Shown here one piece after another: positions 1 to 64,000 of a DNA stretch of 64,000 bases; the first letter of the stretch is position 1; every line of letters begins with the position of its first letter. The DNA is from Neodothiora populina (Eukaryota). The position numbers and the translations under genes were made by a program. Location: positions 372,001 through 436,000 of the forward strand of contig NW_027191413.1 in the NCBI RefSeq assembly GCF_041146345.1, written 5' to 3'. The notes below the pieces were generated by a model. That model was not told where the DNA came from and searched no databases. It saw only the letters and a list, made by a program, of their open reading frames with translations.

Positions 1-1985
1 GTGGAAGAGTGAAGTAGCAGAGTAGTACACAAGGTAATTATCGAGTGGTGAGAGTTAGGATAATACACCAAATCACAGATGCCGAGACATTGGGAAAGTG
101 CACTCAATCTCTCACTCTATACGAGGAAGGTACAGGTAGGAGGACTCTGTTACTCCGCACAGGCCAAGCTGCGATGACCTCATCGCCGAGTTTGACCGTA
201 CCTTGAGGTAGGTAATTACCTTGCGCTTGCCTTTCGGAAACTTGGTATCCCGTGGGTAAACATGCTCGCTCTCTCTGCTGTCTTTTCCGACGAACACTAC
301 CAGCGGAGGTTGTCTTCGCATCATGCAGACGACGTAACGCTCGAAACAACCCTGCCATTCAGGTTGTCGCCACGCTTCATCACTTCGCAAGGTAAGGTAC
401 CTACTTGTAGACAGCAGTGAACATGGTCAAAGCTCCCTCTCGTTCCTCTTCATTGTCTCCAACCATCTACTACTCACACACACAAGCTTTTCGATCACCG
501 TTGCCACAAGATCAGATGATGCCTCCCAAGACTTCGAGGCTTGGTACAGCATTTGGCGAGAACAACAGCCACTGGCTGGTGAGCATACAGTAGGTAGTAG
601 TCAAAGTCAGGTATTGTAGGCAACCATCCGAGTCGAACCGTGTTCGTTGGGAACATGGCTACATCAAGTAGTTCAGATCATCCTCGTCGTCTTATCCGTT
701 GCTTGTTCAGTATTTGGTAACACCAAGTTCCACGCAAAAGAGGCAATTTCTGCGAACGCCTCCCGGCCTCTGCGTTAATGCGTTGTCCGTATCAGGCATC
801 GTGATTTTCTCGACATCTGTAGCATACAGTAGTATACAGTATTAAACTCGACTATATGTGTTTGAATTTCAACTGTACTGCATCTGGTGACGCAATACTG
901 CTGCGTCTATTTCACGTAGATAATGTCATGCTCAAGTGAAGATGCAGTGATATCGTTTCCATCGCTCACACCCTTGACACAGCGCAGCCGCTCATCAAAG
1001 CTATGAATGACCTGTGAGTCTAATCATGGCTGTGTGCAGAGTCATCGAGGAACCTCAACGACCGAGTACATAGTGCTATGTGCCTCGAGGATAGAGAGAT
1101 GCAGGGCTCTTGTATATTTATAATGGTAAAGTAGTACCTTCACAAGGCAGTGATGAAATGGGTAAGGTAGATTGAATAGATGGACAGGGTGACCACTACC
1201 CATTCTGACTTGACTTTCACTTCGCTAGATCAAGTCGAATACCCCATGTGTTACCCATTATATGACCGTTTTATCTCATGCATAGGGAGTTTACCACCGA
1301 CCTCTCGAGTCTCTACACCCATTAGATTGCAATTCCTCCCACTTAACGAGGAGAACCTTAGGAGAGCACTGTGCAGGCTCTCAGAAGCGTTCTGGGCATT
1401 CTTTCTATCTGCATACAGTCCAAAATGCGACGATGTCAGGCCGGTCAGTCCAAACCTAGTGGTTCGGCGTGTGCCTTGCTCTGTCTTGCATGTTCATGTC
1501 TGGCTCTCCATAAATATTCTATCTATGACGAGGAGACGGGGAGGAATGCACAGCTAGATATACTCATTATGGACATCTTCGAGAGATTGAAGTGAACTGG
1601 AGTTAGCCTGCGGGTCTCTGCATTCCTTCTCTCTCGATTCTGCTTCTTTGAGCGTGGGACGCTATCTCGATGGATTCATGTTACTGGTCAGAAATCGTGC
1701 TTAAAGACACGAATCGGCATGTCTTTGGGAGAAGAAAGAGAGCTGAAGAACAAGAGATGTATTCACAGGGGGGACATGTCGAGTACGTTTGTAAACCACG
1801 GGGACCATTACCTTCGCTCTACTTATCGATAAGCCTAAACCAGCAGGCGGTGAACATGTCAGGCAGAACGTAAGAATAATTCTACCCCAAATTCTACAAC
1901 ATTTTTTTGGCTGCAGAAACACAACTTCCCACAAGACAAAAGCACATCCACCAAGCCTTCCCAGTGAAGCAAAAAGAAAAAAAAA

Positions 1986-3671
1986 ATGTTCGCAGTCAAA
2001 GGCTGGAACGTGTCAGCCGCAGCGCTGAAAACACAAACCCAAGCGATCCCCAACATCTCGTCCAAAGCGACGGAAAGCAAAAAAGACAAAGACAACGGCA
2101 GCGGCGAGGGCAGCGAAAAGTCGTCGTCCAAGAAGAGAAAACGAGGGGAGCTCGCGGCGCCGACGTCCCAAGTGACGGATGAGAACGTGGGAGATCTGTG
2201 GGGCACGGCCATCGAGGGCAAGAAGCCCAACAAGAGGGAGCGCGCCAAGTTGAAGAAGCAGAAGCTCGAGGAGGATCTCAAGAACGGCGTTGTGCCCGAC
2301 GTGCCCGAGGCCAAGCAGCCTGTGCATTGGAATCAGCAGGCGCCGACCAAGAGCGAGGCGGAGAAGGCGGAGAGAGAGGCCGAGGTCAAGAAGAGCAGGA
2401 AGGACAAGAAGGAGGCGAACAAGAAGAGGAAGGGCGAAGCCACTGGCTCTGCTACCACTACAGCGTCCTCGGATGCAGCGAAACAGGTCGCAGCCGGCGT
2501 CCCTGCCGCCATGCCCTCTCTCCCCGTCAACGCCAAACTCACTCCCATGCAAAGCGCGATGCGTCAAAAGCTCATCTCGGCACGATTCCGCCATCTCAAC
2601 GAAACCCTGTACACAGCGCCTTCGACGACCTCGCTCGATCTCTTCTCTCAGAACCCCGAGATGTTCGACGACTACCACTCGGGCTTCCGCCAACAAGTCA
2701 CGACCTGGCCCGAGAACCCCGTCGACAGCTTCATCCGCATGATCCGCGAGCGCGGCACAGTCAAGGGCCCTAGATCCCAAAAGCAAATGTTCCGCGAGAA
2801 GAAAAAGGGCAAGGAAGTCGAAGGCGACGGCGGCGAGAAAGCAGGCGACCCGCTACCGCGCACGCACGGCACCGCCATCCTGGCAGATCTGGGCTGCGGC
2901 GACGCGCGCATCGCTCAGACCCTGACCGAGTCCAAAGACGTGACCAAACTCAACCTCAAGATCCACTCCTTCGACCTGCAGAGCCCCTCACCCTACGTGA
3001 CCAAAGCCGACGTCGCGAACCTGCCTCTGGCGGACGGCAGCGTCGACGTGGCCATTTTCTGCCTCGCGCTCATGGGCACCAACTGGATCGACTTCATCGA
3101 AGAAGCCTACCGCATCCTGCACTGGAAAGGCGAGCTGTGGATCGCCGAGATCAAATCGCGCTTCGGACGCGTAGGTGGCAGCGACGGGCTCAATGCCAAA
3201 AAGGGAAAACCCGTCGAGCACAGCGTAGGCAACAAGAAGAAACTGGCCGCCCTGAAAAAGAAACAGGCGCAAGAGGCGCTGATCAAAGACGAGCGCGACG
3301 ACGACGAGGCCCTGCGCACAGAGGTCGACGAAGACGCCCCCGCCCTGTCGCGCGAAGAAACCGACGTCTCGGCCTTCATAGAAGTGCTGCGCCGCCGCGG
3401 CTTCGTGCTCAAGAACAACGAATCGTCAAGCGTCGACCTGTCGAATAAGATGTTTGTGCGCTTCGAGTTCATCAAGGCCGCGGCGCCGGTCGTGGGCAAG
3501 AACTTTGATCCTGAGCAGGACGCCGAGAGAGCGGCTGCCAAGAAGGGAGGGGAGACGTGGAAGCCGAAGGACAAGAAGAAGTTTATTGAGAATGATAGCA
3601 GGGAGGACAAGGGCCCGAGTGTCGAGGATGAGGCCAAGGTGCTTAAGCCTTGTTTGTATAAGATCCGATAG
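1986..3671 (+). CDS. RRP8: Ribosomal RNA-processing protein 8 (25S rRNA adenine methyltransferase)
   Basis: 561-aa ORF with N-terminal MFAVKGW, ISARFRHLNETLYT, YHSGFRQQV..WPENPVD, SAM motif ADLGCGDA, AIFCLALMGTNW and C-terminal LKPCLYKIR, all typical of fungal Rrp8. Confidence 0.95.
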   Translation: MFAVKGWNVSAAALKTQTQAIPNISSKATESKKDKDNGSGEGSEKSSSKKRKRGELAAPTSQVTDENVGDLWGTAIEGKKPNKRERAKLKKQKLEEDLKNGVVPDVPEAKQPVHWNQQAPTKSEAEKAEREAEVKKSRKDKKEANKKRKGEATGSATTTASSDAAKQVAAGVPAAMPSLPVNAKLTPMQSAMRQKLISARFRHLNETLYTAPSTTSLDLFSQNPEMFDDYHSGFRQQVTTWPENPVDSFIRMIRERGTVKGPRSQKQMFREKKKGKEVEGDGGEKAGDPLPRTHGTAILADLGCGDARIAQTLTESKDVTKLNLKIHSFDLQSPSPYVTKADVANLPLADGSVDVAIFCLALMGTNWIDFIEEAYRILHWKGELWIAEIKSRFGRVGGSDGLNAKKGKPVEHSVGNKKKLAALKKKQAQEALIKDERDDDEALRTEVDEDAPALSREETDVSAFIEVLRRRGFVLKNNESSSVDLSNKMFVRFEFIKAAAPVVGKNFDPEQDAERAAAKKGGETWKPKDKKKFIENDSREDKGPSVEDEAKVLKPCLYKIR

Positions 3672-3970
3672 TCGGGTTCTCTATTTCTTTTTCATAGCTC
3701 ATTGTGAGTGTCGGTGTATGCGATACCTGAGTCAACGACGACTTTGTCTCTTCTCACTTATGTGTATCTCGACTTTCGCTTTGATGTGTGCTGTCTCACC
3801 TTTTCCCCGTGATTGCGCTCAGTCAAGGACCAGGTTTGCGACTTGGCTAGGCCACGAAAAGTTCGAACGGAGAGGTCAAATACGCTTCTGCTTCTACTTG
3901 GAGAGGGGATATCATATTAGATGCGCAGTTGGCATCGCAGCGTCTCCAGAACCCCGGAAAGAAAAAGAAA

Positions 3971-5414
3971 TCAAGCCATGGTATCAACATTGACCCTCCA
4001 CCCCCTCAGATCATCCCTGTAAGGATTATCAAACTCATCGACCTCGTTCGAAGACTTAGTCTTGTTCTTGTTCTTCATCATGTTCTCCAACTCGACTCTC
4101 CTGGCCTGCTGATGAAGACTCGTGCGCCCGGAGAAGATGCCGTGTTTGCCCAGCCCTCCGGCGTGCGGCGTGCTCCAGTCGCCGCCGCCGTAGCCTGAAG
4201 TGCTATGTTTCGAGTCCGTCGACTTGTGGTAGCTGTGGTGGCGCTGATGACTATTCGTAGACGAACGTGTGGGGCTTTTGGATCGGGGGTGCCGCTGATG
4301 GTCGTCGGGGGCGAGATGGGCCGAATGCGTCGACGTCTGGTCGTCGGCGTCTTCTGCGGATGCGTGGGCTTGCTTGTCTTTGTCGTGCAGGTGGCTGCCC
4401 CACCCGTCGCCGCCGGAGAATATGTCTTCTATGCAGTCGTCGGCTTTGAGCTCGCCAGGCTGCGCGACCCACGACGCTGCGAGGTTGCGGCGGTACATGT
4501 CCTGCATTTCGCCGGCGTCTCGCGATTTGCTTGATAGGGATGGCATGTGCCCGATGTCGTCTATGCCGTCGGGTGCTTCTTGCGCCATGACACCTGTTAT
4601 ACCGCCGAATACTGGGGCTGTCTTGAGAGGTGGACTGGGAGGGGATTAGTTGAGTGGGAGCTAAGATATGGTTTGAGGGAAGCGGCATTACGCATAGTAG
4701 TTGTGGTCACCCTCAATGTGCTTCATGTAGATGCCAACCTTCAGCGTGCTGTTGATCTTGCTGTCTTGCATGAGATATCTCCTCGTCACACCTTCCTCCT
4801 CGCTTCCTTGACTTTGTTCGCTGGCATCGACGTACTCGGCCAGATTCAACTTGATGTTTCCCAGATTCAAGCGCTCACCCTTGCCACCGCTGGAATACTC
4901 CTGCAAGACTTCGAAGTTGATCCATGACTCCTGCAGCATCTGGTCCTTACCAACGAGCAAACGGACGGGGATTATATTCTCGTAGCCAAAGTCGACCTTG
5001 TGGTCCTTTATGGCACATTTGCCGGTACGACCGCGGTGTTCTGCCGCCGTTGATGCTGGAAGATGCCATTTGACAAAACAGCAGCCAGAGACCAGTGGCA
5101 CATTATTAAGGTCGATGACGCGAAGGGTCAATTCGAACCGGGGCTATAGTATCAGAAAAGGCATAAGTACACAATAGTCCTTGTTACGATTGACACCTTT
5201 CTTCTGGACATTTGATTGATCTGCGTACCCGTCTAGCTTTGGGGACTTGTATGTTACTCAAGGTCAGCGCGTGGGCTCTCAAGACCTGCGACGGCTTTGG
5301 CATAGACATGGCGCATAATCACCGACGACGCGGGGAGAATGTGGAGGAGGAGTGGAATGATGAGTAGAAGGATGAGTAGAAGGACGACAGGTCATGCTCA
5401 CCAAAGGATTGCAT
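3971..5414 (-). CDS. NT-C2 (EEIG1/EHBP1 N-terminal C2) domain protein, 4 exons
   Basis: Spliced model: exons 5414-5402 (MQSF), 5245-5229 (VPKARR), 5143-4692 (PRFELTLRVIDLNNVPLVSG..VKWHLP..LGNIKLNLAEYV..RRYLMQDSKINSTLK) and 4634-3971. All three introns are GT..AG and frames join. Confidence 0.85.
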
Positions 5415-6195
5415 GCTGCTGCTGCGTGATGCCGCAAGCTGGTGTGCTGACTACTTGGGTTTTATCATTCGCGACTGTTTCCTGTTTCTTTCTAGTCCGA
5501 TTGAGCTCTCAACTCGTTCGATTGCCGGTCCCACCGCTGTGCACTATGCGCTTTTACACGCTATATGCGGTATTTTATCTGGCAATAGCAATAGCGGGTC
5601 TGGATGCACTGAGGTGCCGAGAAGTGAGATCGGATCTGTCGGGTCCGCAACAGGCTCCTCGGTTAGTAATTGCACCCTTGCCAGTCTTCTGCTATCCCAT
5701 TAAAGCCTAGAAAGGCGGCCCAAAACAGTAGCAGGTTCTATATGCGGATTGGTGCGGGTAAGAGTGCTGCGAGGTCAGTTACGCTAGGTACAGTACAGAG
5801 TAAGCAGCAGGGGGGCCCCATAGTTGTTCTACTTTTGGAGACCCTGATTAGGTAATGATGCCTCAGGTCACAATTGAGTGATCCACAGACTGCGGCTTTA
5901 ACATGTGAAGCAGCCGATGACGGTTTGATAAGATATTGATGATTAAGGTAAGGTACTGTTTTACCGTGAAAGGCACTCCACTCAGGGTCGAATGCCTCAC
6001 CGAGTACAAGGCAGCAACTGCCAAGGTTTCAATCCAGCCCTATCGAATCTCGAAAACATGACGTCCAAAAGTAACAATTTAGCTTCATCCAGGGCCGGCC
6101 TCGATTTTTGATGGAATCGGAGATGTGTATACATTTATTTTGGGCACAGAGGAAGCTGGATAACGAGAGAAAGTCGGAGGGAGATCTTTGTGTGA

Positions 6196-9090
6196 ATGTT
6201 GTCGTCCTCAACTGCAGATGCGTCTATCTGTCTGAGATGCCACCTGCGTCTTCTCATACGTCAAATTGCTCCTCGAGCTCGTCCGACCTTCCAGCAACGG
6301 CGCCACCAGTCATCCGAGAGAATAGTTCCTGAGAATGAACAATCTGCCGGGCAACAGCATGGGGCCGAGTCAGAGAAGCCGAATACTTTGCGCATCCGTA
6401 GAGGACCTAGAAGTGCCAGAAAGCCTCGCTTCCGGGAAACAACTGCGAGGCTGCCCATCGCGAGTCTGAATGCCGATACTGAAGTCATCGTCTTGCGAGA
6501 TTTGCCCAGTGATATTCACTTCAAGATCAATGGACCACCCAAAGCTGTGCAGCAAGATGAACTGTCAAAAGACCATGCCGAGATCGAACCCGCCTTGACC
6601 GCAAAAGACATTGAATCTTTTGCCAGTAGCAAGACGAAGAAGCCCTTGCAGAAGGAAGTCAACGCCTCCATTGATGCCTCTCGATTTGTCGAAGCCGAGG
6701 TCGTCACAAAGCAGCAGTACGAAGACAAGGTCAAAGAGCTGGTGACATCGTATAGTATAGGCCAGCTGCGCAAGTACGCACTTCCAAAATCGACACGAGC
6801 AACGAAGGCGCCTCAAGTTGGTCCATATCCCCCCGAAGCCAAGGGTCTCTCGATTTCCAGTGTAAAGAGGCAGCTATCAGCCACCCAATGGACCCCGCTC
6901 ACGGGATCGCGTGCCGTCCCCGAGAGAGAACGGCTTCCTTATGGGAGATATGGCTTGGCTAAGAGGCAGGCAGCCGAGTATATATTGCGCGACTGCTGGA
7001 ATGTGCGCATCGAGGATGAGCTGAGTGAAGTGGGGGAGCTCAACATCTATCTGAGACCCATACAGTTAGACCTCTGGCTCAACAGTACCTCGGAGGCTGT
7101 CAAAAGCGTCATGCCTTCGAGCCGCTATTACCAGAACTCCAAACTTCAGCTTCTGTCTTCAGAAGGCACTCTGCGACTCACTGGTCCCAAGGCTGAAGTC
7201 GAAGCCATGGCAGGCACCATACAGGAGGCCTTTAAGAACAGCGGCCATTTTACCATTGACTTGAACACTGTCACCCTTTTGTTGCCTCAAAGCACTAGCT
7301 TCGACACGATATACTCGACTGCTCAGCTGAGGGAAATAATGTCTCTCACCAATTCGAACATCATCTACGATAAATCGGAGAACAAGGTAAGAGTCACCAA
7401 CTTCGACAAGGACAACATGCGCGATACCTTACGCTTGCTATATTCTCTCCTACCTGTCCCGTCACGCAAGACTATTTCCGAAACTCTCCAAATGCAGCAG
7501 TCCGAAAAGCAATTCATGATGTCAATGCCTCGTGTCAATGGTCTGCCGTATCGTCATCGCTCAGAGCATCTTGGTCGCCTGGTACAGGTCGCATCTAAAG
7601 CATCCAGAGGAAGCGTCAGAATTGATGACAAGAGCGACAAGCCAGACTCGAAGCAGGATGATCGAGAGATGATGGTCCAGACATTGTCCAAATGCATACC
7701 ATCTTCCCCACGCGAGGCCGTGAAAGGTCTTTATGTGTCTGACCAATACTGGAATGCTGAACCCGAGCAATTACCCTGGAAAGCCAGGATAGGACAATTG
7801 CTCCGCCCCATAACTGGCCCTAACCCGGTCGTCGCTGATGCGCCTATCGTCTTGACGCCAAAACATGATGCTGCAGTGAGTCCGTCTTCAAATTCAAAGT
7901 TCATGCCAAGTTTTCCTGCGAGCCTCGGGGCTCTGTCACAATTGGGCCTGCTCAGCAACCCCGTCGGAATGGAGTCGCCAAGCCAAGTGGTGAAACGGAG
8001 GCAGATGATACGTCCGCCGGTGCAACTGATAGCAAAGCTGACGCCCTCGCCCTTTTCTGACCTCGGCCCGCTCGCAACGAGTATGTTTCCTGAAGTCACA
8101 CTCAAGTTTCGGGAGGAATTGCCCGTCAATGAGCATGCTACACAAGCCCATCAGCCGTCCGGGCCCCCAGAGTTGAAGTTTGTCGGTATGCAAGCTACGC
8201 TGGCGCACGAGATGGTGGATGTAGCCCTGCCAGATCAGTCAGTGGATTTGCGTTTCGATCGCAAATTGGTGTTGAAGAGTAGACGAGCCGAGGACGACGC
8301 CCATATCAAGACCTTCATCTCTGTAATCATCAACAGCGAGAAATCCAAGGAAGGGGTCATCCGTGCACCTTCGACGCTGACGCTTGATCTGCCGACCTGG
8401 ACGCTGAAGGCACCCGTGGTAGATGGGTTCGATGACTCGGAAGCGGTACAGACCTTGCAAAAGAAGTGGGAGAGTCTCTCGAAGAAGCAAAGTGCCAGCA
8501 TGACGTACAACTTCGCGGGCTTCGAGTACAGGGAACGCAGAAACATTGATCCCGCACAGGGAAGCCTTGCCAAGGATGCATACTTCTCGCCCGAGCACGT
8601 TCTGAGAGTTGAACACGTCGAGGGAGGTATCATGTTTGGAAAGAGGGTGCAAGCGACTATCTTATCGAAGCAGGAACATGTGCCACTTCACCGGACCATG
8701 TCACGCAGAGGTGAAGCTGAGCCTGCACTACTTCGCACCGTGTTGCCCATGCCTGCCATCTTCAGGAGCAAGATCGAGACATCGGCATCGGAAGAGACTG
8801 GTCCCAGAACAGAGCAGAGATTGGTTCGCACTACATTGTCACTTGTTGACCTTATCGATAGGGTGCAGCGAAGGGAATGGAGACTCAGTCCCACGGTTCA
8901 ACAGAAGATCAAAGTTTCCAATGCCCGTCGACAACACGATGCCAAAACAAAGTTTGTGCAGGGGGAGCAGAAGCTGTACAGATACGCAGACCGAAGTGAA
9001 CGACCTGACAAGGATGGTGGAATAGAGGAACCTGACACTAAAGTCGAGACAGCGGATGATGTCAAAAATACCCTGATTCCAGAGGCATGA
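6196..9090 (+). CDS. Putative mitochondrial inner-membrane regulator (SLS1-like)
   Basis: 964-aa single ORF with an Arg-rich, acid-poor presequence-like N-terminus (SICLRCHLR..RRHQS). Segments such as ARLPIASLNADTEVIVLRD and ILRDCWNV recall filamentous-fungal SLS-domain proteins. Family call is from memory only. Confidence 0.55.
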   Translation: MLSSSTADASICLRCHLRLLIRQIAPRARPTFQQRRHQSSERIVPENEQSAGQQHGAESEKPNTLRIRRGPRSARKPRFRETTARLPIASLNADTEVIVLRDLPSDIHFKINGPPKAVQQDELSKDHAEIEPALTAKDIESFASSKTKKPLQKEVNASIDASRFVEAEVVTKQQYEDKVKELVTSYSIGQLRKYALPKSTRATKAPQVGPYPPEAKGLSISSVKRQLSATQWTPLTGSRAVPERERLPYGRYGLAKRQAAEYILRDCWNVRIEDELSEVGELNIYLRPIQLDLWLNSTSEAVKSVMPSSRYYQNSKLQLLSSEGTLRLTGPKAEVEAMAGTIQEAFKNSGHFTIDLNTVTLLLPQSTSFDTIYSTAQLREIMSLTNSNIIYDKSENKVRVTNFDKDNMRDTLRLLYSLLPVPSRKTISETLQMQQSEKQFMMSMPRVNGLPYRHRSEHLGRLVQVASKASRGSVRIDDKSDKPDSKQDDREMMVQTLSKCIPSSPREAVKGLYVSDQYWNAEPEQLPWKARIGQLLRPITGPNPVVADAPIVLTPKHDAAVSPSSNSKFMPSFPASLGALSQLGLLSNPVGMESPSQVVKRRQMIRPPVQLIAKLTPSPFSDLGPLATSMFPEVTLKFREELPVNEHATQAHQPSGPPELKFVGMQATLAHEMVDVALPDQSVDLRFDRKLVLKSRRAEDDAHIKTFISVIINSEKSKEGVIRAPSTLTLDLPTWTLKAPVVDGFDDSEAVQTLQKKWESLSKKQSASMTYNFAGFEYRERRNIDPAQGSLAKDAYFSPEHVLRVEHVEGGIMFGKRVQATILSKQEHVPLHRTMSRRGEAEPALLRTVLPMPAIFRSKIETSASEETGPRTEQRLVRTTLSLVDLIDRVQRREWRLSPTVQQKIKVSNARRQHDAKTKFVQGEQKLYRYADRSERPDKDGGIEEPDTKVETADDVKNTLIPEA

Positions 9091-9282
9091 AAGAACGAAC
9101 CATGGCTGAATCCCAACGAGTGATGAGACTCGACATTTCACATTACCCACTCAACTCTGTACAATACTTGTATATATATGTGTGTATCTATGTTTCAGCT
9201 CGTGCAGCTGCGAGATACCTATACTCACTATATGTCTCTAATAGCTCTCACGGCATGGAGTATGACGGAGTTATAAGTTCGA

Positions 9283-9297
9283 GGAAGGTTCGGGAAA
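9283..9297. promoter_or_regulatory. Perfect three-unit heat-shock element upstream of MDJ1
   Basis: gGAAggTTCggGAAa matches nGAAnnTTCnnGAAn, about 245 bp upstream of the MDJ1 ATG. Confidence 0.6.
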
Positions 9298-9538
9298 GAG
9301 TCGCGGATCGCTATTGCTGACCACCGGACTTGGTCCGTGCGGCATATCCCGGGCTACAACTTTTGTTGCTCCGCCATTGCCATGAATTAATTCCCATCCT
9401 GATGATTGAGGGAAAGGCTTGATATACATAGACATACAGCGATCCTTGTTTAGATTCCATTTGCCAGCATCTCGTCCCTTTTCTTTTGCCAGTGCTGTCC
9501 TATTTCAGATAGCCTTCATAAAACCACAAGCATCCACA

Positions 9539-11235
9539 ATGAGTCTGGCCTCGCCGGCTCTGCTCTCAAAGAGCGCTGCTGCTGCAGCCCCACTACGACT
9601 CCTCGCATCAACCAGACACAGCAATTGTCCATTACATCAGGAAAGAAGCCCCAACACAAGGTCTCTCTATACTCACAATGGAAGCCATCCATTGTCGCAG
9701 CGTCATTCGACCATGGGACAGAAGAGCGCCTCGATGCGCAAGGTCAGGACACAGGCAAGAGTCAGTAGTTCACCCATTATCCTCATCATCGTCATCGTCA
9801 TGATCACCTTGATGCTAACAGACATAAATGACAGTCATTCCATGCAACCAGCACAGCCCGCGCAATGAAGGATCCCTACGCCGCCCTCGGAGTGTCGAAG
9901 GGTGCCTCGGCCGCCGAGATCAAGAAGGCCTACTACGGCCTGGCCAAAAAGTACCACCCCGACACCAACAAAGATCCTTCCTCCAAAGACAAATTCAACG
10001 AAGCCCAATCAGCCTACGAGACGTTGTCCGACCCGAAGAAAAAGGAAGCGTACGACACCTATGGCAGCTCTGCCTTCGATCCCTCTGGCGGATTCAACCC
10101 TGGCGCCGGCGCCGGTCCCGGTGGAAACCCCTTCGCTGGCGGAGGCTTCGGTGGATTCGGCGGTGCTGCGGGTGGAGGTTTCGGTGCCGACTTCAACTTC
10201 GAGGATCTGTTCTCTGCATTCGGAGGTGGCAATGCGCGAAGAGGAAGAGGCGGCAGACAAAACCCGTTCCAGGAAGAAATTCTGGTCGGCGAGAACATCG
10301 AGGTGCAGACCAACATATCCTTCATGGACGCTGCCAAAGGCTGCAGCAAAGACATCCACATCACCCCACTGGTCAAGTGCAAAACGTGCGATGGGAACGG
10401 CTTGAAAAAGGGACAGAGCCGAAGCCAATGCAAGAGCTGTAACGGAAGCGGTACGCGGGTTCACTTTATGCAGGGTGGTTTCCAGATGGCCAGCACATGT
10501 TCCGCTTGCGGCGGCCAGGGTGTCACCATCCCCAAGGGCGGCGAGTGCGGAACCTGCAAGGGAGACGGCGCGGTACGCGAGCGCAGGACAGTCAATGTGG
10601 ACATTCCCGGTGGCGTAGAAGACGGCATGAGGTTGCGCGTATCGGGCGAGGGTGATGCTCCGCCCACCGGTCATGCCGCCAACCCAGGCGCGCGCAGCAC
10701 GAAGGGAGATCTCTACGTATTCATCCGCGTAGCACCCGATCCAAAGTTCAGTCGCCAGGGTTCCGATGTTCTCTATACCGCCACAATTCCCCTCACGACG
10801 GCCATTCTCGGTGGCCAAATCACAATCCCCACACTCGACGGCGAAGCAATGGTCAAGATCGCGACAGGCACGTCGACTGGTGACCGTATCACTTTGTCTG
10901 GAAGGGGCATGAAGAAGCTCTCCTCCCGCCGCGCTGCCAACGGCGACTTGCGCGTTGAATTCAAGGTCCAGATGCCCAAATATCTTTCCGTCAACCAGCG
11001 CACAATTGTCGAGATGCTAGCAGATGAGATGGGCGACAAGTCAGCGAAGCGTGTCATGAATCTCGGAAAGTTGAAAGAGGACATTGAGAAGACGAGCGAA
11101 GGCGGCAGCGAAGCGGATTCGCATAAGAACGAGGGATTTCTCAAGAGCGCCTGGCATAAGATGACGGGCCAGCATGACAACCTCGATAAGGAAACCAAGG
11201 ACGGCGAGGGCGAAGATGAGAAGAAGAAGTCGTGA
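9539..11235 (+). CDS. MDJ1: Mitochondrial type I DnaJ/Hsp40 co-chaperone, 2 exons
   Basis: Exon 1 (9539-9760) encodes a presequence. Intron 9761-9834 reads GTCAGT..GCTAAC..CAG. Exon 2 begins RSFHATS and has a J-domain with HPD, a G/F region, four CxxCxGxG repeats and a C-terminal domain. Confidence 0.93.
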
Positions 11236-13024
11236 GACTGCGAGTCTCTGCTAGGTCGAACAGTTGAGTTTGTTCTTTCTTCTCCCTCTTACCCACCGTT
11301 CTCCCAACTTTTTCATCACATATTCGCAAGAAACACCAGGCATGTACAAAAATCATCACCTCATTGTATAACAGATATCTTTTTGGACAAAACAGGGAGA
11401 TAAGAGGTTTCCTCTGGCGTGCAGGAAAGAAACAACAAAAATGAACGCGGAGTCTGGCATATAGGTTTGGGGTGAGGAAAAGAGAAAAAGGTCCCCATAT
11501 AGAGGCGGTTTTCTATCACTTCTTACGCATCACCCTGTTTCGTGCGGAGACGCATCACAGTGTCATGATGATGCCCTTGATGTCAAGCTTGACTATAAAA
11601 CCAGGAGAGAGAACTGCGCGAATATGTCACGGATCTCCGTGATATCGTTACTGTATATATATACTACCACCCAGCTCTTGTTTTCCTGTTGGTTTTATCA
11701 CTACCCATCTCCCTTTTCTTTGTGCGGCCAATGTTGGACTGAAACCGCCCTGTACTATATACCTCTTCATACCCCCTCAGCGCTACCACCGGAACAAAGA
11801 AGTAGGAGGAGGAACAGCTGGTAGTGTCGTGGAAGTTGTCTGGGTCTCTCTACTCAACCCTGTTTTACGGCCAGCAAATGTATGACATAGATCACTGCTT
11901 CTCTGCTCTGCTACACTCTGCTCTGCTGTACTCTATGCCATTGTACATACAGAAAGAAAAAGGCCTGTTCTCATCTGTCCGGCGCTTAGCAAGAGTCAAC
12001 CTCGACCTAGCCAAAGTCGGAACACCCTCGTGGCCCAATCCCGGCAAGCTGCCCTGGCGAAATGAAACAACCACATTTCTACAATCATCAGATCAGAGTC
12101 GATAGGCCATAGTGCCGTCCACGTGGACGGCAACGAAAAGCTTCTCTCCACTTCTTTTTTCGCATAGCTAATATAAGTATTCATATATGATATGTATGTC
12201 AACACGGGAAGGGTGGAGTCTCCCTCGTGGCCCCCGACTAGACCGACTAGACTACTGTAGAAGAACATCCGCAAGGCACGAAGAAGGTGAACGGGAGTAG
12301 ACGATGAGGGCAATCGCCGATAAGTGAAGCATTCACAGCCTAGAATAGCAACCGAGTTCAGCAGACAGAACACAGTGATTACGGGACGATGATATGCGCA
12401 AATGTGGGTCTTGCGGGGGCGGGTGATGTTCCCAGCTTTGTTCTTCGTTTCCCAGCGCGTGCGTAAACGCATCGCATCGAATCGACTCGTACCGTAGTCT
12501 GGGTGCCCGCCGGCTCAGCGACCTTTCGTCTTCTGCTGATACACCTTGTCTGTTTCTTTTGTCCTTTCTGTTACCCCTTCCATACTCACACGCATATACC
12601 GGCCGGAGTGAATTGACTCGGAGACAGAATTGTGTGAAAAGTTGAATCTCGAGTCTCGTTGAATCACCTCTTGACCGCAGGCTGCCTTGGTGTATATCTA
12701 AGCACACGTCATATACAGACGGTACAGCCCAGTAACACCCTGGAACCTACCTTACCTCTACCCCAAACCACATCACAACCCAATCTGATCCGAGTAAAAA
12801 GAGGTGCCTGAGTCGGCCCGCGTTCAATAGCATGTGTTTGGAAAATATGGAATAATAACGAGAGCTCGGACTGTGTATAATCTCCGACACTCGAAACCAC
12901 CCGTTCATTACGTTTCATCCCAAAGAGGCATCTACGGCCCTCGTCATCATAGCCACCATCATCGCTACCAACGTCAACACATCGATACTGGCATTGCGCA
13001 CACCTCACACCTAGACAAGACAGA

Positions 13025-16000
13025 ATGATGCAGCCGCCAATGCTCTCGAGTCCTCTCAAGGTCACGAATGAAATCGACTGGATTGCGCCCTTGAAACAAT
13101 ACATCCGCACCCAATACCAGGACGACCCCGAGAGATACAGCGAAGAATGCAGCGCGCTCAACAGACTACGGCAAGACATGCGAGGCGCTGGAAAGGATAG
13201 CGCGGCGGGAAGAGATCTCCTGTACAGATACTACGGCCAGCTGGAATTGCTCGACTTGCGCTTTCCCGTCGACGAGAACCACATCAAGATCTCCTTCACC
13301 TGGTTCGACGCTTTCACCCACAAACCCACCTCGCAGTACTCTCTGGCTTACGAGAAGGCTTCGATCATCTTCAACATCTCTGCCGTGCTCTCCTGTCATG
13401 CCGCATTCCAGGACAGGCACGAAGACACGGGTCTCAAGACTGCATACCACTCCTTTCAGGCATCTGCCGGCATGTTCACATATATCAACGAGAACTTCTT
13501 GCATGCTCCTTCCACGGATCTGAGTAGAGACACGGTCAAGACTCTGATCGCCATCATGCTGGCTCAAGCACAAGAGGTCTTTCTAGAAAAGCAGATAGCA
13601 GACGGAAAGAAACCCGCCCTTTTGGCCAAACTTGCGAGTCAGGCTGCATATCTCTACACGCAAGCTGTCGAAGGTGTGCAAGAAAACGTCGCTAAAGCCA
13701 TCTTCGAGCGCGTCTGGCTACTGGTCGTGCAGTTCAAGCTCAACTTCATGACTGCGCTGGCTCAATATTACCAAGCCCTCGCCGATGACGACGGCAATGC
13801 ACACGGAGCTGCCATATGCAGAATCGATGTCGCCCAGAATTTTGCCAAAGAAGCCGGCAAGATTGCAAACTCCATCCCGGCCTCTCCACCTCCGAGTTCA
13901 AACCTGGCGTCGGATACTGGCAGCATTCTTGCAGATATGGCGAAGAAACATACCGTGACGTGTCAGGAACTCGCTATACAGTTGGACAAGGACAACGACT
14001 TCATCTACCATCAGCCAGTCCCTGCCGAAGCTGCACTTGCACCGATTCCTAAGCTTCCTGCTGCCAAGGCCATACCTGTCAGCGAACTTTACCAAGGACA
14101 GGACATTCCGCGCATAATCGGGCCTGATATCTTCCAGAAGATCGTCCCAATGTCCGTGACCGAGTCCGCTTCACTGTACGACGAAGAAAAAGCCAAACTC
14201 GTACGGGCCGAGAGTGAGCGGGTAGAGATTGCAAACGATGAAATGGCGGCCTCGTTGGATTACCTCAAACTACCGAACAGTCTGAACATCCTCAAAGGCG
14301 GCCTGGACCAAGATATCTCTGTCGACTCCGAGTTCCGCACTTGGTGTCAGGATTTCGTGGACCACGAACCCTTCGCCGAAGCATTTGAGCAGCTCAATAC
14401 CAGTAAAGGCGCAATCCACAGCACGCTTGATGCCGCCATGAAATCTCTTGATATGGAGGAGAGTGTGTGCGAAAAGATGAGGACAAAGTACGGTGGCGAG
14501 TGGACGCAGCAGCCTTCCTCACGCCTTACCTCGACGTTAAGAAGCGATGTGAGAAACTATCGTGGTGCGGTCGAGGAAGCCAGCATGAGCGACGCCCAGC
14601 TCTATGCCACGTTCAGACAGTTCGAGAGTGACATGGAAGAGATGCGCAGTGCGGGCGAGACCGACGAAGCAGATGTTTTGTATCAGCGTGCCATGATCAA
14701 GGCCGGTGCTGCCAGGGGTAACAAGAAGGGCTCGATGGACCAAGAAGGCGATTTGCTAGGAGAGATCGAAGACGAGGGCAACGGTAGCGTCAGTCAGCAG
14801 ATTGCCGCCGTGGAGGAGCTATTGAGGAAGCTCAATCTTGTCAAGAGAGAACGGCAGCAGACGTTGAAGGATCTCAAAGACAAGGTTCGTCAATCCCGTC
14901 GATTCCCACTTGAAGCAAAGCTGACCTGTTCTCCCTCAGATTCACACCGATGACATCTCCAATGTGCTTATCCTGAACAAAAAGGCAATCTCGAGTCAGG
15001 AACAGGCACTCTTCAAGTCCGAACTCGAGAAGTTTCGCCCATACCAGAATCGACTGCTACAGGCCAACCACAAGCAAAACATCATAATGAAGGAGCTCAC
15101 TCGCACCTACAGTGATTTGCTGTCGAATCGTGCTGTCAAGGCGGAACAAAACAAGTACGAGTCGTTTTCGCGCCAACGGAGCTCGGTCATGTCCAAATAC
15201 AAGAAGGTCCATCAAGCATTCACCGATCTTCGATCCGGCCTCGAAAATGCCCGAGTGTTCTACTCTGAGATGAAGGATACTGTCGAGAGCCTACGGAAGA
15301 ACGTAGATTCCTTTGTCAACAACCGTCGGTCTGAAGGTCATCAATTACTCACGCAGATCGAAGCGTCAAAATCTGCATCTGGTGGTGCACAGGCGGACAG
15401 AGAACAGCAGCGGCTGAAGGAACTCATGGAGCGCATGGCCATCAATCCAGCCGTTCCATCTCCCTTGCCTCGACAAGGCCATCCGCAGCCCCCGCCTCGA
15501 CCGGCACCACTGAACAACACTCCTAGCTATCAGAACACATACAACCCTGCTACTTCGCCACCAGTGACGCCAGGCTATGGCACACACACTCCGGCACCGA
15601 ATGTCAACCCTGCAGCTTACTCTCATCCGATGGCATCACCTCGCCAAGCATATCCTCAACTACAACAACAGGGTGGCTACCAACAAGCACAACAGCAACA
15701 GCCGCAGCCGCAGCAACAGCACGCGGCCAACGGAGGGTACCCGTACAACCCCAACACATATGCACCAGTGTCCTCGCCGCCGCCTCATCAGCCGCAGCAG
15801 CAGCAACATGGTCAATTCTTCTCCCCACCACCAGGCACTTACAATGGATATCCACCGCAGCAAGCACACGGTCAACAGGGCTACGGCGGTCAGATGCCGT
15901 CTGGGTTTGTGCCTCCACCACCTCCGCCGGGGCCACCACCTGCTCAACATCAGCAGGCCCAGCAGGGGTATGGAGGGTATCCTAGTCAACACCCACAGCA

Positions 16001-16055
16001 GCAGCAACAGCAACAGGGCGGGGATCCGTGGGCTGGTCTGAGTGCTTGGAAGTGA
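13025..16055 (+). CDS. BRO1: Vacuolar protein sorting protein Bro1 (Bro1 + V domain + Pro/Gln-rich tail), 2 exons
   Basis: PLKVTNEIDW..LNRLRQDMRGAGKDSAAGRDLLYRYYGQLELLDLRFP and DNDFIYHQ. Intron 14885-14939 (GT..CTGAC..CAG) joins the two track ORFs as LKDK|IHTDDISNVL. Tail ends DPWAGLSAWK. Confidence 0.93.
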
Positions 16056-16150
16056 GGAAGGGTTCTCATGTCATTGCATTGTACAGATGGAGATGAAATG
16101 GTCACGCGAGTAGAACCGCAGAGAGTGATAAAAGTATCTACGTCAGCCTT

Positions 16151-16157
<7 letters not shown>

Positions 16158-16207
<50 letters not shown>
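16158..16207. repeat. (CT)n microsatellite
   Basis: About 25 perfect CT units downstream of BRO1. Confidence 0.95.
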
Positions 16208-16210
<3 letters not shown>

Positions 16211-16712
16211 CTAAGATGACATGCTCGGCGATGCTCGGCGATCAGATGTGTCTCATGTGCATCTGCACTGTACAGTATATTGACTCTAGTGATTGATTAG
16301 GGCTCAGAAGTAATATTACAAGCGCAAGGGAGATTAGATAAAATCCGGCGGTATCGGCAGCTTCGCAGAGGAAAAGAGGGCGGGAGTTTGACGCATTTGC
16401 ACCAATTAACATCGGCGACTCTGGCCTTCTATGACGATCCAGAGAGTCTCTCACATAATCAATGAATCAATGAATCAATGAAGTGAATCCATCATCATTT
16501 ACTGACTGAAGGTCTCCTCCAATCATTCACAACTCCATCTTGCAGATATCTCATCTTGCATCTAGAGGCAAATCAATTTTCTTTTATTTTTCTTTTAATT
16601 TCTTTCTTCGAAGGAAGTCACACATTGTCCCGCCCCCCAGCACCCACTCATCTCTCGCCGCCTTGTACATATTATAGTCTATCACTTCCATCCTCTCCAA
16701 AATCGGCCGAGC

Positions 16713-19700
16713 ATGTTAAACCGCCGATGGCGTACTGCATTAAACACTTCGCAGCGTCTCTACGCAACCTCTAGACACGCTCCTGCATCCTCGCAATACA
16801 CAGCGTCGGCATGTTGCTACTCGACCTCGCCGAGGCGGATACCCTTGTCGCCACTCTCGCTGCGTCAAACCACCCTCGCCACCACTCGGGCTTTCATGAC
16901 CTCTCCTGCGCGACGGAAAGAGGAGCCGCCCAAGAAGCCGGAGGAAGAGCTGGAGGAAGAGAGCAGGGAAGAGCTTGAGAAGGAAGAGCGAGGTGGACAG
17001 CAGCAGCAGCCGCGGCAGAAGACCAAAGACCAGCCTGCCGAGCCCACTCCCATTTCCGTCTCGTCGGAGAACAAACCCTCTGCGGGATCTGCCTCGCCAG
17101 TCGCTGGCTCTGCCGGCGGTGAGTCAGGTGGCAATGCCGGCGACGGCAACAGCGGTGGCAACCGCAAGCGCGGAGCGAAAGGCGCCAGTTCGGCATTGGT
17201 GAAGCCCTCGGTGCCCGAGACGTATCCTCAGGTCCTGGCTATTCCCATCGCACAGCGGCCGCTCTTCCCCGGCTTCTACAAGGCCATTACCATCCGCGAC
17301 CAGAACGTCATTGCTGCCGTACAAGAACTGCTCAAGCGCGGCCAGAGCTACGTCGGTGCGTTCCTGCTAAAGGACCCCGAGAGCAACAAGGATGTCATTG
17401 ATGATCCGAGCGAGGTTTACGAAGTCGGTACTTTCTGTCAGATCACCGGAGCTTTCCCTGCCGGACATGGCGAGGAGAAGGCATTGCAGGCCGTGCTTTA
17501 CCCGCACCGCAGGATCAAGCTGACTGAACTGCTGCCCCCCGGCGCTATCAAGAAGGATGCTGCCGCCCAGACTCCTGCTGTTGAAGCAGCCGCCGAGGGC
17601 GTAGCCAAGGCCACAATCGAAGACGCACCTGAAGACACTGAGCAGAAGCCTGACGAGGCGACCAGCTTCGAGAAAGAGGTCACCACCAAGACCGAACCTC
17701 TCGAGCCTGAGCAAGCACAAGTAGCCAAGGACGAGAAGAAGGGCGATGTCGTCGCCAGCTTTGAGACCGAAGACGCCAAGGATAAGCTCTCTCAGTACGA
17801 GCCTACCGACTTCCTCAAGACTTGGAATGTCAGTCTTGTCAAGGTTGACAACCTCGTCGATGAGCCTTTTGACAAGAAGACCCCCACTATCCGCGCTTTG
17901 GTCTCCGAAATCGTCAACACCTGCAAGGAGATTGGCCAGGTCAATCAGCTCTTCCGCGATCACGTTTCCGCCTTCGCCATGAGCCAGTCTGCAGCCAACA
18001 TTGCCGACGAGCCTGCCAAGCTGGCTGACTTCGCCGCTGCAGTGTCCGGTGGCGAGATGGAGGAGGCACAGGAGGTGCTCGCCAGTCTGAACGTCGAACA
18101 GAGACTCAGCAAGGCGCTCGAGGTCATCAAGAAAGAATACATGAACGCACAACTCAGCAGCAAGATCAGCAAGGATGTCGAGAGTAAGATTCAGAAGCGT
18201 CAACGCGAGTACTGGCTCATGGAGCAGATGAAGGGTATTCGTCGCGAGCTCGGTCTCGAGACGGACGGCAAAGACAAGCTTGTCGAGGGCTTCAAGGAGA
18301 AGGCCAACAAGCTCGCCATGCCCGATCCTGTCAAGAAGGTCTTTGACGAGGAGGTCAACAAACTCGCTCATCTCGAACCTGCCGCCTCTGAATTCAATGT
18401 TACAAGGAACTACCTTGATTGGCTCACTCAGATCCCATGGGGCAAGAGGAGTGCCGAGACCTTTGGCATCAAGAACGCCATGAAGGTGCTCGACGAGGAT
18501 CATTACGGACTCAAGGACGTCAAGGACAGGATCCTTGAATTTATTGCCGTCGGCAAGTTACGAGGTACTGTCGAGGGCAAGATTCTGTGCATGGTCGGGC
18601 CTCCCGGTGTCGGTAAGACGAGTATTGGCAAGTCCATTGCCCGTGCTCTCAACAGACAGTACTACCGCTTCAGTGTTGGTGGTCTGACCGATGTTGCCGA
18701 GATCAAGGGCCACCGAAGGACCTATGTCGGTGCTCTTCCAGGTCGCATCATTCAGGCCTTGAAGAAATGCCAAACCGAGAACCCTCTTGTGCTTATCGAT
18801 GAAGTCGACAAGATCGGTCGCGGTCACCAGGGTGATCCATCTTCCGCATTGCTCGAGCTTCTCGATCCGGAGCAGAACTCTTCCTTCCTTGACCACTACA
18901 TGGATGTACCCGTAGACTTGTCCAAGGTCTTGTTTGTCTGTACAGCAAACATGACCGACACCATCCCTCGCCCCTTGCTCGACAGAATGGAGATGATTGA
19001 GCTTTCTGGTTATGTTGCTGACGAAAAGATGGCCATCGCCGAGCGCTATCTCTCGCCAGCCGCAAAGGAGCTGTCTGGTCTCAAGGATGTCGATGTCGAA
19101 CTAGAGAAGGATGCCATCGCCGAGCTGATCAATAAATACTGTCGCGAATCAGGTGTGCGTAACCTAAAAAAGCAGATCGAGAAGGTCTACAGAAAATCCG
19201 CACTCAAGATCATCCAAGACATTGGTGAGGACGTGCTGTCGGAAGAAAAGGCCCTGACCGACGAAGGCAAGGCCGCCATCGAAGAGGGCAAGAAGGACGA
19301 GACCGACGTCAAAGACACACCGCCAGACATGTTGGAAAAGGAAACTTCCGAACAACCTCGTGTCGCTCTGAAAGTGCCAGAGGACGTCAAGGTGTCAATC
19401 ACGAAAGAGAACCTAAAGGACTACGTGGGTCCGCCAGTCTTCACAGCGGACAGACTGTACGACATCACGCCGCCGGGAGTAGCAATGGGACTGGCATGGA
19501 CGCAGATGGGTGGTGCCGCTCTATACATTGAGACGATCCTCGAGAACGCATTGTCCTATGACTCACGACCGGGACTCGAACGGACCGGAAACCTCAAGCC
19601 CGTCATGAAGGAGAGCACAAGCATCGCATACTCGTTCGCCAAGGGCCTCATGGCACGCAAGTTCCCTGGAAACAAGTTTTTCGAGAAGGCGCGAATCCAC

Positions 19701-20198
19701 TTGCATTGCCCAGAGGGTGCGGTCCAAAAAGACGGTCCGTCAGCAGGTATCACCATGGCTACTGCGATGCTCAGTCTGGGCTTGGACCGAGAAGTCAACC
19801 CGACGATTGCAATGACTGGTGAATTGACCGTTACGGGCAAGGTCTTGAGGATCGGTGGATTGAGGGAGAAGACGGTGGCGGCCAAGCGAGCGGGCGCGAC
19901 CATGGTTGTCTTCCCCAAGGATAACACGAGTGATTGGTTGGAGTTGCCAGAGGTGAGTCTTTTTTTTTCCCTTTTCTTTCCTCTTTGTCCCTCGACGACA
20001 GATATGCTAACAAAACCCGAAAAACAGAACATCAAAGAAGGCATCGAAGGCAAGCCAGTGGCATGGTACAACGAAGTCTTCGACCTCGTCTTCCCAGACG
20101 TCGACCCCGACGCCGCCAACGCGCTATGGAAGAAGGAACTGGCCAAGCCTGCAAAGTCAAAGTCTGACAAGGCCGAAGAGGACGACGACAGATTATGA
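16713..20198 (+). CDS. PIM1: Mitochondrial Lon protease, 2 exons
   Basis: Presequence, LON N-domain (QRPLFPGFYK), Walker A GPPGVGKTS, LIDEVDK, catalytic KDGPSAG and GGLREK. An in-frame 75-nt intron at 19953-20027 (GTGAGT..GCTAAC..CAG) gives ELPE|NIKEG. Confidence 0.96.
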   Translation: MLNRRWRTALNTSQRLYATSRHAPASSQYTASACCYSTSPRRIPLSPLSLRQTTLATTRAFMTSPARRKEEPPKKPEEELEEESREELEKEERGGQQQQPRQKTKDQPAEPTPISVSSENKPSAGSASPVAGSAGGESGGNAGDGNSGGNRKRGAKGASSALVKPSVPETYPQVLAIPIAQRPLFPGFYKAITIRDQNVIAAVQELLKRGQSYVGAFLLKDPESNKDVIDDPSEVYEVGTFCQITGAFPAGHGEEKALQAVLYPHRRIKLTELLPPGAIKKDAAAQTPAVEAAAEGVAKATIEDAPEDTEQKPDEATSFEKEVTTKTEPLEPEQAQVAKDEKKGDVVASFETEDAKDKLSQYEPTDFLKTWNVSLVKVDNLVDEPFDKKTPTIRALVSEIVNTCKEIGQVNQLFRDHVSAFAMSQSAANIADEPAKLADFAAAVSGGEMEEAQEVLASLNVEQRLSKALEVIKKEYMNAQLSSKISKDVESKIQKRQREYWLMEQMKGIRRELGLETDGKDKLVEGFKEKANKLAMPDPVKKVFDEEVNKLAHLEPAASEFNVTRNYLDWLTQIPWGKRSAETFGIKNAMKVLDEDHYGLKDVKDRILEFIAVGKLRGTVEGKILCMVGPPGVGKTSIGKSIARALNRQYYRFSVGGLTDVAEIKGHRRTYVGALPGRIIQALKKCQTENPLVLIDEVDKIGRGHQGDPSSALLELLDPEQNSSFLDHYMDVPVDLSKVLFVCTANMTDTIPRPLLDRMEMIELSGYVADEKMAIAERYLSPAAKELSGLKDVDVELEKDAIAELINKYCRESGVRNLKKQIEKVYRKSALKIIQDIGEDVLSEEKALTDEGKAAIEEGKKDETDVKDTPPDMLEKETSEQPRVALKVPEDVKVSITKENLKDYVGPPVFTADRLYDITPPGVAMGLAWTQMGGAALYIETILENALSYDSRPGLERTGNLKPVMKESTSIAYSFAKGLMARKFPGNKFFEKARIHLHCPEGAVQKDGPSAGITMATAMLSLGLDREVNPTIAMTGELTVTGKVLRIGGLREKTVAAKRAGATMVVFPKDNTSDWLELPEVSLFFSLFFPLCPSTTDMLTKPEKQNIKEGIEGKPVAWYNEVFDLVFPDVDPDAANALWKKELAKPAKSKSDKAEEDDDRL

Positions 20199-20514
20199 TA
20201 TGGTCCCTTGTTCTTTTCTTCTTCTCTTCCTGAAGAAAGGAGATAGAAGGAGAAAGATGCGACATTAGAGACTCTTCACTCACCTTGAGTGTCCGAGTTT
20301 TGTCCCCGGTCCGCAGTCCTCGATTTGATTGGGCACGGAAAGAAAGAAAAAAGTCTAGTAATATATCTTGTCTCTGACTTTTTGTATGTATAAATAAAGA
20401 AGAATAAATAAATATATGACTCTTAGCAATCCCACCTCTTTTTTTTTTCTTTCGCCATCTTTCTTCCTGTACTTTTATTCGTCGTTATTCTTTTCCTATG
20501 ATTTCTACAGTCAT

Positions 20515-21240
20515 TTCTGTCTTGATTCGGTTCGCTCTTATCGCACTTTCACTTTTTATTTTATCTTGCTCTTGGATCCATCATCTTACTCAAACATTAT
20601 CTCACCTTTGAGTCCATCTCACTCTTGATTCACGCTTATTCGGCTCACACTTCCTAGGTCCATCTCTCTCTCTTAACGTAGTCTCATCATTGTACTCAAT
20701 ACGCTCTTGATTCACGCTTAATTAGATTCATCAGTTCATCTTCGGATTCCAGCTGGACGCGCGAGGTCCAGGACTCAAGATAGGCTCGCTACTAATCTAC
20801 GGTTCGTCTATATTGGATTTGTCTTGCTCTTGGTTCATCTTCTTGTTCTTAGTCCATCTTACTTTAGAGTCGTTTGCTCTCGGTTCACCTACCTCGCTCT
20901 TGACTCATATATCTCTCTCGATTCATCTTTCTCTTGTAATCCTATCTCACTCTCTTCATATACTTCTCTTTTGATCTAAACTCGCTCTTGATTCGCTTCG
21001 CTCTTATTGCACTTTCACTTTTGAATTCATTCCACTTTTGATTCTATCTTGCTCTTGAATCAATCTCACCCTTGGTTCATCCTTTTCTCTCTAAATGCCA
21101 TCCGACCCTCGGTTCCTGATTTACTCTTTAGGCCATCTCACTCTTGCTTCACGCTTGCTTAGGTCCATTAGTTCACCTCTGAATCCCATCTGGACTCGTT
21201 GACGAGCCCTTCTCTCCTGATTCACTCTTTGTTCTTTCTC
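20515..21240. repeat. Degenerate pyrimidine-rich minisatellite (~16-17 bp unit, ~ATCTCACTCTTGATTC) with a ~450-bp higher-order duplication
   Basis: Recurrent ctcttgattc / ctcttggttc units. cttgattcggttcgctcttatcgcactttcactttt (20521) recurs at ~20987. ctcttgattcacgctta..gttcatc..ctggac (20705) recurs at ~21141. Confidence 0.7.
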
Positions 21241-21435
21241 GTGATTGGTCTCGGCTGCTGCACCATTTCACTGGCTTAATGGGAGACTCTCCTGCTGCTG
21301 CTGCTGCCGGCGACATTTCTTTCCTTTCTTATTCCTTTCTTGTTTCTTTCGAAATGGAAACACTCATGGGGAGAGATGAGACATGACTACAACATACTTG
21401 CTACCGTTATACATATCTACCAGGACAAAACGCAT

Positions 21436-22875
21436 CTAAGAATCCCAGCGCCCTATCTCCAGCGCATCATCCGCGAAAGACTTGAACCCTTCCAGAACCT
21501 CTCCCTGCCGGGCCGTCTCTACATCTTCAAACACGCGCCACTCGACCCCCACTTCCTCGAACCCCTTGACGAGCTCCCTGAGCCTCTGCGCAACAGCTCT
21601 ATTCCCACGAAACTCCGGATCAAAGCCCCCTTTTCGACCAAATACATTCACTTGTCTGAGCCATGGAAACCTGTCTTTGGCGAACAAAACCTGCTCGAGC
21701 GACCACAGCAGCACGGCAGGCGAGGCGCGCGTGAAAGCCACGCGCTCAAGCGACGCAGGCAGGACGTCGGATAGGTCACTCGCGCTGCGGTAGAAGGGCT
21801 CGCTCCCAGAGCTCTCGGGCAACAAGCTGCCCGCGATCGCATAGCTATTGATGCAGAGCGTGCGTAGAGCAGTGAAGTGCGCTAGACTCTCGATGGAGGC
21901 CCACGGCGAGTCGGAGTCGCTGGTGTCTCCTTCTAGCCCGCACGCGTCGGCGGCTGTCAGCCAGAGGTGCTGGAGGGTCGAGGCGTGAGGGGTCAGGATG
22001 TAAGATGCTATGTTGCGCCAGGTCAGACTTCGTCCGGCGAGGTCTCGTTTCCGGATGTCGGCCAAGAACATGTTGAGTTCTAAGAAGGAAGCGCAGCGGG
22101 AGGTTAGGGTCAGGTATTCGCTGAGGGTGTATTTGCACCATGCGAAGGTGAGGGATTCGAGAGGGGAGAGATATGATGGGACTGCGGCTGTCAGGGCCGT
22201 CTGCCATTGTGATTCTCCGTAGCCTTGTTTGCGGATCTCGAGATGCTCGATGCGCGGGAGAAGCAGACTCCTCAGGACGATGTCTGGGGAGTACTTGGTC
22301 GCCGAGTATTGAACACACGGCTTGATAACCAGCGATTTCAGCATGGCCAGACCACTGCTGATTCGGGTCCCATCCTCGGCCTCCGTCGTCACTTGCTCAA
22401 GAAACCCCAAGAAGCGCTGCATATTTTGAGGATGAGACCCGCAATCAAGCACCAGACTCTCCATACCCGCCCCAACTAACCCCAGCACCCTCACGACGCG
22501 CGCATCGTCATCTTCAAGCTCAAAGTCCGCAGCCAACGTCACATGTTTGACTCTAGCAGCCAGATCAGGCCGCACTGACAAAGTGTGGACGTAGTTCCGA
22601 AGATTCGCGTTGCTCGTCTCGCCGCGCTGGATGTATACGCTGTAGAGCAGTGGTTGCGCCACATCGTAGAACAGTCTGCAGGTGCGACATAGAGCCGCCA
22701 GAGCAAAAGTGCCGCCGTGGTCGGGCTTTTCGGACGTGTAGTTTGCTTTTTCGGGGAGTAGTTCTGTGAAGATGCTGTCGAGGATCTCCGTCGGGAGAGT
22801 GGTTGTTGATCTAGGCATTTCATAAAGTACTTTTGGGGTTTCGTGATTGTCAAGTCTTGATGTTGTAGTGGACAT
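21436..22875 (-). CDS. F-box-like / leucine-rich accessory protein
   Basis: Intronless 479-aa ORF. TLPTEILDSIFTEL..ALAALCRTCRLFYDVAQPLLYS is an F-box-like N-terminus. YVHTLSVRPDLAARVKHV, SLAHFTALRTLCI and LSDVLPASLERV are typical of fungal F-box/LRR-like families. True start may be the second Met. Confidence 0.75.
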   Translation of the reverse strand: MSTTTSRLDNHETPKVLYEMPRSTTTLPTEILDSIFTELLPEKANYTSEKPDHGGTFALAALCRTCRLFYDVAQPLLYSVYIQRGETSNANLRNYVHTLSVRPDLAARVKHVTLAADFELEDDDARVVRVLGLVGAGMESLVLDCGSHPQNMQRFLGFLEQVTTEAEDGTRISSGLAMLKSLVIKPCVQYSATKYSPDIVLRSLLLPRIEHLEIRKQGYGESQWQTALTAAVPSYLSPLESLTFAWCKYTLSEYLTLTSRCASFLELNMFLADIRKRDLAGRSLTWRNIASYILTPHASTLQHLWLTAADACGLEGDTSDSDSPWASIESLAHFTALRTLCINSYAIAGSLLPESSGSEPFYRSASDLSDVLPASLERVAFTRASPAVLLWSLEQVLFAKDRFPWLRQVNVFGRKGGFDPEFRGNRAVAQRLRELVKGFEEVGVEWRVFEDVETARQGEVLEGFKSFADDALEIGRWDS

Positions 22876-22899
22876 GCGGAGAAGCGGTTCTACCTTGGT

Positions 22900-23220
22900 C
22901 AGCGACTGTTAATCGAGTAGTCATTTACTGTTGATTGACTAGGTATTCATTGACTGTTCATCAAGTTGTTGTTAACTGCTTATTGTCCGTTTATTGTCCG
23001 TTCATCGAGTAGTCACTAACTATTTATCAACCATTCATCGAGTAAGGTAGTCATTGACCATCTACCGAGTAATAATTATTGACTATTCGTCAACCGTGTA
23101 CTCCGTGCCCAGCAGTCAAACGATAGCTACTCGTCAAAGAATCATTGATCTCATTAGAGAGTCATTGCCTATTCATCAGAAACTCATCAACCATTCATAT
23201 AGAAATCATTGACTGAGGTA
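22900..23220 (+). repeat. Degenerate 11-bp tandem array, family 2 (~TTCATCGAGTA / GTCATTGACTA)
   Basis: Phased units ttcatcaagtt gttgttaactg cttattgtccg tttattgtccg ttcatcgagta gtcactaacta tttatcaacca ttcatcgagta ... gtcattgccta ttcatcagaaa ctcatcaacca ttcatatagaa atcattgactg. Confidence 0.8.
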
Positions 23221-23537
23221 ACAACAAACTCCTTCGTAAACCGCTGTCCGAGTAAACGATGACGATGAAGCGCGGGGTGCCGAGGCGGACACACAAGAGG
23301 AGACAAGACCCTTGCCAAGACAATCTCTCCACAGATCAGTCTTCGGCAAACCTTCCTGCAGAGAGCAAACGCTCCTTCCTCAAAAGTTTTGGCATCCTAA
23401 AAAAGTTACTACCAAATTGATCATCTTAAGTAATTCTCAGCATCAAACAACAAGAAAAACAGATCAAAACACACAACCCACGCACCAATTCAATACCTCC
23501 ATCCTGAAATACACGCCGGGGAGGATTCCACACAATC

Positions 23538-24386
23538 ATGGCCGGCACAAAACGCACGCACAACGACATCCACCCGTCACGAAAACCCCAGGTCCCCGAA
23601 GGCTCATCGTCCAAAAAACGCAAAACGAACCCTCACCCCTCGCGCAGACTCGAGCCCTCAAACCACGCCATAAACCCTCTCAAGTCACGAATCCGCAGTC
23701 TGCAGCGCCTGCTCTCGCACAAAGACGAGAAACTGCCCGCGGACGTGCGCTTGAATCACGAGCGCGAGCTGGCGAGCTGCAGGTATGAGCTCGAGGAGGC
23801 CGAGACGGAGAAGCGCAAGAGCGAGATGATCGGGCGGTATCACATGGTGCGGTTCTTCGATCGGCAGAAGGCGACGCGGAAGCTGAAGCAGTGTAAGAGG
23901 GGGCTCAAGGAGGCGGGGGAGGAGGACAGGAAGGTCTGGGAGGCCAGGGTTCATGATGCTGAGGTCGACGTCAATTATACCCAGTTTTACCCGCTTGATC
24001 AGCCGTATTCGGCGCTCTATCCTACCGGGACCAAGAAGGGTGGCAAGAAGGCGGCTGCTGCTGCTGGTGCTGCTGCGGATGATGATACTGCGGCGGAGAA
24101 AGTCGAGGAGCGGCAGGGTGATCCCGACATGTGGAAGGTCGTCGAAATCTGCATGGCGCAGGGCAAACTCGACAAGCTGAGGAACGGCAAGCTCATGAAG
24201 GCTGCGAGCGGACCCAAGAAGACCGACGACGATATCGCTGCTAGAGAGAAACTGCAAGACACCAAGACGAAAGACAAGAAGAATGCCAAGGCAGACAAGA
24301 ACAGCAAGGGAGGAAAGACCAAGGTCAAGGAGGTTGTCGAGCCGGTGGATGCAGGCGAAGAGAGTGATGGCGGTTTCTTCGAGTAG
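23538..24386 (+). CDS. EFG1: rRNA-processing protein Efg1
   Basis: INPLKSRIRSLQRLL..LPADVR, MIGRYHMVRFFDRQKATRKLK, EVDVNYTQFYPL..YSALYP and C-terminal ESDGGFFE. This is the ribosome-biogenesis EFG1, not the Candida APSES factor. Confidence 0.92.
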   Translation: MAGTKRTHNDIHPSRKPQVPEGSSSKKRKTNPHPSRRLEPSNHAINPLKSRIRSLQRLLSHKDEKLPADVRLNHERELASCRYELEEAETEKRKSEMIGRYHMVRFFDRQKATRKLKQCKRGLKEAGEEDRKVWEARVHDAEVDVNYTQFYPLDQPYSALYPTGTKKGGKKAAAAAGAAADDDTAAEKVEERQGDPDMWKVVEICMAQGKLDKLRNGKLMKAASGPKKTDDDIAAREKLQDTKTKDKKNAKADKNSKGGKTKVKEVVEPVDAGEESDGGFFE

Positions 24387-24588
24387 ACATGGCTTATATG
24401 CTGCTTCTTACGTTCTCCTTTGTTCGGAATTCGTATACCCTCGCGAGACCGACCGGGCCTTCGCTACTTGATATGGATGTCAATAAGCATTATTCTCATT
24501 TCCTCGCATTCGTCCTTTCCACCTCAAATGTCACACGACCACAATTCAGCTTAAGCAAGCCATGAATCATGTCTCGTCAGAAAACTCC

Positions 24589-25776
24589 TCACTTGCCTAA
24601 CCTCATGCCTCCCATCTGCTTGACAGGGACACCGCCATCATCGTCGTCATCCTGCTCCCAGCCCTCGGCTTCCTCTCTCGTCTTCTCCTCAGCTTCCTTC
24701 CTCGCCGCCTCGACCCTAACCTCTAACGCCTCTTCCCTTTCTTTCTCAAGTTTGTCTTCGTCTCTATTCTCAACCGCATCCTTGACACACAAGCCCAGCA
24801 TAGCCTGCATAGTGTACACGGCATCATTACCCGCATTGTGCAAGTTCCAGGGCTCGACATCACACAGCAAGAGCACATGCGCCAAACTCCTCGGGTTTGG
24901 TTCTTGTGTGAACACACGGTACATCATGCTTGTATCCTGGAATTCGAGCAGATTTGACAGGTTCGTCACGTCGTAGCCGGCTTTCTGCAGGTAGGCGACG
25001 TCGGTCTTGGTGTCGTGGCCCAGAAAGACAATGTTGCGTTTTGCTTCTGTGCCGGCGTTCTCGTCCGAGTCTTGCGAGGTGGGACTGCTCAGTGGCTTGC
25101 TATAGGGAGGTCTGAAGCATCCCGCAACCATGCCAGGCGTGTCTCTCTTCGCGATGAACCCGCTGTCTCCAAAGTCGAAGCGGTTCGGGCACCCAGCTAC
25201 GAAGTCTTTATTCTGCAGATCCTTGTACTCTCGGATGCGGAAATGCCGAGCACGTATGTACTTGCGCCACTCCTCGCCGCGTGCCCCTGGCGCCACATCA
25301 TGGATATCGCGCGTGTCGAGAGTCGCCACGCCAATTTCAGTGATGATGTTGTGGTTCCTCTCGAACGACTCCACGTCTACTGCGATAAAGACTACGTCGC
25401 AGTCGCATGGGAAAGGGACCTTGTTGTGCACATCGATGGGGCTGAGTGACGGCGAGGGGCACCTGGAGTCACCGTCGTCTGAAGTGGTTCTTGCACGCAG
25501 ACCAAGGTAACGCTGGGCGCGCTTGAAGCTGCGCACCATTTCTTGTTGTCTGGAGGCGCGGTCTTCCTTGCGTTTCTCTTTGGCCGCAATCTTGCTCTTC
25601 TGTCTGGCATCCTCGATGCTTGCAGCTAGTCCTTGCTGCGAAAGCCCGATAGGCTCTGTTGAAGGTGGGACAGGATCATCATGCTGCTCGCCCAGATTCT
25701 GACGAGAGACAGGAGTAGGGACGTTGATGCCGAATTGAGCCTTGAATCGTTCTGCTCTATTGGTGTTGGGCGCCAT
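24589..25776 (-). CDS. DEDDh exonuclease of the QIP (QDE-2-interacting protein)/Gfd2 family
   Basis: Exo I VFIAVDVES..ITEIGVATLDTRD, IRARHFRIREY, Exo II VFLGHDTKTD and Exo III LHNAGNDAVYT. First ATG is at 25776 (MAPNTNRAERFK); the track start at 25872 is not an ATG. Confidence 0.85.
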   Translation of the reverse strand: MAPNTNRAERFKAQFGINVPTPVSRQNLGEQHDDPVPPSTEPIGLSQQGLAASIEDARQKSKIAAKEKRKEDRASRQQEMVRSFKRAQRYLGLRARTTSDDGDSRCPSPSLSPIDVHNKVPFPCDCDVVFIAVDVESFERNHNIITEIGVATLDTRDIHDVAPGARGEEWRKYIRARHFRIREYKDLQNKDFVAGCPNRFDFGDSGFIAKRDTPGMVAGCFRPPYSKPLSSPTSQDSDENAGTEAKRNIVFLGHDTKTDVAYLQKAGYDVTNLSNLLEFQDTSMMYRVFTQEPNPRSLAHVLLLCDVEPWNLHNAGNDAVYTMQAMLGLCVKDAVENRDEDKLEKEREEALEVRVEAARKEAEEKTREEAEGWEQDDDDDGGVPVKQMGGMRLGK

Positions 25777-28491
25777 CTTTGGAAAGCTCAACACTGTTTT
25801 TGAAAGAGTACTTTTCGTGCTGGAATTGTGAACTTGCTGTCCATGCAACACGTTCAGATGATTTCTGCTCACAGGTTAGGTGTGCCTTGAGATTTTGTGC
25901 AAGAAAGAGATCACGATCATGCAGAGGTCAATAATATAGCTTCTAAAAAGAGAACAAAGCACCTTCGTCAGCCTGTGTCACGTTCACAGGTTGTTGAAGA
26001 CTCAAGATCATCAACTTTCAATTTACTGTTTGCTGTGCATGAGAAGTGTGGTTTGGAACTGCACGCCTTCCTGCCTTGACGGTGACAAAAAGAAAAGTCG
26101 CTGTGAAAGTGAAAAACCTACGTGGTCTCAAACTGTCTAGCAGTTCTGTCTACACCGTGCAAAGTACCGGCATGGCTTCATTACCACTGGAGTCTTCTCT
26201 CATCTTCACTCCAGTCACAGTGCACTACAGTCAAGGAAAGAAAAGTGAAATACCTACAAGGGTCAAATCAAGTCCACATGATGGAGACTTTGTAGCTGAA
26301 CAAGACCTGTGTCTGTAGACTCTGACCCTAAGGTTTGTGCAGCGATTGCTCTCACTTGAGAAATCTTCAGTTATCGCGATCTTCGAATGGCACTGCAATA
26401 CGATATGTAGAGGATATATTATGGAGTTTACCTGCTGTCCTGGGAGAAGTGGGGCGCAAAGCTGCATTGAAAGAAATACCGAGCTATACCGAAGCATCTT
26501 CGGCTTAGACATCCATACCTTACAGCTCATACGATACACACGGTACACCTCATAAAGATCAACAACTATTGTTACTATCCAATACGATGCGCAGAGCACT
26601 GGTCTCCGAATCAGGCTATTTATGATTCGCTTTCGTCGTTCCTTTATTTACCCTTTTTTTGCCTATCAACAAATCGAGGTGGGTTAGATAGATACAAACG
26701 TTAGACAAACGCTCCTACAGGGGTCATCGAAGAGGAAGACTTCGGCTTTGGTTTCAAGCTGTGTTAGGGTTTCTGTCCTTGTCATTGACAGGATTTAGAG
26801 CTGTGTCCTTGATGCCGCCAGATAACATGCTCGGCGCTGACGGAACGTGGGCACGAAGGTAATAATGAGTCTGTGAGAATGTGATTGTATTCATGTACCG
26901 GGACCAGGTACAGCAAGGTACTGTACTCGATGCAAGTCAAAAGCGTGCTTTCGTGAGAGGAGCGACTGAAAGGCAAAGGCGTCGCTGACACAAGTACGTC
27001 ACTCACGACGCTCTCATGTCAATAACGAACAGTCAGTGCAGACAGTATCATGTCGCAGACATCTGTAACGAATGTCTAGTCCTTCTATCCGGATGCAGAC
27101 GCTTAGGGCTCACGAGTACAATGAGCATCGCTCGTGTTATGATCCAAAAAGGTTATCGGCCAACGGTCGAGCGATAGCAAGATACGGAGTCATGTACAAG
27201 TACACATGCAGCTAATGACGGGTGCAACAGTCTACTGATTGCAGGCAAGAGAGGTGGTGTGGGCTTTTGTTTTGGTTCATGCTCAGAAAAGAGAAGGCTG
27301 ATGACGGTTGGATAAAGCGGGTAGATAGTACGAGCAATGTCAATGATATTTCTTTTTGCCTGTACGGTGTGTATACCTTACTTTGTTTGGCTGACAAGAT
27401 ATTCGCGAATGATTACCTCAGAAGCAGCCAAGGCCTCACAAGACTTCATGTCTCGCGCAGTTTCCCTTGTTGACCAACGCAAACAGACGGGACGGACTTT
27501 GTCGCGTCTTTTTTCGCCGGGACGCTGAGAGTGGCACACCAGAAAAAGACAGCCCCCGCAAAGAAAGGCGGAAAGGCAGTCACTAGCAGGCCGGCAAAAG
27601 CGAAAATTTGCTGACGTCAAGAAAAGTCTTCGAAGAACCTCACTTGGACCGGGCTTTTGGCGCACCGCACGGATCTCTTTTCTCTTTGGCTCCTTTGAGT
27701 CTGACAATTGAATCTGCCCCGGGCCCCATTTTGATTGATGGAAAAGGTATAGGGACCATAAGCAAACCGTCCTCCGCCTTTTCTTTTCCGGTTTCCTCTC
27801 TTCTCTATCTGCAAGTAGAAAAGATCCGAGGACTCAGCGTGCCGTCGACAAAAGGGTTGTTTGTGACTTTCTCTACTCTTTTCTCCACGAAAAGTAGACA
27901 ACAATAATACAGGGCGGGATCGCGTCAGTCTCAGCGTCTCAAGTCAACAAACACTGTACAAGTACACGGCATTCGATCATCAACAATATCGATAGGGCAC
28001 GCACGATTTCCCGATTTCCGACTTCCCCCCATCCTTATAATCATCATAAGCGAACACAATTGCCTGCACAAAACACTGTCCGTGGTCGCTGTGCAACGTA
28101 ATCAGAAACAACAAATTCCCAATTACCCTATTGACCGGCCTCCGCGCTTCATTGGGGAAAGAGAGTCGTCGCCGCTTCTGCCTTTCTACAACTGCTCGGC
28201 AGGAGTCATCAGCAATCCTTCACGACGTGCAAAACCCCGCGTCTTCCGGAAAGTGAAATCTGCAGGGGAGGCAAATAGACTTCCTGATCGAGTCCATCAT
28301 TCGAGTGCGACTTCCTTTGCTTTTGCACAATTCCACTTGCGACTTCCAAACCAATCAAAACCCGATCGACAACACGACGACGCGTCGCAATCGCATCGCA
28401 TCGCATCACAATCCATCACACCAATTAATTTACTTCTACACAAAACAAATACAACTGACGCAACCCTCCTTCTGATTCCCGTCTTGCAAAA

Positions 28492-31181
28492 ATGCCGCCA
28501 TCGAGCAGGCGGGCCACAAGGCCACGCAAAGCCGCCGAGGCTGCAGAGGTCTCGGATGCCGAGACTCCAGACCTGATTGCGACACCCTCTAGGACATCTC
28601 GCAAAAGAGCAAGAGGCAACAACGAAGCCGCCTCGAACGGTCGCGCTGCCACCAGGAGAAAGACCAGAGACACGCGAGCAGTGGAACGGGAGGACACGGA
28701 GGGTACGGAGCCTCAAGACAACAGCGACGCAGAAACAGAGCCTTCAGTGCCAGCAGAGGTGGAAGTCATCTCGAAACTCAAAGTCGCCGACAAGCTCGTC
28801 CACGCCACCGAGGACTACTCGAACGCACTCCTCGAGGGAAAGGAACACGTGCCTGGATACGGCAAGATCGCCGGCAGAAACTGGACTTTCATCATCCAAG
28901 GCGTCGAAGTCAACATTGGTAGACCCGAGCAACACGAGAGACCCTCGGACACTCAACAAGAACTCGGCAGCAGCCAGCCCGGTGATGCTGCTGCTCCTGC
29001 TGTCGCTTCGTCGATGGCCAAATCGAAGATCGATATTGATCTCGGCCCGGACAGGCAAATCTCCAGACTGCATGCAATCATCACCTACGATGGCGACCAG
29101 GAGCAGTGGTATATTATTGTCAATGGTCGCAACGGTATCCGTCTAGACACTGTCCCTATCAAGCGTGGAGCCAAAGCTCAGCTGCGTTCTGGCAGCGTCA
29201 TCGACATCTGTGGCACTCAGATGGCCTTTATCACTACGTCGACAAATGAAAACGACGGGCCCAGCTTCGCCGAATCCATCATCCGTCAGACTTACAATTC
29301 CGAGGAAGACGAGCCCAACGATGGAGATGCTCGATCGAACGGCAACGGTCATGCTCGCTCCGGTCAGAATGGCCAGGGCTCATCCGTCCGCCGTCCTCAA
29401 CACCCATCCTCTGCCTTCCGCGACGGCACCACGATGCGTTTCCATCCACAGTCACAACCTAACATGCAGCAGCCTGCACCGCCATTCCAGATGCCGGGCA
29501 CACCTGTGCGTAATCAGGCTCTTCAGATTCCTACTTCGCGCACCAAGCCATCTCCCGCATCTGCAGGCGGGTACTCCCGTGGCGTCATGATTGAGTCTAC
29601 CGAATCCATCGACTACGCTCACGACCAGGCCAAGGACCTTAAGCCTCCGCACTCATACGCTCAGCTGATCGGCATGGCAATCTTGTCCACACCGGAGCAG
29701 CAGATGACGCTCAACAACATCTACAAGTGGATCATGTCGAATTACGCTTTCTACAGGTTCAACACCGGTGGCTGGCAAAACTCCATCAGACACAATCTCA
29801 GCCTGAACAAGGCTTTCGAGAAGATCGCCCGTCGCACAGACGAGCCTGGAAAAGGCATGAAGTGGATGATTGCCCCCAAGGAGAGGGACACTTTCCTAAG
29901 CCAAGGCATGAAGGGCTGTCGTCGACCCAATACTGCTACCGGTGTGCCATCTTCGGATGCCCCCCGTGGAGCGTCTGATCCTTCTAGCCCTGCCCAGATT
30001 GCCGGTCAGTCACTCGCTCACGCAAGACTGAATGGCGCTGTAAATGGCATTCCTGCCAAGTCTGAGCACAGTGCCAGCCCGCCCATGAGCAGCTACAACC
30101 AACAGCAATACCCAACTTACCCTACAGCCCAGGAGGCATATACTCCGGACAGAGGCTCACGCCGTCCAGGCATCAAGTATGACGACAACGATCCTGACCT
30201 TGTCTATCCTCCATCTGCGAAGAGCACCTTGAACCATCTCACTGCAGCGGCCAACGCAGCTGGGTCTCCGCCTTCTCTGTATGTCAATGAGGATGGTCGT
30301 GTTGGGCCACTCGACACGCCGTTTCCCGTCCGCAGCAGCCAAAAGCTAGCGCCTCCATCTACTTTGCAACGCCCGTCGGCCTTTATGGAGTTTTCGTCAC
30401 CGGCACCCTTCTGGAAGTTTGGTTCCACCCCGTTGCGCCCGCTCGGGGCTGATATGAGCCCCTTGAAGACACCCTTCTCAAACTTCCGGCCCCTGGGCCC
30501 CGAGATCAAGTACGAGGAGGACCACAAGGACATTGTGGACCGACGCAGTGCTACTAGCGATCGTGACATTGACGACATGCCTGTCGTGCAGTCCAGCTCA
30601 CCGCCGCGTCCTGGTAGCGGGCAGGACCCGATTGATGCAAGCCCCACGCGCAGCATCCCTCGTCCAGCGACTAGTCACAGTCGCAGCGCCATGTACGAAC
30701 TCGAGCACACTCAGTCGCCTATCGCTCGTGGAAGAAGTACTCCTTTTGATGGTAGACCTGCTGAAGCAGAGCCTGCACAGAGTGAATTGCCCACAGCAAA
30801 TGCGCCGCCTCATCCCAGCTCACAGGCACCTGCCACCGCCATGCGTCCTCCGTCATCTGCATCAAGCTTCGGCAACAACAGCAACTACACCACCACTGCT
30901 CCGACTCAGCAGTCGACCAACAGCAGCAATAGCAATGTGATGAACTCTGGTATCAACGGTCTTGCCAATGCTGCAGCTACCGTGGGATCAATGCGTTACA
31001 GTGCCGAGGCTTCTAATGCGGATGACGATGATGGCATCGACCTGGCAAAGTAAGTCTTCTTCTTTTGGTCTCTATATCAGAATACAATACTAATATTTTT
31101 GCTTCCAGAGGCTTCCAACCCATCGGCGCATTCCACAAGATGGGCGCTGCACGATTCGGTCTAGGTATGGCGGGGCGTTAG
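28492..31181 (+). CDS. FHA + forkhead transcription factor (Fkh1/Fkh2/Sep1 family), 2 exons
   Basis: FHA motifs GYGKIAGRNW..VNIGR..DIDLGPDRQISRLHA..GRNG, and forkhead KPPHSYAQLI..GWQNSIRHNLSLNKAF. Intron 31050-31108 (GTAAGT..CTAAT..CAG) gives C-terminus DLAKGFQPIG..GR*. Confidence 0.93.
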
Positions 31182-32342
31182 ACGCGCTCTTCTGGACATG
31201 AAGGCCGTAGTGGATACAGTCGACGTGGCGGAAAGAAGTCGAAAGCCGCGCATAGGTCTGCCTCGACGTTCTTGTCCACTGCGATGATGTCTATGCAGAT
31301 GCCTCTTCCGCTGCCGTTACCGTATGGGGTCATGCCTTTTTATCGCACGCTCGGAAACGCACATCATTGAGAGGGGAGGCGTTGTGAGAAGGAGAGGAAG
31401 GTGTATTGAGTAAACTGTATGTACTGGACTGGGGCTGGTAGGTAATGTCTTTAAAACCAGCATGGGAAATGGCTGTAGTAGTAATTGTCCTTATTTCTCT
31501 TTTCTGCTTTTCTGATTCTAGCTCTTCGACTCTTGCAGGACTACTCCACTAGTACATACAAGGCACGGGAAGAGTGTGAAACGGGGTGTTCTGTTCATAC
31601 CTTAGGGTTCATTCCTTGTGGGACAAGGGAATCATTCGACACGAAACGGATATTCAGCAGTGGCGTCTCAGGAACTGGGTTAGGGATTTATTATCATCGT
31701 CGTTATTCATCGTCATTCGTCAATTCTATCACGACTTCTTCGCCTTTCTCGCTCCATATAACATTGAATCTCCAGGGAAAGAAAAGCGATAAGACTTATA
31801 CCCAGACGCAAGGGGGAGAAAACTTGTCAATAATATTACAGTATTACATTATCTGACACCTCGCACCAGAATTTTACTCGACTCGGTTCTACAAGGGGGA
31901 TATACATCCTTTTCTCTTTGTCTGTTTCCTTCCTGTTCTGTTCTGTACATGCTAGTAAGGGGGTGTGCAAGGGGAATGACAAGACAACTTCAGCCGATCG
32001 GTCCGTCGGTTGGTTGATTGATTGAAGGCGAGAGAGAGAAGAACTATGAACAAAGGGAAGAAGAAGATAGAAAGACAAAAAACTCGAGGGGTAATATCGG
32101 ATTGGCAAAACAATGAACAGGAAAGGAAAATAACCAAGGACAGACGGCCAGTACAGAAGCGCAGTGAGGCTTTTGTCCAAGCAGGTACCTTGGGTACAGT
32201 TCGAAACACAGAGCAAAAAGCAAAACCAGACGAGCAGCGTCTCTCTCGGACGAACGCAAACATCTCCTCCAACACATGCCTGGTTTGTTTCCTTACAATT
32301 GCCTCTTCATGGCAAGGAGAGACTTTCAACACTGCTGCTCAC

Positions 32343-35300
32343 TCAGTAAGGGGGCGTGACCCTTCCATCTCTCCCCTCGATTCCGCCATTCGACTGCTCG
32401 CCGCCTTCGTAGCTCCTGTCGCTACCTCCACTGCCGTATTCATTGCTCTCGTCGCCGACAAGTCCCACACTGTCCAGTAGCGCGCCCAGATCTTTCCTGC
32501 TGCTGCTGCTGCTTTCGCCACCGCTTATGGTGAGGTGTCTGGTGGATGCGTGGCCCGATGCGGATCGGACGCCTCGTCTGGAGTTTGCTGTTTGTGGTCT
32601 TTGGTTGTATTGCTGGTAGATCATGTCGATAGTCGAGGCTGGCGAGAGGGCGGCACTTTCTGCGCTTTTGGGAGATAGTGTCGATGGAGCTGGGGGGAAT
32701 GACGTTTCTAGTCTGCTTGGTTGTTGTGGTGACAGCAACTTGTTCTCGTTGGAGAGGCCGTTGCTGGCTTGAGGGGAGGCGCCGTCTTTGTTAGTGGCGG
32801 TATTGCCATTGCCATTGACGGTGATGTTACCACCTTCGGCGTTGAGCTCGTTCACGGCATCCCTCATCCAGTCAGGAAGGCTGCCCCTGTCTCCACTGGA
32901 TCCTGCTCCGATCGCAGAAGCTGTGGAGTTGCCGATGGGGAGTGGGGTGTCCAGAGTAGGTGCCCCGTCGGTGAGAGCTGGTTGGTCGACGGGTCCACTG
33001 CCACTTTCGCCGGGCGCATCGGAAAGCGCATCTCCAAAGCTGGATTCGGGGTACTCGTCATTTTCGACCATGCTGTCATCGTCGTCATCTCCCTCATCGG
33101 AATAGTCTAACGCGCTTCCGCCTAGTCGTCCGAGACCTGCACCACCGGCTCCTCCGACTGCGGACCCGGTTGCCAGAGCGCGCTTGAGCTCGTCGATTCG
33201 CGAGACGCCGCCTGCACCGACAATTGAACTTGTGCGTGTACTTCTGGTACCATATCCCCCATTGGTGCTAGCACTTGCCCTCCTGCCACCGGCTGCTGCA
33301 CCTGAAAGCGCAGTTGCCATGGCATTTGCAGACGCGCCGTTAGCACCAGGGGAGCGCGACTGTAGTCTGCTCGGTCCTCGCGCACCATTCGGGCTTCGAG
33401 CAGTGGGAGCCCGACGCACGCCACCCGTAGCTCCACTGCCTTGTTTGCCTGCAGACCCGGTTCGGGTTGGTGATCCTTCATTGCTTTTGGTCATGGGGAA
33501 TGTGTGTGAGGCCAGCAGGGTTCTGTGGTCTCCTAGCATGACTCCGTTGCCACTACCGCGTAGCATGTCTGTCCGTGAGCCGAAGTTTGTGCTGCCCGAG
33601 AGGCCTGCACCTCCAGTCCTGCTACCACTCAGCGACACACTCTTGGGTGCACTCGCTGCGATGGCCGCGAGAAGGCTTTCCCTTGACCATATGGAGTCTA
33701 GCTCCTCCTTGATCGAGTCGGGTAATGGTCCGCCATGAGTCTGAGCTGCGGATGCCGATGATGGGTTCAGGTGAGATGGCTTCGTCAGCGTTGGGTCGCC
33801 CAGCATCGGAAGCGAGAAAGTACGGTTCGGCGAAGCAGGAGGAGACGAAGGTGGGGACGACAGAGAGTCTGAGATGGCGTCTGCCAGCGAATCGACGAAT
33901 TGCTGTCGGTGCTCTAGCAGCTTGAGTGACTTTTCTGAGTTTGTAGGCAGCGAGCTCGATGAAGTTCTCTCAATCTGAGTGACCTGCATTGGCGGAACCT
34001 GGATACCTGGAAGCCAGAGGTTGTTGCCTTCGCGACGTAAGATCTCGTTCTTGATCTCCGTGCCAATAAAGGTATTGTCAAGCTTGTAGACTGCAATCAG
34101 AGCTGCAAAGTAGCCATGGACCAGACCACCAAGTCGTACTTTAGCTGGAACAGATGAGACTCGCTGGATGTCTTCTTGCATACGGAACATCATCGGTAGT
34201 CCAGTTCTGACAGCATTGATGCCAAGCTTAGCACTCAACTCGGTAAGCAACAGATGAAGAAGCAGAAACTCGCCGTCAGCGTCTGGAGCGGCGGCGCGCT
34301 GCAGTGCTTGCTCGTATATGGCCAGATGCAATAGCTGCAAGAAAGTAGACCGGCCTTTCTTGGATCCTCTATGTCTTGCTGAGGCATTAGACACAGCTCG
34401 ACGTGCAATCTCACCACCGGCATTCTCCTTTCTGTTCTTTACCAAAGAAACTTTATTTTCCAGTTTGAAGTCTGCCGCAATCGTCTCAAGCTCGAGCCAG
34501 GTACAAAGAGCGTCCACATATGTTCTGCGAACTTCACTAGAAGTGTCACGGATGAGCCACTGAGTGCCTTCCCACACACCCACAGGTATGGGATTGCGGT
34601 TGACGCTGTCATCAACATGTGCACTGTGGGCAGTCTTCATAATGTCGATGACGACATTGAGTGCAACCTCGCGGGCGGTGTCAAACGAGAAGAAGCCATC
34701 GATGTTTGGTCTTTCCTTGAGACTCGCGTTAGAAGCAACTTCGGCGGCTGCGTTGTCCGGGTTCTCGATGGCCGATGCGGTAATCGAAGGGTTTTGAGTA
34801 GGCCCAAGCGAGGGTTTGAGGCGCAACAGAATTGCAGAGACCATGTCGGAGATTTGATCAGTATAATATACATGAGTAGCAAGGCTAGCAATGCACTGGC
34901 GCAATTCGGCGAGCAGCTGCACGCGTGCGGGAGACGCAGTCTTGACAACCTCCATCTGGACTGTACGAGGTGTCTTGGGAGTCGTGGGTGAACTTATGGA
35001 GCCGCTCCGACTGGATGGTGCGATGTCGTCGCCATTAAGAGTAGCGCTTCGAGTGCCAATTTGAAGGATCAACAGCACGTGTTGTACAAGACCGAGGAGT
35101 ATGTCCATGATGGAGAGACCGATCAGGTTGATGTTCGAAGACAAAACCTGTCCAATGATGCCAGCCAATACCAACTGCTTGTCTAGTCGGTCTTCGGTGA
35201 CGGGAGTGCGTATAAGAGTTTCGACAGCAGTGAACAGAACAACGAAGCGATCTTGGACAGGCGCGCAGTTGCAGACCATCTTCACCAGAGTCGTGGCCCA

Positions 35301-36311
35301 TATAGCAGCATGACCGGGCTTCTCTGATCTGCTGGAACTAGTCGGCTGTTCAGAGATGAAAGTCAAGAGGCAGCTGGTCGCCGTGCGGATCTGGGCTCGG
35401 TTTTCCACATTGAAGATGGAGTTCAGGCAGCGTAGAGCCAGCAAGCCTGCCGATTCTTCAGCAATCTTGTCTGCATCGGCGGCAGTGCCCCCAGCAGCTC
35501 TGGCGTCTCCCTCCTCGTTGGTCTTGGTTCTCATCATGCTGACACTAGGTCTGCCTCTGGTCGTTGCGGTCTCTATTTCTTTGTTGTGCTCCATTTCACG
35601 CTCGTTCAGTCTGATCAGATACGAGCCGTCCTCGGCCCAGATGTTCTGCAGTATGACGTCCATGACAATATCCATATGTTTGCCTGCCTCCGAGTTCAGG
35701 GACTCGTTCTCGGCGACTGCCTTCATGGCCTCGAGTCCATCCTTCCTCAATCTGATCTCATCGCTGGCGCTCAACTGCGTCAACCTGCCCAGTGTCTTCT
35801 GGCCTCCTCTTTTAGCAGCAAACTCGGCCCAAGTGTGCACAACACCAGCGAACAAACCACGATACTCGGCATCACCTGCCAGAGTAGCATGATCCTGGTT
35901 ACAGCACAGGCTGGTCCAGACAGGCAAGCAACCGTCCACCAGGTCAACATTGGCCCCCTGTGTCAAGACCTCCTTTAGTATACGCAGCACATACGGCGCG
36001 AAGAGACCGAATCCCTCCTTTCCGCCGCCGATCTCATGGCTGTTCAGAAACGCAGCGAGAATCTGCAACGTAACCAACACAGCAGGGGTGCGGCCTTTGT
36101 AGAGGTCGTGCTCTGTCTTTTTCTCCAAGAAGGTGCCGACCTTGGTGAGCTTGGAACGACGCGCCGATGCGTAGTAGAGGAGATAGCTCAATTCACTGCT
36201 ATTGGGCTTGATTTCCTCTGTCGCTGTAGTGTTTTTAGGCAGCTTGGGATAGCATTTGAGTATCAGCAGCTGATGCTTGGGTCGACATTTCTGACGAAGC
36301 GCATGCATCAT
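32343..36311 (-). CDS. EFR3: Efr3, plasma-membrane PI4-kinase (Stt4) scaffold
   Basis: N-terminal RQKCRPKHQLLILKCYP..KPNSSELSYLLYYASARRSKLTKVG, plus PVQDRF, LIGLSIMDILLGL and LATHVYYTDQISDM. Ends in a PPY motif after a long low-complexity tail. Confidence 0.93.
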   Translation of the reverse strand: MMHALRQKCRPKHQLLILKCYPKLPKNTTATEEIKPNSSELSYLLYYASARRSKLTKVGTFLEKKTEHDLYKGRTPAVLVTLQILAAFLNSHEIGGGKEGFGLFAPYVLRILKEVLTQGANVDLVDGCLPVWTSLCCNQDHATLAGDAEYRGLFAGVVHTWAEFAAKRGGQKTLGRLTQLSASDEIRLRKDGLEAMKAVAENESLNSEAGKHMDIVMDVILQNIWAEDGSYLIRLNEREMEHNKEIETATTRGRPSVSMMRTKTNEEGDARAAGGTAADADKIAEESAGLLALRCLNSIFNVENRAQIRTATSCLLTFISEQPTSSSRSEKPGHAAIWATTLVKMVCNCAPVQDRFVVLFTAVETLIRTPVTEDRLDKQLVLAGIIGQVLSSNINLIGLSIMDILLGLVQHVLLILQIGTRSATLNGDDIAPSSRSGSISSPTTPKTPRTVQMEVVKTASPARVQLLAELRQCIASLATHVYYTDQISDMVSAILLRLKPSLGPTQNPSITASAIENPDNAAAEVASNASLKERPNIDGFFSFDTAREVALNVVIDIMKTAHSAHVDDSVNRNPIPVGVWEGTQWLIRDTSSEVRRTYVDALCTWLELETIAADFKLENKVSLVKNRKENAGGEIARRAVSNASARHRGSKKGRSTFLQLLHLAIYEQALQRAAAPDADGEFLLLHLLLTELSAKLGINAVRTGLPMMFRMQEDIQRVSSVPAKVRLGGLVHGYFAALIAVYKLDNTFIGTEIKNEILRREGNNLWLPGIQVPPMQVTQIERTSSSSLPTNSEKSLKLLEHRQQFVDSLADAISDSLSSPPSSPPASPNRTFSLPMLGDPTLTKPSHLNPSSASAAQTHGGPLPDSIKEELDSIWSRESLLAAIAASAPKSVSLSGSRTGGAGLSGSTNFGSRTDMLRGSGNGVMLGDHRTLLASHTFPMTKSNEGSPTRTGSAGKQGSGATGGVRRAPTARSPNGARGPSRLQSRSPGANGASANAMATALSGAAAGGRRASASTNGGYGTRSTRTSSIVGAGGVSRIDELKRALATGSAVGGAGGAGLGRLGGSALDYSDEGDDDDDSMVENDEYPESSFGDALSDAPGESGSGPVDQPALTDGAPTLDTPLPIGNSTASAIGAGSSGDRGSLPDWMRDAVNELNAEGGNITVNGNGNTATNKDGASPQASNGLSNENKLLSPQQPSRLETSFPPAPSTLSPKSAESAALSPASTIDMIYQQYNQRPQTANSRRGVRSASGHASTRHLTISGGESSSSSRKDLGALLDSVGLVGDESNEYGSGGSDRSYEGGEQSNGGIEGRDGRVTPPY

Positions 36312-37998
36312 GCACGATATGCGGTGAATAAAGCTGCTACCGCTGCTGTTGCTGTTGTTATTGTTGTTTTCTGTCTCGTCGCTAACACGGCTAGCACTGC
36401 GCGGGTGCAGAATCTATCTGCTAATCTCTGTTATGATCAGCCAAAGCATCAACGTCGTCTGGCTGGTTGTATGTTCCGATGAGAGAGAGAGGGGCGGACG
36501 ACGGGCAAATCGCGTCTTGGGATAATCTATATATGTAACAACTTGTTCCTTATCAACAGAGGGCCTGCAACGAGATTGCGAGGTCGTATGCTGGCGAGGA
36601 CAGTTGGACCAAAGCAGACACGAAGAGATGTGTCATTCAATTAAAAGTCAAGTCTGCTGGTATATGTATCATCAAGCAAGGATAAGGTACAGTAGGTATG
36701 TACGAGTAGTGTATGTATGTATTGTACGGCACAGTCGTAAGTACAGAGCAACTCCGTACTTGGTTCACGGGTTAAGATGGGCACTGACGTATCTTACAGC
36801 CAGCTTGCATGCGCTGGCCTACCCTACTCAAGCCTCTAACTTGGCCTCTAAATTGGGGGAGGGGGAAGGGAAAAAAAATACAGCTTCATTGAAAAGGGAG
36901 ATCCTATATGCGGGTAATTGTCATCGTGCGTCGGCGAGCATCGGCCTCATCGGGCCTTAATTCACCACCTACCTACTGTCCCTGTCCATCTTGTGCCCGC
37001 TCTCTCTTCTCCGTCAGCAAGCCTGGGGTGTGCAGACCATACTACCAGTCCTTGAACATCCTCGAAGACGAGTTCATTTGTCTGGAAAACTCCATATACG
37101 GCAGTCTCCAACTTTCTGTTACGTCTCTGCTCTGACAAACTTGGAATTAGTAAAACCGTTCGTTCGTTCGTTCGTTCCTTTGTTGGCGACCGTTGGCGCA
37201 CGACCTGGCGGTGTCTTGGTATCGCACTTTCGGCATACACTACAGGGCGTGGCTGGGAATGGCACGCCTTGCCTTTCTGTACTTAATGAGTCGCCTGAAT
37301 CTTACTGTTTGCTATGCTACTGATGCTGGCAGGTACTGGCACTGGTATTATCTCACTCTACTTGCCCTTCGCGTACTCCGAACTGATCCGGCATCCTCTG
37401 GTGTCCGAGTGATGAGTGAGTGTCAAATGATAAGTAACCTAGCGATTCATCAAGTAATCATAAAATCTCGAACCATGGCACGAAATGTTTGAGCGCCAGA
37501 CGAAGCGGAGTCGAATGATATCGAGTCAAGTCACGAGAAGTGAAGTAATTGTGGTGGTAGAGATGAAGATGGCTCAAGACTCGCTCTATGTAGATATCAA
37601 AGGGTGAAATAAAACAACACACTAGAAATCAACTGGGTATATCACCGTCCACTTCCACCGCTGCACTTCTGCAATAATGACCAGGAATAAAACATGTCTA
37701 AGAAAGAAAAAAGAAACACCGTTTCCAGCCTCATGTCCCGTGAAACCATGGTGTTCTCAATGTCCAGAGATAGCATGCCTGACCGTCCCGCAGACAAGTC
37801 AAGATTGGAAATGACTGTAAAGGACAGCTCCTCATGCACCGAAGTGTGGGTTCGAAAGACCCCCAATGAAGAGCACTCCATGAAACACCTCGCTGCGCTA
37901 GGAAAAACTAGAAAGCATCGCTGGACCAGTAAAAAGAATTATTCGAAACCCAACCCCCTTACAAACACAATCACCTTGTCGCCAGTCTACGCCAGCAA

Positions 37999-40900
37999 TC
38001 AGAAGAACGCCGTGCCAGCAAATAAGCTGTTGCCAAAGGCGTCCCTATCCCAATTGCTGTTGTCCTTCTCCAAACCTGCTCCTGGATAAAACATAGTGTC
38101 CCAGGCCATCGGCATATCCTTCATGCCTCCCATGGCCCCCTTTTCTGCATCTTCGACGTTCTTCGCCGACTCTTGCCCTATTTGGGTCATTGACTGTTGT
38201 TGCTGCTCATGGCTTTGCTGTGTGGGCGTCAGGTCCTTCGAGTTGTCGAAACAACTTTGCAGTCCCATGTCACCCAGTCCGATATCGTTCGTCAGGTCCA
38301 TGCGGATGCTCGACCCGATGTTGTAAGGGTCCCATTCAAAGGTCATCTTGAGGCGATCGTTTTCATTGATGTTATTGGCGCTCGAAGCTGTCGAGTCTGT
38401 CACGCCAGACTGAGAGCTTGACGGCGTCAAAGCTGGACTAGGGTCTGGAAAACTGAACTCCATATCATCGCCATATGGGTTGTCGAGACCAACGAGCGCA
38501 TCTGCCATTGCCTGCACGAAAGTGGGACTCTCATCCTTGCCCATGGCGTCTTCACCAACCACAGGCGAGGTAGAGACAGCCTGCTCACGCTTGGGTCCGT
38601 CCGCCTTCGGAATCGCGATCCCTGCTCTGTCCGCCATTGTTTCGAGCATCGTCTTACTGGCGACGACGGTGCTATCTTCGCTCGTCGTGGCCGGCTTTGA
38701 CTTAGCCTGTGGTGTGCGTCCAGATGCAGGAGGTGAAGGCTTGACAAATCCTGGTGACGGGGTCATGGACTGTTTGGTCTTGCCGGGTGTTTGTCCCTCG
38801 ATCTTCAATGCCTCTCGCTTCACTGTGACAGGTCCAAGATTGGCGGCCTTGAGCGCATTGCCTGTTGGCTTTGCTTTGTTCGCCACGTTAGAATCAGCCT
38901 TGGGCTGTCTTGACTGACCATCTACATCGACATCAAGCGCATTCGCGGCACTGTTAAGGAAGAATTCCAATGGATCTTCGATCTTCGGGTGGGAAGCTGT
39001 TGTGTGAGCTTGAAGCTCCTCTTCCTTCTCGAATCCCTTGACGCTGAACTCGCAATACTCGTCAGCGCACTTGAACCTTCGTTCCTGCTCCTGTTGCTGT
39101 TGCTGCTCAAGCTTGAGCTGTTGCTGTCGTCGCTGTCCAGGGCTCTGTTGGGCTTTCATCAGCTGCGGGCTAGCTCCAGTGGCCGGTGTGGCACCTTGAT
39201 TCGCGGGTGTCGACGCCGCGCTGCCGTTGTTGCCCTTGCGCTTCTTCTGAGGCGGCAGGTGGAGTTTGTCGGGTGTGAGTCCGGTATTCATACCTTCGTA
39301 CACTGGTACGCCATGACCGGTACGTGGAGATCCAATCGGGAAGGGCGGAACCGTGGACGTTGGTGCCGGGGGAGCCTTTGACTTGGCTTGTCGAGCCCCG
39401 CCCTGTGAAGCGCTGCGAGACATGTTTTCCGTTGCTCGCTGATGCAGATTCTGTGGTGGCTGCGGCTGTGCAGTAACCTCAGGCTGCTTCATGGGCGCTG
39501 GAGCCGGGACTTGCTCAGCCTTCGCGCCATCTTGGTGTTGCTGGTACTGGTGCAGAATGAAGGCCAAAGTCTTCTTCAGGGCATTGTACAAGTCTTCAAG
39601 CTGCTTCAGGTTGAGGGATACGTATTCGTGAACATCGCCGTTCTTATGCATCTGATGGAAGAAGTTCGTTCTGAGCATGCATAATCTTCTCAACACATCC
39701 TGTCCGATCAAGCCGTGATTGACCATAGCAACAGCGATAGGCAAAGCTCGATCCGTCTGAAGTGCAAGAGGCAGTGTTTGTTTTAGCTTGTCAATCATGG
39801 CTGGGAAGCTGCCGTTGTCAACCTTTGCAGGTGCACCCTTCTTCAATCCCTTATCAGCTTGCTGAGCAATGTTCAATGCTGCAACTCTGTGCTGAGGAGT
39901 TACTTCGATAGGCTGCTTTCTGGTCTGTTGTTGCATTGGCGACTGTTGGATCATTTGCCCTTGATTTGGACCTCTACCAGCTTGTTGTTGGCCTTGATTC
40001 TGGGCACGCTTGAGCGCCTCCACTTGAGCTCTCTGTTGAGCATTTTGATGCTGCTGCATTTGCAGAGACAGTTGGGCTTTCTGCTCTGCTGGTAGCGTAG
40101 CTAGCTGCTCGGGAGTCATTGTGCGAAGCTGATCAAAGGTTGGTCTCTGCATCTGTGCCTGGTCAGGTTGACCCACAGCAGTAGGAGGACGCTGAGGAGA
40201 TTGATTGGGATTCGGAATCTCGACAACGTCATCGCTGGTTCCAGGACGTTTGGGACCTTGAAGATTATTGGGAACTCCAGCCTGCATATTGAAAGGTGGC
40301 TGAGCGCGGTTTTGTAGGCCTGGTGCTTGTAGATTGACACCAAGCCCTGGTTGTTGTGCCATATTCGCTTGACCGGCGCGCTGCAGTTGAGCCTGGCGAA
40401 TGGCGTTCTGCTGAGCCTGGTACTGCGCTTTGTGCTGCTGAAATGCGGCAGGGTTCTCTTGTGAAAGTTTATTTATCTTCCACTTCATGATCGCGGCTTT
40501 GATATGTTCGTCTGGAGCATTCGGTGCGTTCATTCTAGCTCTGAATGCTTGCATTTCTTGCGGCGACACTTGCAGCATTGCGGCATTAGACATGTTCGGC
40601 GGGTTCAGTGGAATATTCATTCCGGGCTGGCCTTGGTTTTGTAACGTCTGCTGCTGTGGTACCATTTGAGCCGGAGGGGCCTGGGTGCCGGGGATGATCG
40701 GTGGTCCAGAAGCCGGTGTGGGTTGACTCCCCGGTAATTGTCCTCCAGCACCATTAGGCAGGCCGTTAGCATTAGCATTCATATGATTCTTCTGCAGTTG
40801 CATTGCGAACATTGACTGCATCCGATGCATCCTGGGCATAGAATCTGGAGGCAAAGTAGCTTGATGCTCTTGTACGAACTGTCTGAGTTGACCCCACGTC

Positions 40901-42885
40901 TGGACAGCATCTGGAGCAGGCAGTTGTAGTTCTTGCAACACTCTTCGCGGGAATGCCATCGGATCCATTGCACGCAGACGCTGCTGCTGCTGCTGTTGTG
41001 CGATCAGTCTTTGCTGAATCTGCACTTGATTCATGTTCGCAACATTTCCCACGTTCGGACCTTGCTGACCGTTTTGTTGTAGGTTCTGCATGGGATTGAT
41101 GTTGTCTCCATTCGGCATATTCATGCCATTCTGCATCCCTTGTGCTTGGTTGGCCTGGTGCGAATTTCGCATGCGCTCCAATATCAGCCTAGCTTGGTCT
41201 GGGTCCATGCCCATGAGTTTCGCTTTGACCTGAGGGGGCAGATTATCAGGAATCTGTACTGGGAGCTTTTGGGGTGGAAACATGGACTGGTTTCCATTCA
41301 TGTTCTGCGATTGTAATGAAGCCATCAGAGCAGGGTTAGTCGGACCGAGTACCTGTGGAATGTTCTGCTGTGAGGGCTGCTGGGGCGTCGTTCCGCCCTG
41401 CTGACCAGGTGGGATCATCGGTCTGTTCAACATTGACATTGCTGGGCTCTGCTGAGGAGGCTGTGTGGCATTCAGGCCTTGCCCTCTCAACATATTCTGT
41501 TGCTGGGCCTGGGCTTGAGCGGCATTTCGAGCTTGTGCTTGTGCCTGGGCTTGTAGTTGAGAGGTCCGCATGGCGGCATCTCTTTGTAATTGTTGCTGAC
41601 GGTGTACCATCATGTTCTGCACCTGAGCTGGATTATTGTTAATCATTCCCGGTTGATTTAGGTTGGGCTGATTCATGTTGTTCATGTTCATCGATGATGG
41701 ATCCATAGTGGTGTTATTGTTGTTGGTACCGCCTCCGCCACCATTGCCGCCCCCGTTGGTACTAGCAGGTACGACAAGTTGGCCGGATTCTTGCATCTTC
41801 ATGGCATCGGCTTGTTGGCCAGCAAAGGAAGCAAAGTCGATGCTCGGATTGCCGTTCAGGCCTTGCTGAGAACCCGGTCGCTGCATATTGACAGCTTGCG
41901 CTGCGTTGCCGCCGTCCATGGATGGTCCCTGAAGTCCCTGCCCAGCCTGTTGTCGTGCCGCCTTTGCTTTCAAAAAGTTATTGAGGGAGATCTGGAACAT
42001 GTGTCGGGGAAGGGGGTCCTGGTTCGCATGCTGCTGTCTACGCTCCAAGGGCATGCTCTCGAACAGTTGGTGTCGTAACAAATCAGCCTTTGGCTTAGGC
42101 AGACCGTTGATCATTTGGGTAGCATGTGCCTGGATCTGGGCTTTCTCCTGTTGCGTAAGACTCTGCATCTGGCGTTGTTGCATCGAGAGGTTCGTTTGCA
42201 TGTTGGCAGGCTGCGGCGCCATGTTCATCGGCGAGTTCTGAAACGGTTGCTGTGGTTGCTGGATCATGTTCCCAGCTAGTACGCCTTGATTCGATCGGGT
42301 TTGCTGCATAGGTGTCTGCATTCCAATGCCACCCTGCGACATTTGAAAGTTGTTCTGTGCTTGCATCATGTTATTGTTGTTCATCGCATGAGCTTGTCTG
42401 GCCCTCTGGAGTTCTTGCAGTTTCTGTTTGAAGGAGGCTGTGTATTGATCCTAAAAGAAAGTCTCAGTAGATGCATTCGGAAGAGCAGGGAATGCACGGA
42501 GTTACCTTGCTCGGCGAAGTCTGGAAGAGCTGGACCTCGTAGCGAAGGGCCATACCGATGGCTTGTATCACTGTGTGCTGGGGCTGCAGAAGACGCATGC
42601 TGCTCTGCCTGTTATTCTATCGTCAGCGGATCAAGCTAGCATATAGGGACGAGAGATCCAGAGGATCCAGAGCGTGTGCCGTGAGCGATCGACATACAGT
42701 TGCATTATCCAATTCGCACGCTCGCGATAGTCCATGGTTATGTGCCACGTTCCATTCGGCAACGGTACTTTTCGAAGCTCCTCCATGATCTTTGCGTGGA
42801 TTTGATCATTTTCATTGCCAGGCTGTGGTCTTTGCATGCCCTGAGGCAGCATGTTTCCAGCCATCATGAAGGGATTTGGGTCCAT
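37999..42885 (-). CDS. MED15: Mediator subunit Med15/Gal11, 3 exons
   Basis: Exons 42885-42698, 42608-42506 and 42450-37999 join in frame through GTATGT..CAG and GTAACT..TAG introns. They form a KIX-like N-terminus (WH..ERANWIMQL..ALRYEVQLF..SKDQY..KL), a long Gln-rich body with TWGQLRQFV, and the KAPPAPTS..PPFP..GVPVY..LHLPPQKKRK segment. Confidence 0.82.
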
Positions 42886-45549
42886 GATGGATTTGGCGTT
42901 ATCGATCGATCAATCAAAAAAATGACAGGGCTGAGAAGCTGACAGCGGCACGAAGGCCAGCTGTAGTGAGAGATGTTGGTTCACAGGTTGTCGAGCATGC
43001 AGCGGCTTGAAAAATCGACGGATTGATGAAGGTGAAGGTAGGGAATCGGCGCTGTGGGTGCGGCGGTAGAAGCGGGCGATCGTGAGACAGAACCAAGAAT
43101 GTGTTGCAGAAAAGTAGCGAATCGAATGAGCAAAAGGTGAGTGTAAACTGAAGGTAGGTGTTGGGTGTGTCAAACAACGGATTTGGAGGTGTCACAGGTC
43201 TTTAGTGGCACCAGATGTACTATTGCGCAAGGCAGCCGGTAGCCAACCGCGCAGGTGACTGGCTCGAGGACGTCGTTGCGTGGCAGTGGATGAGCTGATT
43301 TCCAGGAAATGATCCAGGCCCCGCTGTCGTTTGCTGTATAACAATGTCGTGTTGCGAGCTTGTACAGCGCAGGAATTGTATTCGCTGCCGACTGAGAAAA
43401 GGCTCGTTCCACAATGAAGATGGAGTGAAAGAAGGCGCAGGACTAAGAAGGAAGGAACAAGACTCGTCCCAATGTCAGCAAGTGACAGTAAAATGGGCGA
43501 TGATGCGGGTCGAGGTCTGTGCCCGCCGAATGGAGATGGCGCGAATGACGGCGGCCTGAGGGGGTCACAGACAAAACAACACCCGAAAAGGCTATGCAAA
43601 CCTAGCCGGATTAAGACTGCCTGTCACAGGTTTTCCAGGTGTGAGAGGAGAGGGCCAGGGAAGAGCAGAGGGCACCTGCTCGATGGTGGAAAGGCGTCGC
43701 TCTAAAGAAACAGTGAAGCAAGCCCTGTGGGTGGAAGCATACAGTACGTGACGGCCCGTTCAATGCACTGCAGACGATCTGCCTGTACGATAAAAGCATG
43801 GACCCGGCACGAGCACTACTGGGCAACTTGGTTGCAGCAATTGTTTTGACGGTGGTGAATCAATCTAAAACAGGCCAAGAGAGCATAAGTTTTCTCTGGA
43901 TTTCCTACACTCAGCAACACGCAAGATAAACTACAGCACATTAATTGCGCGAAGGCGTACTGAAGCAAAAGAAAAAAAAAGAGGAAGGGGATTGTGGTAC
44001 TCTCTTGAGAACCCGCAGACTGATCGTCGAGGAAGGGCGGAAAGGCACTGCATGGATGTGGCTTTGGCGCTAGTGTCACCGATGGAAATGTCAGAGATGG
44101 CCACGATTGCTGCAATATACTCACTTTGATTGTCTACTTTCGATTGAGCGATCTTTCACCGACTCATGATGGTACAAATAGAGCCATGCTCGAAGACGTA
44201 TGGTGCTGGAAGTCCACCGAGTCCATGTGGCCACGAGTTTTCTTGTACATAGGTAATGTCCTCGAAAACATCTCCACGAGCGTTGGAGGGGTTCAGAAAC
44301 TCTCAGCTCGTGCAAGCCTCGAGCCCGGCAGCGGGAACCAAACCGTTTTACGCGGGAACCTTGTAAGTCATTGGGCTGTCTACAGTGCTGTAGTGCTGTC
44401 CCTTCTACCCTTACCCAAACTTGTTGCCGGATCGTCGCGCCTCACTCGACCCTGACACGCCCGACACGGCTCCGCATAATTGTCACGCGCGGTCTCGCCT
44501 GTCTTACGTGCTTCGTACACCATAGTCACTCGTTTACACGTCTCTTCGTTGCCGGGCTACTTTTGAAAAGCAGCACAAGGTCTTTAGCGCGCAACTTTTG
44601 GTAGAAATCAGGTACCTTCGGCTCACTACCTGCGAAAACGCGTATATTCACCAGTGGACCCCACTTTCACGCTCGACGGTTGAACTTTGTACGTGCAAGG
44701 CGAGGCATGCCTACCACGGCATTCAACGCCCTTTCCCAGTATTGGATTTTGTATCTGCTGGACTCAGGGGTCGGTACGAGATACAGAACTTCTACTTTAC
44801 AGCGCCACGCACTCATCATCCTATCATGGTGACCTTACAATGTACAGGGGAGGTACGTCTTGTATGACCATACTTTCCAGGCGAACTAGGTGACATGGGC
44901 ACAGCCTCTGTTCGCTTGGCTTGCTAGGCCGCTGGTCCGTCCTGTCTTTTGTGCGTGCGAGCCTCTTCCAACGTCGACCCATGTGTACTGTACTGTATTT
45001 GTCCTTCAATGCTACGGGTTCTTGTATGCGAAATAGCGATATATTTTGCCAGGGAAGTGCTCTTTGTGCCTGCGACCAACATTTCGCAACTCAGGGGCAA
45101 AGATGATCAGCTATTTATAAATGGATGCACTACTCTGAGAGATGTGCATGCGTCACTCAAACATTTTGGGGCCAACGGTTGTAGACCATACAATAGGTCT
45201 TTGGTAATAGTTCTGCGATTTCTTGAAAACATCCTTCTTCCATTTTCTTTTTGGTATCGAGCAGGTATGCAACACGAAATAGTATGAGTAACTCATCTTC
45301 TCTTATCTTTCCGTCACCAAGGAATATCTTGGCAGCATAGCAATGTGAATTTTGGCCCCAGAGCACGGGACTAAAATAGATGGGGGCGATAGACTCTCAT
45401 GGTTCATAGAAAGTGGAAGCAATCCGAACATAGCAGCAGCGGGCAGATTATCATCTAACAAACCTAATCTGATTCATTGCGCTTCACTTCGACGATATCA
45501 CTATTTGATTACCTCCACATTGTGTACTCATTTGACACTTGTAAGTAAT

Positions 45550-45915
45550 CATTGAGATCTTATTGGGATCTTATTGAATTCTTGCAGTAAACTCATTGGT
45601 ATTGTGTTGCAAGGTCTGTCGGACTCGTCACTATTTCGCTGCTTTTTCGCTACTTCTTCACTACCCTCTGACTCAATATTCACTACTCTCTAATCCCGTG
45701 ATCACTGCTCTTTAATTGCTTCTTCATTGCTCTTTAGCTGCCTTCTCACTGCTCTTTTACTGGATTTGTACTGCTTCTCCACTGCTCTCCTTTACACCAT
45801 TCTTCAACTGCTTTCTTACTGCTTTTCTAACTGCCTCTTCACTGCCTTGCCTACTTCTTCGCAACTCTCTTGACTACTTTCTGATATCTCTCTCACCGCT
45901 TTCTGAGTGACCTTT
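45550..45915 (+). repeat. Degenerate 11-bp tandem array, family 1 (~TCACTGCTCTT)
   Basis: Phased units tcactgctctt taattgcttct tcattgctctt tagctgccttc tcactgctctt ttactggattt gtactgcttct ccactgctctc, preceded by cattgagatct tattgggatct tattgaattct. Confidence 0.8.
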
Positions 45916-47109
45916 CCCAGCTTCTACTTTGGCTCTACTATTTGGTCCTTGATTTTGATATTGTCGTTGTATTAAAGCCAAGAGTATATCATATAATAGT
46001 ATATAATTTTCCTGCTCCGAGCGGAGCCAGGTCCAAGAAGCTGATCCTCCATCGTGAATCCTGGGGTCCCTGAAAGTGTGATCGATTGTTTCGCTTGTTA
46101 GATCCAAGGAAGTAAATGATTTTCAAGACTTCGCCTTGTTGAGTCAGACATCTGGTAAGAAAAGCCTGGCTTATACACTTGTATCCGCAAAGCTCTTCAT
46201 AGTGTTATCGGACAGGGATGTCTTCCATTGCCTGTTGATAGAGATGCGGAAGGAGATGTATCCCGACTCTTGGGGCCCAGCCCCGCATATGAGTGGCATG
46301 TGCATACACTCGCCGTACAATTTCAGCGATATGTACGTAGAGCAGAGGGTCAAATGGGCCAAATCTATTCGCACTTTACAGATGCATGCCGAGCCACTAG
46401 CCTGTCCCCCGCCCCAAAGGCTGTGACTGGTGAAACTAGAACCTAGCGGATATATCAATTTAGTCAAGATCTCCCAAGGATGAGTGTCATGACTGAAAAT
46501 AAAACTACCTACCTTACCTCACCTACACTAGGCACCCGTGTAGTACAACAGGCAATGGACATGCATGACCCCCTCATACCTAGGCAATCATTGCATCGAA
46601 ACCTGTACATGTCAGGCGTGCAATTTCCCGTCGACTTCTTTTGAGGCTACTACAGTATGTGAGGGTTCGTGCGTGATAACATCTTCCTTCGCCTTCGCAT
46701 AAGTTTCCGTGGCGACTCCATTCTTCTGCGCACTGCGACCTACTGCAGGTCAGTACTTGTACTGAGTGTAAGCTGACGCATGACTAGGATGGTGATCCTG
46801 TGGAGGCACAGGCCTAAGGATAACCCGCTCGTCTTTCGGGGCTGATTCGTAGCACAGCACCTAGTCAGATAGCCAACCAAAGCACTTTTGCTTCGTCCGT
46901 AGGTATGAAGGTAGTAAATTATATGTAAGGTACCTGGCCACTCTCGGGCAAGGCATTGCCTCAGACATCTTCATCTTCAAGTGCGACCTTGAAGCATGCC
47001 TCCAGCCTCTCATTCGCACTTCTCTCTCTTTGCTGCGTGAATTCGTGCGTTTGTGTGCCCTTCGCAAGACGAAAAAAGATATTGTTTCGTGTCGAATTGA
47101 TCTTGAATC

Positions 47110-49007
47110 ATGCTTTTTTGCCAAAGATTCGTTGCTACGTACCTTGGCCTCTCCGTACACCTGAGTTTGGTCTTGGGCATAATACCATGGCGCGTCTCGT
47201 GGGGGGATGGTGCAGGCAAGTGACATGGAAGGCGAGCATGGAGAAATTATACTAAGCAATGCACAGTTGGACCAGATGGTCGGTATAAGATAGCGCAAAG
47301 CTCAGTATTTTACTGTAACTAAATTCAACAGGACCATGGAACGCACTACTTGTAGGCGTCGATTCACCACCACAAAACTTGACATTTCTGCCATCCCTAA
47401 CGAAGAGTACTCTGCTCATTTCGGATGGCGCATGTTCCAGTCAGTCATCTGTGTGTCCTCTGCCATTGCCTAATTTCTGGCTCAACTCCTCTGCCCACGC
47501 CGAATTTGTTTGGATAGATAGCCCCTCCTGGGACGCCAGCACTTGGGATGCTACTGTATCCGAACCTCTTCAACTCGATGGACAAGGCCTTCTTCTACAC
47601 GAGACGCTCCAACTCTATAATCAGCCAAAGACAAATATAAATGGATTCGTCAACCAGGCCATGGCTCTGACACAAGACATGACCGTCAATTATCCAGACG
47701 GTACAAATTACACGATGGACGTGGGATTTTTCTCTGTCTACGGAGCTGCAGACAACCAGACCTGGACGTCGACGAATGGCTCAAAGATAACCTTGGACAG
47801 CACACTACCTTCCGTTTACAACGGGGGTGTGATACCATCGACCAGCTATTCACTCCATATGGGGTCTGCGTCGCTCGAGGTGCCTGGTAGCCTTGTACTC
47901 GGGGGTTATGATCGGTCCCGATGCTTGACGACACCAATAACCAGCGACAGTTCCGTTTTCCAGCTTCATGGTATTAACATCGGAGTTCGCGCTGGAGCAA
48001 GTGCGTTCATAGGAGCCACTCGACCGAATATCAGCTCTATACAACTTCTTTCGGGGCCCGAATTGACCGTCTTGCCAAACCCAGGTGTACCTTACATGTA
48101 CTTGCCAAGAGCAACATGCGATGCTATTGCCGAGTACCTACCTGTCAATTATAATGCTGACAAAGGTCTCTACATCTGGAATACCAGCAACCCTGCTTAT
48201 CAGCAGATTGTCAGTTCTCCTCATACACTTTCTTTTACATTCGCATCCTCGACCTCGGGCAGCAACGATACTATTCACATACCTTTTGCTCTTTTGAATC
48301 TGACCCTTGATTCGCCAATCGTGAATCCACCCCTACAATACTTTCCCTGCAGCCCTTACAGTCCATCAGACTCGACGACATACCACCTTGGCCGTGCATT
48401 CCTGCAGGGAGCTTTCTTGGCTCAACATTGGCAGACGAATACGACCTGGCTAGCACAAGCTCCTGGGCCAGCAAAGTCATCAGAGAACATCATCAATCTG
48501 GAACCCGAAGATACGACTCTCGCCGCCATGGTCAATGGTCCAAATTGGTACAGCACTTGGCAAGACACACTAAAGCCTCTAGCCAATGACAAGCCAGGGG
48601 AGATTACGGACTCACTTTCCGGAGGTGCAATAGCAGGAATAGTAGTTGGTGTAGTAGTTGGTGTTCTTCTCGTCGTCGCTGCTGTTGTATTCTTTTTCAT
48701 CCGTCGACGGAGGGCACGTTCTTCGGCTGGAGCAAACGCTCCAGGCGATGGAGACGATACGCGACAAGAGCTCAAAGATTATCCTACAGAGGACAATGAT
48801 CACGCTGCCGGTGCGTCAACCCCATTAGTGACGTCGCCCTCCGAGGCACATTCGAGACATTTAGTTGAGGCACCTTACACCGAGATTCACGAGATTGCAG
48901 GGAGCAAGAATAGACATGACGACGAAGATCCCTTCAAGGACAAGGAGATGAAACTTGCAGAAATGGAAGATCGTCGCTCACCTGTAGCAGAGCTTCCAAC
49001 AAATTAA
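47110..49007 (+). CDS. Secreted/type I membrane pepsin-fold (peptidase A1-like) protein, probably non-catalytic, 3 exons
   Basis: Exons 47110-47215 (signal peptide MLFCQRFVATYLGLSVHLSLVLG), 47267-47278 and 47332-49007 give GAVGPDGPWNALLVGV. A1-like motifs IPSTSYSLHMGS..GSLVLGGYD, PYMYLP, IHIPFALL and LGRAFLQGAF. TM helix LSGGAIAGIVVGVVVG..FFFI is followed by RRRR. Confidence 0.85.
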
Positions 49008-49149
49008 TAGGATTCATTTGCGATTCTTCACTGCTATCTCATTCATGGCTCAATATAATATATCTCATCACAGACTTACTGCTTTCTTGTTTACTTTTCA
49101 TTATTACATCGCGCTGATACTTCACTTACGGTTTAGTATGACTTGACAA

Positions 49150-49320
49150 CGACCTCACCGCCTTCTATCATCATTCCTCGCTCTTGCTCCAGTTGTGGTT
49201 CGGTATGCCTTCAGTATGCCATCACTTCTACTTCAGTTATAGTTCAGTACGCCCTTACTTCCACCTCACTCATGGTTCAGTATGCCCTTACTACGACTTG
49301 CTGCTTAACAGTCACAATTA
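49150..49320 (+). repeat. Degenerate 11-bp array with 33-bp higher-order repeat
   Basis: cttcagtatgc catcacttcta cttcagttata / gttcagtacgc ccttacttcca cctcactcatg / gttcagtatgc ccttactacga. Confidence 0.72.
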
Positions 49321-49590
49321 CAGTATATGCTTTGCTCATAGCATTTTCTTTTGCAATTAATTTCCTCATCCGATTAAGATCAGCTACATTACGTTCCTTC
49401 GCCCGGGCGCGTTCTTTCCTACGTTGATTAGCATTTTTGTCTTTGCGTGTCTGGTCTCCTCCTTCTGTAAGGATGAGTTTCCTCTCAGCCTTCTTCTTTA
49501 CCTTGTATCTCTTCTGAGCAGCAGCTTGGTCGGCAAGCCTCTCCAGCCTCTCCTCCTATCTTAGTAGCGAGATGCTTTACCTAAGACTGT
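49320..49590 (-). pseudogene. Lys/Arg-rich STPR-like repeat element, copy 1 (disrupted; absent from ORF track)
   Basis: Minus strand reads EERLERLADQAAAQKRYKVKKKAERKLILTEGGDQTRKDKNANQRRKERARAKERNVAD, colinear with the 60566-61153 ORF. Upstream there is a frameshift and a TAG where other copies have Trp. Confidence 0.75.
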
Positions 49591-49619
49591 ACTCTGCACA
49601 ATTGGAACGTGACTAGAGC

Positions 49620-49745
49620 CGCAGTAAGAAAGTGAAGAAGTCGCAGTTAAGACTCAGTGAATGCGCAATCAAGACTTAGTGAAAGCGTAGTCAAGACTTA
49701 GTAAAGGCGTATTCAAAAGTCGGTAAAGGTGTAATCAATGTAGAT
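49620..49745 (-). repeat. 11-bp array (22-bp dimer), family 1, minus strand
   Basis: Reverse complement gcctttactaa gtcttgactac gctttcactaa gtcttgattgc gcattcactga gtcttaactgc. GCCTTTACTAAGT also occurs at ~56306, ~57092 and ~58409. Confidence 0.8.
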
Positions 49746-50365
49746 GTAGTGCTTTCTCGCTGTGGTAGATCCTGAATATAGCCATATTATATGTTTGGTT
49801 TTGTTCAGTGATAATTCAGCCTATGAACAATGATCCCTTACTTCTTGATTATTTACAATAGACTTTGTGATTATTATTGTATTACATTTTGACTACTTAC
49901 TCTTGTTTCATAGCTTCTTTATACTTCCTTTCGAGTTTATTGCACGCTTTATTTGCATTTAATATTACCTTTTGTTGCATTTTTTGACGTTCCACTTCAC
50001 AATCAGTTCCGTTTCGCTTCCCAATTGTGTGAGCTTCATTATACAACTACTTATGCTCCACCTTGCAATTATCTACGCTGCACTTTGTGATTACTGGCTC
50101 TGCACCAAAGGCAAGGTACAATGCAATTGCCTATTCCTACGATGACGTATGGATGATTAGACCTCACATTCGGTGCTTAGTGTGAGGATCTAGATGTTCC
50201 AGATTCCAGGACGTTTGGCTAAGTAAAGTATAATTGTGCAAATGCAGGTTCATTGAACAATTAACGTCGACGGTTGTCTGTAATATATAGTAAAGTGATG
50301 TACTGTGCCGCGAAGGTCTCCTCAGCTCCATTGTTGCTTGGTCTCGTACACTCTTTACAAGTAAA

Positions 50366-53300
50366 ATGGTTGCATCAGAGACTGAAGATGTGATACTAGA
50401 CCTCATCTCTGCCGATGACAGGCCGACTTTCATACTCGAAACCCCAATGTCACCTTCAGATAATCATGAGGATCCGCAAATCATCTATCGCAACACCGCG
50501 CTCGTCTCATTCCTGGAAACACCGAGAACAAGTCCATTATCATTCGAGACATGGAGCAATTCCCTTGCAAGAGCTTCATTAAGACAACCGATAGCAGCGA
50601 CTGCAGGAGAAGCCCGCCATGCAGGTGTCTTTGGTGACAGAGAATGGTCCAGTAAAAGCCTCAAGTGCGGTTGGACAATAGTGTATTGCAGGAAACACAA
50701 CTGGAACACTTCAGCCCATCAATCGAAAGCTGAGCAATCAACTTCCGCTTATTATACTGGTACTATAGAATACGAGGATGCGGCTGCAGAGACGGATATT
50801 CCATTAAGTCAACTACATATTGACTGGCTGAAATATCCTCTCCTGAGCTCTGATCCATGGATCTCCTACTTGCGCGGCTTTAATTGGAGCAGCACTAAGC
50901 TTGGTCCAACGAACGAATGGTCATCTACGCTTTGTAGCTATGTTATAACCATAATGGCATGCCACGAACCTCGTTACATTTTCTGGGGGGACGACTTAAT
51001 CATGCTTTATAATGAAGCTGCAGTTCCAATACTTGGACCAATTCATCCAGGCTCACTCGGCAAGCCGCTGGCTGATATCTGGGGCAAAACATTACATGAT
51101 CAACATCAGAGGACCATCAGACATGGAATTCAGCAGGGTAAAGCCTTTCCAATCAAGGCTGCCGAACTTATCGTCGAACGAAATGGGTTTTACGACGAAC
51201 TTTACAGTGACATACAATATACTCCGATACCCTCAGAAGATGGCCGTTGGAGCGGCTCTCTTCTAGAGTATCACGATGTTACACCTAGGATATATCAAGA
51301 GAATCGCAAAAAGGTGGCTGCTGCCATCTCAAATTGCACTGCCAGAATGCAATCTTTGGCTGGGTTTTGGGTCGAATCAACTAAAGTTTTGGAAGCAGAG
51401 TCCAAAGACGTGTCATATGCCGTCATATACAGCGTGAACAGTCGTACATCAGCGGAGTCTCCGCCCTATCAATTCGAGGCCTCATATGGTACTGATAGCT
51501 CATTATTCAAGGATGAACCTCCTCTCAGCTTGGCCAATGCCTTCTCCACCAATCAGGGATCACTACACCTCTTGCAGAAATCGACTCAGACTTTGCCTCC
51601 AGAACTCACAATGACAACAGCGCATGGAACGGTATCTTCTGCATATATCATGCCTGTCACCAGTGGAATAGGAGCTGAACTGGCCTACGTAATTCTCGGC
51701 ATGAATCCGAGGAGAGCTGCTGAGGAAAGCCATCTTTTTGTGACACACCTACGTGATCTGTTCGAAAGATCTTGCGCAATCATAGATTTGCCCGAAGCTA
51801 GGAAACGTCTGGAAGAAGCGAACCTAGCTCTTCTCGACCAGCTTCGAATCACAAAGGTCAAGGCGGAGAAGAACGAGGAGGCCTTTAAGAGAATGGGCCG
51901 TCAAGCCCCTGCCGGCATGTTCATCTTCGCTGCAGATGGTCGACCCCTCTACGCTAATGAGGCATATCTCAATCTATTCGACTTATCTAATAGCAAGTTC
52001 TATGACGATGCACAGACAGATTTTGTTTGGGGTGCGGCCTTGTACGAAGAGGATCATCAAAGTGCTAAAGACCTCATGATCAAGGTGTTCAGAGACAAAC
52101 AAACTGGCTCCTTCGAGTATCGCCTAAGGTCTGGTTCGCAGACTATACCGCGCTGGATGGAAGGAACCATATTTCCAGAAACGGATGATGCCGGGAATGT
52201 TGTGTCATTCCAAGGATGGGTCGCCGACATCTCGCATCGTAAATTCGCCGAACATGTTCGAGAGGAACGACTTCAGGAAGCTCTGGATCACAAGCGAGCC
52301 GCTGAGAAGTTCCTGGATATGATCTCGCATGAGATTCGCAACCCTTTATCATCTATCCTCCTCTTAGCTGAAGATATCCTTATGTCACTTCCCCAAGACA
52401 AGAACGTTGTCTTGCCGCCTGAAAACACTGACTCGATTATAGATGCAGCAAAAACGATTTCTCTATGTGCAGTGCATCAGAAGAGCATTGTAGATGAAGT
52501 TCTAACCATCTCAAAATTGGATTCAAACCTGCTCGTACTCAGTCTGGAGAAAGCTCGAGCCTTGTCCATTGTAGAGTCTGGCCTCAAAATGCTGTCCGCT
52601 GATCTGTCCGCTGCAAACATCGAGAAATCTGTCAACGTCTTACCTAGCTATGAGGGATTGGGATTAGACGACATATTACTGGATGTTCATCGAATGACGC
52701 AGGTTTTCATCAATCTTTTAAACAATGCGATCAAGTTTACACGAGACTCTGAGAAACGTAGGATTACTGTAACCATAGGTGGTTCGACTGAGCGACCTGC
52801 GGCAGGCTCCTCACCGGTCACTTTTATCCCGTGTCGTATGAAACAATCGGGCTCTCTCATCTCACGAGTCAAGCAATCCGCTGCTGTCGAAGCTGGACGT
52901 GAAATCTATATTCATTTCAGCGTTGAAGATACTGGTTGCGGCCTCACTGGAAGCGAAATGTCGCACTTGTTCCACCGCTTTTCACAAGCATCACCCAAGA
53001 CCTACAAGCAATATGGGGGAAGTGGATTGGGCCTCTTTATTAGCAGGGAATTAGTCGAACTCCATGGGGGGCAAGTCGGTGTCCGCAGTTCTCCTGGAGT
53101 AGGCAGCAACTTTATGTTCTACATTCAAGCATATCGTGCTAAATCAGCCTCTGCTCTGGAAACTGTGGTTAGAGCGAGCGATGTCAAGGCAGTTTCAGAA
53201 GCAAACACGCCTCTGAAAAAGGGTTCGTTGTCGTTGTCTAATGGAAAGGAAAGCTCTCTAAAAGATATGCATGTTCTACGTAAGTTTACTCATTGGTTTG

Positions 53301-53802
53301 TCTTCTTGAGCGCACCACTGATACGAGTAGTCGTTGAGGATAATCCAGTGAACCAAAAGGTCATCGCCAAACAGCTTCGCAGAGCTGGTTGTAAGACGGT
53401 CAAAGTCGCTGAACACGGAGTCGAGGCTCTAGACTTCCTCTCGAAAAGCTCACTATACAAAGATCCAGGGGTAGATCAAATACCTCTCTCGGTGATACTT
53501 CTGGACGTCGAAATGCCTGTAATGGACGGTCTGACATGTATACGACGCATCCGCGAACTTGAGGGAAGTGGGGACATAATTCAACATGTTCCCGTCATTG
53601 CTATCACAGCAAATGCTAGACAGCAGCAAATTGACGATGCCTTGCAAGCAGGAATGGACTCGGTCGAGGTATATCACGTCCCATTCTTTTTGAAAATAAC
53701 TCACAGTATCTTTACTGACTTTCCTTGCAGACCAAGCCTTTCAATATTCCGGACCTTGTGTCTCGTATGGAAGCTCTTGTCGCAAAATGGCAACCGTCTT
53801 GA
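50366..53802 (+). CDS. Hybrid histidine kinase (PAS/GAF-like - PAS - HisKA - HATPase_c - receiver), 3 exons
   Basis: H-box FLDMISHEIRNPL, N-box QVFINLLNNAIKFT, G1 VEDTGCG, G2 YGGSGLGLFISRELV and receiver LLDVEMPVMDG. Intron 53280-53330 gives HVLLVEDN; intron 53669-53730 gives TKPF..WQPS* at 53802. Confidence 0.93.
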
Positions 53803-53989
53803 TTTTGCGTCCTTGCAATTTGAGATTGATAACGAGATAAATGAATAGAGGATGAGCGATAACATCACCATAATATTGGCCTAGTGGACAGCCAAGTCAA
53901 GCGTTGATGAGGCGAGAGGCGCTTATACTTAATGCTGAGTAATCCCTAATTGTACGTAGATAAAACAACAGTCAGGTAGAGCCTGTACA

Positions 53990-54170
53990 GTAATTGGAAG
54001 TATAGTAAACAACAAGTAATAGAGAATTGGATATCGAGTATGAGCTGTATCAATAACAACTGAAATAGCGCAGGTTTACAGTGAACATCGAGTGACAGGT
54101 CAATAATTGGTTGATGACTGGTCAATCAATCTGTAGCAAAGTACTACTTATTGAATGAATAACACATACT
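53990..54170 (-). repeat. Degenerate 11-bp array, family 2, minus strand
   Basis: Reverse complement gattgaccagt catcaaccaat tattgacctgt cactcgatgtt resembles the 22.9-23.2 kb units. Boundaries are fuzzy. Confidence 0.5.
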
Positions 54171-54801
54171 ACTAGGATGAATTACAGATGAAGGGTTTAA
54201 CAAAGTACGAGCAAACGTAGATTGAATTTCAAAGTGAATTGTGAAAAAGTGCGAAGTGAACCTCGAGTAAATGCTTCTTCTAAGCGCGAATGGGTATGAA
54301 GTACCTTAATTAAAGGTATTAGTGGTCCGGACCTTCCATGGAGTGTCCGCACGGCGACTTCAATTCCTCCGAAGCTGGTGACCCTACTTCCATACCATCC
54401 TGACAGAGTCACTCTCCATTGACTACTATTGTACCTCGTATTAGCGCCAATAGTAAGCACGCATGGATGCGCCATCGTAGGACTCCGACTGAGAGCTTGT
54501 CCGAGAGGTTGAGAGGCGTTCTTACGACCCACATGTATCAAGGTCTAGCATGGTCGCTTATGGCGATATATCCCCAACAGCAGCAAGTCCTCTCACTATT
54601 TAAGTGACCTTGTCTCCTTTTGCGGACTGTACAATTTCGCCAACCGAATCCTTCCAAGCAGCCGTGATATTCTTTATCTAGCATCCAGCAGAACCTGTTC
54701 ATTTCGTGTTGTACCACAGCATATTCCCTTAACAATCATCGGTATGTTCATCTATACATTTGTGACCCAACGACGGCGATTGATGACCCGTGAGGAACCT
54801 A

Positions 54802-56126
54802 ATGACTACCTTGATAAACCGCATCTGGACGGCTTTCAGCCCTCCTCAGCCTGCGAAGAAAGACGATGCTCTTAAATTTGGTGTACTGGGAGCTGCGACG
54901 ATTGCGTAGGTGTTTCTCTTGCTCGATTTGACACTCGCTAAATAGTGATACAGTCCTCTTGCGTTGATAATCCCTGCCAAATCGCATCCCGAAGTCATCA
55001 TTCAGGCAGTGGCTGCTCGTGATCGCAGAAAGGCAGAGGCATTTGCGAAATCTAATGGTATACCAGAGGTCAAGGGGTCGTACCAAGGTCGGTGTTTCTC
55101 TCTCATCTTGCTTTTGTTCTCATGGCTGAAATTTCTTCCTCAGAGATCATTGATGATCCGAATATTGACTGTGTATACATTCCGCTGGTGAACAACCTGC
55201 ACTTCGAATGGGCTGCTCGTGCAGTCCGCGCTGGAAAGCATGTCCTTCTGGAAAAGCCATCCGCTTCGAATTCGACCGAGGCCGAGATTCTATTCAACTT
55301 GCCTGAGTTGTCTGCTCCTCATGGTCCAGTCCTTCTAGAAGCTTTCCACAACCGATTCCATCCTTCTTGGGCATTTTTCAAGTCCTTGGTCAAGCCTGCT
55401 GATGTAGTCCACGTTACTTCTCATTTCATGTTACCCTGGTGGACGAATTCGAAGAACGATATCTTCTTCAACTACAATCTTTCCGGAGGCAATATCATGG
55501 CCGTGGGCACGTACAATCTTGCTGCGACACGACTTCTCTTCGATGCCGAGCCAGAGGAGTGTATCGATTGTGATACTAAAGCTTACACTGATGGTGTCCA
55601 TGCCAAGTGTGATTACGAATTCAAGGCCAGATTTCGCTTCCCGAATGGTGGAATCGGCGAAGCCAGCAGTACACTCAGAGGTGGAACTATGTACAGGGCT
55701 GCATACGTGACAGTCACGACCAAAGGAATCGTGGTCCCCGATGACACTCTCCCTGCCAGCCAGGAGAAACGCCGCTCTCAGGAACTCACTATCAGCGATC
55801 TGATCCATGGTGGTTTCTGGCACAGAATTGACGTCACGAGCACGTTCAAAATATGTGACAGAGAAACAGGTACAGTGATCAAGAAGTGGGTGGAGAAGGA
55901 AAGTCACAAGGCATACACCTTCGAAGAAGCCGGTATGGCCAACCTGCCCGGTGAGGACTACTGGCTGTCTTATCGACATCAATTGGAGCAGTTTGTAAAC
56001 AAGATCCGAGGTCGCGAGACGCAGCATTGGGTCACCGCAGAGGATTCCTTAGTTCAGGCGAGGATGATCGATATGGCGTATGAAAAGAGTGGTCTCGGAC
56101 TTCGACCTACTAGCTCTTTCAGATAA
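54802..56126 (+). CDS. Gfo/Idh/MocA family NAD(P)-dependent oxidoreductase, 3 exons
   Basis: Exons joined over introns 54906-54953 and 55088-55143: LKFGVLGAATIA|PLALIIPAKSHPEV..VAARD..SYQ|EIIDDPNIDCVYIPL..GKHVLLEKP..LLEAFH. Confidence 0.92.
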
Positions 56127-56297
56127 GGTGATTTCTTCTTCTTTCTAACGTCAGTCAAAACTCGTCAGTCTCACTGTTACTTAATTGTCCTTCGCTATTG
56201 TTTGATCAAATGTGCTTCATCACCTCTATCTTTCTAACTCGCCCTAGCACACGTAATCCTGCCAGTCTCTACAGAAGCTCCATCTACGCAACTCGGA

Positions 56298-56418
56298 TCT
56301 ACTAAGCCTTTACTAAGTATCAACAACATCTTCATTGCGGACTCACTGCTCCTTCATTACTCCTTTACTGCTCCTTTACTGCTTCTTCATTAACTCTTCA
56401 CTGCTTCTTCACATAATC
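56298..56418 (+). repeat. 11-bp tandem array, family 1
   Basis: Eleven in-phase units: tctactaagcc tttactaagta tcaacaacatc ttcattgcgga ctcactgctcc ttcattactcc tttactgctcc tttactgcttc ttcattaactc ttcactgcttc ttcacataatc. Confidence 0.88.
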
Positions 56419-56519
56419 AGCAAGAAGAGAGGTACAGCGCTGCTATTGAAAACTGGCTGGTGTACCATTCTGCGCCTGTCCCCGATGATGTCGACCTCGA
56501 TGAAAAGACTTCTCGCAGC

Positions 56520-57090
56520 CAAGAACGTGCTAGGAAATGGTCTTGGAGTATAAAAAGGGAGACCCTAAGGCGGAGAAAGCATACATAGCGGCATATTGGA
56601 AGAAACGTATAGCTAACGAAACCCCCAAGGAGAGGACTGTTCGTCTAGCTGCTGCTGCTACTGAACGTTATTACAACAGACAAAGGGCTGAACGGAAACT
56701 TAATCCTGTTATTCTAACAAAAAAGAGGACGGTATAAGAAAGGAGAAAGTGAACAAGAAAAGAAGGGGCAAACCCCTTAAGGAAAGGACTGTTCGTTTAG
56801 CTGCTGCTGCTACTGCTGCAGAACATTATAAAAACAGATAAAGGGCTAAACGGAAACTTGATCATGTTGTTCTGACAAAGGAAGAAGATAACGCAAGGAA
56901 GGCGAAGGTGAATAAGAAGAGAATGGGGGAGAGAGCACGACAAAGGGCTCGAGAGACTGCTAATTCTAGTAAGAAGAAAAAGTTAAGTTCTAAGCAGGAT
57001 AGGATTTGTAAGAAGAAGAACGCAGTAAGGCAGGCCAACCTTCGTAAGAAGAACAGAATTGCAGCAAAAGGAGCTGGCATGATTCTCTAA
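56520..57090 (+). pseudogene. Lys/Arg-rich STPR-like repeat element, copy 2 (internal ~150-bp tandem duplication, stops/frameshifts)
   Basis: AYIAAYWKKRIANETPKERTVRLAAAATERYYNRQRAERKLNPVILTKK, then a second KERTVRLAAAATAAEHYKNR*RAKRKLDHVVLTKEEDNARKAKVNKKR..KKKNAVRQANLRKKNRIA. Confidence 0.8.
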
Positions 57091-57226
57091 CGCCTTTACT
57101 AAGTCTGACCTAATCCTTTATTGTGGATTTAATAAGTCCTCACTACCTCTTCACTAAGTCTTCATTGCTTCTTCACTAACTCTTCATTATCCTCTGACTG
57201 CCACTTTGGTGCATCTTCATTATTGC
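57091..57226 (+). repeat. 11-bp tandem array, family 1
   Basis: tttactaagtc tgacctaatcc tttattgtgga tttaataagtc ctcactacctc ttcactaagtc ttcattgcttc ttcactaactc ttcattatcct ctgactgccac tttggtgcatc ttcattattgc. Confidence 0.88.
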
Positions 57227-57281
57227 ACAAGCCCTTAACCTCCATTGCTCACGAAGTCCGTGACTTAATGCTGCGGCTTGC

Positions 57282-58150
57282 TTACTTCTTTCTACTGCCG
57301 CGGGAACCCTTTCTAGATACACGGCGGGTGCTTCCTCCTTTAGCGCCCTTCTTTCCTCCCCTACTGCCGCCACGAGCCCTACTACTACCTGTGCCAGATT
57401 GACCACGACCCTTACTCTCCTCGCGGTCGTGATCATCATCGTCGTCGCTGTCGCGTACGAACTCGGTTGACAACGTCTCCTTAATGGCGCCTCGACTCAC
57501 CCTGGCTCGCCTCTCAGGCTTCGACACAATACCCTCTTGGGAAGATTCTTCCGCGTCCTGTATCTCTGTGTCCTGCTGCATAGACGCACGAAGTTCGTCG
57601 TCCATAGATTGCAACTCACTCAAGGCCGGCTCCGAGCTCTTAGTTCTTCCGCGTCCTGCATCTCTGTGTCCTGCTGCATAGACGAATGAAATTCGTCGAA
57701 ATCCATAGAGTTCAACTCACTCGAGGCCGGCTCCGAGCTGTTAGCTCTGGGTGTAGGCGAAGTTGGAGTAACAGCCCGAACAAGTGGTTAACCACTTCTT
57801 CTCTCGCTGTAAGGTCCCCAAGGCTGACATCGGCAAGCGGTGAATCGCTCATGTCAGTATCGTCGTCTGGGACAGTATCGACGACTGTCTTAGCAACAGT
57901 GTCGAACAAGAGTCGGTGTTTCTGCCCCTTTGCGGTGGATGTCATGAGGCCAGGTGTAGTAGACTGGCTGCTACCGAAAACCTTTTGTCTTTCCGCTAGC
58001 TCAGTGTTGCCGGCGGGCTGAACGAAACGGAAGCTTATGTTGCTCTTCCTACGCTAGGTCGAAGGGGTGACACCCTTAGTAGGTGTGTCATCGGTGTTGA
58101 ACAAGTGGGTAAGGAGATCCTTACAAGATATCTTGTTTAAACACGCCGTA
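57282..58150 (-). pseudogene. 3' fragment of an unknown gene with acidic region and RGG/basic tail
   Basis: One frame reads LTACLNKISCKDLLTHLF..PST*RRKSNISFRF..MTSTAKGQKHRLLFD (TAG at 58056-58054). It is frameshifted by a 98-bp tandem duplication and then ends ..DDDDDHD..RARGGSRGGKKGAKGG..RKK*. Confidence 0.55.
57546..57739. repeat. 98-bp tandem duplication
   Basis: ttcttccgcgtcctg(t/c)atctctgtgtcctgctgcatagacg..caactcactc(a/g)aggccggctccgagct starts at 57546 and again at 57644. Confidence 0.92.
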
Positions 58151-58174
58151 AGTCTTAGCAAAAGTAAGCAACGC

Positions 58175-58400
58175 TTAGTAAACAGAACCTCAATCCTGTT
58201 GTTCTAACGAAAAAAGAGGACAATGCAACAAAGGAGAAAGTGATCGAGAAGAGAAGGAGGGAGAAACCTCGACAGAGCGCTCGAGAGATTGCTGATCCCA
58301 GCAAAAAGGAAACATTAAATCGCTGAACAGGCAGGATTCGCAAGAAGAAGAACGCAGTGAGGCAGGCTAACCTTCACAAGAGGAACGGAATTGCCTCTGA
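58175..58400 (+). pseudogene. Lys/Arg-rich repeat element, copy 3 (5'-truncated)
   Basis: QNLNPVVLTKKEDNATKEKVIEKRRREKPRQSAREIADPSKK..*..RKKKNAVRQANLHKRNGIA; nucleotide-alignable to 56695-56765 and 56855-57065. Confidence 0.8.
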
Positions 58401-58545
58401 TTCACTACGCCTTTACTAAGTCTTTAACTACTTCTTCATTGTGGATTCATTAAGTTTTCACTACCTCTTCACTAAGTCTTTACTGCTTCTTCATAAGCTC
58501 TTTATCATTCTCTGACTGCCACTTTAGCGCATCTTTACTTCTACA
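58401..58545 (+). repeat. 11-bp tandem array, family 1; unit-for-unit paralog of 57091-57226
   Basis: ttcactacgcc tttactaagtc .. ttcattgtgga ttcattaagtt ttcactacctc ttcactaagtc tttactgcttc .. ctgactgccac tttagcgcatc. Confidence 0.88.
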
Positions 58546-58584
58546 TAATATCTATCTATCCCTCGTGTGCTATGACCGGGGTCT

Positions 58585-59865
58585 CTATATTGAACACGGT
58601 GGAAGCGAGAATCCCAAGTATGAGCAGGTCTCCTCGAATGAAGGTACAGCTACGGAAGCCTTTACCAGGAGCTGCTGGAAGTCTAACAGCGCACGCCTTC
58701 CCTCGGCGGTATTCGTCAAGGTTCGTCCTGATGTATCCTGGGCAGGTCTTCTAGCCTCGTCGTGAGAGGTAATGATTTCCTCTTCATCCCCGATCCTCGC
58801 TAACATGGCCATATCCTCTGCACTCCGATCAGCGTTTTCATTAGAATCCGTTTGGTTCCGAGGCCACACAACTTCGACGTTTTTAGCAAGGGTCTCACAG
58901 ACGATTTTTTGTTGCTCTAAGGTGAAAGTTGGCCGCAGCTCACCCTTGTCCTGTCCCATCGAGAGTCGGTGGAAGTTCGCGGTGGCATCCGCGATATTTT
59001 TCTCCAGCTTATCTAACAGCTCCTCTTTCTGCTCTGGCGGGATATCACTGTTCTGAACATCATCTTGCAGAGTGGCCTCCTGTCGGATGCGGTGACCAAA
59101 AGCGGAAAAGTGACTGGTCAACGACTTTTCTGCATGCTGCTCGGTGGCGTTGTCGCCGGCGAAGTCTTTGTCAGTAAGGTAGTGTGGAGGCACCGCGGCC
59201 TTGTTCTGCGGATTGGCTTTGCTTCGTGTGGTGCTGGCGTCCTTTTTGAAGCAGCGCTGGGCGCAACGGAGGAGTTCGTAGGCGCGATTGATATCTTCGC
59301 CAGAATATTCTCTGAAGTAACCGCTTTGGGATTTCTTGTTGTCCTCTGAATCATTCTGATTATCGAACATGCCCTTAGGCCCGTTCTTGATAAGCAAGGT
59401 GATTGCCTCAACTGTGGTGAGATAGTTGTGAGGCATTGTGCCAGTAGCCGCGTCTGGTAAATCTGGTAGTGGGAAATCGTATGCCTTCAGGTCTCCTGAA
59501 CTAGAACCAACATACTGGAATAGCTGCTTCTTCACCAGCGGGCCTGTCCGGCCTCCTACGAAATTGGCCTCGTCCGATCGATAAGCGCAATATGCCGCGA
59601 AGACATCAGCGCTAGCCTCATCATCGTAGATATACGATCTCAGAGCGTTGGTGTCAGGGAGATTGACGTATCCTGCTAGGTGGGCCATGCCGGTGTGGAT
59701 ATCCTTGCCCTTAACGTAAACGATGCGGGCGTAGGTGTCGGAATAATTGAAGCGTGCTGCGTCGATCTCATCCTGGTTTGGTCTGGCAGCTACTGGTGGT
59801 TCGGCCGAGGCTATAGTGGTGGTGCTTTAGTTGGCCTTTCCCTTCTGTCCCTTCTTAGGCGGCAT
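58585..59865 (-). pseudogene. Orphan gene with a premature stop at codon 13
   Basis: ATG at 59865 (MPPKKGQKGKAN*) is in frame with the 367-aa track ORF starting at 59688, interrupted only by TAA at 59829-59827. No family recognised. Confidence 0.6.
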
Positions 59866-60499
59866 GGTGGACACGCTGTAATAGAGTGCGATTGGAGTGA
59901 TAGACCGGAGGTAGAGTGATTCCGGAGATGATGAAGTAGAGTAGTGCGATTCCAGAACGCTGTACCTTTGCGATCTAGACGTGAGTGATGTCCTTATCTT
60001 GCTTCTCTTGCATTTCTTACCTTGCGTGTCCAAAGTCTGTACGTGTGTTTGCGAGAAGGAAATAGAGAAGTGTTTGCAAGATGGTGTACGGGAAAGTGAG
60101 AAATTGTGACCCTTGCCTAGCACACAGAATATGGCTACGACTCAATGTATCGATACCCTTGTGTCGATGGACTTGCCTGAGGATGCTATATCTCCTTACT
60201 TGGCGAACGATCGAGCAAGTGTCAGCGACCTAATGTGCTATAGCTGCTCTAAGACAGTTGAGGTCTTTGAGCGGTGATCAAACGTCGTATTGTCAGCACT
60301 AAAGGATGGTTGAAACCCTGATGCGATGAGGAAGCTTGATCAAGCAAAGTAGCAGGCCGACAACTGTGGAGGTATCCGATGACGAAGAGCAAAGAAACGT
60401 GTGAGGTGTAGAAAGGAAAGAGGAAATATTAGGACGAGGAAAGATGATAGGCACGAAACAGGCTATGCCCAAAGCGGTAAGCACTAGTCACAAGCCAGG

Positions 60500-60690
60500 G
60501 GGCATAAGAGTGAAGGTGAAGTCAATAGTTGGAGAGAAGAGCAAGGTGAAAGTGCAGGGGAAAATCTAGGGTAGAGGTGAATAGGGGGATTGCAATGTAA
60601 GGCTCGGAGTGAGGATTAGGCTCACTTTAGAGGTACTAACAGCAGGTGAACAGAGAGAAAGCGTGAGATTGAGAGTCAAAGTGAACCACT
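60500..60690. repeat. Degenerate ~6-bp periodic purine-rich tract
   Basis: agtgaa/ggtgaa/agtgag/cgtgag/agtcaa-like units; the minus strand translates as TLTLNLTLSL. Confidence 0.45.
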
Positions 60691-61250
60691 GACGACAGGC
60701 ATAATTACATACAGCGGATATCATTGCGTGCGCTGTTCTTATTGTGAGCTCTGGAGGCTCCTTAATTAGTAGAGGAAATATATACCGATTTTCCTCGTCC
60801 TCGTCCTTCTGGTGGAAATATGTTGTGATCTTTCCTTTAGGAGCAAGCTTAGCCAGTTTGTTCTTCTTTCTCCTAGCTGCCTCTCGCTCCCGATTGTACA
60901 TTTTCTTCGCGGCGGTCTGCTCTGCAGTGAACTGAGGTTTGCAGCTGGGATCCACTCTTTCCCGTTCTTTGCGTCTTGCTCGTTCGTCTCGACGCTGTTT
61001 AGCGTTCTTAGCCTTACGATCGCGATCTTCCTCCTCAGTCAACATAGGAGGATTGAGCTTTCTTCCAGCCCTTTTTTTATCGCGGTGACGCTTTTGAGCA
61101 GCAGCCTGCGCAGCAAGTCTCTTCACCCTCTCCCCCGCAGACTCGTTATCCAAGCGTTTCAGCCAGTAAGCTGCGAAACTGGCCTTTTGGTGGGCCGTCT
61201 AATCTTCTGTAGCTCTTTTGTTGTAGTTTTGAACGACTCTCCTAGCAGTG
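60566..61250 (-). pseudogene. Lys/Arg-rich STPR-like repeat element, copy 4 (most intact)
   Basis: TARRVVQNYNKRATED*TAHQKASFAAYWLKRLDNESAGERVKRLAAQAAAQKRHRDKKRAGRKLNPPMLTEEEDRDRKAKNAKQRRDERARRKERE..RRKKNKLAK. No ATG start is evident and there is one in-frame TAG near 61200. Confidence 0.75.
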
Positions 61251-61874
61251 TCTTAGTCGGATGAAATGAAGCCAAGGCAACAGTAACATAACAACGAGAT
61301 CACACAATAGTAAGCTGGTAGCAAGCTGTAGTTAAGCCGAGCTGAACCATAACCGAAGTAAAAGGAAGATAGCAATCACATAGCAGCGAGGTCGCAATTG
61401 GGCCCGACTGAACCATATGCTCAATGAAAATGAGCCGGCGATGAAGGTGAAATAGCAAAGTCCGGCTCGCAAGCAAAGGTCTATCAGCTGTCGAAGTCAT
61501 GAATCACGTTAGAGCGTGGTGTACCATGTAAGGGAAGAAGTCATAATCAAAATGGCCAAGCTTCGTTGCCAGGACTTCACCTCTGCCTTTACTGTATGTT
61601 TGTGTCTATACCACAATTTTCCTAGCCTCAATATGCGGAACAAAGGAAGCATCTTTAGAAGGCTCTGGTTGGGACAGCAGAGGCACAACAGTATCACAGT
61701 CACGAGAATAGAACATAGTAATGTAGGAAATGTTTCCATTGTCTCATCAAGGCATATGCCCCATTGAATTTTCTAGAGGAAAATCTCTAGTCAAGGGCTA
61801 AAGGGAAAACATCATGACCGTGGTATCTCTTGTACAAAGACGACCAGCCTTTTTGCTAAACCACCTCAACCAAT

Positions 61875-63759
<1,885 letters not shown>

Positions 63760-64000
63760 GGTGACGGTGTTGGAATGTGATAGGAAGTTTAAGTTCAAGT
63801 GTTTGAGATTTCTGCAGAAAGATTAGTAGATGTAGGAAATGGATTCCTGCAGGCAAACCTCACTCAGAGTCGAATGCTTAACGATTCGAGGTATGAAGAC
63901 GGCGGGGAGAAGAGGGTTGTAGGGTGAGTAAAATATTTGTACCCCTCAGGTGCGTCGCTTGTGTGGCCAACGCTTGGCTTAGTCAAGGATTAGCGCCGAA

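Follow-up and report, generated by a model that had tools for sequence, protein, structure and literature searches.

Decayed Lys/Arg-rich coding remnants flanked by 11-bp arrays in Neodothiora populina: candidate remains of an old, low-copy mobile family

The window, a stretch of 64,000 nt from Neodothiora populina (GCF_041146345.1, contig NW_027191413.1, positions 372,001 to 436,000, forward strand), holds four homologous Lys/Arg-rich coding remnants, and a fifth lies on a second contig, C17. The four loci and the strands given to them in the initial annotation were confirmed by tblastn with copy 4 as the query, which matched copy 2b (E 6e-18) and copy 1 (E 5e-17) and, more weakly, copy 2a (E 9e-11) and copy 3 (E 2e-8); the next match in that frame was at E 0.07. 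Copy 1 (49301..49620, minus strand) has a frameshift and stops in a junction that resembles the STPR repeat of silkworm FMBP-1. Copy 2 is internally duplicated, as had been proposed (56619-56768 against 56770-56927, 78%). Copy 2a (56534..56734, plus) has the STPR-like junction at 56594-56647, with 7/8 residues; copy 2b (56770..57087, plus) is the internal duplicate of 2a together with the 3′ half of the remnant and has one internal stop. Copy 3 (58180..58401, plus) is the 3′ half alone and is 77% like copy 2b. Copy 4 (60569..61198, minus) has a stop-free frame of 210 codons, with the junction at 61115-61168 and 8/8 residues.

The peptides had been described as sharing a colinear AAYW..R..NE...ER..RL motif. 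They are indeed homologous, but the full motif is intact solely in copies 2a and 4: the frameshift of copy 1 falls inside it, and copy 2b begins downstream of its YW part. Likewise, the description of all copies as damaged stands in so far as every one is broken or incomplete, although copy 4 remains open throughout its frame; it has no ATG upstream of the motif. We saw no intact copy that has a start codon; the copies decayed through stops, frameshifts and local duplication. Copies 2b and 3 differ by 56 transitions and 19 transversions, and the C/T share is 0.48 at CpA, 0.47 at CpG, 0.29 at CpC and 0.23 at CpT, a pattern that is no more than suggestive of RIP.

Of the 12 records that a second, low-depth public run contributes over parts of copies 2 and 4, 11 are at least 99% alike. 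This agreement makes an assembly artefact unlikely as the source of the copies. The run, which is probably DNA, shows no joints.

Arrays had been proposed to abut every copy. By periodicity this holds for copies 1, 2 and 3: both flanks of copies 1 and 2 and the 3′ flank of copy 3 gave period-11 scores of 0.59–0.66, whereas 20 shuffled windows reached at most 0.45. At copy 4 the score was just 0.44, but its 5′ flank was recognised by a model trained on the other arrays (column-permutation p 0.004), and the array there is thus real though decayed. Two types were distinguished. Type A comprises the 5′ array of copy 1 (49625..49745, minus; 11/22-nt units), the 5′ and 3′ arrays of copy 2 (56295..56415 and 57090..57215, both plus) and the 3′ array of copy 3 (58405..58535, plus). 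Type B comprises the 3′ array of copy 1 (49190..49300, plus), built of 33-nt units of three 11-mers and 78–82% like the array of the C17 copy, and the decayed 5′ array of copy 4 (61270..61430, minus). There is also a solo type A array at 45640..45860 (plus), with no coding remnant found beside it, and a more distant solo 11-periodic array at 22880..23080 (plus) that the type A model recognises. In 494 kb there were eight period-11 arrays, seven in the window and one at copy 5, and no arrays with periods of 10, 13, 14, 16 or 17. An 11-periodic array on contig C12 has a different unit and was rejected as a family member.

A single 11-mer is common to all the flanking arrays. The type A model recognises type B arrays and vice versa, on the C-rich strand only (scores of +20 to +52 versus −10 to −21; column-permutation p at most 0.03). 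In copy 1 the C-rich strand of the 3′ array is on the plus strand, so that it faces the opposite way to the 5′ array; the ORF of copy 5 is likewise bracketed by inverted arrays of one unit. Orientation is inconsistent among the copies, however: the two arrays of copy 2 are direct, and copy 4 has a type B array at its 5′ side.

The arrays might have arisen by slippage of the gene tail (its last codons plus the stop) and have had no role as ends. The 33-nt units of copies 1 and 5 read T(M/I)xExxxRAY-stop in frame, continuing the last codons of the ORF, and the stop codon of copy 3 falls within the first part of its type A array. However, type A arrays are also present at the 5′ side of copies 1, 2 and 5, and one stands by itself at 45.7 kb; moreover, types A and B share the 11-mer yet oppose each other relative to the ORF, which would be unexpected from independent tail slippage. 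We consider this origin quite improbable.

The proposed unit of array, basic ORF and array gained support from its recurrence on C17. Copies 5 and 1 align at 61% along 443 nt (E 2e-18), a stretch that spans both arrays and the ORF, and the flanking DNA of the two has no match outside this unit; both are placed between ordinary genes. A further 360 kb from 18 contigs contained no copy and no array of the 11-mer, so that in the 854 kb sampled such arrays were confined to the window and the C17 copy; the profile and 11-mer models scanned 3.6% of the genome. When the genome was searched at the DNA level with copy 1, copy 2 and the tail of copy 4, matches came from the window only, by a method that is insensitive, since it missed the 61% match and a 79% match described below. 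Pattern searches of the genome for the array gave no further locus, single-mismatch matches on contigs C2 and C15 being rejected because no array was present there. A recent spread was not borne out: there are five copies, 60–78% alike (23–40% diverged).

Capture of host-gene sequence, raised in the initial annotation, was found in copy 4. A 73-nt piece (60686..60758, minus), which keeps the reading frame of copy 4 over about 15 codons, is 79% like a stretch of a hybrid histidine kinase gene 9 kb away (51595..51666, plus) and is inverted on the contig; the match has a score of 83, the null maximum being 39. Broken coding-like pieces of an orphan gene (57282..58150, minus), a candidate part of the element, separate copies 2 and 3. 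An orphan gene about 425 codons long and interrupted by a stop at codon 13 (58585..59866, minus) is possible cargo. Its 413-aa frame matched nothing in Pfam, PHROGs, PDB, the Atlas or two homologue searches, and its C2 match (E 0.03) was rejected as chance.

Differences between copies 4 and 1 at the three codon positions number 21/25/53 (p 1e-4), or 33/33/67 in a frame-blind alignment (p 2e-4), and those between copies 2b and 3 as 14/15/28 (p 0.04). Protein-level selection acted during the early divergence of three lineages, namely copy 4, copies 1 and 5, and copies 2 and 3. Selection of this kind suits host paralogues equally well.

These data bear on whether the copies are merely low-complexity Lys/Arg/Glu-rich frames over purine-rich repeats that look alike by chance. 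The peptides are compositionally biased and most of their Pfam matches are spurious, as such a view would predict. Against it, the alignments are colinear and near-ungapped with similarity at the DNA level, the third-position bias persists when alignment is blind to frame, and no unrelated profile match in 494 kb was better than E 2.4. The profile scan, the codon-position test and the frame-blind test rule chance out for practical purposes, and we give it a negligible weight.

The likeness of the core to STPR was upheld. Eight conserved residues (E1, T/S2, R6, R9, L10, Y16, R20 and L21) were scored across one repeat junction; none of 300 shuffles of either peptide, copy 4 or copy 2a, reached seven, and no other site among about 988,000 six-frame positions had at least seven. 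The sole match of copy 2a in a PDB search was silkworm FMBP-1 (5d23, E 3.3e-6), an E-value that sums three weak domain matches, each with an i-E of 0.6 or worse. The Pfam STPRs profile (PF21107) matched one of six members, at 19.2 bits (E 0.0016), below the 27-bit gathering cut-off, and its search of the genome gave a single candidate at 18.1 bits. A strict tandem of 23-residue repeats is absent. There is one junction only; the segments after it stand about 35 residues apart, without the second half of the STPR motif. These later segments show an N-x7-R spacing which we take to be bZIP-like; a bZIP identity was rejected, as Pfam gives no bZIP match and there is no zipper. With the tandem absent and the score under the Pfam cut-off, the remnants are STPR-like but are not a true STPR domain, which has three to seven strict 23-residue tandem repeats. 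According to excerpts of PMC4856987, STPR proteins occur in animals and one moss, not in fungi.

Relatives of the protein were sought widely. With copy 4, there were none among 119 candidates, none in a plasmid search and no matches in any of eight viral stretches; PHROGs gave one match (E 0.03), and the best ESM Atlas value of 0.87 is a lead only. The one match among 149 metagenome stretches spans 19 residues of an unrelated membrane protein and was discarded as chance. A six-row profile found no relative at E 0.001 among 1.84 billion protein representatives, and the family profile matched PDB entries at E 0.3–0.4 only. Literature searches on STPR in fungi or transposons returned only the HELIANO paper and its preprint, and those on 11-bp subterminal or minisatellite arrays in fungi nothing beyond these two.

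The copies could instead belong to a small host gene family, restricted to this lineage and encoding a basic, putative DNA-binding protein; it would have been duplicated by ordinary local and ectopic recombination that took the repetitive flanks with it, and would now be pseudogenised. Strong codon-position bias between lineages, the very low copy number and the position of four of the five copies within 12 kb would fit this account. So would the results at the copy ends, where neither convincing target duplications nor sharp terminal repeats were seen: no shared terminal inverted repeat was found (best end-to-end local scores 15–23), direct matches at the ends were just 6–8 nt at scattered offsets, and no exact boundary common to the copies could be set. 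No transposase was found, and the ORF matched no transposon family in Pfam. On the other hand, copies 1 and 5 share the array-ORF-array unit and no flanking DNA, with one 11-mer inverted on both sides; solo arrays and the captured kinase piece are present; and an intact copy with a start codon was not found. By the initial annotation, a lack of further copies and of shared boundaries, together with only generic coiled-coil similarity, would have pointed to a decaying host gene. One further copy does exist and the likeness goes beyond a generic coiled coil, but exact shared ends were not found. We regard a host family as unlikely, though plausible.

The copies may also descend from an HLE1-type Helitron whose RepHel was lost, the ORF being an accessory or N-terminal part. 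The proposed link between STPR and Helitrons is sound, in that HLE1 is almost the only group of Helitron-like elements from which STPRs are reported, according to excerpts of PMC11417382. Capture of a gene piece in copy 4 and the head-to-tail array-ORF-array order in copy 2 would agree, and target duplications are not expected of Helitrons (a statement that the source makes for Helentrons). The Helitron ends that had been envisaged were not seen: there is no hairpin plus CTRR near copies 1 and 5, and the 14 candidates in the 5.8-kb island are near the background of 109 per 64 kb. Decay could have erased such a 3′ end. HLE1 elements also have a 5′ TC end and insert between A and T, features that are read from an exact boundary, and none shared by the copies could be set. 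Nor did the genome yield a Rep or Helitron helicase. PF14214 (Helitron_like_N) gave no matches, in a search where control profiles were also silent, and the single PIF1 match (PF05970) appears to be the host Pif1 helicase. Arrays inverted on both sides are no described feature of HLE1 in the available text of that source. We consider this origin, which takes its share from the probability of a mobile family given below, to be doubtful.

We favour the explanation that the copies are the dead remains of an old, low-copy mobile family with an STPR-like ORF and 11-bp arrays, with a probability of roughly 0.55. The element would have encoded a basic, predicted helical, STPR-like putative DNA-binding protein, and the arrays of the 11-bp unit may have served as its ends, offering the protein putative subterminal binding sites about one helical turn apart. 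An array-ORF-array unit of roughly 400–600 bp would have moved between contigs, by an enzyme that has presumably since been lost or escapes recognition. The reading phase at the junction is shifted identically in copies 1 and 5, so the unit was probably a passenger that no longer coded for protein when it moved; later local duplication probably gave rise to copies 2a, 2b and 3. Counting against a mobile origin are the low copy number, with four of the five copies within 12 kb, the missing ends and target duplications, the inconsistent array orientation and the lack of a protein relative. With only dead or incomplete copies in a very small family, and neither a relative nor a moving enzyme known, the mechanism is unreadable from this genome alone.

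More speculatively, and with a small chance of being right, this might be an undescribed fungal mobile element whose tandem-helix STPR-like protein reads its own inverted 11-bp arrays at one unit per helical turn, putatively in the way of plasmid iterons; the 5-kb island (56.3 to 61.4 kb) might then be a cargo-bearing derivative with an orphan gene and the kinase piece. STPR-like modules have so far been described from animals, one moss and HLE1 Helitrons; if the family was mobile, they would extend to an ascomycete element with a different end structure. The family also offers a cheap test of whether minisatellite ends are recognised by an element's own protein.

Some cut-and-paste elements, namely CACTA/En-Spm, hAT and Foldback, carry subterminal repeat arrays, with iterated short units inverted at both ends of short, internally deleted copies. 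Copies 1 and 5, but not copy 2, are like these in their inverted arrays, which lie beside a putative DNA-binding ORF, and differ in that neither a sharp terminal inverted repeat nor a target duplication was found, nor a transposase. With FMBP-1 the remnants share basic, probably helical segments that each open with T/S-x-E; FMBP-1 favours 4-bp AT-rich units (excerpts of PMC4856987), whereas the arrays here have an 11-bp unit. The STPR-like ORF, the captured host-gene piece and the lack of a visible target duplication recall HLE1 Helitrons as portrayed in parts of PMC11417382, from which the copies differ in having no 3′ hairpin plus CTRR, no RepHel at the loci or in the genome, and inverted arrays on both sides of two copies. 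HINE/DINE-1 Helentrons, in the sections available of PMC4067079, are likewise short and dispersed, contain internal tandem repeats and have subterminal sequence in inverted orientation. Insertion at TT is a further trait of the HLE2/HINE group. Their 12–15-bp subterminal inverted repeat pair was not found among the outer ends here, where the copies may be too old, and nor was their 3′ palindrome; and while HINE/DINE-1 elements have no coding capacity, the remnants described here carry coding sequence.

The 24-Mb genome is assembled in 18 contigs, and the window (contig C6, 372001–436000) includes intron-containing genes such as those for EF1-alpha, a hybrid histidine kinase and a GFO oxidoreductase that mark it as fungal; the element copies sit in a lower-GC stretch flanked by ordinary genes. 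Using copy 4 (60569–61198, minus strand) as a tblastn query, we recovered copies 2b (56770–57087, plus), 1 (49301–49620, minus), 2a (56534–56734, plus) and 3 (58180–58401, plus) at E values of 6e-18 to 2e-8, so the four Lys/Arg-rich loci of the initial annotation are where it had placed them and on the same strands. The six copy segments align almost without gaps at 35–55% identity. The internal duplication proposed for copy 2 is present (78% alike), and 58179–58535 repeats 56847–57217 (77% alike). Every copy is broken or incomplete, again as had been proposed; copy 4 has a 210-codon frame without stops, but there is no ATG ahead of the motif and an in-frame stop lies just upstream. Copies 2 and 4 are partly covered by one low-depth public run, probably of DNA reads, in which 11 of 12 records are at least 99% alike. 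Elsewhere in the window, a 562-codon frame (47319–49007) gave only weak transmembrane matches in Pfam and presumably resembles a pepsin-type protease anchored in the membrane by its C terminus, and an intergenic gap (20520–21200) contains a degenerate pyrimidine-rich repeat with blocks 63–77% alike, ∼465 nt apart.

The ORF once encoded a real protein. Differences between copies 4 and 1 by codon position are 21/25/53 (p 1e-4); aligning their DNA without regard to frame gives 33/33/67 (p 2e-4). Those between copies 2b and 3 are 14/15/28 (p 0.04; dN/dS ∼0.2). No significant bias was seen for copies 1 versus 5 (11/9/16 over 30 codons, p 0.34), 2a versus 2b (10/3/7, p 0.16) or 4 versus 2b (p 0.07). 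The family is old, as synonymous changes between its main lineages have reached saturation. These damaged coding sequences might be a decayed host gene family, which we consider somewhat unlikely. The best reading, at a rough probability of 0.55, is that they would be remnants of an old, dead, low-copy mobile family combining an STPR-like ORF with arrays of one 11-mer, which the encoded protein may have bound. Our search of the openly accessible literature turned up no account of a fungal element of this kind.

Beyond the window, the genome search with copy 4 matched six of seven candidates, five in the window and one on contig C17 (390144–390545, minus strand); with copy 2b, all five matches were within the window. 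The alignment shows the match on C17 to be a genuine fifth copy: copies 5 and 1 share a 443-nt alignment, both arrays included, with 61% identity (E 2e-18), and the copy 1 flanks have no match in the 20 kb flanking copy 5. Both have a common upstream segment that is missing in copies 2 and 4, and the same phase shift at the junction, which suggests that the ancestor of the two may have lost its intact frame before it was copied between contigs. Pattern searches of the genome gave 5, 3 and 5 matches; two of the hits lay neither in the window nor at copy 5, each with a single mismatch and lacking arrays. The genome-wide check thus added one copy, and protein-profile and array-model scans found none further in 494 kb (window included) plus another 360 kb, together 3.6% of the genome. 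As the genome search scores the best candidates only, the count is at least five copies. The small contigs C9 and C10 (L085, L086, L103 and L104), with 23–31% GC, are probably mitochondrial.

The arrays are of two types, with units of 11/22 nt (type A) or 33 nt (type B), and 63 units give a consensus of approximately TT(C/T)A(C/G/T)T(A/G)CNNC. The initial annotation had each copy abutting periodic arrays. For copies 1, 2 and 3 this holds, the five adjoining arrays having period-11 scores of 0.59–0.66 compared with at most 0.45 in shuffled-window controls (n = 20); the copy 4 flank scores only 0.44, yet the B model picks up its 5′ side (p 0.004), which the A model does not (p 0.17). Eight arrays in the 494 kb score above 0.48, seven in the window and one at copy 5. 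The same sequence has no arrays of period 10, 13, 14, 16 or 17, and ∼20 each of periods 9 and 12, as codons predict. Models trained on either type recognise the other, but solely on its C-rich strand, with scores of +20 to +52 versus −10 to −21 (p ≤ 0.03 by column permutation); the copy 5 5′ array, outside the training set, scored 37. These scores may be pushed upward by the use of similar reference units to set the phases.

Copies 1 and 5 have the order A, ORF, inverted B, with the C-rich strands of both arrays pointing inward. In copy 2, type A arrays in direct orientation flank the ORF on either side. Copy 3 carries a type A array 3′ of its remnant, and copy 4 a type B array 5′ of its own. 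Arrays standing alone occur at 45.7 kb and, more distantly related, at 22.9 kb. Slippage at the gene's tail could have produced the arrays, as the type B units, translated in frame, repeat the last codons of the ORF plus its stop, but the same 11-mer unit is present in opposite orientations and this origin is improbable. An 11-periodic, GC-rich array on contig C12 (L088:8705–8878) has a different unit, unrecognised by the family models, and the 11-bp period is therefore not unique to this family. On the G-rich strand of the family arrays (e.g. 56295–56415), 46 of 63 units begin with TGA or TAA, which at period 11 puts stops in all three frames, probably as a by-product.

The copy 4 frame continues into a putatively captured 73-nt segment that matches the kinase gene (51595–51666) at 79% (alignment score 83 versus a null maximum of 39) and stays in frame with copy 4 for ∼15 codons. 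The genome DNA search missed even this match, so a closer kinase paralogue as the source would not be visible by it. An orphan gene (58585–59866, minus strand) separates copies 3 and 4; it spans ∼425 codons, has a good start context and is interrupted by a stop at its 13th codon. Broken coding-like pieces (57282–58150, minus strand) occupy the interval from copy 2 to copy 3. Neither the gene nor the pieces yielded a family or a relative. Both are possible candidate cargo of the element, and may be one gene split by copy 3. The end of the orphan gene may resemble N-terminal parts of fungal SNF2-like helicases. Within the pieces, 57546–57748 is a ∼100-nt tandem duplication (88% alike).

The protein looks like an STPR module at the sequence level. 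Of the conserved residues listed in the accessible part of PMC4856987, copy 4 has 8/8 and copy 2a 7/8, in a phase spanning the second half of one repeat and the first half of the next. None of 300 shuffles of either copy reached seven, nor did any other site among ∼988,000 six-frame positions. In the PDB (177,635 sequences), the only match to copy 2a was FMBP-1 (5d23), at an E value of 3.3e-6 that sums three weak matches. The STPR claim stands to this extent; in contrast, the tandem of 23-residue repeats that defines STPR is absent, and the copies therefore resemble the module without belonging to it. Pfam STPRs matched only copy 2a, one of six members and the only candidate in the genome, at 19.2 bits (E 0.0016) against a cut-off of 27. 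No relatives were found in 5.8 billion proteins or 1.84 billion representatives, nor any in viral contigs, metagenomes or plasmids.

A Helitron origin for the mobile family is doubtful. The search for common ends gave no convincing target duplication and no shared terminal repeat, and the 14 hairpin plus CTRR candidates in the 5.8-kb island differ little from a background rate of 109 per 64 kb. Helitron_like_N had no match in the genome, although the controls likewise gave none, and the single PIF1 match reads as a host helicase. The HINE and DINE-1 elements differ in that their subterminal features, as described in the accessible part of PMC4067079, were not found at the copies. HLE1 Helitrons differ in their hairpin and CTRR end, of which there is none near copies 1 or 5, but the STPR-like ORF is a point of likeness: the accessible part of the HELIANO paper (PMC11417382) reports STPRs almost only in HLE1, and the Helitron lead of the initial annotation gains support from this.
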